This document shows, piece by piece, positions 1 through 64,000 of a stretch of DNA of 64,000 nucleotides. Every line of letters begins with the position of its first letter. Positions within the stretch are counted from its first letter, which is position 1. The stretch covers positions 7,988,470 to 8,052,469 of the forward strand of contig OZ316897.1 in NCBI GenBank assembly GCA_973895155.1, read 5' to 3'. The notes under the pieces were generated by a model. It worked only from the letters and a program-made list of their open reading frames with translations, made no database searches and had not been told where the DNA came from. This stretch comes from Marsupella aquatica. Taxonomy: Eukaryota > Plantae > Marchantiophyta. The position numbers and the translations under genes were made by a program.

Positions 1-975
1 GTGAAGGGCCAACGAGGTGACCTCGCCAGGGGGGGCTGGTTTAGGGGGGGCTGGTTTAGGAGAAAGGGCCTGGACAGCCCGACGATATTCACCAGCCTGG
101 GCTAAACGACAAGAGCGACGAAGACGTCTATGCTCAGGGGGATGAGAGTGGCGAGCTGGGTCAGACAAAGCACGGGCGGTAAAAGACCGGGCGCGAAGAA
201 AGTACTCTTCCTGAAGCTGCTCCCAATCTCCCCGCAAAAAACGATGGATACGAGAGGCAGTCTCACGGTGACCCACACGACCACCATGACTAGGGAGGGT
301 AAGAGTCCATTGTGGAAAAAGCATTAGTAAAGACCAGTAGGAGACCTCCATAGGATGCGCCAAGATAAGCTGCAGGAGTTGCAACAAGGAGGACCGAACT
401 AGAGGGCGCAGCGCCATAGGAATGTGGTTATAAAGGCGAGGTCTAATGTACCCTGGATGGTAGGCTGGAAGGGGGTCTAGAGTGCGAACCCAACTCCATG
501 CCTGCTCGGGAGCCTCCAAGGAGGGAGGGGCAGAGCTAACTGGGTCAATAGGGGGCTGAGGCTGGGATTGTGCTTGCTGGCGACGATGGCACCGGCCCCG
601 CCCGCGATGATGAGGGAGGGAGATGCCAATCCATCCACAGTCAGGACAAGTATGCAGGGGACGCTCGTCCGGGGAGGGAGCAGGGAAAGACTGGACAGGA
701 GGTGGGGGTGGAACAGATGTGGACGAGGAGGCCGGAGGAGGATGATGAATGGGTGGAGGGGGAATGGGGTGGGGAGAGGAGCCAGGGCGACGATGGGGTG
801 GGCAGTAGACGGGGGGGACTGGCAGAGCATCGGGCATGGGATCATCACGAAGATGAGAGAGATCCAGTGAAGAAGAGCAAACACGAAGACGGCCACAAGG
901 GGGAGGGGAGGACGGGGGAGAAGTGTGGGGTGGGGCTGGGCGCTTGCCCCGCGCCAACACTCTCAACGTAGACAT
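1..975 (-). mobile_element. CRE-like (RLE-type) non-LTR retrotransposon ORF, 5' part; continues past the left edge of the window
   Basis: Minus-strand frame from ATG at 975 is open to base 1 (absent from the ORF track because it has no stop). It reads MSTLRVLARGKRP, a Pro-rich stretch, a Zn-finger-like CPDCGW...HH...C, then RLYNHIPMALRPLVR...WSLLMLFPQWTLTLPSHGGRVGHRETASRIHRFLRGDWEQL...LAQAGEYRRAVQALSPKPAPP. This resembles the region preceding the RT in CRE/SLACS-type elements. The RT itself is outside the window. Confidence 0.7.
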
Positions 976-1296
976 GACAGGCCGCAACCCGATAAAAGCA
1001 AAAACGCATCAAGAAGCGACAAAAGGCCCAACCGAGGCATGTGAAAAGAAAGGGGAGGCGATGGAGAGAGCCCACCGCATCAGGTCGAGAAACGGCGCCA
1101 CCGCTAGCCTAGGAAACCGTTGAGCAGGTGCAGGAACAGTAAGAAACAAAGCTGAAACGCCCGTCGATCTGTCCGTTGGGGAGTCGACGCGAGTGAAGAT
1201 CCGCCCTCTAGACTGAGCGTGCGACAACAGCTCCCGAAGGCAACAACCAATTGGAGGAGAAGCGATGGCCTAAAGCCGATGTGACTCGCTCATACA

Positions 1297-2290
1297 TTGA
1301 CCCAAATCGAGTCGTGAAAACACCAAGATCGCCAAACGCGCAGCCAATGTGAAAAAATGGCAAAACTTAAATCTGATGAAACTCGCTCAATTGGTTACCG
1401 TTTGGGGCGCAATTCATATCGATCTTCACCGTCTCGCCAAGATCTTTCCAAAGCCGTCAAGAACACCCAGATCCGAAACTCCTGGAGAAAGTTACGACCC
1501 AAATGGAGTCGCGAAATCGCCAAAATGGTCAAACGCGCAGAAAAAGTGAAAAAACGGCAAAACCTAAATCCGATGTAACTCGTTCATAGGGTGACCGTTT
1601 GGGGCGCAAGTCGTATCAATCTTCACCGCCTCGCCAAGATCTTTCCAAAGTCGTCAAGAACTCCCAGATCCGAATCTCCTGGAGAAAGTTACGACCCAAA
1701 TTGAGTCGCGAAGTCGCCCAAATCGCCAAACGCGCAGAAAAAGTGAAAAAATGGCGAAACTTAAATCCGATGTAACTCGCTCATACGGTGACCGTTTGAG
1801 GCACAAGTCGTATCGATCTTCACCGCCTCGCCAAGATCTTTCCAAAGCCGTGAAGAACTCCCAAATCCGAAACTCCCGGAGAAAGTTACGACCCAAATTG
1901 AGTCGCGAAATCGCCCAAATCGCCAAACGCGCAGAAAAAGTGAAAAAACGGCGAAACTTAAATCCGACTTAATGCGCTCATACGGTGATCGTTTGGGGCG
2001 CAAGTCGTATCGATCTTCACCGCCTCGCCAAGATCTTTCCAAAGCCGTCAAGAACTCCCAAATCCGAAAATCACGGAGAAAGTTACGACCCAAATTGAGT
2101 CGCGAAATCGCCGAACGCGCAGAAAAAGTGAAAAAATGGCGAAAATTAAATATGATGTAACTCGCTCATACGGTGACCGTTTGGGGCGCAATTCATATCG
2201 ATCTTCACCGCCTCGCCATGATCTTTTCAAATCAGTCTAGAACTCCCAAATCCGAAACTCCTGGAGAAAGTTACGACACAAATCTAGTTT
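1297..2290. repeat. Tandem satellite, ~197-bp unit, ~5 copies
   Basis: Anchor AAACGCGCAG recurs at 1334, 1531, 1728, 1925 (period 197) and 2113 (shortened unit). Each unit carries GATCTTCACCGCCTCGCCAAGATCTTTCCAAAGCCGTCAAGAAC. Confidence 0.95.
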
Positions 2291-2379
2291 GGACTTTGAC
2301 AAACTTGGGACTACCTGCTTCTAAGGTCTGATACAGATCATCTAAGATCCGGCATTACATCTACAAGGGGTAGGTATAA

Positions 2380-2842
2380 TGTTTGAGTATGGTTTGATAA
2401 GTTGTAACTTAAAAACAAGGTTAGAATACTCTAGAGTTTACATTCCAAAAATCTAACATTCAATACCAGTTCAAAACAATATTTTCATAACTACCTTTTG
2501 TAGAGGTTAACTCAGTCTTGGGTTGAACTATGGTTAGGATGTTAACTAGGGTTAGAGTAAACCCTAGTTGAAGAGATTGATCCTTATCTCTTCAACTTGT
2601 ATGTGGTGTGAGAACACACACTAGAGAGTTCTCAAGAGAGAACACAGGGATATAGCAAGAGATGAGAGCTTGAAGAGATGAGAGCTATGGTGATGCTTGA
2701 GTACACACATAATCGCTAATAAAGCTTGATCTTCCCGTGGACGTAGCCAACCTTGAGGCGAACCACGTAACTATTGAGCACGTGCATGTTTGGAGTGTTT
2801 TTCCTGATCTGATTTCTCCCCACACCTTTCCACATGTTAACA
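2380..2842 (+). mobile_element. Solo or truncated Copia-type LTR remnant
   Basis: CTTCCCGTGGACGTAGCC...GAACCACGTAA at 2731-2770 matches the U5 motif of the Copia LTRs at 53351 and 58977. It is preceded by GA-rich R-like sequence and ends in ...GTTAACA (2842). No PBS follows, no TSD was found, and the left boundary is uncertain. Confidence 0.55.
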
Positions 2843-3964
2843 TCTTAATAATCCTTGCATTAAACTTCAATGTAAGCTTCTCATGACTAAACTCTTGCTT
2901 ATTCACCCCACCTTCCTGATGATCTTTCACCCCTACATACTTCTAATATTCTTTCCCATTTACTTGTATGGCATCAAGAGGTTGAGAGAATGCTTTATAT
3001 GTTGCTTACCAAGCTTATTTATTTTATTTTATTTTATTGCAATTAAATTTCCTTTTAAAATATACTTTATAGCCAACCTGGAGATTTTTCAAATATTGAT
3101 TTTTTTCAAAGCCCACATACTGCCCAAGTTCTTCTTATTCTTTAGGCACCATAAAGGGCATAATCTAGTTATGTCAATATAGCATGTTCGTTCTAAGACA
3201 CAGCTATTTTAACTTATTGACAATAATGTCAATTGTATCCTTTGTAAACTACCAATTAATTTAAATAGTTTATCAAATAGCAATTATAGCATAGTATTCA
3301 AATGCATTAAAACAGTGAATCAAATAAATAAATAGAATAAAAATGCACACCTTTACCGCACTTTTTAGGTGAAAAATAAGTACATAACTTGTAAGATGTA
3401 CCCTAGAGGTCCGTATAGTATTTTGTGTTTGACATCGAAGTATGTTAGCTTTATATTCTAGCTTTGTACTCTACTTTTAGGCCCTATTGAAAAATTCACT
3501 ATTTAGGTGACACCTGTTAACCTCTAAACCATAACGTTTGGAAAGTTTTTCACCAATGGACATATAACCTACAGGGCAACTCTGGTGTTTGTACTAGGTG
3601 CATCCTGGTAAGTCTGACCATCTCGTGCAATAGAGAATGAATGGCAGAAAAAAATTTTCATCAAATACATGATAAGCTATCACAGTAAGACATATCAAAT
3701 CAAATGAAAATCATAAACTTGAAATAATTAAAGGGGTTAGATAATTTGTTAAATTCAAACCAATACAAAGTGAAATGATACACTAGGCCAGATTTAAAAG
3801 AAAATTCAGAACTCATATTTTTAATAAGACAAAATAAGGTAGAAGGTGTTCACCATATAGCAATGTCGGAAAAAATGTCTAGTTATGTCAACATCCAAGC
3901 ATGGATAGGTATAGTTTGATAGAGATGTTTGTGTCGAGAAGCAACATTACTCTTCACACAAGGC

Positions 3965-4310
3965 TTCACACACAAAAGCAACATAGATAGTTGGATTCAA
4001 AACATTTAATGGTGTAAAAGTCTTTGTTTGAGCTAAGAGACCACATGAGTATTCACACACAAAATGAATCTGGATGGTTAGATTCATAACATCTAACGGT
4101 ATGAAAGCTCATTTTCAGTTGAGAGGCCACACGAGCCTTCACACGAGTCTTTACACACAAAATGGATGTAGATCGTTCGATTCAAACCATCTAATGGTTG
4201 GATATTTACAAGGTGACGTGAAACTTTGACATAATTTTCAGATTTACGAAAATCTTTAACTGGACCCGTAACAAAATGCAATTACTATCGCATAACTAGC
4301 CCTCCAAACA
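3965..4310. repeat. Degenerate ~90-100-bp repeats, probable DNA-transposon subterminal region
   Basis: Three units of CACACAAAA...GAT..TT.GATTCA.AACATCTAA(C/T)GGT at ~3968, 4054 and 4153. Confidence 0.5.
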
Positions 4311-4502
4311 AAATGCAACTACTGTCCTAGATTAGACTGGAATACCTTGCTTATAAAGCTTGAACAGAAGCTACAGATGAGTGAATACCAAAAAATGAGT
4401 GAATACCAAAAAACTAATGAAGAGAAAAATGAGTGATATACCAAAAACACAGATGGGGGCAAAAGTATATATGGAAGCGCCAGTAAAGTAAAACGGAAAG
4501 AC

Positions 4503-4635
4503 ATGTTCCCAATGGCAAAGGGAAAAAATGCCACAAGAAGACTAAACACGGTCCCAATGGCAAAGGGAAAAAATGACACAAAAAGACTAACATGGTCCCA
4601 ATGGCAAAGGGAAAAAGGTCAGAAGAAGACTAAAA
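4503..4635. repeat. 44-45-bp minisatellite, 3 copies
   Basis: TCCCAATGGCAAAGGGAAAAA at 4507, 4552 and 4596. Confidence 0.85.
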
Positions 4636-5210
4636 GGCCAAAACGTCCCCCACAAGAAGCAAGGAATAAACATGAATGTGAATAACATATTTAATTACTC
4701 CCCTTTTACTTACATTGCCCCTAAAGATGTTCTAATTTACACATTACCACTATTTAATTACATTTACAAATATCACAGGTTCCGTATTTCGTCAAATTTA
4801 TGTCTTTATATTTGTAAAAAAACCTCTGACAATATTATCAATTTGAATATCTTTAATGACAAATTAATTAAAAATTGTTTTTCCTTTGTACTTTTATTAT
4901 TTTCTCTACTAACATTAAAAAACGGGCATTCAGGCGCGTGTGTATGAATGATGGTCGAACGACAGCTGAACGAGAGCAACAAATCCTCTTCTGCATGCAC
5001 AGGCTCTCTCTCCAAAGGGGGAGATCAGGCACTACAGATCAGAATTGATGAAGCAGCCGCACCAGCGAGCAAAAGCACACGTTTCTATTGCGCGATGAAT
5101 GCGCTAATATCGTGGCGCCAGCGATTGTGAACACATCGGTCAAGGCGATTTCGTGCATCCATCCTGAGGGCATGGAAAAGTTTTGAAACAGGCGAGAAGC
5201 CTGAAGCGCC

Positions 5211-8200
5211 ATGAGGACGAAGACAGGAAACGGATCACTGCCGGCAAACGGCCAGAATGAAGGTCGGTTTTGTTCCACATTCAATGCAGACGACGTTAAT
5301 GAAAATTCGCTCCGTCATGCAGAGGTTGCAAATTAGATGATTGGCGTCTTCGTTCTGATTCGAGTTTTGTTTCGGTTCGATCACCTTCAGATCTTTTGCT
5401 GCTGTCCGTTAGTGTACAATGGCATTGCCCTAGGATTTGGATCTTCAGTAGGGTAGCGAGGCTGTGAGCTAGCCCGTTTCCTTGTCCGTGGTCCTCAAAC
5501 CAGCTGAGGGGATGCAGTTAGGAAGATCTTTCCATCTCCTCCTCATCGTTCACATTCCTCCTTACTTTTATTGATGGGAATGCTGTCCGCTGGGAATATT
5601 TGGAAGCCTTCCGCCCCAGCCCTCCGGCCTCGTATAGTTTTTTCGTATCGATGGAGATTTTTCATGTGATGCGACTGGGACTCTTCACCGTCGGATAGGC
5701 TGATTGCAGTAGGACACCTTTGTGCTTTTGATGGTTTCTGAAGAGTAAAATAAAGTTAAAGAGCAATAAAACGACCGCAGAATCTACTCAAAGAAGGCCT
5801 GGCAAAGTACACCTAAGAAGGGGGGTATGAGTCCAGATAGGACTGTAGGAAAGCATTCCTGTTGGCCTGTCCAAGTCTCATGCATTGACGTAAGGGTAGT
5901 CTTCCCTGGTCATGGTCCAATCTAGATCAGCATGATGGTTTTCTGTTTAAACTGCTTTTCAAGCTAGTGCAGTAGTTCTGCGTAGAATCTTTCGTCCTTG
6001 GTACGTGCTGCCTGAAACGGATGCACTGGCACTGTTCTAGAACTTTTGAGTAACCTTGTAGAACTTATTGACGTCTACACATTGGAGATCGTCCATTCTC
6101 TCCCGTCATGCTGTTGTAAACGCAATGCGCACACGCATATTCAGAAGTTTTCAGCAAATTTCCTGAATGATACGTCAACAGAGATTCCTTACTGTCTTGT
6201 CCAAATGCGCCATGCTCTGAAGTCTAGAAATAACTGGCACATCATCACGGCTGCTTTGATTTGCAGATAACGCCACCAACGTCAGTAAGCATATTAAAAG
6301 GGACCGCCCTGGGACTCTACATTCTCTTGCAACCCCAAACAGAAGTACACGGAATGGTACCCCATCAAAGACTCAAAAGTTTGTTACGAGAACGCACGAA
6401 GCTAGTCCGCTTAAAGATCCTTCAAGCGTTCGGACGGGCTCTTCTGCTTCGGTCAGATCTGCGGCGCCAGCGTCTGGTCGTGTGAAAGTGAGGACTGGTA
6501 AGGTCACTCCAGATACCATGACGGTCATAACTCTGGCAAGACTAAAGTGTAGTCGACGTACATTTGAAGGCGGCCCGATTTCAGAAGAGCGCTTCCGGGA
6601 GATGCAGGCTGAAAGCTACAGACTTAAAAGGGACCTAGCTGATAAGGAAGAATTACAGAAAGCGTGAGCCTTTCATTCTGGATTTCCTTTCTTGAGCTTT
6701 GTCGTACTTACTTTACCCTTTTTCCAAGGTAAGTTTATAAAAATTGTGTTCTGTTCTCTAATACTAGGATTATAAGTACTAGCTCAGTATCTCTTGTCAT
6801 CGTTGTGCGCTCTTCCAAAGAGGAACTGGGATGAGAGTACCCGTCCACCTTCCAACTTCTGCGAATTACAATCATGTGAAGAAGGTTTGAAGATTTCTGT
6901 TTCTTATATGACACTAGTGACATTTCATATCTTATGAAAATATGACACTGGTGTCATTTCATAGCGTATGAAATGCAGTGACTGGAGAAGAATACCCCCA
7001 ATATGCTCTTGTGTAAGCCCTGGTTTTTCATTTGAGGTGTATTATCTATCTTCGTGAGTAATATTGGCAATAAGGCTAACTACGACCTTCTTATACTTTC
7101 ACGTAGGTTTGGTTTGGTTTGATGGGTTGGATAACATGAGTGAAGTACCACCAAAGCTCCTCAAAACAAAACATCATTGCTGGTCCCAATTTTCGTCCAT
7201 GACAGGTTGGTTGCAAGGCTGAATCGAGCGGAGGATTCGGTCAAGCGGACATTTCGAGCAAGCGTGGAAAACACTTCTCTTCTCCCTAAGGAGAAACTGT
7301 CTACCCTCGCTGTCTTGACACAAAATTTCAATACCGAGAAGGTCACAACGAGAACTCTCTGACCTCCAACTAGAGCATGTTATTGTGTGATGCGTGATCA
7401 CAAGGGCGATAGCCTTGATATTTGGACAGTCTTGTTGCACTTTGCAAATTGAGTTTCATTTGCAGTCTTTCTCATTTTCCGTGTTGATCCAGTTCCAAAT
7501 GTTGAATTCCTTGCTCTTTTCTTACAATGGGAAGGAGCCTCAGATACATTTAGCTAGTCAGTGCTTGTGAACTTCTGGCAGAAAATAGCTTTCTCGATTC
7601 TTAGAGTAGTCAGATTGGTTTGTCGTATTTTTCGTCATTGCTGCAGAAAGTTGACGAGCTTGAAGAGAGGCTGAGAGTTTCCCACAGATATAATCTGAGA
7701 TACCTTCAGCATGTTAGGCGGTGTAAGGCAGAGATAGAATGGTATAAGAGACGATTGGATGCAACTGTTCGTGCCAGCACGCGTGCAAGGTCGTGTAATT
7801 GTCAGCTTAGTTTGAAGCGCGACGAGAAGGTCATTTCTGTATCTGTACACGTACTCTCTGAAGTTATTGCTCCCCTAAAGTGCCTAACACAAAGCACATG
7901 CAGCTGAAATCGGAAGAATTGTGTGATAAATTAATTGTAGATATTCAGGGGTCACTAGCAGTCCTCGCAGTTTGTAATTTTCTTCACAAGTGGTCATCAT
8001 TGTGTGCAAGCCCGTTTCTTCAATCTTCTTTTAGAGATTGTCTGCAACTATGTCAGAATTCTGCCAGGCTACCTTCCAGGTAGCTAAGAACATGTTTTGA
8101 CATAGTGCTTTTACTGGTGTTGACGACTTTTATCTCCACAACGAGACGAATTTGGAGGAGAAGGGATATGTAAGAAAGATGTATGAAACATTTTATTCTT

Positions 8201-11200
8201 CCGAAATGTCCATAGATCTTTCACAGGATAGGCTACTAGTGGAGTGATGACAAATGGTGATGGAGGGCAGAAATTTATTGATTCAGTCTGAATATCTCGG
8301 ACACATTATATTGGCGCTGGATCTCATCTTGTACGTTGTGAATACATGTAGATGGTCAAGGATGTCCGAAAGCAGTCGTCAAGCTTACCGAAGACAAAGA
8401 ACTGTAGAAGTTGCTGGGCTACTAGTCAGAGTGCAGTCTTACTAGATGTTTCTAAGCTCTCAACTGAAGACCAAAATTGTCCCTCAGGATTGCTAAGTTC
8501 TCAGGAAGGATTCGGGCCACATTCCCTGGTACGGTAGTCTACATGTCTTAACATCGGCCAAAACTGCTATGATAGATTTCCAAGAGTTGTGAATTATGTT
8601 CTATTTGACCTTCTTGAGACTGTCGAAAAGTCCTTTGCACGGACTTCTGCTATCAGAGTTTGGCAAAGGATGATGGGTTGTGACTTTCGGTTTTTTTTTT
8701 GAGCAAGAAAGGATAAAACATTTATAACTATATTTACTCCAGGAGTTGACCGTTTGAGGGTTAAAATACTTTTGTGTTCTTGTTGAGAGGTTTTGCCATC
8801 CTCTGCTAGAATTTCGTCGTTTTTAATTGTTGTTATTTTTGGAATTCATATGAGAGGAATCTTTCCCTATTCTAGTGATATCTATAACAGAGATAAGAGA
8901 AAACTGCTTTCGATGCACTTTAGCTGTTTCGGCTGGTGGTTAAACCTTGGCATGGCTACGTACTCAATCAGACGAATGCACGAACACTAGCGTGTGTGAT
9001 TGTGATGTGTATCCATGAACCCCTTTAGAAAATGATAAAGAGCACTAGACGCTGTCTTATTACTGAAAGAAACAATTTCATTTCATTTCATGTCATAGTT
9101 AATAATAGGCATGGATAGCACCACCATTCAAATATGTTATTGCATTGCACTTTGAGTGACCTGTAATAGAAACCAAAGGTTGGCAATGTTCAGGACGCCG
9201 CATCTGATCCTGTCCACCAAGGTGACTACCTCGAAGAGACGGAAATGGACGGCAGCAAGGTGCAAAAACAAAGAGAATTTATGCACTCAACGTCACCGAA
9301 GGCAACGGAAACGTCACTGACTGAGACTCTTCAGGAACAAAGCCTGTATGGTAGTTTATCAGCATTTGATGCAACGACTCAGCTCATGGCAACGTGTAAA
9401 AGACTGAAAATAGTGACTCTCAAACATAGTAAGACAACAGAAGAGCTCCGTCTTCTGAAGGTTAGCCATGAGTCGTGCGTACAAAAACTTAAAGATACCC
9501 TCCGCAAACTATCGCAGGTACAGACAACTCAAATCAATTTTTTGTCAGCTGGTCACTGTCTTTAACATCTATCTTTTCTCAAAGTCGATCCATGGTTTCG
9601 GGGCAAGACTACCTTAAAATTTTTAGAAGCACTCTATGATGGCATGGCTAAGGATATTGCGTTCATGTGCAGGAAAGAACCAATTGCCTAAAACTGGAAG
9701 CGGCAGAGAAAAGACTTTCCTCAGAGCTTATGGCCGCTAAGCATTTAGAACCACTGTTGCAACAAGTTCGTCAGCAAAATGTGCAGGTAGGCAGGTGGAG
9801 TCCCATTTTCTGTATACTAACCAACTCTACATATCGAGCTCGAGACCAGAGTCTCTGGCTGCATGCAGGGTCCCCATTGATTGCGTTCACGAGGTTCTGA
9901 GATCTACCGAGTGATGTAGCGTATGAGAAAGAGAGAATTTTTGTGAAAATCTCTTTCTACAACATAAGCCAACTCCCTGAAATCCAGAACGGATAGTCTA
10001 TTAGTACACCGACTACAATCCATTGACTATTGTCATGAAAATGAATGTGATGATGGTTGTCTGTGTTTCTACAGCTGGAAATTGAGAACGCTGAATTAGT
10101 AGCATCGGCTTTGAATGTACCTCGTACAAACTTCTCAGAACTGACAATATTACGTCAGCAATTGGTGGAAGAGTTGAAGCAACGAAAGATTGCCGAGGTC
10201 AAACTGTCGAACGTCTCAACACAGGTAAAACATTGCAAGCAATTATACTCTGTATAAAACTAGCCGTTTCCCCTCGTGTTTGGCAACTCTGTGACTGAAT
10301 ATTGGTTCCTTGTGGTAAGTTTCTTAACAAGTTTGTAGTCATTATGTACAGCTGGAAGACTGTAAGCAAGATTTGGCACGGTTGGCTGTAGTAGAAGCAA
10401 AATGGGAGTTCCTCAAGTCAGAGCTTGTTGTAGCTAAGGCCGCTCTACGGAAAGCTTATAGAAAAGTAAGCCGCTCTAGTTTTGCCCGCTTCGAACAGAA
10501 TAGAAAACATTTATTTCGGCGTATGATTACATAAAAAGAAGAATTGTGGAGGAATTTCTAAACTATTTATGGCCAGGAGATACCCTAATGCCCTTGCGGT
10601 TTGGTTGGTAGATTAAGGAGTTGCAGGATCTAACCAAGAGGCTCCAAAAGGAGATAGACATGAAGGTATGGTTTCCTTAAGCAGACAAGATTACTTTTAA
10701 CGGAGCCTTTTCAAATAAAGTAGGGTAATGTGAATGTGGTTCGCTTGCTCAGCTGCCTTGTAAGGTCCACTTTTTGTCGTAGGATCAAATTCAGAAATCT
10801 TTGTCATCTGATTGAGAGTTTTGGAACTCCGCGGAAGCGTTTCCTTTTGGTGTCGTCAGTGTCTTAACTGTAGTGGTTAATGACCGAATAATGCGATCTT
10901 TGTAGTGATCTGAAACTAGGGAGGATGCATGTGGACAGTCTTACAAGGATTATATAAGTTTCTCTTAAAGTAGACCATGGGATTCAGTAGCTTTATGTAT
11001 TCTTGCACATAAATTCTGCAGATTTGCGTGACATATTTGGAAAATTAAGCTTTCATGGCCTTAAAGAGCTATATTTTGGTTCTGGAAGGATTTCCCGCCC
11101 TGATATGTTCTTGTGATTTTGTTTCTTTGTACTTCAGGGTAAAGGTTGTCTGCAGATGGATTCCGAAACTAATGTATCATGTGGTCCATCTTGTGAAGAA

Positions 11201-11260
11201 GGTATTGACATATTTGGACAAACTCTGATAATAGGTCGAGTCAAATATCTCTCGAAATAA
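5211..11260 (+). CDS. Coiled-coil protein (~607 aa, 11 exons) resembling the N-terminal coiled coil of RPGRIP1L/Fantom (ciliary transition zone); no C2 domains seen
   Basis: Phase-consistent GT-AG model: 5211-5262, 6267-6663, 7206-7341, 7647-7829, 8352-8528, 9194-9517, 9673-9786, 10075-10224, 10352-10465, 10612-10665, 11138-11260 (1824 nt). Segments EERFREMQAESYRLKRDLADKEELQKALVARLNR and LKVSHE...ERTNCLKLE...NAELVASAL recall RPGRIP1L EDRFLRLHDENILLK...MATKLIR and LRISHD...QRLKCCSLE...YDKLYDSAF (from memory). Gene existence is high confidence; the family call is moderate. Confidence 0.65.
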
Positions 11261-11448
11261 AAGTTACCGTTAGAGTTTATCATTTAAAGTTTTACTCATA
11301 CTGTTTATTCTAACTTGTGTCATACAACATACAGTGCGCAGATGACAAATAATAATCGAGAGATTTTGAGCTACTGAATTTTTTCAGTATTTGGAGTTGG
11401 ACGTCATGTTTTTGTGGTCAGTTGATTCATTCATGTCGGCGACTCTGT

Positions 11449-13480
11449 TTAGGTCACACCTCTATGGTATTCTATATACCGCTTCTTATACTGCTCAGGT
11501 TGCCCCTGATGCTTGACATTCTTCAGAAAAGACAACACACTTGGATCAAATCCTGGATCAAATTCTGACAAAAGAGTCACAGAGCGAGCCGGAACTTGGG
11601 GGTGGCGTAGAAGACAACATATCTCTGGAAGATGAGAACCTATACAAGGATCAAATACCACAAATCAGATGACATCGCTTCCTTTCTCATTTCATGAGTT
11701 CGCATGTTTCTGAGAATTGTGGCTAGAGTTGGAAGGGGTATTGGTTTTGTCCGATGTATAAACTTTTTCCATGTACTTATTGGGTACAGAGTGGTCTTCA
11801 AGGAGTGCAACATGAAAACAAGGTTGAAGACTTCGACGACGTTGCGGTTTGAAGCTCTGCGTTTTTCCGTTTCAGCTGAATCCAAATCATCATCATGACG
11901 ATACTCCGCCTTGAGTTGAATATTTGCACAGATCTTTCCTCTTATCAAAAAGATATGTGTGGGTTTTCAATTCCTGACAGATTATTGTGAACATGATGAC
12001 AATGTACACACCATCGGTTTCAGACAATCAAGCCGGTCGTGATCTTTCTCACTCGAGAGGTATTATTCTCTGGACACTTTATGCGTTCATGACTACGAAA
12101 CGTGGCTTCGACGTCAATAATTTCATTGGTGAGAAAATAGCATGCGTATTATAAGAAACTCGTGACTCTTGCAGGAGGCATTATAGATTTCCAAACTGTG
12201 TGCAGCAATGTGTGTCTGCAATGTTCCATGGCGATGCGTACAAAGATGTGAAGAATATGTTAAAATCAAGGCCGACAGCTAATATTCAGTTTCAAGTTTT
12301 CGGTGAAGCCACTGAAGGCAGCCCAGAGTTTTTGCTGGGTCATCCTTGTTATCAGTGTGTGCTCATTGGGTATGGGAGGTCTGGCATATATTTAAGACCA
12401 TGCAATGCAACGCTCATTGGAGAGACAGACAGCTCAAGTTTATCTTAGAGCTCTATTTCACGTCGAATTGGCAACTTCAATATTGATTTCGGGGGCTGCA
12501 TTTATTACATTCATGCCTTTGCGATGCCCCCCGACCTTCCATATCTCATAAAAGTTTGTAGGCTCCTCTACCCGGTTAAAGTTGCACTTGACCGTTGCAG
12601 CTTTGAATTGTCCCTACGTCCCTGCCTTGCCATTTCGAGTCTAATAAATCCAGGATAATTATGGGGAGTAGGTTTGATCAATTATGATAAGCAGCAAAAC
12701 ACTGGGAGTAATCCGTCCCTGCCTTGCCATTTCGAGTCTAATAAATCCAGGATAATTATGGGGAGTAGGTTTGATCAATTATGATAAGCAGCAAAACACT
12801 GGGAGTAATCATTTATGCACAGTGCTAGCGTTAGGGGTGGGAAACGTTTGTCCTTTTACTTATAAAGGATGACATACAAAGGATGACATGATTAAAGGAT
12901 GACATACAAAGGATGACATGATTGGAATAACAGGAGTTGATTCTAGTGGTATTAAATCCCAGATTGCAACTGGGTCTGGATGTCAACCATTGTTAATGGC
13001 AGTGCGGAAGTTCCTCTATGGAGTTTTGGTTCAATGATGATCTTCGTTGAGAGTAATCCCTCATAAAGTTTTCATTTGAAAGTGTCGAAGGGAAGTCATC
13101 CAATAGAGAGAGAGTTCTTAGAATTGTGGCCTTGATTAGCAGTCTTTCAACTGAGGCGATGCGTAATCAAGATTTCAAAATTTACGTCATGTGTCTTATT
13201 CGTTCAAACTGGTCCACTTTGGGGACTGTAAAAACCTGCAGAAGGCCAAGGACCTGTCCACCTCCTGCCACTTGTCAGCAAAAATCTTCAAAGTTTCATC
13301 GTCAGTTCCCTTGGATAGAAGGCCAAAAGGAAGTAAGACTCACATGCACATTGAATTTCAATTGCTCCCAAACTTCAGAGTTGCACAGGAAGCGAGCATA
13401 CCGGTTCTTGTGAGTTAATTGAGGGGTGTGAAGATGCGTACCACTTTGAAAAGCTATTCCAACCTCTTACCAGTTTTTGG
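11449..13480. pseudogene. Decayed coding-like sequence of uncertain origin (AGO-N-like on minus strand or TE-like on plus strand)
   Basis: Protein-like frames broken by stops and frameshifts on both strands; no intact model could be built. Confidence 0.25.
12617..12923. repeat. Perfect 97-bp tandem duplication plus a 30-bp duplication
   Basis: CGTCCCTGCCTTGCC...GGGAGTAATC at 12617 and 12714; AAAGGATGACATACAAAGGATGACATGATT twice at ~12863-12923. Confidence 0.95.
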
Positions 13481-13768
13481 ACCTGATGCTCACTTTTGCC
13501 TAGATATCCACCACTGTCACCTGTCTAAAACGGCCAAACAAGTGAACCTAATCTAACAAATGTTGATAATGAAATTTCTAGAACAAAGCTAGAGTGTTAG
13601 TTCTATGACGGGAAAATGCTACTCGAGCAAAATGTAATCAAATGCAAAATGCATGGAGAAGACATCCGCAAACCTGTTCCTGTTCGAAAAGTTTGTGCTG
13701 AATATATATAGAGTTTCCAGTGAGGGTCGTTTTATATCTACCATGCCACATCAGCTCAACACCCTCCT

Positions 13769-16700
13769 CTATAGATACCACAAACGATTCCGCAAGTTAT
13801 CGTGGGCATCGATCTCCCCAAAATCATTCGTGGTGGCCGATAGATATTCCACGTATATCTTTGCTCTGAAGGCTGCAAGATGGGCGTAGTATACCGGGGT
13901 GACGAGCGACACACTCGCCGAGCTTCGCTGGAACGTCCAGCACAAGTTGTACACTAATGTGTACAGGTCATCTGGTTGCATGTCGATTTGATCCAACAAC
14001 ACATGGTAGTGTGTCGGACGGCAGGTGCCTATTCTGCACTCATGGCTGGCCAGGAAGAAGTCGTACTCTACTGGGTGTGTCACGCCATCCGCCACCACAC
14101 TTCCTTTTGGTAAGTTGGTTGGGTTGTCGGGCTGTGGGGGGGGCCTCCTCTCATCAGAGCGCCTCCTCTCATCAGCGCGTCTGTTGGGGAGCACAAAGAA
14201 TCGAGTGTGATGTCGCTTAACCTGCACGTCCGTTCATTTATTCCTCTATCCGTTAATCCGTCTATTTGTCCATTGAGCTCATTACATAATCCACATTTTC
14301 ATACATGCAATCCCAATCCGTGCTGGTTATACTTAACGTGTATGTGGCTAAGTAGAGTAAAGTATGGAAAACTGTCATATGGTGTGTTTAGTGGTTCGAG
14401 TTCAAGGATAGTCTATATTATTATTTTCGTGGCACAGGTTGGTCATTGAAGCTCAGTCAAAAGCCACTTTTAGGTCCTATGCGGCATAGCTCTTAAGAAG
14501 TTCCGACTGAAAGGTCCTGCCTTGTTGCTCTTGTGGTGTAACTAGCGTGTATGTGGCAGAGGAGAGTGAAGTCTGGAAAATTGTCATATCGAGCCAGCCA
14601 GGTGTGTTTTGCGGTTCAATTGGCCAGTGTATATATGTCCGTGGCAAAGGTACAGTAGCTCATTAAAGCTCAGACCAAGGGCAATTTCAGTTCCTAGGAA
14701 GCATAGGTTTTCAAGAGGGGTTTTTTTGTGTATTGTTGTCTCGAAAGCAATTTTTATTCGTCATCAACATTACGACCACGCAACTCATACGAGAGATTGA
14801 AGAGGTTCGTTTCATTCATGAACGCAGGTGGAAATTTTACGTTGCAGCTGGAGTGCAGGCTGGTCAGTTAAGATGCGTGTGTAGAAAGGAGACGAATTGT
14901 GCATATATGATTATAGTGAATGAAGAATGTATGCTCGTATTGACAGAAGCAAAGGCAATTGCAGTAAGAACCTACAGACATGAAGATGGGTAGAGAAAGG
15001 CTTAAAACTCACCGCCAGTATGATGGCCACTTTCGGTCTGTAAGCTCGATTTTCGTCGAGCGCTTCGGCAGCCCGCAGTATAGCAGTTCCCTCGAAGCGG
15101 AGAGTCGTGCCTATGAATTGTTCACTGACTCCGTCACGAAAGAAGAGGATATTGTCAGGATACACCCCTTCATTACCCTTATAAACCTTCAGGAGTTCTT
15201 CCACCATCTTCTGCAGGCCAACGAGTCGCTCCTCTCTGCCCTCCTGCGCTCTCAACCGAGTCGCATAATTGACGGCGCTGCCGTCCGTAGTGGCCACCAC
15301 GGCTGCGATAGAGGGCCCTCCTTCGCCGGCACCAGGATGCGTGACATCGGCTCCCATCAGAATCGTTCTGTGGCCTAAGAGCGGCATCTGGTGCCTCGAC
15401 TCTCGACTCAACTCGAAGTTGCTCCCGCCGCACTTCACGTTGATCTTCAACAGTAAATTGCTCACCCGCTTGCTTATCATGTTCTCCGAGGCGGGCAGCA
15501 CGATGACCTGCGAAGGCACGCCCTCAGTGTGATCTAGGGTGTACTTCAGCGTGGCGTACTCCGGATACATCCTTCTCTCCATGAAGCACAGGATTAGCTT
15601 CAGTCTCGGCGCCGGCTGGACTCTGCTGTACCGCTCCACCTTCGCTATGAGGTTTTTGATGTGTTTGAGGACTCGTTCTTTCTTGTGAGAAAGCGACTCT
15701 CTCTCGTCGACCTCCACTTCTTCCAGCACCACCTCTCTGCTCCATCCCATTCTGCGATCTCGAGCTCGATTTCCCAGCGCCGTGATGAAGCTGTCCATCA
15801 AGTTCCGCTTGTGAGGGCGCACGAACGAGAGAACGCCCCATAGCTGGTCGATGTTCGCGGGTTTGGCAAACTCGTTCCTGTTCGATGGCGTGAGCTTGGG
15901 GTCTGCCAGTGAGATTGTGGTCACCTCCAACATGTCTCGAAACTGAACGTTCAGACGGTACGCTTCCTCCGTCTTCGGATTTCGCCTTTCAAGCTCCCCC
16001 AATACGTAATTAATGCATGTATGTATCTATAGAGTGACTCTGTGGGTTGCGACTAAGGGGGGTTGAGGGTGGAATAATTGTAAATGGGGACTATATATGG
16101 TACTCCCCATGGTACTCACAATTTATATCATATATATCATGGGGCAATTCCAGCAACTTACTTCAAACAGGCAAATCTGGGTAGGACTATAATATGAGCC
16201 TGTCAGAAAAACAAAACACGTTTGCGTCCTTCTTTTGCAAATCAATCCCCGGGGAAAACTTTAAAATAAAAAATCGCATGTACCCTAGATTATGACACTA
16301 TGCAAAACTAAACCAAACTAAAAAAAAAAAAGGGAAGACAGTGCATAGTTACCCAGTGTCTCTTGTGTATCGATATTGTATCCACTGCAATATGCTCTTA
16401 TATCTTTGACCGACTGTTCTCTGGAGTTTCCTTTGAGCATTGTCCTCCAATTTATAGGGGAATCGTGCACCCGAATGCGTGTAGCAGGATCCCCACGGCA
16501 GAAAGTGAGGCTTGTGCTTGTGCACCTGGATTACCGGCAGTACCCCCTGCAAGCTGGCGGGCTCCAACCTATACTTCTGGACCATCAGGTCAAGCAATGA
16601 TGTGTTGGTGTTGTTCTCAAAGTCTGGCACAATCTTTGCTTCTGCTCTCTCGGCTCTCACTTTGAAAATGGAGTAGAGTTTCACCGCTTCCGTCGTCCAC

Positions 16701-19700
16701 ATGGTCTGTCTGTGCGTTGATGTGATCGTCAAGTTCCCCCAATACCGATTCACAACGTCCACCATGTCCTGGTCAAAGGAAGTGTCTTGTCGTGCAATAA
16801 AGTGCCGGAACAAATCTCTCTTCTCCTGTGGAAGAAGAGAACCCATTTCTATCATCTGGCGCCATGCATCGGACAGTTTCATCACTCGGTAGAATGGCGT
16901 TGTCATGACGTCCACGTTTAATGTCAACCCAGCTTGAAGGAGTCGGACGCTTTGGAAGTAGCCCGTCTTCCCTTCCAAGAGTGCCGACAACTGTACGTTC
17001 CTTTCAGGTGCTGGATTATCACTAACATAGAAGAAGCGGCCTGACTCGAAATAAGGTCCGTGTTCATGGATGTCTTGCCTGCAGTACTGCTTCATGATCG
17101 AGTTCCCGACCTGAACAAGGTTCTGCTTGCATGACACCACGACAACATTGATAGAATTAGACATGCTAGCTTGAAGCAAAAGTGATGTACAAGGTAAACG
17201 AGCACCCAAGCCAGTGTGCTTAGATAGTTCTCGTTTTTATCTAGCTATCGAACACAAGTGGCCCGCCATGCCTGGTGGTGTACGTTGCAGATTTATCAAG
17301 GCTTCCTTGTACCTGGACAGAACCCCACAGATCCCCGCAGCGACAAAGAGTAGGAGTGGTCTTGGAAGAATCAGATCCGGGAAAGTTGTTGGATTGATCT
17401 CGTTATACATATATACCAAACCCGGACCTACTGTTGTATAATATGTAGTCATCGTTAGATAATGCTGTGAGTGGTGATGGCTTGGAGAGTGGAGTTCTTC
17501 GCTTGTGCTGTCAATTGCCCTCACTCATCAGGAGATTATTGGTTGAGTCTGTTTCAGCACGCAGGGAACAAGAAAGTGGATCGACGCAGAAGGACTTTTC
17601 ATTTAATATGCACATTAGTTTAATTCTTCAAGCCAGGATTTATAGCAAGGTTTATGGGAGGTTAAAATTGATTCTAGGATGGATCACAAGGTCTGACCTC
17701 AGAACACATTCTTGACACAAAATGGAGGCTATCCCAATTCAAAAAATGATAAATAACTATAAGTTAGAAATGATTTATGCACATTTCGATTTACATCAAA
17801 ATTGAGAAGGTGGAGTTATGTAATCATGAAGAACTGAAGGTGAATCAAAGGAGGACCTTTGGAAATTCCAGGGGATCATCTTTAGTACTACTGCAGAGGA
17901 ATGCATCGAGTTCATTTGTCTGGACGGCCTTCTCAAATTTGATCGTGGCTTCCACCCGTTTGAACGTGGATTCGATGGGCTGATTATCAGCAGGCGAAGG
18001 TCCGAGTATAAATTTTTCAGTATCCTGAAGCCAGTTGAATTTTGTTGGCGAAATTAAAAGGGACCCGCCTTCATACACAAGGTTTTGTGTCTTAGATTTA
18101 AATTTTCCTTCTCCATCTCTTATTAATATCTTCCATAGCGCTTGCTTGACAATCTTCGGAAAACGTCGATGTTCATTTGCTGGGTCCCTCCAAGTAACTG
18201 TGTACCTATTCAGTAAAGCCATCCATCTCTGACTCCAATTAAAACACCTTCATGGAACCTGTCTTAGTTCATTGAGGGGTCCATACAAACTACAATGTTC
18301 ATTGTAATTAGGTGGTATGCAAAAATCCCCTCTACTACCAAATTAGTGTTAGTAAAACTAATTTGGTGAATCTGCCGGCATTGAGTCCAAACTAACAGTA
18401 ATTCATGTGCGCAGAAAGCAAAAATAGTGTTAATATGAGGGACTAGTGTGAGGATTAATACTAATGCATGAGTAGAGCCTTTCTGAAATTCTTTGCTCTC
18501 GAATTAGTGTCCAGTAGTCCATCTAGTCCACAAGTGTACTCATATCTACTACATTTCAAAAGTTTGCGCCGGCACAGGGTTAAGCATCCCATTTTAAAAT
18601 TCCAAGAACGTGAATAGACTTTGTTGAAGCCGTTCATAGTTATGAGTAGCCTAATAAATCTATAAATTACCTGCATTATATATTTTATACATGAATCATG
18701 AGTATTTTATATAAATCAGATGTGAATAATAATTAAAAAAATCAAGTATTCCATCACTTTTGGATGTATTTTTCTGCCCCTCCCAAGAGAGCAATTGGCT
18801 ACAATAAACACAAAAAATCAATCCATAACTTAGGTGCCATACAGATATATTTCCGTACTTAGCAGACATGCAGTGTGTAGCAGACATGCAGTGTGTTTAC
18901 ATACAAGACATTTCTCTAAGTGGATAGAGTTAAATTTAAGTGGCTGTGCTCTAACAACAAAAATGGTCCTCGTTTTCTATATCATGGACAACTTTTGTCT
19001 TTTCTCCAGACAGATCCATCCTTGAAATTTCTATTTGATAATGAATGTGCTGCCTGACTGTTGCGACTGAGTCCAATTCTTTAGTCCAACCTTCTCTCAA
19101 GACAACATTAAGTAAACTTTTCAAGATCGTAGATTATATAAAAAATCAGCTTATGGAGGCAATAATTCGTCACAAAGAGCTCAAAATCTGGGCCATAGTT
19201 AAGTTCCTTGGGTATTCCAGCATGATCATGTGGTTTGCAGTATAATGCATCTAGCAAAATGTTCACAAGATGCTGAATGGTCAACTGAACTCGCAGAAGG
19301 CACTTACCCATTAATTCATACATGGCAGTTAGTAAGGTTGAGGGACTTACAAAAAGTAAGGTGTGGGCTGGTATCTGATGACAAAGTGGTTTGCATAAAC
19401 CTTTTGGTTCAAGAGACGTGGGAATTTTGTTCTAATCCCTTTGGGCTTCATGGGTAATACAGATTTATCTTGTCTATGAGATGTAACATAGATACGTAGG
19501 TCTCTCATTAGGCGTTCCATCTCCTCCGAGTCTGCTTGCTCTGTCATTTCCTGTGATACTGCCTTCCTACCAGTGGCCTTTAGAGAATCCTTCAAACGAG
19601 TTCTCCAATAAGCTCCTCTAAAACCCTCAGCCGGGGGGAGGGGGTTGCTCGAACTTGGTAAGGATTGTATCTGACGATCTAAATTATTGAACAGAAGATT

Positions 19701-21699
19701 GTCAGGTTTATAGGGATATTTTCCTATTTGAGTACTTCCTAAGTTGTTGGTTTGACAGTGTGTTTGAATATCTTTATCCAACCAGAGCCTAAGAGAACTC
19801 TTTTTCTCTGATGCTTGGGAAAAATTCTCATCTATTTTTAGTTTAAAAGTACTCGAAATAACGTGTATTTTTTAGGCCTTTAAGTGTATTTATGCCCTCG
19901 TTTCAGGGCATTAATGTGACTCACGATGCACCGCACTGGAAGGTTGCTATACCCAAGGCCTGATGAATTTATTGGGCAACATATTTGTGCATCTCAGTAG
20001 ATGATCGCAATGGATCTAGTCAGCCCTTGGATCAGGGTGACCACTAAAGTATGGATTAGGAAAAGAAAGTGGAGCACCTAGAAGCCAGAAGCATGTACAA
20101 TGATATTTTATGTGGAGTGCAATGAAGATCTTTGGCAAAATATTTTCTAGACAGTGCATTACCAAAATAAGGTTGGGTCCTTGCTCCTGGCCCTCCTTCA
20201 GATGAGCTTCCTGGCTCAAATGCCCTGCTGTTGGAGTCCCTTCTACTAGGAGTGCCAATTCCATGCCTCAAGTCCACACGTTTATCCTCACCTCGATCCT
20301 CATCTGCAGAACAGGACTCAATGATCATATGCATTGATCATGAGCTTTTTAATTAAACAGACCCATTGTACATTGGAATTGAGTAGTTGACCCATCTTAA
20401 TGCCCTTCATGACTTTTCTCTTACTTTTCAGGGCAACATTAGAGAAGCATACACAGTGAAGATTTGGATGACTAGGTTTGGATAATCTCAATATGAAGAT
20501 TCTTCTCTGCTTTCACTAAACTCACTAAGACTACAAATCTCTTAAGTCTTTTAAGTGTATGAAGGTTCTATTACGAGAACATTATTAGCAATAATAGCCC
20601 CTCAAAAGGCGGGCTCAAGCGCTTGTTTTGGGGGCATTATGACACACACACAATGTGTGTAAACAGGGCTTAAATACAGACTCTACACATGCTCACTTTT
20701 TCATGCATACTTTTTAATTGAGTATTTAGAAAATCACTTACTGTAAAGCAGTTGGTGGTGGGGGGGGGGGGGTTTGGTCGGTTGTAACTAGAGTCAATCT
20801 TGGGGCCAGGGTAGTAAACACAGGGTTTTGGTTGTTCTGAATACAGTCGTGGAATGTTTGCCACTGGTGGCTTTGAATACAGTTGGTGTCTTTGCCACAC
20901 AGGGCTTCAATATATACACTTGGCGCACCATACCCTTACTAATTAATGACAACAGGAAAAAAAATGAATGCATTTGGCGTCTTTGCCCCATGGGGCTGTT
21001 TATACATTTGGTGCACCATTCCCTTACTACACTTGGCATTTTTGCCACAGATGGCTTTGAGTATATTGGCATCTTTGCAGCAAGGGGCTTTCAATACTTT
21101 AAATTCTTTGAAATTCAGTGTTAATAGAAATAATGACATGGAATTTCCTTCCCTCCCTCCATCCTTCCATCCACATAATTTTTGGTGGGGCCCTAATGTA
21201 ACGACCTAGAGGCCTTCACTCTAGAAGACTAGACTTTGCAATTACTTACATAGACGTAGAGCACCATGCCCTTACTAACAAGAAAGAAAAAAAATGAATA
21301 ATGAAAAAAAGGAATCAACCCCTTAGGAAAGAGATAGAAAAACGAAAAAAGCGACAAAGAAAAAGAAACACAGTGAATTGCTCTTGTCATGAGGGACTCA
21401 CCATCGTGTAACTGGCAATTGTCAAATTGAATCTGCATTCTTCGTCTTGCTTCATCGGACGCAACAACTTCACTCCTCACGTTGTTCCTGTTTGGTCGAT
21501 TGTCTTCGGCAGGTTGAGCTTGAAGACCTGGGCCGAATCCGGGAGGAAATGGCAGGTCTTGAGGAGTATCTGCGAACTGCGCGTTCGGATCTCCTGTCTG
21601 CATTTGATATCGCTCTTCTTGGATTTCTGCATCAGTCTCCACACGCCGTCGCTGTGCTGGCCGTGACGGACCAGGGTCGGGATTTCGTTTTCTGTTCAT
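13769..21699 (-). CDS. AGO: Divergent Argonaute (N-L1-PAZ-L2-MID-PIWI), ~1103 aa, 7 coding exons
   Basis: Exons 21699-21402, 20303-20163, 19678-19351, 18205-17857, 17122-16353, 15985-15013, 14221-13769 (3312 nt, all phases consistent; the 15985 acceptor is the least certain). Motifs: VYANHF...YTVTW and VYEGGSLLISP (N), GYFQSVRLLQAGLTLNVD (L1), LPVIQV...FLPWGSC (PAZ), YATLK/PSQV/NLLLKINVKCGGSN (MID), GADVTHP, QEGREE, FRDGVSE, KRHHTRFF, RPTHYHVL, PVYYAHLAAFRA (PIWI). Confidence 0.93.
14334..14718. repeat. Diverged ~209-bp tandem duplication in the last AGO intron
   Basis: CGTGTATGTGGC...GGAAAA.TGTCATAT...GTGGCA.AGGT...TCATT.AAGCTCAG at ~14334 and ~14543. Confidence 0.7.
20800..21300. repeat. 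Degenerate short repeats (MITE/TE remnant) in the first coding intron of AGO
   Basis: Recurrent TTGGC(A/G)T(C/T)TTTGCC and GCACCAT.CCCTTACTA (20925, 21013, 21261). Confidence 0.45.
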
Positions 21700-22872
21700 T
21701 TTCTGAAGCTTCCCGAGCTCGAGATTATTGACACTATGTTAGAACTCGGAGTCTTGGGTCTCTGTCAATCTCCGCTTTTAATTACTGTACACTTGCGGCT
21801 CCGCTTGTTGCCAGGCGATTAAATTCTTAACCATGGCAATGGAATACCATTTCCCAGCGAATGCCGTAATTGTTATCCCTCGTGTTATCCCCTTTAAGCC
21901 CTGGAGAAATCTCGGTAATTGGGAATCTTTGAGCCACCGTGATTCACTAAGAGCTTCAGCGACTGCTCCATATCATGCCCTGTGATCCCTGGAGAAAACC
22001 CTGTAATTCGTAGCAAATTCTATTCCGGTTGGCCTGCGCAGCTGTAGGATTAGGATGCACCTGCAGCCTAATCTGTGATATGAATCTTTCTGTTGCTGCT
22101 GTTGCACCTGCCAGACAGAGACTGCAGAAGTACAAGAGTTATGGACGTGATACAAATGATTTAAAGGCTTGCCTGCATGTAAATGGCGAGCAGCCGACGG
22201 AAGAACTTACTGAAGAGCCGACAATATACACATGTTGCTCTATACAAGATTGCAGAAACCAGCAGATGCCTACCGACACGAAGTAGCCTGGCAGAGAAAA
22301 GGACCGGAAATTTAACAGACACAGAACAGACTTGAACATGCAACCTGTGACAGTATGTCTATTTAAGATGTCAAAACTGTCCTTTGGTTCTTTTTACGTG
22401 ACCATCAGTTAACGAGCCCAAACCTTCTGACTCTTGTAGAACCACAAAGAATTGCGCGCAAACACAAGAAGTTTCCAACCTAGGCACAATGATTTCCCTA
22501 CTTAGAAAACCTGGATGATCGGGAGCACGCGAGAGAGAAGAGTGCTTAGAAATCCACATTAAGTCAAACTGTTATGAAATTATTAGAGAGAGAGAATATA
22601 CGAACGACCAACATTGCAGGGGCCGCGATCGGGTCAATCATTCGAATTTCAAGTCCAAAGCAAGTCGCCAAACCATGGGACGATACTCAACAGAGATTTC
22701 CATGTAATTTGAAAATGGGGACATGGGAGGTCCAAAAACCAAACACAGAGTGAGAGAGAGAGAGATGCAGAATGCTCACCGAATCGATTGAGATCGGCGA
22801 AAATATATGAAGCGAAGGAGGATCGATCGGAGCTCGCATCAGTCGAGCTTCGATGAACTTCGATAAACTCCT
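21700..22872 (-). other. Probable multi-exon 5' leader of the AGO transcript
   Basis: Good minus-strand splice sites define candidate exons 22872-22780, 22510-22424, 22287-22211, one starting at 22121, and a last acceptor at 21733 just before the ATG. The first intron opens with a (CT)n tract. No coherent protein results. Confidence 0.4.
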
Positions 22873-25800
22873 CTGCAGGCAGGATATTAATGCCTGCCCC
22901 ATGCAATGTCAGCCGTGGGCCGCACCCCTTGGTGTCGCTCATCACGACTCACACCCCTTGACTCCTCAGCAACGTGCATTGGTACCTCTTGGCTTGAACA
23001 TTGCTGCATTTAATGCATACGACCAAATTCCTTGTGCGGGAATTCCACATTCTAGCTCGTTGGATTTTGCGCTGGCCATGTAGAAGACACTAATCGCATG
23101 CATTCGCTTTCGGAGTTTGATAATTAAGTCGAATCTCTGTCAGTCCAAACTGTTTGTATCTTGAAATGGTTCAATCCTTGCATTTGAATTTATTCGCTTC
23201 GGGCCGGACAATGGAAAACTGTATCTGATCGAGCAGCTCACGTAACATGTGCTCATAGAAGCCCACAAAATCTTATTTCAGTTTGCTCCTCTTCATCAGT
23301 TCATCAAGGATTTCAATGGATAGAGACAGTTGGTTTTCATCATGATTGTTTATCTTTCCTTGAACTCCACACTCTATATATCGACACTCATTCTGCTTTG
23401 CAGCTTTCACATTTCCTTCTTTCGTCAGCACATTCTTCACTCAATATATTAGGGCCTCTCAATTCTTCTAGTTGCGTCTGATGGCTTTGGCCATAAACAA
23501 ATGGCTATAACAAGTTGCTTGTGATGGTTTTGGACCATAAACAAGTGGCCATAGCTTTTTGACAGGGTTGTGCAAGATAGTTCCCCCACGCCGCTCCCCC
23601 CCCCCCACCCACTAGTCTTTATAGTGACTTATGGTCATTGCATATGACCAGTTTTATGGCAAAAACTCGGACTATGAATAAGGTACTACTGAGGTTAAAT
23701 CCATCTAATTTTGAATTTTGAGACCACCTATTTGTTTGTGGATGTGTTTTTGTTTTGAATATCTCTTAGAGCATTCGGTGAATCATCTATACTCTTATGT
23801 TTACGTGTGTCCCTCTGGGCCTGTTTATCTATCTAAGTCCTGTAATGTGCAATCCCCCTCTTTCATTCTTATGTCATTCTAGCAGGAAGCTTCCGGGATG
23901 ATGGATGCTGTGACATTTTATCAAGGACCTAGTTAATTCTAATTACCTCTTAGGATTGATGATTAACCCCCCACTCTCCTCCAGTTCACACAGTCGTTGA
24001 GATGCAATTGCCTGGCTCTCACGACTCCCCACAAAGTTTGACAGCTTGGCCATCTCAGTTATGCTCAATGGCATTTCTGCTCAACCTCAGTTATTGTTGA
24101 CAACAAGTGTAACACAGGGGAATCGGTCAAGTTGGAAAATTAAAAAAACATATGCTTCTCTTAGTTAGTTTGTATGTTTCTAAGATTCAGGTGGCTGTGA
24201 TACATTGTGAAGAAATTCTGTACATTAAGTGCTTGCAAGACTCTCTTTTGGGCTCGAGACTGTGTTTCTCAAAGTGGAAGCTCAGATGGAGAAGAACACT
24301 AATGGTTGACTTGATGCCCCCCACTTGAACCCTGATGAACACTAACTTAAGGAAATGTTTGAATCTACTCACATGTTTTATGTTTTTGTTCCACAGATGA
24401 TAAGTCAAACATGCATTGGCCTAAAATGTAAGTGTTTTAATGATTTCCTCTGGTATTCTGTCCATGCAAGTTAGGTCTTTCTCACAATTCAAGGAGTTGG
24501 GTTTCCTCGATCACTGTGTATATACCATGTCCAGTGGTCTTTCTCAAAATTTGGGAAACATTGTTGTGCTCAGAATCGTGAGACTTTGTGTCCTGAAGCT
24601 TTTAGGATATTGAAAGGACGATGTACTTTTGGTCCTCTGGTTCTTGTAAAGTTCCCCTTAGGACTACCAGAATTTGCAGGTTTGCCCTTGTAAACTAAAA
24701 TTAAATAATGAAATAAACTGTAGCAACGGAAACAAAACCAAGTTGTGTAACAAAGGGTCCTGATGATATGGCATGGCCAGAATTCCGTGTATTTTACTTT
24801 CTAGGTATCTGACAGTCCGACTTCCCAACCACGACAGTTAAACAAGCACCACTCTGCAATGCTATGAACCTGAGGGTGACTTTACAAGAACTTGGGGATA
24901 GCAATTCCTTTTTTCTAAGATGAAAGATGCAATCCTAGCCATTCATATGTGAGAACTGGCCACATTTCACTTTACATGAACTTGGAGGCACAATGAACCA
25001 AAAGCATTACCCAACCTAGTCATCTCTTAGTGGGCCCCTTGTGGGTCCCTTTTTTGCTGAGGTGTGCAAGCTTTTTTGTCAAAAACTTAGACCTCCTCTT
25101 GAGGTGGTCTAAAAACTTGGAGCAAATGGCCGCTTATTTTCAAAGAATTGCATTGATTACTTCCAACCCGACACATTTTGGCTCAGACATTTTAACTTTT
25201 GTGGAAGGAAATGGCCATCAGCTTTGCTCTGGATGGAGAGAGACTGAACTGACCCCACCGTCTTGTAAAGCCCCCCTGAGTTAGTTGGGCATGATATTAT
25301 ATCTAGCCTTGTTAGTCCCTGACCCCTGGCTTGAGCCAATCAGCCTCTCTCATGAGTGCACACAGTTCGAGATAGAAACACCTAAGTCTCCTTCGCGAGT
25401 GCATACAGTTCGAGGGTCTCTTGCTCTTTGGCTCTCCCCCTCAAATTTCTACAATCAATTCACATTAGCTAATATGAAATGATTTTTTGATAAATTTATA
25501 ATTTGACAACATAGCACAATTTTCATATAATTTCTGAATAAGTTAAAATAGGATGGCATTAGGACGAATAATTAGGTTATATAAACATCAATGAAGTTCT
25601 GGCATTGTGACTCCCCCCAAAATAAACATTTAAGTGAACCCATGCACTTATTTCTCTGGAAATGTTATAAGGGTTATTCATCGGAAAATGTTATAACCTT
25701 GCAAATTTTTACACCCTTACATATCAACCTCCAATCTTACTAGTAAAGTGCCATGCAAAGCTGCTTTTCAGGGTTACAGTCTAGCTTGAAACCTCTTGAC

Positions 25801-27261
25801 CTTGACTCTCAACACACAGAAAACTGACCATGACTCTCAATATGCACAAAACTGAGAGTGATGGTGGACAAAAACAAAGTTGAAGGCAAAGATTGACCCC
25901 AAATAGCACCCAATTTCTAATTTTGATTTTTGTCTTCATCTATTTACATTCAGGGAAGGGGTAATCTGGTTAGTTAAATTAAATTACTAGAAAAGGGTAT
26001 CGATTCGCCTGGTGAGTTCTCCCATGCAGGATTACATTCCAGTGCGAGCCACATGGCAGTCTGCCTGCTCTTGCTGTCTTATGGGCAACCGACGTTGGGT
26101 GGAGACTGGAGACTTGGAGAGGGCAGGGGGTAGAGAACACGGCAGACTCTGAACTCTAAGGCACTGCCGGCCATTAATTACGTAGGTTGGAAAACGAACA
26201 CTGACAGGAATTGTATTCTTAGTATGGCTGCGGAACGACAAAATGCTCCGAGCCAGCTTATTTTGTAAGGTTTCTACTTTTTGGCTAGAGTGGCCAATGT
26301 CTAGAGTGAAAGAGAAGATGCCCAAAATATTCTTTATCTGAGTATTTTCTTGACCGCCAGATTTCCCTAGATTGTTAGGAGGGACATTGGCTAATGAAAC
26401 AACAAAAATACTATGGCGAAAGATTTTTGGGGGAGGTGGAATTTGGCAAATTTTTGCCACTATAAAAACGCTGCTCCTAACAGTCTGTTGAATGAATTCA
26501 GAAACGTATCACAGTCAACATTGGGCATGGCTATTATGATGTTACCAATACGACGCAACAGGGTAATACTCAAGGTTTATTTCTTGTTGCTAAGGTTGGA
26601 AACGAACACCTAGTGAAGGAGAAGATGCTCAACCTATTCCTAGATTAATATTTGATCATTTGACTTCCCTTTATCTATTTTCCTAGATTGATGTTTGATC
26701 ATTCTACTTCTCTAGATTTAAGGATAATTGTCAGATTCTGGCTAGTGGGGTTTGTGGCTAATCCAAGATAAAACGGCGAGCTAGGTGAAATTTGACAAAC
26801 TTTTGCAGCTACAAAAATGCTGAATGCAACTTCACACTTAAAGGAAATGCTGGGAGGATATGTACAAGCTGTTTTACCTCTTGATATCCAACTAAAGTTT
26901 GAAATGATTAGTTTCTGATTATATTATGAAAACTCTCTCAATCAGTTGCAGTAAAAATAATATACTGTACTAGACATAGTTATGGAGGCATGGAAGGGAA
27001 AACTGAGCAGGAACTTGAAGAGAGAGGAGCTACTGTTTCAATCTAGTAAAACAAGGTAGATTCAATCAGGCAGGCACTATTCTAGAAATTCATGGGGAAT
27101 CCTAGAGAAATTAAAATATCTGAAAGTCAGCAACCAATATCAAAATAAGATATAAGCATGCATAAAGCTCCAAGCAAATTAATCAAGAAAATCAATAATA
27201 CCTTCTGGCCCTCATACTCAGTTGAAACTTGTTTCTCCACAGAGAGGTATAATTATGCTTG

Positions 27262-28178
27262 ATATATGGGACAAATTTACATGACAGGCCCTACTAAAAC
27301 TTTTTTACGAACTAGGCCCCCCACAAAAATGTTGTTATCAACTAGCCCTCTATATAGTTTTCGTACACATGGTTCTTATGTGGTGCCTAAATGCATGGTC
27401 GTATATTTCCTGCCGCAATCCATCACATACACGCTGCGTTGCAGTCCACCGCGTGTACGTCTATGCTTGAAGACATAATGGATTAAGTTTTCACATGCTT
27501 ATCAAGTTTTAAGGATTCCACCATAATAGGATATATAGTGGGTTTGGACAACATTTGATATAAACATTTAGAGTAATTCTTCCAAGCTAGAAAAATTTTC
27601 CTGTTATGATTGACTCCATGGTGTTTTGTTTCACACTTCAATAGACAATTTTTGAAAGTTGCAACAAGGAAAAAGTTACAGCCAAGAGTAAAAGATCCTT
27701 GATTTCATTTTGTCTTTGTTCCACACTTGGACAATTTTTAAACGGTGCAGTAGGGACCAATGGCCAAAAGCCCAGCCAAAAACAGAGAATTCATTGCATA
27801 CTTAGACAAAAGAACAAAAAGAAACTGTCAAAACATCATGCAAACCCTGTGCATAGTTTTTGTGAAGCAACCTAAAAACTAAATTCAAACCTGAATACAT
27901 GAACCATATTGTCTAAGTCACTTAGGAACTCGCAATTCGGGCGACTGGCGCCAATAGTCTGCGGTTCCCCCAACGGTGTAGTTTGTCATTTGCCATTGAT
28001 TGTTTGAATCTAAACTTTATAATAGCTCTTATTGGTGATAGTATCAAGCTAAAACTTCTTATAGTAACTTTACAAGAACATCTGACACAAAAGTGTCAAA
28101 GGGGACCTAGTTTCTAACAAAAGTTTCAGAAAAGTCTATCACCTAAATTTGTTTTAGCAAGGGTCCCATAAAATATAT
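27262..28178. mobile_element. Degenerate non-autonomous TIR (Mutator-like) element
   Basis: ATGGGAC.AATTTA...AAACTTTT...AACTAGGCCCC (27262-27320) is an imperfect inverted repeat of GGGGACCTAGTTT...AAAAGTTT...TAAATTT...GTCCCAT (28100-28178). No TSD confirmed. Confidence 0.35.
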
Positions 28179-30396
28179 ACCTTTTTAAACTAATTATCTG
28201 CTATAGTATACGGATTGCAAAAGAGAGCTGATCGAACATTAAATATTACACTAGATGAGTAGTGCATCGTGAGTGGTTTACACTGAAATCTGTTAGGGTC
28301 CATGTTTTGGTGTCCTGCTAAGAGCCTCTCCACTTTATACTTCATTACATGTACGTCCTGCGTAGTGAGTCATCTTTTCTACGTTTACTGTACATAGCAA
28401 AGATGATATGCTTTTTACTACCTCCTGTTATAATTAAGCAGCTCTATACTAAGCATTAGATCTGCGAAAGCCCAATAAATTATGCATTCAAGTCAATGCA
28501 CTATAGAGTGGTTCAATCAAGTCCCAATTATAATAAGCCACCCACTACACTTACAACCCAAAAGGTTTCACCACTCACTGATCCCCATTTTTGCGATACA
28601 TAATTGCACATCAAAATATGGCATATAAAGTGTAATTGCACATCAGAATATGAAATATAAAGTGTAAAACCTTCATATATCCATACCATGATAAACCTGG
28701 TTATTTTCTTTAAATCAATGAATGGTAACTGCACATAAAAATAAACATGTTTGGTGTACAACCTCCATTTGTACCATTATAAACCTCATTGTCCTTAAAC
28801 CAATGACTGCACAGCTTAATTAATATATTATCACAATCATTTAGATGTGTGATATAGCTGGGGCATTTTTGCACAACCTTTGTTGATAGATTTTTCCCCA
28901 CCTACTGGTCCCCAATTTCGCCAAGCCTTAATAGATTTGGTAACACAGTTTAGACTAGACCAACCTAACAACCATTGGAGATGCTCTAATTGCACATCAA
29001 AGCCAGATAATTATGTAGAAGGAACAACAAGCAACTTATTAATAATTAGGAAGAACAATGTGATATAATAGAAAATGGGGATTTATCATGGTCTGGACTC
29101 TGGAGAATCAGTCTAACCTATGCGCCAATGCTGCGGCACACCTGCTGGTGGGTTGTTATGTGCATTTACCAGACAGAACAGTCTAAGTTTAGTTTAGAAA
29201 CTGATAGGCCAAACAAAGGACAAACTAACCACCAATCGAACTTAGAACGAGGTACATGCAAACGCTTGTTTTGGAGGGGAGAATCCGGATCCTCTAAGCT
29301 TTATTCGTCTTTCTCTGCCAGGAAAGACAATCCCCACTATATGACAGCTAGGCAAGCTTCGAGCCCACAACTCCGCCTTTGAAGTGAAATCATGGCCGGC
29401 GCTCACTATGAGACTGAGTCGTCCATATGATTGGCCTGAGTCTTCCATCTGGCGAGCCCTATGGTCAGCTGTATAAGTTTGAGAAATCGGACGAACTCAG
29501 CTCCTGACAAGTTGTAGAAATTAACGGAAATCGTCAGTATGAGTCTGAGCCATTCATAAGTGAGTGAGGACAACGATGAATTTGGTTACAAACTGATCGA
29601 AATGCTTTTAGGAAAGTTCACAACTGTCAAGGTCGAGCCTGACGATAATGAACATGACAAGCGAGACTCTCTTTGAGTCTAGACAAGGGTGTCAGGCGAA
29701 TCTGATTGAACTAGCAAGGACTTCTACAATTATTTATGGACGACTTGAGTCGAACGTACTCTTCACGCTTAGTACGTTTTACCTTAGTTTGTGCCGTTGG
29801 GTCTCGACACCTCTTTGGGTTGCACGCTGCAGCGGTCTTTTCTAAACATAAAAATCTTCAGAAGAGAATTCCAAGCCACATGATTTGCTGAATTGTCTCT
29901 CCTCCCTTGACTAATTAAACGGCTCCAACATCATTAATTGAACTTTTCTCCAGGTTCTTATTCTTAGTTAACGCCGAAGAACAATATTTTGACCGCAACA
30001 ATATGGGCTATTCAAGGAACACTTGACAAGGAAACACACAGCCAGGGCACACTCGTAGCGAGCAATACGATATTTCTACAGGTAACATAATATGCAGCTA
30101 GTGCAACTGTCTCGAACTGCTTTAAAGTACTTAATTGCTGCCCGGCAACAATCCAAAAAGAAACCTCAATGAAAGACAAATTTCCTCCAGTACGTCAGTG
30201 AGACCAGAGCTACCAGGAATGAGTTCAAGTACCAGCATCGGATCGTTCATCTTCGGAAAGCCCATGCACTCCCTTTCGACTTACAACCAGAACATGCCAC
30301 AAGTTGTGACATCGGAATTCATCTCAAGGGCGTCCTTGGTCTCCCTTTGAGATATAATCAGATTGATCGATCTGGTTCAATCGATAACACAACGCC

Positions 30397-31481
30397 ATGG
30401 CTTTGAAACAAGCTCTGAGCTTGGCTTTCTTGACTGCTGTGACTGTCTCTGTCATGCTCTCCGCTCACAAAGGAGCTTCAGCCGCCCATTTAAATTTCAG
30501 TTTGCCTTGTAACATTCCCGCAGGACTGAACAATTTTACCACTGGCAACTATAGCGATTTTTTGGTGGGAGTCTTTTTGGGAGTTGGACATCAAGAGTAC
30601 ACATTCAATGGAACGACTTGGATCAACTCGAACGTGAGTGCAGACCTTTATGACCACAACGCAACTCAGGTCGCTCACCATTTCTTTCTTCCTCCGCCGG
30701 GATTAGGTGGAGGGTTGGCCACCTGGTCGAAGGTCATCGATCCACAAAGCTCTGTCACGGCAAAAGTTGCAGTGAAATTGCCACAAGCAGATGCTGTGCC
30801 TCTCCTACTACTTGACGCCACGGCCGCCAAGGGACCATCCGCTTCGTGAGTATTTTTCCCCAAATGCGTATGAGCATGCAGTGACTTACTGTGTTACTGT
30901 TTCTCGGGACTCGACATGTACTGTTCATTAACTTTCCTTTCACTTTGCCGGCTTCCGTAGTGCTCGATTAGGCACTCTATACATATCCTTGCAATCTTTA
31001 AGTTGACATGAAGCCTTGAACAATGAAGCTAATTCACCATCAAGTAGGCTCAATTTCCTAACAGCAACGCCTATATATACTACATGCCCATCTCACACAT
31101 TCATTGGGCAGCGATGTCCTGCATGAATGCATGATAGTGTGTATTTTCTTGTCATTATGCAACGTACCAACGTGGTGGCAATCTCGAAGACCTCTCGGAG
31201 ACGGGTTCTCTATGTTTTTGCGATTTGAAGTTTTCTCAAAGTGAGAAACACCACTGCAGATTAAGTGTCCGTCTGGTGGGAACCCGGGTGGGAACCGGAA
31301 GTTGATGTGTGGGATGGTTCTGTGTTTTCTCAGGGCTAGTTTTGGCGACGTGACCCACGTGCAGAGACTTCAGACTCTTGGCGGGTTACCCCCATCCACC
31401 ACCGACGCCACCACAGTTGGCGATGTCTTCTTCTCCCCTTACTCTGCGACCTATGCCTTCTACCATGTGATAAGTAGTTAG
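30397..31481 (+). CDS. Secreted DUF3455-family protein (198 aa, 2 exons)
   Basis: Exons 30397-30845 and 31334-31481 (597 nt). Signal-peptide-like N-terminus; motifs GVGHQEYT, ADLYD, HHFF, ATW, AVPLLLLDAT, FGDVTHVQRLQTLGGLPP and PYSATYAFY, typical of DUF3455. Confidence 0.85.
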
Positions 31482-32922
31482 GCGAGTATCTTTCAGGATC
31501 TGAGAGGTGAGAGTTATCAATCTATATAAGTAGTGAAGACTTGAGTTCTGCATTTCCAATGCTGTGGATATGGGGCTTGCAAATTAGACGCGTTGTAGCC
31601 GCTCCAATATGCGGATGTGAACTCGCTTAGTTGGCTTAGTTTCTCCATATATATATATAGATAAAATCTTAGTTTCTTTCTCGGTGGTGACCAATTCACT
31701 TTTGCACATTGAAATCTGTGAGAGAAAGACAGCAAAAGACGACTTTTGAATTTAATTCAATTCGAGACGAGAGGAATTCTTGGACAGCTGCATGTCTGCT
31801 GGCTCACATCTGGATGTGAAATTTTTCAGACAGAAGTACTTGACATAAATCCAATGGCACCAGTATTGTTGAGTTATCGACCGGATGACCCACGGGCGCA
31901 GTCTTGTTTTTGTGTAGACGTAATTAATGTGTCACTGTCGACGTGCTCTATCAAGCCCTGATTCCGTCCATGTTCACGTTGTGGATGCTGTGTATGTGTC
32001 ATGGCCGGATGTACTAGCCTGAGTTAGATCGAGCTAGAGAGGTGCACAAGCAAGTTCATCGATTGCTGCTCAATAAAAAATTTCACATCAACTCGTATGC
32101 ACGACCGGTCTGTTGTGAGTCGCGGACGGGTGCATAGATCATCTTTTCTTTCAATCAATCAAATTTCTCTGAGATTGATATTAATAACGTGGGTCAGTTT
32201 TCTGCGCTGAGCAACCCCGGAGCCACGTACTCGTAATGCGCTCGGTGATGCGCTCGATCACATATAGTCACTTTCAATTGAGCGACGTACACAACACAGA
32301 GTCCGAGGACTCTGTAAGTAAATATATCGGTAAAATGGAATCGATTGCACAAGTATCGACGCATGCCTTGGTAGAGCTTGGACCGTGTGACTTTGTCAAA
32401 CGTGTCTCAGGCCTGAGACAAACACGGATAGTCACGAGACATCTTTCTCTTGACCACTAGATGAGAGAAATGTTACACCGGGTGTTCCACTTTACAAGGT
32501 GGCTTTTACCCATCGTCGGGGGCACTTGTGACATGTTTTCACCAATTGAAAAGCAACCTTGAAGGCCACTGCCCACTCTCGTTCTAAAGATACACGGCGG
32601 TGTAGTCAGAGGCAGCCGACGGATATGAATCCGACCAACTTGTCTACAGTTCGTAGACCCAGCACCATTTCCAAAGCATGTGTAGACAAATCTCTTACGA
32701 CACGCAGGCATAGCCGTCACGCAAGCGTGATTATCAGTATGAGAGCGATCACGGCCAAGACGACTGTTTCAATCGCTGTATTCATTGTACAATTCTTCAA
32801 ATCAGACAAAAACCGCATTTCATCGACCTTTTTGGCCGATTTGCAGCTAGAACTGGAAAGACAAAGTCTTCTGTCATTCTGTGAAAGTATACCAGCCACT
32901 ACCAGCCACTGCGACAGAACAA

Positions 32923-33372
32923 AGTTTTTGAACCTGAATCCCATTGTTTTGTGACGCATTCTTTGTAAGTGTAGCTCTTTTGGGACTCTCTAACGGTTTT
33001 TTGGGATAGGACTCGATTACAGATGGAGTTTTTGAACCTGAATCCCATTGTTTTGTGACGCATTCTTTGTAAGTGTAGCTCTTTTGGGACTCTCTAACGG
33101 TTTTTTGGGATAGGACTCGATTACAGATGGAGTTGGAGTAAAACAACTTGATCTCCGGCCTCTCACTAGCCTTGACAAAACATAGATACACCAGGTTTCA
33201 TTATATAGCCATGACAAACTCTGGATACACCAGGTTTCACTGTATAGCCATGACAAACTTTGATACACCATGCTTCACTACACAGCCATGACAAAATTTG
33301 GATACACCAGATTTCACTATATAGCCATGACGAACCCTCGATACATCAAGTGAACTCATACATCAAGTGAAC
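32923..33372. repeat. Perfect 104-bp duplication followed by a 38-39-bp minisatellite
   Basis: AGTTTTTGAACCTGAATCCC... at 32923 and 33027; GATACA(C/T)CA...ATAGCCATGAC units at 33185, 33224, 33262, 33301 and a partial unit at 33340. Confidence 0.95.
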
Positions 33373-33389
33373 TGTATAATGATATACAG

Positions 33390-33710
33390 TTAGCCCAATG
33401 CCCGTGCGTTGCACAAAAGATGTCAAGATGATTCAATGTCGAGAAGAAGTGACCAAAAGATGTTGAGGTGATAAAAGATTTTGAGGAGAGAAAAGATATG
33501 AAGGTGATAAAACGTATAGAAAAGATATCAAGATGAGCAAAAGATATTGAGATGATAGAAAAAGGTTGAGGAGAGAAAATATGTCGAGGTGAGCAAAAGG
33601 TGTAGTGAAGAGAAAAGACGTGAGGAGAGAAAAATGTTGAAATGAGAAAAAGATTTCAAGTGGAGAAAATATGTCCTGGAGAACAAAAGATGTCAAGGTG
33701 AGCTCACATT
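33390..33710 (-). mobile_element. Non-autonomous Helitron 3' portion
   Basis: Reverse complement ends GTGCAACGCACGGGCATTGGGCTAA (hairpin plus degenerate CTRR), preceded by degenerate GACATCTTTT repeats; same family as 60030-60500. Confidence 0.55.
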
Positions 33711-33754
33711 TTAAGTGATATCACCTAAGTAAGAATAATCTCGTGTACTCAGTA

Positions 33755-35300
33755 TCTATTATAAAGAGAAGGGTATCATTTGATACTCCTGGTCAGTCAA
33801 TCCAAGAGTAGATAAAAAAACTTTAAACAAATCTGATGGCCTAGGTTGATTCCCTCCATTTTCAATTTTGTAAGCATACTAAAGAACTTTTTGGCGCCAT
33901 TGCATATTATAGAAGTAGATAAATGCATTTTCCACCCATTTAAAAACTACCAAGCTAATTAAAAAATAATTATTTTGGTTTATTAATTCATTAAAGTGTA
34001 TTATAACAATATTCATTTTTTCATTTTTGAACTATTCAAATAGCAATTTTACTTCACTCTATCTACGTAAAGTAATTAGCTTATTTGCACCCAGAATAAA
34101 ATACAACTATGGATAGATCAACGTGACATGTGAAAAATATAGAATTTATAACTTGACCAAATTTACATTTTTCTTCTCTCTCTTGCCTCATCCTTTGCTT
34201 CAGTGTGCCCTGTTGCTCATTTATGATAGTGTACTACATAAATTCCAAATGCAAGGAGAGGGGCCCTGTTGCTCATTTATGATAGTGTACTACATAAATT
34301 CCAAATGCAAGGAGAGGGTACAGCTAGGAACTGTCCTTGTGAGGTGGCAAGGCCAAGGTGGTAGCAAAGGACACAAGGAGGGAGGGCTGGCCTGTGGCAA
34401 GGGGTAGAGTCCTTGCCATTGGCAAACTATACTCCTAGCCTGGAGTACAGCCAAGACAGGGGCCCAGTAAATCCAAGACTCAAGCCTCACCCCATATTTG
34501 CTAATATATATAGTTTGCCAACTATACTATAATATTGTTGAAAGATACTGTTGAACTCAAAAAATGTTGTTGAGTAAAAGATATCATTGCACAAGTATGG
34601 GCTATGGAAACCACAAAAGCTTGACAAATAAAAAATAATGGTTTTTTTCTTAAACCTTAACCCCCACTTGTTCCCCCTTTTCAGTAGGGTATGCAAGAGG
34701 TTATGGGTTTTTTGGTCATTATTATATTCATATGCCCTTCGAGGGGCTGCCCTACATTGCGAGTGTGCCTCTAGCCCGACACCTTGCAATCAACACCCGT
34801 GTGCCATGCTCTTTACTATACCTCTGGGCATTATTGTTTTTGTTTTTTGGCATTGAAAATGACAGTGCAAATGACTGTAAAAATCACCACAAATATTGGG
34901 AGAATAGTTTTTGAATATTGATTAGTGTATGCAATACTCTATTGACTAAAATACTATCTTCAACTATAATATTAAGTGATCTTGCCTTTTTCGTCCTTCA
35001 TCCCATTATGAAATCCATAATAGGCGGGAATCAAAACTGGCCGTTAGATATTTTAGAGTATTTTTGTATTCGTTTGATTATCACTTGCCCTTTCTGACGA
35101 GGCCTCCCACTCCCGTGCCTTCATTATGGACCCCCCTCGTGATATACGTATATGGGCATCAATGCCCACAATGCCTTGCCGGCCCTCACGATGCCTCGCC
35201 CTCCCCTCGGTCCCTATGCGCTCGCCCCTGCCTCCCATCACCCGGCCCGACTCCCTATTGCCCGGCCCTCATTGCGCCGTGCAACGCACGGACATAGGGT
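33755..35300 (+). mobile_element. Probable non-autonomous Helitron
   Basis: 5' end A^TCTATTATAAAGAGAAGG at 33755; subterminal hairpin CCGTGCAACGCACGG at ~35276-35290 after a C-rich tract; terminal CTRR is degenerate. Contains a 56-bp duplication (34208 and 34264). Confidence 0.45.
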
Positions 35301-37104
35301 TTGTCTTCAATATATTAAACTCTTCCTACCAATATTACACAAAACTATGTTGACTCCATCACAATATTGAATATGTACAATCTTTCCTTGTATGGATGGA
35401 CCCCATGTTAAATCTACGTCAAGTTAATGCAGTCCATACACCAGAATATAAACCAGTCAAGTTAATGCGGTCCATACACCAGAATATAAACCAATACAGT
35501 ATATTTGTGATCTACAAACCAAGTGCTTTGAACGACATGTGTCTTGGTTTATGTTCTGATTGTACGGTTAACAAAGATTTAACGATTTAACACACAGTCA
35601 TAGATCATGGAGGGAGGATCCTCCTTGATCCTCGTGCATTGGGTTAAAAAGTTGTTGTCTCATTTGATTCTTTATTGCTTGGACAATTGTGCAACTCTTT
35701 TTAAGTCACACTAAACTAAATTCACACTTTGGCTTTATTCCTTATCTTTGACCAGATTTCTCAATTTTTCTGCCCTGCAAATTTGAACAACGACCACACC
35801 ATATTTTGGCGCAACCTCTTAATATAGTTCTTCATACATAATGTGGTAGTAGCCATTCATTGACCAAGATGTAATTTGAGTCCCATGTCACAATGGAACA
35901 AAATGTGCCTTTGCCCTTGGATAATGTACCTCTAGGTGACGGGAAGATTTTGTCACTCTTTTCTAGTGCAAGAGTTAATGCCCTAGAGGATGTGGTTGTT
36001 GCAGAACCTACTAGCAAGAGCAATGTTGCAATTGTTGTGCAAATGTTTTTTTGCTATCTTGTGGATTTGGTTTTACTACTTGCTTTCTTTGGGACTCTAC
36101 ATCCTTGTTTTACCTTTTCATGCGACCATGTGTTGTTAGTGTAAAGCGGATGCCTTATCCCCAGGTTATGCCCTCATTGGTTTCTCTAGCAAGTTGGTGG
36201 TTCATTGTATGTGGCACTGCCTTACTCAGGCATTCACTACTATGGGGAGGGCAAAGATTGTTTGTTTGAGGGCCTGTAGACATATCAATCTTCATGCCCC
36301 TCCTATGCAGTTCACTCTTGAGCTTTACCAGGGGTTTTGTTTCCTATATGGCTTCCTGTTGGGTTGGGTTTCAGAGTTGATTTTCATGTGAGCGGCCCTA
36401 TGTTTTCCAGCCCTCAACTTCACGCAATCATGGCATAGAAGTACTCACTGAGATTATTGTGGTAAATCTTCCTTGTCTGGCAGAGCTTATGTGCACCAGA
36501 CAAACTAAGTGCGTAACCAAAGGCCAGCGCCGGAAAGTTTCCCGCATTTGAGGTCCCATCCTTTCAATTTCAAATAGAACTAAATGTGTCCGGCATAACC
36601 TGTAGTGGGCAACTACAACGAGGGAATCCAAACACAAGGGCAATCATCACAAGTAGCAGGGACAAGGTTTATTTTTTCCCCACAAAGTTTGCAAGTGCTT
36701 AGGGCCGAATTCATTTGCCTTGATATAGCCAAACCTATCCAACAGACAACAGACATTCTACTTTGGAATATGCGCCACTGTCAGGGCAACGCACAAGGGA
36801 GGACAATACCCAGGGATCCGGCAAGGACCAGTACCATGCAGGAAGGAGAGAGGGGTCCAACCCTCTCTTCCACACGAAAATACACATACACATACCCTCC
36901 ACACACGAGCATGCGTGGGGATTGAACAACCAGTACTCCCACCACTACAGTCACCCCACCCACACAAAAACACACACACACATGGGTGGGGTTGAAGCTA
37001 ATCCCCTCACAAACTTTAGAGCCAAATTCTTCAGGGCTCCATAAGTGGAAGTTGGCCCATAGTTTCTTTGCTAGACTTTTGACCTTGTTTGGCCCTTTTG
37101 TCTT

Positions 37105-37245
37105 CCTGGGGATTTCCTCTTGTTTTACCTCTATTGGGTCTCGATTTCCACTTGTTTTACCCCCCTTATTGGGCCTGGGGATTTCCACTTGTTTTACCTC
37201 TATTTGGTCTCGATTTCCACTTGTTTTACTTATTGGGTCTCCTGC
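37105..37245. repeat. ~33-37-bp tandem repeat (4 units) upstream of the proteasome gene
   Basis: GATTTCC(A/T)CTTGTTTTAC...TATT(G/T)GG(T/C)C repeated four times; one unit has TGGGCC. Confidence 0.8.
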
Positions 37246-37626
37246 ATTTGGGATCCTGTCTCCCAATTTGACATCTTCTTGTTCTTCGGCAATGTAATAA
37301 CCAGGTACGCAGCTACTTATTTTAGGTTGAAGCATTGCAGAATCATAGTTTTACCAACACTCAATCAGTTTTCAGTCATCTTCGAATTTGACAACTAAAT
37401 TGCTACCACAATTTTCTGCAATGTTGGCTCCTGCAGTTGATTTTGACGTCTCGTGGGCAATCGGAGCTCCTGGTTTTTGCCATCGACCATCTGAAGAAAA
37501 CTGAGAATCTGCATAAGCTCGACCGGTTTCGTCCCCACTCTCCTGCGATTTCTCCCTGCGGACGGACAGACAAGAATTCTATTCGGGAGAGCTCTGTTTT
37601 CTCTCGCGAACAGCAACTTCTTCAAC

Positions 37627-40600
37627 ATGTTTCTCACAAGGTGTACTCCCTTTGATTCTTTGTGCTTTCCATATACATCTCTGTCTATCGCTGCCTCTGA
37701 CCCCTGTATGCTTTATACCCTGGACAAAATCATGCTTAATATCTCTGTGGTCAACATCTCCATGATTTTCACTCATTTCTTTCTTGTCGACCCCTTGTTT
37801 TTAGGCTTTGTGGCACAAATGACACTAAGAAAACCGTTAGATTTCGACATGGGCCGGGGATAGTTAGTGCATTAGGGCAAGAGAACGAGGGACATACAGA
37901 AATAGTTAAGTCAAAGGTGATGAGGTTGGCGAATCAATGTTCATCTCAGGGGAATTGAATAATCGCTGCTCATGAGTCGGAGGTTTGAGTATTTTTAGGG
38001 TAGTGGGTTTCTTTGTCGTTGCGACATATCCCTGTTAGTCTGGTGACATAGATCAGTCTGACCGAATTGTGTGTCATTCCGTAGGAACGGGTTTAGGTCG
38101 TCGAGGTCAATTGTATGGGTAGGTCGACATCGGACATCCTTTGTTTCCGTGACGGAGGTTCTTGCGAGTAAATGTTTCGGAATGTTTTGATACCTCTTCT
38201 CAGCTTCCTTGTTCCTCTTTCTGTTCTCAGGTCGCAATTATGAATCGAGCATTGGATACGTTGACTTTCTTATTTCACCACTTTAATTTCCATATCTCTT
38301 TGTGATACGTTGTACCCTGGTAGCTGGAGTCTATCGCCAAACCCTCTTTTTTGAACCAAGTGACTTCTGTCAATATTATTCCAGGAATGAGGGAAAGTGG
38401 TCCTAGTGGAAATAAGGAAAACAGAGTACTTCTCCCTGTAAATAAATGGTTTTCCGGGCCTTTCTGGTAGGAATGATGCCCAGGATTTTGCTTCAGGGAC
38501 AACTGTCTTGGGCGTTATTGATCCTAACCGAAGCTCCGCTATCGACGCGTCGTGGTTGTTGAACCCGATGGAAATGTCAGTGTGATATGTACATTTACTT
38601 GCGATGTGTTCAAGAGGATTGTAATTACAGAATTCTCAACTTTTGGCCGTTGTCCCCTGATCCTAAATTCTTTGTTCTATGCAGGAGCGAGTATGACAGG
38701 GGAGTCAATACTTTCTCACCTGAAGGGCGCCTGTTTCAAGTGGAATATGCAATTGAGGCTATTAAGGTATATCAGAGACCGTGTCTAGATTATGCCTACG
38801 GTATCCTATCACGATCTGGTTTAGTTTCTATTGAAAGGAGCGTTGTACCGTCCTCTCTGCATTACTCCTATTTGCTGAAGGACCTAGCCTGTTCAGTAGT
38901 GCCTTATCCATGTTCCATCTATAATCTTCCTTCGAGCTATGAATGGTTACGGTCTTCCTCGGGAGATTGAACATCGCTTGAACTTAGTGTCTCACGGCAG
39001 CTGTTTTAGTTTCATTTCATACTGTTGGGTGCTACTTCCTTCATAATAGAAGCAATTGGTCTTGCTTGTTTTTCTCTGTGCAGCTTGGATCAACTGCCGT
39101 GGGTCTAAAGACTAAGCAAGGGGTGGTTCTTGCTGTTGAGAAGCGAATTAGCTCGACCCTTCTTGTAAGTTATCATCTCTTTGCGATTGATATTTCAGGC
39201 GTTCTAGGCGCTACTAGTAAATTCTAAACTTGAGATGGTTTCCATTCCACAACTATGATTGTACTTGTAGACGGTTTCCAGAGGTCAACGATTCGTCACG
39301 AAAAGATTTTCAAGTAAGACGGACATGGCAATTTATTTTCTCACCGATGGGATCAAAGTGGCTGCAAAGTATCATTTTTCTTTACCTCAATGGGGCATGT
39401 CAGTATAAATTGCGAACAAGGAGACCATTCATGGTATTAGCTCTAATGAAGGTCTCATATCGATGATGGTTCAGACCACATGTGTCACAAAATTTATGAA
39501 AGACCTGTGAAGACGAAGAGAACAATCCTCCGGAAATAAAGTTGGGGTTTTGGTGTCGCCTCACATGAGTCTATTGGTGTTGTTCTGCGGTTTCAATGTG
39601 TAGGAGCCTAGCAGTGTTGATAAGATTATGGAAATTGATTCACATATTGGATGTGCAATGAGTGGACTCACTGCCGATGCTCCTACCCTGATAGAGCATG
39701 GACGTGTTGAAACTCAGGTATGCGTTCGGAGTATACACCAATCTTCACGGTGGACATTCAAACTATTTTTGCAGTTTGTCTTCTGGAAACATCGTCGAGC
39801 TTAGTTGTGCTGGTTGTGTTGATTGCATTTGAAAAGAAATCATTTCTAGTTATTTTGCATCTTTCCTAACGAACGTCCACTTCTCGGTCGCTATCTTCTT
39901 TGTCCGTCACTAATTAGATTTTTCCGCTCAAACAATGCAGAACCATAGATTCTCGTACAATGAGCCTATGAGCGTTGAGTCGACAACTCAAGCATTGTGT
40001 GACCTTGCTCTGCGCTTTGGTGAGGGTGATGAAGACTCTATGGTATGTTTTCGAAGACCAAATCTGTTATCATGTGCTTAAGAGTGCGCATTTTGTGTAC
40101 ACTGCCACTATTACCTTCAAGCAACTGCCTTGAATTGAGAACAAAGGATGAACGGATTTAATAGGTGGGCAAACTATTGTGATGTGGTTGGCTTGCTGAC
40201 ATGGGAGTGGATGGTGTTTGTAGATATGTTAAAGTATCGAGTACACTCTTATATACAGTTTAAGAGATCCGATTTCTTATGTTCTCTGGATGTCCTTACT
40301 GCAGTCACGACCGTTTGGAGTTTCACTCCTCATTGCTGGTCATGATGAGACAGGTCCTTGCCTGTAAGTATTTGGCTCACTTCGACTTAAAAAAAAATTT
40401 AATGGAGCTTTACCAATTGTAAACACCAGGCTCGATCGATGTAAGACAGCAGCACTAGGAAAGCTGTCAAATCAATGCGAGTGAAGGAGAGTGCATCACA
40501 CTTGGTCGGCCTGATGAATGCTCCTCGTTGCTCATGACTGACCTGAGGACATTGTGCTGTGCCTGGTAGATACCACACAGATCCATCAGGTACCTTCTGG

Positions 40601-41082
40601 CAGTGTAACGCCAAGGCCATCGGATCTGGATCAGAGGGCGCTGACTCGTCCCTTCAGGAACATTATAATAAAGTGAGTCACTCGTCGCTTCTATTCGAGG
40701 TCCAATTTCACTAGTGCTGTTCACCATCAGAAATTCTCTCGGCCACCTGTTTTGACAAATGCAAGGAATGACTGGATGCCAGGACATGACTTTGAAGGAA
40801 GCTGAAACTCTAGCTTTATCTACGTTGAAGCAGGTTATGGAGGAAAAGGTAGCTATCCCTGTCTATCTTCACAACCTCCTACTTCTAAGGGCAATATGTT
40901 AACCAAACCGTGAACCTATTTTTTGGTGTTTGGGATGCTTGTTTGTGTCCAACGTGTGGGAGCTCCAATCTCGTATTCGTGGTATACAGGTAACAGCTTC
41001 CAACGTGGACATCGCCAAAGTTGCCCCAACGTATCACCTCTACACCGCAGCAGAAGTTGAAGAAGTCATTGGTCAGTTGTAA
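37627..41082 (+). CDS. PAE: 20S proteasome subunit alpha type-5 (237 aa, 9 exons)
   Basis: Exons 37627-37640, 38685-38766, 39084-39164, 39604-39717, 39941-40042, 40305-40363, 40570-40672, 40783-40848, 40990-41082 (714 nt). [36 protein letters not shown]...[12 protein letters not shown]...AIGSGSEGA. Confidence 0.97.
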
Positions 41083-42090
41083 TGAGAGCGAGAAATGTTC
41101 AACTTGTTCTCTTCTCAGAAATCATAGTTCATTTGGCTGCAAATTCAAAGGACTGTAGAAAGTGTAGCCTTCTTGGAAGCGTTCCAAAACTTTGGACTTT
41201 CCACAATTTATGTGATTAAATGGAGAAGCAGTTTTTTGCAGTGTTTACAGTGGTGGATACATGTGATGGTTCTGTTTTTTTAGTTTAACCGCGTATCTGA
41301 GGTCCCCTGAGTGAAGGATTGCAGCGCATTTTTGGGGGTTAAATTCCCTTTCCTGCCAGCCAGTTCTTCCCAAAGGCACTCGTTTGTGGCACAATAAATG
41401 CCAATCGTCATTAACATCATCGCAGAGCAAGACATGGCTCACTGGAGGAAAATCAATGGTTGAAATTTGAGAGCTAGAGATGGCTCCTGTGTGAAAGATC
41501 AATTTTAGGAAGATCTTTGGTTGAAATTTCATCTCTCTGAAACAAAGAACAACAATGGTCATATCCACTCCTCACGTAAAGCCAGCAACAGCAGCAAGTT
41601 TGAACGTTGCAGCTGAGAATGTAGAAGGTCCTGGTTTGAGTATTCGGTAGACCTTTTGAAGAAGAAATACTTAAGCTGATAACGATGCCTAAATCTCTCT
41701 GTCCAAGGTTACAGATCAACAACACTAAATCGATGGCACTGAGAGCAGAGCGTACAGACGCAGATGATATCATTGCTCCTTGAATCAGGACATTCTGGCA
41801 CAAGCAAGATGGATATAGGAAGAAGGGCTTCCTAGACCACTAGTGACAGCATCTGGAGACAAAGAGAAGTGTTTAAAAGTCTCCATTTGTAGCTTCTTGT
41901 ATTTCCCTACGATAATATGAAAAAACTTGTCCAGAGAGACTCCACTTTTCACTTTCTATCTCCTCGGCTTCCTCTTAGATGATCCTCTAGTTCCATGTTT
42001 TCAGGAAAACAAATTAATAATAGTTATTTTGTAGTACCACAGGAGCATCCAGAAGATGCGGTGTTTCAAGACAAAACTCCACAAAGAAGT

Positions 42091-42256
42091 CTAGGAACAT
42101 CCAAGTGACACAGGTGTTTTCAGAGGAAAGTTCAGGAGTTGGAAGTCTAGGCAGGACAAATAAACATTGAAAACTAGGAACATCCAAGTGACATAGGTGT
42201 TTTCAGAGGAATCTTCAGGAGTTGGAAGTCTCGGTAGGACAAATAAACAGTGAAAA
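42091..42256. repeat. 83-bp tandem duplication
   Basis: CTAGGAACATCCAAGTGACA at 42091 and 42174. Confidence 0.85.
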
Positions 42257-44469
42257 CGCCAACAAGAAAATGCATGTATCCTAAAAGTAGAGGACTGAGC
42301 CAATGCGCGCATGAGCGCATCCCAGAATCGGAAGATTAGAAACATTTTGGGGAGGCTCATGAACTGAGCAGGCAAAAGCAAGAAATCAGGTGTTGAGATA
42401 TCTTGTAGGGCCTACACTGCTCATGTCGTAGCTTGTCCACCATTGGGTACCGATCTCACATCGGCTTTGGTGTGAAATTTGTAGATTGAACTTCTATCCA
42501 ATTAGTATCCCAAAATGATCGACAGAAAGGTCTGATACACGAGAAGGAAACGTCTCATTCTGCTGTCCTTGCGATCTCCTTCTCTTTCAGATGTACCATA
42601 AACCAAAGAACCCAAATAAGAACAGACGGAATTTAGTTCGAAACAGGTAGCGGGTAACTTTCGAAGAGGAATTGCAATACACTACAGATTCTTGCTTCTT
42701 AAAGGGCAGCTTACGAGTGTCAGTCAAGATTCAAAGTTTCACTAAGAAGAAAGCATTTGTAGGAATCGTCACTCAATCATCCCAACTAGTGCTGAATGAA
42801 GTATGAATTTACTAAAGATTTCTGTCAAGATCACATAGTCGCCTCGACCACAATTTGAGAGGATTACCGAGGAAGTGATTGACCAATGCTGATCAATGAG
42901 AAACTGTAGCAAGTGCATTCCACTCTAGCAACAGGCTGTGAAGACATTTCAGGCTCTAACAGACTAGAAAGAGAGTATGCAGGTGTGGGAATGTTTGCTC
43001 CCCTCGTAACGGAAGAAAATCAAAGAACAAAATGGAACGACTCAGAGATGGCGCAAAACTTGAAGTGCTGATCTCAAGACCGGAGAAGATTGAAAAACCA
43101 GACATTGTATGAAAGATGGTGCCAATGACGTATGCTGCTCGACTGACAACAAAGGAGGACTGAAGGGGCAATCCCAGCGAGCAAGAGCAGCATTTACCGG
43201 TCATTTTCGCTGGCCTAATTTTTTTCTCGTATGTACTGCTAGGAGCTCATTTGGGTGCTGCCGGAATGCGCAACGGCGGCTTCGAAGTATGGGCGGATGG
43301 CTTTTTCGGGCAGGGTGGCTTCCAAGGATTGGGTTGTGTGCCTTCGAAGAAAGTTCGATAGTTTCTTTTTGGAGTTTCAGTAGATGCATGAATATTTCCA
43401 TTGCATTGCTTGCCCGAAAATGTCGAAGTTCAGTTTTCAGAGGGGATGGTTTCATTCAGGTCGCCTGTTCCTGGAAAGCTCATTTTTACAACCCTTTCGC
43501 GAAGATTGAGTGACAAGACACGCCCCAGATACCATTTCGCCAAAACACAAGACGACCCTTCGTGGGAAACTCATTTATTGTTTCCCTTCAATGCTGCCCA
43601 TTATCCCGCAGCTGCACAGAGAATGTGAATGCGCGGATCCATGTAATAATGGCACAATTCGCTTCAACCCAACAAGAGTACCAGAGAAGGTGAATGCGCG
43701 GATCCATGTAATAATGGCACAAATTGCTTCAGCCCAACACGAGTAGCCCAGCGGTAGCAGTCTCCCGGGAAACAACCTCTTCGCGAAATTGTCGCTGTGT
43801 CTTGTATGCCCGAACTTTTCGGGGGAGATCACCTGAAAGCCAGTGTGAAGCCAGTGTCCGGAGCCCTACCTGGTCGCGATACTCGCAGCTGGGTCAACAT
43901 CAGCTAGACCGTAAGGAGACCAACACATTTGTTTGTCGAAGGAGAAGGACGCGAAAACGGAGGTGTAAGGACAGACGACGACGGCGAGTCTGCTAATGCA
44001 ATTGGGCAGGAAGGCCGGGTATAAGAGAGGGGAGGGAGGAGGGAAACAAGGGAAGTGCGATGAGAGGCAAGGATCCGAGGACACAGGATTGGTTGGTTGG
44101 ACGGATGAGCTCGTCGTGAAGGAGAGCAGCAACAGAAGAAGAAGTGGAGGTGGGTTGATCTTTCTTGGTCTGAGTGTGAAATTCCGGAATTATACGACGT
44201 CAAGTACAGAAATTTGTTCTCGATCTGACTAGTAGGGCTGTTGGACACTCTAAGAAGTTGAAATAGTTTAGTGATTTGACACCTATCGAAGTGATTTGTA
44301 GAGAGCCAATGTTTTCCCAATCTTGCGCTGGATTCTGTGATCTCTCACGGTGGCGAATTCAAAATATAACGAGATGGAGTTCGGATTCTTATAGACGATT
44401 TGCAGTAGAAGGCAAGAAAGCGTCAGTGGCCCCTGAAAAGACGGCTGCGAAATAGGAATGAGAAACGAG

Positions 44470-46588
44470 ATGAAGGTGATACGGGATAAGCAGGAGATGA
44501 GGAACTGGACCCGAGCGACGAAGAGAGGTGGTGAGCGAGTAGCACTGGTTCCGACCATGGGATCGTTGCATGAAGGCCATCTATCTCTGGTCCAGATAGC
44601 CAAGGCCCGTGCGGAACGCGTTGTTGTGTCCATTTACGTGAATCCCGGACAATTTGCACCTGGAGAAGATTTCGGCACCTACCCTCGCAACTTTGAAGCT
44701 GACTTGGAGAAGCTGAAGGTCTGTGCATCTCCCTCTCCTTTCCCGTCCGTGGGTCTTGTAGCTCTCCCTTGGGAAAAAGTACGCTGGATCTTCTTCGTTA
44801 CAGTTCAGTGTGAAAAGTGAGTTCTGTTTTCTTGTTGAGGTATTTTTTCAAGAATCAACTTAGGCTGCAGATCAGCCACTCGTTGTTTAGAAATTCTCGA
44901 CTCTTTAAAATCTAATGAAGTCTCTACTTGTTTTTCCTAACTTTCCAATGTGGACTTGACCTCCTACCCAACGTCTACTTCCATGGTGGACTTTAGCTCT
45001 TAACCTACTCTCCAAGTTGACCTCCTTTGTAGCAGAGAAATGAATGGCAGGTAATGAAGCTCCGTAATCCCGCACACGATGTATTCGAGCAATGTTTAAT
45101 TCCGATTTAGTAAACTTTCCTATCTTGCTGTTTTTGTGGCAGCGGTTCGAGGTAGATGTGATCTTCAACCCATACGATCTATACATTCGAGATGAGTCAG
45201 CAGATGAGGATAATAGCAAATTCAGGAGAGATGGGGAAGATGTCAAAGGGACGAATGGGGAAAGTGTGCCTTCAATTGCTGGAGATGAATATGGTACAGG
45301 GCACGAAACCTGGGTCCGAGTTGAGAGACTTGAGAACCACCTGTGTGGAAAGAGCAGACCGATCTTCTTCAGAGGAGTTGCAACTGTGGTCACCAAGCTT
45401 TTCAATATTGTCGAGCCGGATGTGGCTGTTTTCGGAAGGAAGGATTTCCAGCAGTGGCGTGTCATCTGCAACATGGTACCATACGTCACCAATCTACGAC
45501 TGAAGCAATCTGATGAACAGTCGAAGCATTCATCCCTTCCACATACAATTTCCGTGTCTTTTGTGGTTCCCAATTTCGACATCTCCTGATTGACCTGCAT
45601 AACTTTGCTCTACAATGCGCAGGTACGAGATTTGGACTTTGGCATAGAGATTATTGGGGCACCTCTTCTTAGGGAGCCCGATGGGATTGCCATGAGTTCT
45701 CGAAATGTGCGGCTGACTTCTGAAGAACGACAACAGGTGAGTCTTCTTATAACCACAATACGGTTCAAAGCTAGAGAGCTTGCAGGTGTTCTGTGCCTGT
45801 TGTTCTCCAATGATTTTCATTTTTGCTTCCACCATGTGTATGTCAAGAATGCAACGGTACGTGCTTGCCTGCGGTGAAGTTCTCATTGATGCAATTTGTC
45901 ACCCCGATCAACAGGCTTTGGCCATCAGCCGTTCCTTGAAAGAGGCAGAAGAATTAGTTAAGGGAGGTGAGACTAATGCAGCAAAACTGACAGCTCTGGT
46001 ATACAATGCTATCACTGCAGCAAGCGGCCGAGTGGACTACGTAGAGGTGGGGAATTACCCTTCCCCTCCGTTGATACTAGGGAAGAATATACTGAGCTTT
46101 TCAATCCATTGCTATCGACATCTTGTGAAGGAAGAACGAGCAGAAGTCATATGGTAGACAAAACCTTTTATTCCAGTTGTTAATGGCATCATTCACAAGA
46201 CCTCCTCTTGACCTACACCTTCTCCACTTCATGCGCATCTTTCGTTGTGTCGCTACTGGACATGAATAATGTCCACTCACTGTTCGAGCCCATTTTATTT
46301 CATGCCATCACTGATCTTTAGTTCAGTTCCCTGGAATGACATACCTTCTAACATCCTCTAATGATCATTTAAATGAATGCGTCGTTTCTAGGGACATATT
46401 AGTCAGTTGTTGAATTTGATGTCCTCCAATGATCATTCTAATAGATGAGTTGTCAAATTGTTCAGATGGTGGAGCAAAATTCGCTGAGACCAGTAACGGT
46501 ACTTAACGCGCCTGCTGTCATTGCTGTAGCAGCACATTTTGGCAATGCAAGGTTGCTTGACAATATTGAACTTCAGCTACCATCATGA
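44470..46588 (+). CDS. PANC: Pantoate--beta-alanine ligase (pantothenate synthetase), ~316 aa, 5 exons
   Basis: Exons 44470-44718 (alternative ATG 44458), 45143-45475, 45623-45736, 45915-46046, 46466-46588. Motifs [66 protein letters not shown]. Confidence 0.96.
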
Positions 46589-47597
46589 CAAGATGACTTA
46601 TTCCTCACGCCTGAATGATTAGAATGTCATGATCAACATGTGAAAAGTTTGACGTCTCGCTATAAACGGCTACAGCACCCGTACCAATTTTCTCAACTCC
46701 TTTTTAGGGTAGTAAGTGATTAAAACATTAATTAGGGGCAGTGGAGCACATTAATCCTCACAAAGCTGATCAAGATTGGCTGTTATGTTTCGTTTTATAG
46801 CCTAGCTGAATGACATAAATCGGCCCAACCTTATCGTCGATCTAGTACCTTTGCGGTCTTCCCGGGTGAACTATGCTTTCTGTGCAGTGTGGGTACCTTT
46901 GCTTGTGAAGAGTCTTTACTCAGTTGTTTGAGTCGGACCCTTGATGCATAACTCATTGCAAAATGCCCCAGCCGCTCTCTAATATCAGCCAGTCTCAAGC
47001 TAAACCGCCAATGCTGTTCAAGATGCCAATGAACTAGGCCAACCCGCCTGAATGCTAAATCTCAGTATCAAACAACCAAACTCAGCCATCGGCCAAACTC
47101 GTTGCATGCCCTGGGACAACCTCCACCATGAGAGAATCATTTTACAGGACGTTACGAAAGCTGATACATTATAGTCATATACGGGGTTCCTTTTACAAAC
47201 TGAATTACTATTACTTTTGGCTGTGCTTCGTTTGGTTTTCTCAACAAATCCCTCAACAAATCCAGCGACTTATTAGTCCTTAAAGTAACGGATCAATTTC
47301 GAGTTTTCGAAACGACCATTTCCACACTCGGTGTCGTTCTGGAGGGATCCTAGATGGCATGTCTAAACACAATGTGGTCAAAGATCAAGTGCTCAGACGC
47401 ATGATTCGGCTGCCCAGAATTTCATCGCTTTAGCAAACTGGTAGATAGACTAAAAAGTCCAATGCGTCATTGCGTCATTGCGCCTATTCTCAACATTTAA
47501 TTACTGCGGCAACGATTGCGCCATGGAAGCAGTGAGGCATTCTGCGTGAGAAAAAAGTAGTGCACATCTAGCCTATCAAACCCCACATCACCAGTAA

Positions 47598-49751
47598 TCA
47601 AGAATGAACTGTATTTATGGATTTTGCCTTCAACACTAAGTCCTGAAGTACCAACCTTATACTCTCTGACATATGAGAGTACATCCAGTTTAGGGCTAAT
47701 TCATCAAGAGGGGAATCCACACCCAGTTCTTGTGTTACCTTCTTGTTCTGCGTCGGATCTACATGCAAACATGTACTGTAATCACTTCTGGGTGATGGAT
47801 GACTTGAGATGCTAGAGCCCACAAACCTAGATGCCGAGTAATCATTACCAACTAAGGACCTACACCTGGTCTTAGCAATCATGGCCTTCGCGTCAAGCTT
47901 TAGTTGTGCAACGTCAAATACCATGGGCTCCCCAACAACTATGCTGATGTGCTTCATAAACAATGGAATTGGAGGCCTCTTCCCGAACCAAAAATTCTCT
48001 GGCAAAACCTGAATCAGGAACAAACATCGGCGCAGTTCTTAAAAACTGACGGGTCTATATGTACTTCAAAAACATGATAGCAGCTGGGAACGGTCCGGTG
48101 CATACCTTCTCGAAACCACTGTGAGCAATTGGTAGAATGATAGGGTTGACGTTTGCACGAGCAATAAGACTGGCAACTCCCCATTTAAAACGCCTCATTG
48201 GTTTATCCTCTTGTGATAATTTTCCTTCTGGAAAAGCATGCAACTGTTTGCAGGCAAACATAACACGTTAGCACATCTTCCTACCATGTCTGATAGATCT
48301 TCAATCGCGACTCTTTTGTTCAGTATGCTATAATTTTATCCTCTGGTAAAATTGTCCATTGTACCCCATTGCAGTCCTACTCCTAGCGCAATCTTGTAGC
48401 CTGAGGCTGTAGGCTGAAAATGACCGAGATACAGTTGACGGGTTGGTTTTCTGACAGGTGAGGGCACAAGATCCATGGGGACAACACTATTGACCCACCT
48501 ACAAATGCTCATTGAATGGAGTCTATGGTACCTCAGGTCCAGTATTAAATTAGCTTAAATGTTTCCAATTTTAGTCGATCTCATTTGAGCTTAGTAGTTG
48601 CTCTATGCAGAGGACGTGGCACATGCAGGTATAAATAGAAAGTATTGATTTTAGAACCTCTCAGCAAGACATGGATTGCAGGCCATTTCACATCAGCATT
48701 CATCATCTTGACACACACAAAACATAAACAACAGAAGAGAAGAAGTATTACAGAGCAAATTGGACGAGGACTAGAGGTCTCTCTCATAAAGCGTACTAGG
48801 CTTGGGCGTAGCATCAGCTTACCCAATCACCTTCATTGATAACGTCAAGAGCTTTGTTCATGTGTGGTTGATAAATGCCTGCCCCTCTCGTTATCGGAAT
48901 ACATTTTCCTGTAGAAGTAGACGACGATTTAGTTGGACGTGAACTTAGAGAAAAAGGGAACCACGATTCCAAAGAGAACCGTCTGCTTGTTCTTTGAATT
49001 TAGAGCTGATACATCACTTGTGACTTTCGGAAGCTGTTTCTGAGGTAGATACGAGCATCTGTAATAGCTTCTTTGATCCGAACCCTTAACAGGACGTTCA
49101 CATTATCTTCATTCACGTTTGAGTAGATTGAAGATAACGAATGGCTGTCGTGAACATTACAAAAGGCGTGCCATGGAATTCATTCAGACAGGAATCACCC
49201 ATTTGTGAACCTGGGTTGACCCCAAGGAGCAGCACATGTCCTCACCCAGGCGAAAGAAATATGAGAACAGGTGGTTTGTAAAACAGATGTCTTCCGCAGC
49301 AAGAGTCCACCGGCTCAACCTCGGGTCCTCTATTGGTAGACCTTTCAAGCCCCACATCAATGGATCGTCTATCCTGTACAGAGAGTTGAGCAAACATAAC
49401 TCACACGAGTCTAGGCTCAAATAAACACCTCACACCCTGCCTCACGCATTTCTCAAAGCTCCTTAAGACTAGCTTTCATTCACTTGCCAAGTGAACGGAA
49501 TCAAATTTTCAGTGTGGAAGGAGGTACCCGTACGTGGACATGTGATTGCTGACTGTCAAGAGAGGCGTGCCTGGAGGCCTTGACTGCACCAAGTCAAGCA
49601 AAGTGTCCCTGTTGTAAACCCTGGTCCGATTCATAAAAGAAGTGAAGAGCTTAGCGAGACCACCGATCGTCGAGAGCACCAGGTGCCGGGGGACTCCCCC
49701 GAAATGAGAAGCATTCGAGGCACTCTCGATGAATCTTGAGGTCTTCGACAT
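47598..49751 (-). CDS. TAZ: Tafazzin-family acyltransferase / NAPE synthase-like (326 aa, 5 exons)
   Basis: Exons 49751-49534, 49373-49246, 48908-48823, 48243-48106, 48008-47598 (981 nt). Motifs LLTVSNHMSTIDDP (HxxxxD), RWTLAAEDICF, GKCIPITRGAGIYQ, WLHAFPEGK, RFKWGVASLI. Confidence 0.94.
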
Positions 49752-50636
49752 CGCTTACCAAAGACCTGTAAACGCTACTTACTTCAAATAATCCTCGGTC
49801 TTGAATTTTCTTGTCACATCAGAAATCTGGGATCCAGAAACGAAAATTCATCCCATCAATCAAACACCACCCCAACTAATGGAATTTCCTTGCCCAATTC
49901 ATAACCTTCATCAACTTTCTAAAAAGCAGTGACTCTGTCGTCAAGTGTAGAATTAAAGCAGCAACAAACGGCCAGAGCCATTTCTGAAGGTGCTCTGTAT
50001 CCGCTGAAGAATCTAGCCCACAACATCGTCAATCTGCCCTCCCATGAATCTGCTCAGCAACAGAAACCTTGCCACCAGTCTTGAGAATATGTCTGTAAAC
50101 TCGGCGCTCGATCACAGAGCTTGAGTGCTGAGAATAATTTTGTGATCTGCCAAACCAGCACAGCCGGCAGGATCCTCTCCAGCTTCTTGCTCAGATCAGA
50201 ACAGCAAAAATTGCAATGGGGGGGATTTATAACATCATTCTATCTATCTAGTCCTACGGAAATCATCCGAGCGACACCGTTAGAGTCTGGGACGCTGGGC
50301 TGATCGGAACGAAACGAAGAACAGGATTTGAAACAAGAACGAGAAAGAAACGCCGTCCAAGAAAAGATTTACGCTGAAACTATATTTTTTTTCGTGAGAT
50401 TTGTTCCAACGTAAATAAGGACATAAAAAAGTACCTTGCCAAAAAAAAAATTGAGTACACAATTAACAAGACAAAAAAATAATAGCACACACAGAAAGAA
50501 GCCAAACAAAGTAAAATGAAGTGCAAAACAAAAGAAGTCCAAAGAGGGCAATGAAGATGTTTGCAACCCCCTAGTTTTCCGCTGGAAAAGAGCGGAAAAT
50601 AGCGGAAAATACAAACATAGGTAAAATTTGTAATCG

Positions 50637-50718
50637 CGTGGCCGGCAGGATTCGAACCTGCGCGGGCAGAGCCCACATGATTTCTAGTCATGCCCGATAA
50701 CCACTCCGGCACGGCCAC
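50637..50718 (-). tRNA. trnS-AGA: tRNA-Ser(AGA)
   Basis: Reverse complement GTGGCCGTGCCGGAGTGGTTATCGGGCATGACT-AGA-AATCATGTGGGCTCTGCCCGCGCAGGTTCGAATCCTGCCGGCCACG: 82 nt with long variable arm; TTTT terminator at 50626-50623. Confidence 0.97.
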
Positions 50719-50723
50719 TTTAC

Positions 50724-50797
50724 TGCTTCCACTGAGAGTTGAACTCAGGACCTCCCGCTTACTAAACGGGTGCTCTAGCCAACTGAGCTATAGAAGC
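50724..50797 (-). tRNA. trnT-AGU: tRNA-Thr(AGT)
   Basis: Reverse complement GCTTCTATAGCTCAGTTGGCTAGAGCACCCGTTT-AGT-AAGCGGGAGGTCCTGAGTTCAACTCTCAGTGGAAGCA; CAA immediately upstream and a TATA-like element at about -33. Confidence 0.96.
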
Positions 50798-51208
50798 TTG
50801 CTGATGAGACGGCGAATATTTTGCAATATAGCTTATTTGGAGAGATTGTTGAAGGTGGCTTACTCCTTGCTGTCATCTCTTAGTGATCTTACCTAGTCTC
50901 TCACTTCTCAGCTATAGAAGCTTGCTGATGAGACTGTGAATGTTTTGTTATATACATTCTTTTGAGAGATTGTTGAAGGTGGCTTATTCCTTGCTGTTGT
51001 CTCTCAGTGATCATTTCTACTCTCACTTCTTAGAGACATGGCTCGACCAAGCGCGCCATTGTCATGGGCGGGATGCTCTAGCCAAGCTTGATATTGGACT
51101 TGAGAACTATTCATAACATAAAGTTTCATGGGATTGTTGAAGGTACTTGTTCCTGCTCTACCCTCTTACTGAGCTCTTACTGATCATTCCCACTCTCACT
51201 CCTCAGCT
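50786..51208. repeat. 124-bp tandem repeat of the tRNA-Thr upstream region (2 good copies, 1 diverged)
   Basis: AGCTATAGAAGCTTGCTGATGAGAC at 50786 and 50910; GATTGTTGAAGGT in all three units. Confidence 0.85.
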
Positions 51209-51479
51209 AGCACATCATTATGAATGGTGGATTGGACAAGTATGCCTCCTCTTCCTTCTCAGAAACATACTAGCCTCGACTACCCGTTCTTTGAACATGA
51301 ATAGCGGGGGACAATAAAAATGTCACCAAAATATATTCTTTATTCACATTCTTTGAAGGTTAATGAAATGATAAAAATTAATAATCATATATAACATACC
51401 ATACTCTTTTTTCATATACACATATGTTATGGTGGCCATCATAAAAAAATCATGAAAAAAAGTACATATGCTTATCATT

Positions 51480-52060
51480 TCACATACATTTTGGTCATGA
51501 GTTTTCCTCAGAGTTTTCCCATCCACATCATGAGCCATAGAGTTACGGTCAAGAGGCTTCACTCTAGAAGGTTAGGTCTGAACTCTAGCTTGTAGTTAGT
51601 GCTTTATAAGTAAGATGTAGCTCGACAAGACATAGTCACCAGGAAAGAGTTTTGGCATCACCCAAACTAAGAAGCATGAACATTTGTTCAATTCAGAAGT
51701 CAACAAGCAAGGGGTTTGAGTACCCCTTTTTCACATGGCCTTGTTGGGGACAAGCATTTCGAGGGCATCAACCAATCTATATCACTTCAAAGTACACTGT
51801 ATGTGTAGCTTGTTCATGGTCAGAAACATTGAACCATCATAGGATGCAATTGTGGACTACCATTTTGAGGATATCAACCAAAACATCATCACATATCTTC
51901 AATGTACAGAAGTGTGGCTTGATCCTTAGGAGTTTGATTCAAGACAAGAAACATTGCACCATATCATGCAATTGTGGCTGCCACAACACACCCTGTAATC
52001 CAAGCAATCATCTCTTTGTGATGAACTCCAGTCCAAAATCTAGGAAAGCTGCTTGATCAA
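51480..52060 (-). mobile_element. Highly decayed Gypsy-type integrase C-terminal remnant
   Basis: Broken minus-strand frames give PKLFPGDYVL...SRVKPL...DGKTLRKTH..N, resembling the end of Gypsy integrases; many stops. Confidence 0.4.
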
Positions 52061-53038
52061 TTTTTAAAAGGGGTATGAGTTGAATATTCCTGAGGATATT
52101 CCTGTCCCACTTGCAGATTTAGTAACAACACTAGATGTGGACCCTTAGCTCTAGGTACATTAACTTAGATGTGTACATTAGTCCATCCCTCTAGTCCCTT
52201 AGATGGAGAGATATGCTTAGTAGACCCCCTTCTGGAAAAAGTGTGCCTAATCAACCCCCTCGATACTTTTCTCTAATCTGGACTGCTGATGGACCTTTCC
52301 ATTTCAGATCTAGACCGTTGGTAGACCTCAGGGGGTTGATCAAGTAACAAGTTTCATTTTGGGGGTAGATTAAGCAAATACCTCCCCTTAGATGTGTACG
52401 TTTCCCCCTTTTGTAAATGATTCCATTTGCTTCTTTTGCATTGAGGACAGGTCGACTGTAGGCGGCACTCGAGAGATTCATAAACCCTTAAGTTTGACAT
52501 GTCCGTTTTTGCCCCTCCGACAACTTCAACAACCTCAACTTCATGACGTCGGTTCCCTAAACCCTTCTCTCTTGTGAATCCAGTTTTCATTTTCGAAGTG
52601 TAAAGACTTTTGTGATTTTTTTCTTTGTATTTTTGAGTGCATTAATTTCCCTTACAGCCTCCCTTCTTTTGAGGAGGGCATTATGTGAAGTATCACAAAA
52701 ATAGGAAAGGTAAAACCCAAATATAGTGCTACCAAATAAAATAATATAATAACTTTTATCAAAATCACTAGATCTGTTTTTAACTTCTTTCATGTCTTTG
52801 GCCAATTGTGGGCCATTTTCCTTGGATTTTCTATTCAAAGATTTATTTTTTCTTGTTTGTTATTGAAAAATCACTCAAGTTTTTATGCACATTAATGTCC
52901 TAGTTACTGGAATTATGAGAATAATGCGCTCAAAACTTGGGCTATTGCCCACATTTTTCAGGGTATCAAGAACTATAATACAAGGTTGCGCCTTTTTATG
53001 CAGTGGTCGTCATTTGAATTTGAAGGGCACAAAAATCA

Positions 53039-53459
53039 TGTTGGGTATTTACTCTTATGTCTAGGTTAGGTATGACGTGGTTGGTACAACAACATGGTTT
53101 GGTACAACTACGTGGTTAGGTACAACTACGTGATTAGGTACAACAATGTAGTTAGGTACAACTACGTGATTAGGTACAACAATGTGGTTAGGTTAACTAA
53201 GTTGCACACTATATCATAAGAGGCACGTGTGCTTGGAGAGGGAGAACCAAGGCTCATTGTTATGGAGCCACTTGAGAGATAGGGAGAGCTTACACTGTGG
53301 AGACTCGGTATAGCCGACGGGCTTAGAGTTCAGTAAAGCTCTCTTGTGTGTTCCCGTGGACGTAGCCTCAAGGAGGTGAACCACGTATCTCTTGTGTCGA
53401 CTACTTGCATGTTGGATATGTCATGTGCTTACCGTTGCGATTATCGTCTATACTCAATA
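53039..53459 (+). repeat. 5' LTR (421 bp)
   Basis: TGTTGGG...CTCAATA (terminal CA mutated to TA); six ~18-bp GGTTAGGTACAAC units. Confidence 0.95.
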
Positions 53460-54207
53460 ATTGGTATCAGAGCATGCCTAGGAGGTGACGTGTGTTCGTG
53501 ACGGTTTTTTCCAACGTTGAGTGTCGGTGGATTTCCCAGAGTTCCGTCGCATAGAACTTGGAGTTTATGGGCTCAACGGATAGATCAGGGCAAGGGCTTT
53601 CTAACGGTGTGAACAAATCGCTAAACGGAGCTCGTGGTGCGAAGAGATCTAAGTTTTTGTCATTCTGGATTTTGTGAAGAAAGTCGGCAATATTCGTGTT
53701 CGACGGTTTTTCGGAGGAGGGACCAGATTTTGTTTACTCGACGGTGTGAGCTCTACGGCGAAGGAAGCGTCGCATGTTATAGCTCCATTTGTAGATCGGG
53801 ATGATCTGATCATTTCGGTAGCTGGTTTGTTGCCGAGTGTGTAACGAGTACGTCACAACGAGCAAAAGAAGTGTTCTGATTTTTTGACCGGCTATGGAGT
53901 CTTCTTTTGCCTGAGTGGGGTTTCTTGTTGTTGCAATCGACTCGGAGGGAGAAGCGTCAAGTGTTTTGACTCAACGAAGAGATTGAGGCAAGACAATTGT
54001 TTTGAGTCCGGGATTGGCTCTTGATGCGAAGAGGAAGGCTAAGAAAAATCATTTACCTTGTTGGACTTGGTGACGGCACCGAGTGCAATTCATCAACATT
54101 CATTGTTGACAAGCATTGGAAAACTAGGCTCGTGGGCTACGTGGCAGTGATAACCTTTGAGTTTTTTGAGAAGTTAAGAAAAACGTCATTTTTTCTTGAT
54201 TTCTCAC

Positions 54208-57200
54208 ATGAGTGACTTGGAGGAGGGTTCTATTGAGTCACCGGAGAGAACAGAGGAGGAAGCAGAAGATCTAGCGGAATTGTGGTCACCGGTATTGCGG
54301 CAAGTGACAAGAAAAAGGATGGGGACAATCAAGCTTGGAGGTCCCAAGTTTGAGGTTACGAAATACGATGGCCGCATGGACTACTTGTTGTGGGAGCGAC
54401 AAGTGAAGGGGGTACTCCGTGCGACCGGGCTTGGGAAATTGCTGAAAGACCAGCCAAATGATGTCGACAATGATGATTGGCAGGACATGTAGGAGCAGGC
54501 TGTGAGCATCGTGATGCTCTATCTTCAGCCTAATGTCATCAAGCAATTGGCAGACCATGTCAATTGTGCATCATTGTTTACCGCGTTGGAGCAAAAGTAC
54601 CATCAAAAGGAGCTATCGAATCGGCTCTACACATCTTTGAAGCTTATGAGCTTCAAGATGAAGGAGGGAAGTGCAAAGATTCAGGACCATATTGATGGTT
54701 TCAACGACCTGGTCGTTGATTTGCAAAATCTGGGGGAGGATTTGAGTGATGAGCGGCAGGCTCTTCACTTGCTTAGCTCTTTACCCTTGTCGTATCAGTC
54801 ATTGTCACGAGTGCTGCTTCATCATGACAGGAAGACTATCACTTACAATGAAGTTGTAAGTGCTCTGTTGACTGATGACTTGCAGCAGAAATTGACCATG
54901 CCCTCTCAGCCATCATCGTCGTCTGGTGCTGCCTTGAATGTGAATCGTGGGAGGTCACAGAAGCATCCAGAGCACCACATGAATGGCAGGGGAAGAAGTA
55001 AATCTAGGACAAGATTTGCTTCAAGGGGGAAGTCCCAAGAGAAGAAGCCGGTGGTATGCTGGAAGTGTGGCAAGACTGGCCACATTAAGAGGGATTGTAA
55101 GGGTAAGGCAGCTGAATCTTCATTAGCCAATGTGGCTAGTGTTGATGGAGAAGTTGATTTACTCAACGATGAGTATGTTTTATGAAGTCAGGAGTATGCC
55201 CTATGCACATCATCTGGAGAGTAAATGATGTGTGGATTCTTGATTGTGCTTGCTCCTTTCACATTTGTTACATTCGCGAGTATTTCAATTCTTATTCTAT
55301 GTCAAACGGTTCAATTTTGATGGGAAATGATCACTCCTGTCAAGTTGAGGGTATTGGGTCTGTAAAGATTCAAATGTTTGATGGCATTGTGCGCACAGTG
55401 TCCGGAGTCAGGTTCATACCTGGCATGCGTAAGAATTTGATTTCACTCGGTGTGTTGGATACAAATGGTCATCAATGGCGAGTAATTGATGGTGAACTTC
55501 AAGTCATCGGGAGAGACAGTGATTTTGAAGGGGCGCAGACAAAAGAATTTGTATGTGTTGTAGGGCAATACAATATGTGGAGAAACCAATATGACCAAGT
55601 CTCACGAGGAAATGACTCAACTGTGGCATTCATGGCTAGGCCACATGAGTGAGAAGGGTTTGGCTATCTTGCAGAAGAATGGGCTCATTTCTGATTTACA
55701 GTCTTGTAAATTGGATTTATGTGAACATTGCATTTTTGAAAAACAGCATCGTCGTGCTTTCGGTGTTGGAACTCATCATTCCAAAGCGGTTCTTGAGTAC
55801 ATACATAGTGACGTGTGGGGACCATCCTCGACTCCCTCACATTCTGGAAAATTGTACTATGTATCCTTTATTGACGATTACTCAAGATTTGTACGGATTT
55901 ATTTCATGACGCATAAGTCTGATGTCTTCTCCATTTTTACAAAGTGGAAGGCCCAAGTAGAGAATCAGACAAGAAACACGATTAAGTATTTGGATACAAG
56001 GGTGAAGAGTCTAAGGTCAGACAACGGCGGGGAGTACACTTCAATAGAATTTGAAGAGTACTGTGCAGAACAGGGGATAACTCGTCATCTCACCACAGTT
56101 TATACTCCACAGCAGAATGGTGTAGCTGAGAGGCTCAATCGAACACTATTGGAGCGGTCACGGAGTATGCTGAGCCAATCAGGTTTACCACAGGAATTTT
56201 GGGCAGAAGCTATCAATACTGCAGCTTATTTGGTAAATCTTTCTCCTTCTAGTGCAATCAATTTCAAAACGCCGTTTGAAATGCGTTATAAGCGGCAAGC
56301 AGACTATCATGGCTTGGTAGTTTTTGGAAGTGATGCATATGCTCTCACACCAAAGCAGAATAAGACCAAGTTGGATCCTACGTCCAAGAAATGTATTTTT
56401 CTTGGGTATCAGAGTGGTGTGAAGGCCTACAGGTTATGGGATCCTATTGCCTGTAAGCTCGTTGTTAGTAGGGATGTTTCTTTCAATGAATCCAGATTAT
56501 TGAAGGAGGGGGAGAATACTCAGGTCTCCCGTACTGACAAAGGAAAATCTCCTATCCCGGATCTCGTTGAGGGGGAGATTGATCATGAAGTGCATGATCG
56601 GAGAGAAGGAGGTGCTCCAAGCATGGAGCTGGTTCCTGTGCCAGAGGAACAAAAGGAGTTTATTGATGCTGGTGAGCAGCAAATGGATGTTGCTGAGCTT
56701 CAAATTATACCAGTAGACCCAATTCAACCGGAGTCATCGACTAGAAGAACATCTGGTCGTACTGTACGCGCTCCTCCTAGGTATGGACAGTGGGTTGATT
56801 CATCTCAACTGCAAGAGGATGATTTTGCAGCTGATGATGAGGGTGATCCGTTAATTTTGGAAGAAGAGGAACCTTCTTCATTTAATGAGGCAAGTGCTTC
56901 AAAGGAGAAGCAGAAGTGGACTGCATCAATGCAAACGGAGATGCAGTCACTAAAGGACAACAAAACTTGGGAGCTTGTTAAGCTGCCTAAGGGTCAGCAA
57001 GTGGTGGACAGCAAGTGGATTTACAAGCTGAAGGATAATTCCATAGGAGGTGGATCGAAGGTCTACAAGGCTAGGTTGGTAGCAAAGGGATTCACACAAG
57101 AGAAAGGTGTGGATTACAATGAGGTCTTCTCACCAGTTGCTAAATACTCTACAATACGACTATTGTGTGTACTTGTTGTAATGTTTGGTCTGCTGCTAGA

Positions 57201-58455
57201 TCAGATGGATGTTGTCACAGCTTTCCTCTATGGCACCTTGGAAGAGGTGATCTTCATGAGACAACCGCTAGGTTTTGTGAAGAGAGGACAGGAGGAATTG
57301 GTTTGCAGATTGCTGAAATCCTTGTATGGGTTGAAGCAGTCACCAAGATAGTGGAACAAGCGGTTTGACGATTGGATTCGGTCACAAGGTTTTCACAGAA
57401 GTGTATTTGACCGTTGTGTATATTTAAAACCGGTGAAGAATGTTGTCTTTGGGTTCATTGTTTTAGTACTTTATGTGGATGACATGCTTATTGCGGCCAA
57501 GGATAGGTCTGAGATTGTTAAGCTTAAGGCACTGCTCAGTGCAGAGTTTAAGATGAAGGACCTAGGGCCAGCTAAGAGGATTTTGGCTATGGAGATCACT
57601 AGGGACTTGGAGGCTAGTAAGCTATGGTTGACACAGAGCAGTTATGCGAGGAAGGTAATTGCTAGGTTCAACATGGGGGATAGCAAGCCAGTAAGTACCC
57701 ATTTGGCTGCACACTTCAAATTATCATAAGCTTTCTGTCCCACAGATTTGACAGAGAAGGGGCTGATGTCAAAGGTTCTTTATGATAAGGCAGTGGGAAC
57801 TCTCATGTATTTGATGACTTGCACTAGACCTGATCTTGCCATGGCTATGGGCAAGGTGAGTAGGTACATGTCAAATCCAGGGAAGGTACATTGGGAAGTA
57901 GTGAAGTGGATTATCAGGTACTTGAAGGGTACCGTGGATCATGGTCTTTTATTTGATGCGAATGCAAAGAATGCTAGATCATTGATTGGCTATGTAGATT
58001 TTGACTATGGACAAGATTTGGACCGAAGGAGATCAACAACAGGATACGTGTTCACACTTGGCGGTGGATGCATAAGTTGGAGGTCTACTTTGCAGAAGTG
58101 TATTGCTCAGTCTACTACAGAAGCGGAGTATGTTGCAGCTGCGAAAGCAGCAAAGGAAGCGATTTGGTTGGATAGACTTATCACTGAAATGGGATTGCCA
58201 CAGGGGAATGTAAAGCTCCATTGTGATAGTCAAAGTGCGCTCCACCTTGCTGTGAACCAGGTGATGGACAACAAAGTGAAGCACATTGATGTCAGGTACC
58301 ATTTTATCAGGCAGGGTGTGTTTGATAATTTGTTTGAGCTAGTCAAGATTGATGGTAAACTCAACCCGGCTGACGCATTTACCAAAGTGATTCTTTTGGA
58401 GAGTTTCTCTAGACACCATGACGTATTGCAGGTTTTGCAATTGCATCACAAGTAG
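54208..58455 (+). pseudogene. Copia gag-pol, disrupted
   Basis: Motifs CWKCGKTGHIKRDC, WILDCAC, HSWLGH..CEHC, RSDNGGEY, QNGVAER, KARLVAKG, QMDVVTAFL, YVDDML, EAEY, HIDVRYHF. Stops at 54490, 55183, 57349 and 57727; frameshifts near 55215 and 55510-55565. Confidence 0.95.
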
Positions 58456-58645
58456 AGTTTTCTTAACATTCATTGTAATTACTGATATATGCTCTTCCTC
58501 ATTCCTATGTATAAGGCTACGGCTTAGTTCTGGTTTGCTCTAGTTAGAGAGGAAAACCGGTTTGGTTTTTGTCCAGAACTTCCCGCTGAGGGATCATATA
58601 CATTGACAGTATTACTCTCCCCTAGACCAGAGTCAAGGGGAAGAT

Positions 58646-59085
58646 TGTTGGGTATTTACTCTTATGTCTAGGTTAGGTATGACGTGGGTTGGTACAACAA
58701 CGTGGGTTGGTACAACTACGTGATTAGGTACAACTACGTGATTAGGTACAACTACGTGATTAGGTACAACAATGTGGTTAGGTACAACTACGTGATTAGG
58801 TACAACAATGTGGTTAGGTTAACTAAGTTGCACACTATATCATAAGAAGCACGTGTGCTTGGAGAGGGAGAACCAAGGCTCATTGTTATGGAGCCACTTG
58901 AGAGATAGGGAGAGTTTACACTGTGGAGACTCGGTATAGCCGACGGGCTTAGAGTTCAGTAAAGCTCTCTTGTGTGTTCCCGTGGACGTAGCCTCAAGGA
59001 GGTGAACCACATATCTCTTGTGTCGACTACTTGCATGTTGGATATGTCATGTGCTTACCATTGCGATTATCGTCTATACTCAACA
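58646..59085 (+). repeat. 3' LTR (440 bp)
   Basis: TGTTGGG...CTCAACA; seven ~18-bp units. Confidence 0.95.
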
Positions 59086-60029
59086 AATCAAAGAATCTGA
59101 CAAACAGAAAGAATAAACCAAAATTGAATAATGTTTAGTGTGAAGTAAAGCGTGCACGTTTTCCAATCAAGAAATAAAGGGAATGCCATGAATACCAATG
59201 CACAATAATCAAGTACTTTCTGGACATATAAGTATAGTACTATCAATGCATAGGAAACCATCCATGCATAGACATAGTACTTTCCATACCTAGACATTCA
59301 TATCAAGTACCCCCATGATAATCTATGTCAATTACAAATTAACTCCTATAATACACACTTGCGCCACTTTTTGAAGTGATCGGTCATTCAAAATTTACAT
59401 TTCCAAGCCAAGTGAAAGAAATCAAATATGCAAAGCAAAGCTAAGAGAACAAATAAAAATAAACCCACAGCAAAATATGAAGGGAGCAGAATACTTCTTG
59501 ATATTCCTCATCACTTTAGCAGGTAAAGTACTTACTTTTGATGCCATCATAGTATTCAAAAATACACTCTTTTATCTAATCCCTCCCAGGCCATTGTCTT
59601 ATTTGTATTGACCCTGCCTCAATGTACACCTGATGTGCATGCAATGCAAGGAAAGTGTATACACTCATTCACCGTGGTACTCATATGAATGAAATCATTT
59701 TATAAAAAAAAATATACTTGGCAAAATTCAATATATACATTTGGATGAGATAACAAGGTGTTGGGGGCCAAACCACTCTTGGCTGGGGTGACAGGGTTTT
59801 GGGACACATATATAAAGGGACAACCACATTTGACAACATCAAAAACTATAATAAGGTGTTGTGCCTTTTTTTTGCCATGGTCGTCATTTGAATTTACAGG
59901 GCCAACTTGGGTGTAAGAAATTCAGTATGGAAAAAAACCAAAGCAATAGAGACCAAAGTTGGCCCTCACACCAGCTCCTGAGGTCAACTTCCATCTGATT
60001 GCGGCAAAAGCACCGAGCAGAGGCAAGTA

Positions 60030-60500
60030 AAATGTTGTGCGGCCAGCCTCTACTACGAGTGGGGCGACCACCCTACCGCCTTGCTCCGCACGCCAACCGT
60101 AGACTGCCGCATTCTTGCGGTCAACCTCCCACCACCCTCCTTCCCCAACCCAATTACCCGGGGCAGCCCTGCCTCGCCCCACTCTCCCCCTCTTCCCTTC
60201 TCCCCTGCCCGACTCTTTTTAACGACATATTTTTACTTGACATCTTCTTAACGATATCTGTCACATGACAACTTCTTTGGTGACACAACTTCTTTGTTTT
60301 AATGACATCTTCTTACTTGATGACATCGTTTACATAAAGACCTCTTTGGCGACACAACTTCTTTTTTTAATGACATCTTTTATATAACAACATCATTGGC
60401 AACACGACCCTGGACACGACCTCTATTTTCTTAACGATATCTTGGGCCGACACAACCCCGGACACGACATCTTTTGTGCAACGCATGAGTATTGAACTAG
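60030..60500 (+). mobile_element. Non-autonomous Helitron 3' portion
   Basis: Ends GTGCAACGCATGAGTATTGAACTAG^T (hairpin plus CTAG followed by T); preceded by GACATCTT repeats and a C-rich tract. The 5' boundary is not defined. Confidence 0.65.
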
Positions 60501-60542
60501 TTGTATTTTATAATGCCCTCTAACCAAGACATTATCCTATTC

Positions 60543-61057
60543 TTAATTGTGTGGGATGAGAGGTCGACTGTAGACGACAGCAGAGTAAAAAGTCAGGCGG
60601 CACTCGAGAGATTCATAAACCCCTTTCTCCTCAACCAAGTCTTCATTTTTGAAGCTTATTGTATGGGATGAGAGATCGACTGTAGACGACAACTTAAAAA
60701 GTCAGGCGTCACTCGAGAGATTTGTAAACCCCTTTCTCCTGAGTCCAGTTTTCATTTCTGAAGCTTAATTGTGTGCGACGAGAGATCGACTGTGGACGAC
60801 AACAGAGTAAAAGGTCAGGCGGCACTCGAGAGATTCATAATTCCCTAATTTTGACTCTAAAGCTTATTGTGTGCGACGAGAGATCGACTGAAGACGACAA
60901 CAGAGTAAAAAGAAAAGTCAGGCGGCACTCGAGAGATTCATGAATCCCTAAGTTTGACTCTAAAGCTTATTGTGTGCGACGAGAGATCGACTGAAGACGA
61001 CAACAGAGTAAAAAGTCAGGCGGCACTCGAGAGATTCATAAACCCCTAAGTTTGACA
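60543..61057. repeat. ~98-113-bp tandem repeat, 5 copies, in the midasin promoter
   Basis: Units start at ~60543, 60656, 60765, 60863 and 60967; core GAGA(G/A)TCGACTG.AGACGAC...GTCAGGCGGCACTCGAGAGATTCAT. Confidence 0.92.
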
Positions 61058-61085
61058 GGGCCTTTGTGGGCGTATCGCATTACAG

Positions 61086-61102
61086 AAACCCTAAACCCTA
61101 AA
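61086..61102 (+). promoter_or_regulatory. Tandem telo-boxes (AAACCCTA) upstream of midasin
   Basis: AAACCCTAAACCCTAAA with GGGCC/TGGGCG just upstream. Telo-box plus site II is an established promoter module of plant ribosome-biogenesis genes. Confidence 0.65.
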
Positions 61103-61210
61103 CTCGCCCCCCTTTACCGGCCATTACTCCCTGCCGGGTTTCTGGATTTCACGTATGTCTTCCTGCTTTTTCTCGAGGTCGCCCGGGACCTCTCCCTGTA
61201 GACAGACGGA

Positions 61211-61385
61211 ATGGGGATACATAGTGTGAGGTGCTCACGTTTGCAACGCTGGTCATTTGGAAGAAAGAATTTGAAGGATGATGGGAATACATAGTGGGAG
61301 GTGCTCACGTTTGCAACGCTGGTCATTTCGAAGAAAGAATTTGAAGGATGATGGGAATCCATAGTTTGAGGTGCTCATATTTGCA
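61211..61385. repeat. 70-bp tandem repeat (~2.5 copies), probably in a 5'UTR intron of midasin
   Basis: ATGGG.AT.CATAGT..GAGGTGCTCA at 61211, 61281 and 61351; between GTATGT (~61153) and CAG (61423). Confidence 0.85.
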
Positions 61386-61441
61386 TTGGCGAGTTTGAAT
61401 TTTCGAGAATTCTCTTTGGACAGGTTGGTCAGACGGGCAAG

Positions 61442-64000
61442 ATGCAGGAAGCCAAGAAATTGGAATGTGGGGAGGCTCTCAGGAGGCTTGTCGCTCGCCA
61501 CCCATCAGTGGCGAGCGATCCGCAAATTGCACGGCTGTTATGTGAGGTGCGTTGGAATAATCTCTTCTATGTACATTCTCCTGGGGGTTTTGGATGTCTC
61601 TGAATTCTTCTTGTTGGGGAAGTTCTCTGAGAACCTTTGCTGTGTGAGTTGTGTTTGAAAATGAAATTAGGATGGACGTTTGCGTGTGCTGATTGGGAAT
61701 ATTTTTTGCTTAACCCAATCGTGAATAGCAGAAGCACCACGAAGATGCGGATGTCCTAGCAGCAGCGCAGCAGCTGCTCTTGATACCAAACCTCACAGTT
61801 GCAGTAGCTGGTTGCTTCCGTCCGCTGCTCTTGCGCCTCGTTGACGGTCTCGTGCAGTCACTGCGACATTTGTGGCTGCATGGCAGCCGAAATTCATTGG
61901 AAACTGATGCCCTCATAGTTGAGAAGTCAGTCCCTTTAGTTGAGTGTAGAAAATTAACGAATTGGAGTATCAGCTGTCATGAGTACGCTGTGATGGCTTT
62001 CAGCCGCCTTCTCGAATTGGCTCCCTATACTCTAAGGTACAGCTTCAGTTGGAATAAAGCTTGTCCTCATGTTTAAAGTCAGTGAATTTGTGAATTGGAA
62101 ATTTCTGTGGTTTGATTGTAGCATACATATGCTCTACCATTCGACTTTTTTCTGATATCTTACGACACGGTTTTCAGCTCTGTGATTCAATACTTCTCCT
62201 TCGCTCCTGCACCGTTTGAACGACTCCTGCACTCCGGTGGCAATTTGCCAGCGGTAAGAGGATCTGATTTACAAACTCAACTGAAGCTGAGAAGTTTGCT
62301 ACGTGTGATGACAATGCTTGCTTTTGGTTTAGAGGATTGCGTACGTTGCTAGCTAATTTTTAATCCTTTGTATGTGATCTACTGCTGTGTACGTGTTCAT
62401 TCATGTCTCCATATCTAAACCATTCTATGATTTTTTCAAAATGTTCTTTGCGGTCGCAGGATGCACCACCACTCTTGGATGTGGTTCGAGCGTCGTATCG
62501 CTACTTGCAGCTTGAGCCCAAGAGTTTCCGGGATATTTGGGATTGGAGCCCATTTTTAGATCTCCTTCGTTGGACAGGCCCTGATGATCTAGGGGAATCA
62601 CTGTCACAGGCTGGGCTTGATGTCCGGTGGAGTGCAGTTCAAGTTCTATCTCTAGTTCTTAGAATGAGTGACGTAACGACTAGGGCACTAAGCTCCGCCG
62701 TCTCGCAATTGACAGAAGAAGATTGCTTCGCCTGCCTTATGCGGTATGTTGTATGCGAAGTGTTGTATTCCTGTCCCTGTCTATTGTCCGAGTACGGTTT
62801 CTTGAATAATGTTGCACACTCAATTTTAAAGTACAATTTAGAAGAATTGCTGACTAGAAACTGGTTCTCTCGGTTTAAATAATGTTGAGTTTAAACATCC
62901 ACAAAACACAAAATTGGGGCTGGAGACTGAAGAGCAAGTCGTCGAGACGGAAAACCAAAGACTTTCAAACAATTCTAAGAAGCACATGGAAGAAATTGTA
63001 GCAAAAATTTATGGATAGTGACGTCTTATCGATTCCCTCTCCTCTTCTCGTCAAGGCTCAATGAATTTCCAGACTCAGGGGAAAGCCCCTCAGAATGAAC
63101 TCTTTGGCGCACAGGTTAGGAAAAAGGATTCGTTCGTTGGTTGACGCTTCCAACACGCTTCTTTGTGCAGGTGGGAAGGCTTTTCACATGAAATCGCTGT
63201 GGAAAAAGCAGGAATGTTCTTGAGACATAGTGTAATTGTAGAAGATGAAGTGATGGATAATGTTGAAGACACAAATCTTTGCAAAAGGAATACATCATCA
63301 CTGTTTGAAGATTTTCAGTCTGTTGTGAGGTGGGGAGTGGAAGAAGATTCGTCCTTTATTGAGATTTGCGGCGTCCAGCTGCCAGTGAGAACAGGTCTCA
63401 ACAGGAAGGGGTAAGTGATTAATCACGGTAACGTGGACTATTTCGTCTCCAATTTCAAATTGATGTCATCGTAAGATCTGGTTCAAAGTAGGAGCTTTCC
63501 TAAATGTTTAACTGTTTCTTTTTTTAAATTGTGCAGCTCCATTGGGTCTCTGTCGAGGTCGTTTGTACTTACATCAACTGTAAAAAGGAACTTGGAGTCT
63601 GTTGTTTTGGCTTTGAGCCAAAGGCAGCCCATTCTGTTAGAGGGCCCAATTGGATCTGGAAAGTCTAGTCTTATCCAGGAACTTGCAAACCTGACTGGAA
63701 ATTCAGGTGTGACCACCTTGATAAGACTTTTGGTTGCATGGAATTAGGTCTGATTTTCCACATTGATGAAATTCTTCCTGTAATAAGGATTAGGAGTTGT
63801 GCTTTGGGCCATAATCTTTTGTCACTGATCGAAGAAATTACGTGTACAGATGTGATTTTCATACATTTGGATGATCAGATGGATAGCAAGATGCTACTAG
63901 GCAACTATGTGTGCACAGAAATTCCCGGAGAGTTTAAATGGCAACCAGGTGCCCTAACACAGGTGGGTGGCATGGTTTCTTGGAAGATGATATTATTCAA
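61442..64000 (+). CDS. MDN1: Midasin (MDN1/Rea1 AAA-ATPase), 5' part; continues past the right edge
   Basis: MQEAKKLECGEALRRLVARHP..., IPNLTVAVAGCFRP, WDWSPFLDLL, DVRWSAVQVLS, ICGVQLP, FVLTSTVKRNLE...LLEGPIGSGKS (Walker A), IHLDDQMDSKMLLGNYVCTEIPGEFKWQPGALTQ, in GT-AG exons. Confidence 0.95.

Follow-up and report, generated by a model that had tools for sequence, protein, structure and literature searches.

A divergent Argonaute gene of the liverwort Marsupella aquatica and its probable place in a bryophyte AGO2/7-like lineage

We analysed a window of 64,000 nucleotides, i.e., positions 7,988,470 to 8,052,469 of contig OZ316897.1 from Marsupella aquatica (assembly GCA_973895155.1). Based on open reading frames and Pfam matches, an intron-containing Argonaute gene is located on the minus strand at 13769-21699 of the window. 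It is a genuine, apparently intact Argonaute of the AGO subfamily. Its exons and functional sites, as well as two further features within its introns, are given in window positions in the direction of transcription.

13769..21699, minus strand: whole Argonaute gene from putative ATG to stop; six exons, about 1057-1071 aa; from ORFs, Pfam, splice sites and homology to Calypogeia P0153
21402..21699, minus strand: putative exon 1, 99 codons plus 1 nt, donor GTGAGT; read from the sequence alone
19351..19678, minus strand: putative exon 2, start of the N domain with ANHF motif (19383-19394), donor GTAAGT
18993..19095, minus strand: candidate mini-exon, probably not an exon
18331..18370, no strand assigned: short dispersed repeat in intron 2; several unrelated contigs of the sequencing runs X1, X3 and X4 match only here
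17857..18247, minus strand: exon 3, N domain with weak ArgoN match; 3' end at 17857 (...FPK followed by gt) fixed by homology
16353..17125, minus strand: exon 4, linker L1, remodelled PAZ and start of L2; from ArgoL1 Pfam match and AlphaFold2 model
15013..15985, minus strand: exon 5, MID and first two thirds of PIWI; both junctions equal the boundaries of Calypogeia exon c
Y 15556-15558, K 15544-15546, Q 15508-15510, K..K 15433-15447, minus strand: MID 5'-phosphate pocket, exon 5
15346-15348, minus strand: catalytic D, exon 5
15229-15231, minus strand: catalytic E, exon 5
15133-15135, minus strand: catalytic D, exon 5
13769..14221, minus strand: exon 6, last third of PIWI, from VKRHHTRFF to ...LRNRLWYL; stop codon 13769-13771
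13880-13882, minus strand: catalytic H, exon 6

Searches, folds and trees used single exons as queries, and the full-length Calypogeia protein P0153 bridged both PIWI exons. Four sequencing runs contain the locus, none of them on record as RNA; their DNA contigs span the introns, without splice joints. The Calypogeia exon stops at the same ...FPK position as exon 3, and the intron between IILA and VKRHH is common to the window gene, Calypogeia and both related Logan contigs. The acceptor of exon 3 is ambiguous (18247, 18232, 18226 or 18205), where all four options keep the frame and the conserved LNRY motif favours an acceptor upstream of LNRY. Exon 4 has alternative acceptors at 17122 or 17218. 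Exon 6 carries a 16-residue Arg-rich insert that is absent from Calypogeia.

For putative exon 2, the acceptor at 19678 is the best among three in-frame choices. Its Calypogeia counterpart is an ANHF-bearing ORF upstream of the annotated start, with homology limited to the ANHF motif. Putative exon 1 has no homologue. The predicted protein start (MNRKRN...RRR) shows a bipartite-NLS-like RKR-x11-RRR pattern at 21643-21693, which was the sole basis for an earlier claim of a probably nuclear protein that we do not uphold. The sequence-only reading had furthermore counted six coding introns, the sixth of which depends on the mini-exon at 18993-19095. This candidate has a poor donor (GTTGTC), would duplicate an HY.V-type N-domain motif of exon 3 and has no detected counterpart in Calypogeia between the ANHF ORF and the LNRY ORF. 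Since homology with Calypogeia backs the three 3' introns and speaks against the mini-exon, five introns are more likely.

Pfam identifies ArgoL1, a Piwi domain split over two exons (E-values of 1.9e-33 and 3.3e-33, one per exon) and a weak ArgoN match below the cut-off, while the PAZ, ArgoL2 and ArgoMid profiles find no match even at E=5. That is, the full domain set read earlier holds for ArgoL1, Piwi and, weakly, ArgoN, and has no Pfam match for the other three domains. The intact DEDH tetrad is confirmed, as all four residues align with human AGO2 and plant AGOs, and the motifs quoted for the gene are all present in the translations (ILMGADVTHPG, PSIAAVVATTDGSAVNY, FRDGVSEQF, SHECRIGT, SLVTPVYYAH and LRNRLWYL). 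Within PSIAAVVATTDGSAVNY, the W of the plant (D/N)WP is missing (site at 15265-15300). The segments PEYATLK, PSQV and LLKINVK align with the canonical Y-K-Q-K-K columns of the 5'-phosphate pocket. Because this pocket is present and the PIWI tetrad is intact, we infer that the protein probably loads 5'-phosphorylated small RNAs and could cleave complementary RNA.

Among 1.84 billion representative proteins, the best match is a Calypogeia fissa protein with 42% identity. The window gene, Calypogeia P0153 and P0001 as well as the SRA-derived Logan contigs P0154 and P0002 form one group (support 100/100), in the following named clade X. The claim of a highly divergent, lineage-specific gene is thus borne out, since only the Calypogeia fissa proteins and the two Logan contigs are close relatives. 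The next-best matches outside the clade come from nematodes, lycophytes, fungi and chytrids alike, with similar scores, and the protein library's annotated Marchantia proteomes provide no close match.

The window gene and Calypogeia P0153 share the C-terminus LRN.LW(F/Y)L as well as three exon junctions. Every member of clade X is without the W insertion, shows VKRHH for QKRHHTR and ends in LW(F/Y)L for M(F/Y)(F/Y)C; the QCC motif and the terminal Cys are likewise missing. The (D/N)WP insertion (one residue, after IAAVV) occurs in every further streptophyte AGO that we examined, the moss sisters, AGO4 and Closterium among them; fungal and animal AGOs lack it as well. Clade-specific substitutions are conserved between species that are about 40-58% identical. 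Clade X is a previously undescribed, fast-evolving liverwort Argonaute branch, so far found only in some liverworts.

For exon 4 (L1-PAZ), we obtained an AlphaFold2 model with a pLDDT of 85.9, where the alignment behind the model contained canonical AGOs. Foldseek relates this model to L1-PAZ-L2 of human AGO1/2/3 at TMq 0.6-0.7. Of the canonical conserved PAZ-region columns, 21/43 are kept; substitutions affect, among others, the aromatic YF pair, one conserved F and the PME within LPMExC. The PAZ fold is hence predicted to be kept despite the changed conserved residues. Given that the changes are common to the clade X members, they suggest an altered holding of the guide 3' end rather than decay.

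To place clade X, careful trees were computed with site-heterogeneous ML (LG+C20) on 333 columns (exon 5 alone) and on 482 columns, to which AGO4/6/9 contributes just two or three sequences on long branches (Selaginella AGO4A/AGO6 and one relative). Clade X is found within the AGO2/3/7 superclade with support 93/95 (333 columns) and 95/89 (482 columns), where it is sister to the moss AGO2/7-like genes of Physcomitrium and Sphagnum (98/98). The resulting branching order, (mosses+liverworts),(lycophytes,(ferns,seed plants)), equals the species-tree order. The intron at the L2/MID boundary has phase 2 in the window gene, in Capsella AGO7 and in the Selaginella AGO2/7-side gene P0151, and is located 5-7 codons upstream of an EF..V motif in all three; the other clade X introns are absent from Capsella AGO7 and Selaginella P0151. 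Our main reading, to which we assign a probability of roughly 60%, is that of a nuclear, vertically inherited liverwort Argonaute gene, with clade X as a branch of the bryophyte AGO2/7-like lineage.

The moss AGO2/7-like set consists of Physcomitrium patens A0A7I4BJB0, which we take to be Pp3c17_350 of the literature, and the Sphagnum compactum and S. jensenii proteins P0022 and P0312. Like their sister clade X, these genes show VKCGG and Q-V-(V/I/L) replacing QCC, keep DEDH and are found on long, fast branches. Unlike clade X, they retain a Pfam-detectable PAZ, the (D/N)WP insertion and QKRHHTR. Furthermore, the Sphagnum protein retains the terminal Cys and the Physcomitrium protein ends in Leu, whereas clade X ends in LW(F/Y)L, and identity over L1-PAZ is only about 20%. 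Seed-plant AGO2/AGO3 and AGO7 are placed in the same superclade by the ML trees and have few introns as well; AGO7 has a phase-2 intron at the L2/MID boundary, and AGO2/3 share PVYYA(H/D) with clade X. AGO2/3 typically show DDD, or D as the last catalytic residue, where H stands in the window gene; AGO7 evolves slowly and works exclusively with miR390. Clade X differs from these seed-plant genes by two extra introns (after FPK and between IILA and V), the remodelled PAZ and another C-terminus.

Among solved structures, human AGO2 (PDB 4OLA and others) is the best match: it is about 40% identical over the PIWI core, has the DEDH tetrad and the Y-K-Q-K-K pocket in common with the window gene and shows the L1-PAZ similarity reported above. 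It simply holds the top PDB score (E 1.3e-24 vs. 7e-18 for Arabidopsis AGO10), and animal AGOs do not group with the window gene in the trees, except for long-branch attraction to a sponge sequence. The PIWI-clade proteins Siwi, Piwi-A and MILI share the overall architecture but match far more weakly (8e-10 to about 1e-7). We thus reject membership in the PIWI subfamily, for which the best score is 8e-10. The suggested correspondence to PIWI-named liverwort AGOs fails likewise, as the PDB scores are AGO-type (1e-24 vs. about 1e-9) and the term 'MpPIWI' does not occur in the literature searched.

Alternatively, clade X could be an independent, ancient fourth land-plant Argonaute clade outside AGO2/3/7 that survived in some liverworts only and may include the moss genes, such that the moss grouping results from long-branch attraction. 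We grant this alternative a modest chance. Clade X and the moss clade both form long branches, and AU tests reject the exclusion of clade X neither from the AGO2/7 superclade (p 0.13) nor from the whole plant AGO1/5/10+AGO2/7 group (p 0.12). The lack of the (D/N)WP insertion, the QCC motif and the terminal Cys points in the same direction, as does the mixture of best non-clade matches. Placement is also sensitive to sampling, since without mosses but with long-branch outgroups clade X moves to a sponge AGO. On the other hand, the moss sister relation obtains its 98/98 support under a mixture model meant to resist long-branch attraction, the last exon alone independently places clade X on the AGO2/7 side, the tree without both mosses and long-branch outgroups does so as well (support 98), and the topology is congruent with the species tree. 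The earlier placement outside the three canonical clades is therefore disfavoured by the ML trees (93/95, 95/89, 98) and, given the AU tests (p 0.12-0.13) and the missing (D/N)WP, not refuted. In an extended form, clade X, alone or with the moss AGO2/7-like genes, would be a bryophyte-only fourth lineage outside AGO2/3/7, whose PAZ and C-terminus reflect a different guide (3'-end chemistry or length) in a defence pathway lost by Marchantia; this we hold to be unlikely.

It is quite improbable that the window gene was inactivated recently or is silent, i.e., an unexpressed relic of a dying family on which no pathway depends. In favour of such a relic, none of the four runs containing the locus is an RNA run, the annotated Marchantia proteomes of the library are without a close match, and relatives hold broken copies. 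The L002 copy of Calypogeia is interrupted by an in-frame stop and adjoined by a Copia element, and its last exon was not found within 10 kb downstream. Due to the absent last exon and the stop, we consider it a pseudogene and do not use it alone. A roughly 95% variant copy in a related organism (B) has a stop at 15675 and shows 19 nonsynonymous vs. 3 synonymous differences. Against the relic, the window gene has about 1060 open codons in six exons whose splice sites are usable, it has lost no catalytic or 5'-phosphate pocket residue, and the clade-specific substitutions are conserved between distant species. Omega between the two Calypogeia copies is 0.35, although one partner is a pseudogene.

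An uptake of the gene by a liverwort ancestor from a fungus (e.g., a Mucoromycota/Glomeromycota symbiont) or another non-plant eukaryote, with introns gained later, is very improbable. BLASTP with exon 5 does rank Rhizophagus, Glomus and chytrid AGOs directly after clade X, and in lacking the W insertion clade X agrees with fungal and animal AGOs. However, clade X groups with fungi in no tree, and forcing it to group with Mucoromycota, Glomeromycota and chytrid AGOs is 18.2 and 24.8 lnL worse (p-AU 0.054 and 0.047), such that a fungal origin is rejected only marginally (p about 0.05). The five or six introns are spliceosomal, one of them near the AGO7/lycophyte position and of the same phase, and the gene has single-copy DNA depth without a flanking TIR or LTR. 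The horizontal acquisition proposed in the sequence-only reading is thus not supported, and the gene was probably not acquired from another kingdom. A transposon- or virus-borne Argonaute is rejected, since no inverted or flanking direct repeats of at least 60 nt are found in 1-40000 of the window, no synteny with Calypogeia extends beyond the AGO gene and an unrelated Copia element, and the locus forms one contig of uniform depth in run X1.

Published surveys list AGO2/7-like genes for mosses, lycophytes and ferns and for no liverwort, the latter based on Marchantia genomes and transcriptomes (bioRxiv 10.1101/2022.01.18.476847; bioRxiv 10.1101/090647). If clade X is a branch of this lineage, the window gene together with its Calypogeia relatives indicates that at least some liverworts retain a very divergent, apparently slicer-competent AGO2/7 relative. 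'Liverworts lack AGO2/7' would then turn into 'Marchantia lost it'. The sequences diverge rapidly, annotated Marchantia proteomes yield no match, duplication has occurred and relatives have broken copies; these four features may fit an AGO2-like role in defence against viruses or transposons better than a conserved developmental role like that of AGO7-miR390. Rapid evolution, duplication and repeated breakage are what is expected of a defence component; such functional statements are predictions. With its 5' pocket and catalytic centre intact, clade X provides a natural example of a rebuilt PAZ pocket.

Between 21699 and 13769, the minus strand of the window carries a series of long open reading frames (ORFs) with Argonaute domains, as found by comparing the translated ORFs with Pfam. 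ArgoN is matched at 27 bits (under the cut-off) and ArgoL1 with an E-value of 1e-12; Piwi is split, one ORF covering profile positions 1-192 and another 196-298 (E about 1e-33 each). Against solved structures, the MID-PIWI exon scores best with human AGO2 (E 1.3e-24), with Arabidopsis AGO10 second (7e-18); yeast and Neurospora AGOs follow at about 1e-10, and PIWI-clade proteins reach only 1e-9 or weaker. PIWI-subfamily identity is ruled out by these scores, i.e., from its sequence the gene is an AGO-type Argonaute. The sequence-only reading was thus correct in reporting an Argonaute gene with odd motifs at this place, all of which, including the D-E-D-H tetrad, were found again in translations and alignment. 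The correspondence with PIWI-named liverwort genes that it suggested is not supported, as nothing ties the window gene to them. The gene model and the catalytic codons are as follows.

From ATG 21699 to 21402, minus strand: plausible first exon, donor GTGAGT, based on open frame and splice signals only
19678-19351, minus strand: plausible exon with the ANHF motif, donor GTAAGT, based on open frame and splice signals only
Acceptor between 18247 and 18205, end at 17857, minus strand: exon 3, ending in ...FPK/
Near 17125 to 16353, minus strand: exon 4, its start placed by homology
15985-15013, minus strand: exon 5, junction with exon 6 reading ...IILA/VKRHHTRFF
14221-13769, minus strand: exon 6, spliced to exon 5 via a GTGAGT donor and a CAG acceptor
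15346-8, 15229-31, 15133-5 and 13880-2, minus strand: catalytic D, E, D and H, from the alignment

Three junctions of this model, namely ...FPK/ (17857), L2/MID (16353/15985) and IILA/V, coincide with the exon boundaries of P0153, an annotated relative from the liverwort Calypogeia fissa that has four exons on its own genome. Two anonymous SRA contigs, SRR33208280 and SRR18067352, likewise enter an intron immediately past IIL/IA. The sixth coding intron proposed earlier would need a mini-exon at about 19095-18993 (minus strand), which we consider unsupported. Since the donor of this mini-exon is poor and its product would repeat a motif of the N domain, and since in Calypogeia an ORF with the LNRY motif comes directly after the ANHF-bearing ORF, five introns are more likely than six. 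Every acceptor option is in frame, such that the predicted protein has 1057-1071 residues. Searches, fold and trees used single exons of the window gene, not the joined protein.

When 1.84 billion representative proteins were scanned exhaustively with HMMER, only three matches fell below 1e-30. The best comes from Calypogeia fissa, a leafy liverwort; this unnamed protein is 42% identical to the window gene, and a fragment of 199 residues encoded on an SRA contig is 58% identical. A word-index search added P0153 (804 aa), a fuller second Calypogeia copy with the last exon and the same unusual C-terminus, as well as one more SRA contig. We refer to the window gene, the two Calypogeia proteins (P0153, P0001) and the two SRA contig proteins as clade X. 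The next matches have E-values of about 1e-23 and are a mix of fern, Glomeromycota, AGO7 and insect proteins. Marchantia is not represented among the matches, although AGO1 of Marchantia paleacea is present in the searched collection; papers on Marchantia give AGO1, AGO4 and AGO9 only. The Calypogeia relatives are deposited as 'unnamed protein product'. Clade X shows VKRHH in place of QKRHH and the C-terminus LRN.LW(F/Y)L versus M(F/Y)(F/Y)C, and the window gene has SEQF in place of SEGQF. Besides the catalytic tetrad, the window gene keeps the Y, K, Q, K, K of the 5'-phosphate pocket. The earlier description of a highly divergent, lineage-specific and apparently slicer-competent AGO therefore holds.

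To place clade X, we aligned 65 MID-PIWI sequences by L-INS-i and added the window's exon translations as fragments. In a carefully searched LG+C20 PMSF tree of exon 5 alone (333 columns), clade X is supported with 100/99, has the moss AGO2/7-like genes (Physcomitrium and Sphagnum) as sister with 98/98, and lies inside an AGO2/3/7 superclade of 28 sequences with 93/95. A 482-column tree, in which P0153 carries clade X across both exons, gives 100/100, 98/98 and 95/89, respectively, and the order (mosses+liverworts),(lycophytes,(ferns,seed plants)). The exon 6 tree (151 columns) again puts window and Calypogeia on the AGO2/7 side, beside two unnamed plant-type proteins and fern AGO2/7-like genes. 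These two Logan contig proteins, P0006 (1012 aa) and P0147 (834 aa), keep DWP, end in MFFL/MFFI and form a long branch adjoining the fern genes; they are nearest to clade X in this last-exon tree. Database names and trees disagree in two cases: P0358 ('Amborella AGO7', UniRef) falls within AGO1/5/10 and P0151 ('Selaginella argonaute 1') on the AGO2/7 side.

When the mosses are removed and long-branch outgroups kept, clade X shifts to a sponge AGO; without mosses and long-branch outgroups it is back on the AGO2/7 side with support 98, and we read the sponge grouping as long-branch attraction. A horizontal acquisition, as considered in the sequence-only reading, is less likely: forcing clade X together with Mucoromycota/Glomeromycota/chytrid AGOs costs 18.2 lnL for exon 5 (p-AU 0.054) and 24.8 lnL for 482 columns (p-AU 0.047). 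A fourth AGO clade outside the three canonical ones is also less likely given the moss sister group and the exon 6 tree, but draws on two observations. First, excluding clade X from the AGO2/7 superclade costs only 12.1 lnL (p-AU 0.13), and from the plant AGO1/5/10+AGO2/7 group 12.0 lnL (p-AU 0.12), i.e., the AU tests are less decisive than the trees. Second, clade X is without the single-residue (D/N)WP insertion found in all other aligned streptophyte AGOs (AGO1/5/10, AGO2/3/7, AGO4, Closterium and the moss sisters); animal, fungal and oomycete AGOs of the same alignment are also without it. We take this absence as a real character against simple nesting of clade X. Combining tree support with the weaker AU tests, the AGO2/7-like placement is the best-supported reading, short of proof, and vertical descent from an AGO2/7-like lineage appears most likely. 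The earlier interpretation was half right: the divergent, lineage-specific AGO stands, its foreign or fourth-clade origin is less likely. In two surveys the Physcomitrium and Sphagnum genes are the sole bryophyte entries of AGO2/3/7, with no liverwort member reported (bioRxiv 10.1101/090647; 10.1101/2022.01.18.476847). If the placement is true, clade X would add one.

Intron positions were compared as rare characters. The window's L2/MID intron is in phase 2 (GG/G) and falls in a linker of variable length, seven codons upstream of the aligned EF..V motif; in Capsella AGO7 and Selaginella P0151, an intron of the same phase precedes this motif by five codons. A common origin is compatible with the data, not proven. 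The other two homology-backed introns of clade X are absent from both genes.

With regard to the PAZ domain, neither the window gene nor Calypogeia shows a Pfam match for PAZ, ArgoL2 or ArgoMid, not even with the threshold relaxed to E=5. A Pfam-detectable PAZ is retained in the moss relatives. An AlphaFold2 model of exon 4 (pLDDT 85.9, pTM 0.81), whose input alignment included canonical AGOs, superposes over about 260 columns with L1-PAZ-L2 of human AGO1/2/3 (TMq 0.6-0.7). Across 17 canonical sequences, 43 columns are conserved at a level of 80% or more; the window gene keeps 21 of them, and the substitutions R->V, F->V/L, YF->L/M and PME->PWG are common to the three clade X members compared. 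Given these common substitutions and the predicted fold, PAZ appears remodelled and constrained rather than decayed. The protein may act as a small-RNA effector of defence type that handles 3' ends in an altered way; it may be nuclear, and expression of the window gene is likewise an inference.

Over 667 codons, the Calypogeia copies show dS 0.076, dN 0.026 and an omega of 0.35. At locus L002 (CBCUJL010000032.1; regions 10001-13626 and 15284-19874), the P0001 copy is a pseudogene: its L1-PAZ exon is interrupted by an in-frame stop, its last PIWI exon is missing within 10 kb, and a Copia element starts about 1.7 kb past its MID-PIWI exon. A second organism (DNA contigs of sequencing runs X3 and X4) carries an about 95% variant of the window AGO at 15567-15846 and 17870-17885, with 19 nonsynonymous versus 3 synonymous changes among the listed exonic differences, which include a premature stop CGA->TGA at 15675 (G>A on the plus strand). 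In run X3 this variant is accompanied by contigs that match the window exactly. The reading frame of the window copy is uninterrupted, and every functional residue is retained. The family duplicates and decays, and at least one copy per species looks constrained.

By sequencing depth in the likely source run, the AGO gene is single-copy. It is not bounded by inverted repeats or by long direct repeats, its neighbours are not conserved between window and Calypogeia, and no link to a cargo-carrying transposon was found. A Copia-type LTR retrotransposon (54502-58455, plus strand; gag, zinc knuckle, integrase and RVT_2 ORFs) is flanked by tandem arrays of the same 18-mer (53075-53193 and 58691-58819), probably within its LTRs; both Calypogeia AGO copies adjoin related Copia elements. 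Two tRNA genes (50637-50718 and 50724-50797, minus strand; Rfam 58 and 65 bits) lie 5 bases apart, and a two-copy 124-bp repeat (50786-51030) begins within the second. At 1299-2283, a 197-bp unit is repeated five times in tandem (89% matches) in the window's G+C-richest part (55% G+C, strong AT skew). Finally, perfect two-copy tandem duplications at 12617-12810 (97 bp), 32923-33134 (104 bp) and 34207-34318 (56 bp) reflect either very recent duplication or an artefact of the assembly; the one at 12617-12810 is found about 1 kb past the AGO stop codon, on its downstream side.
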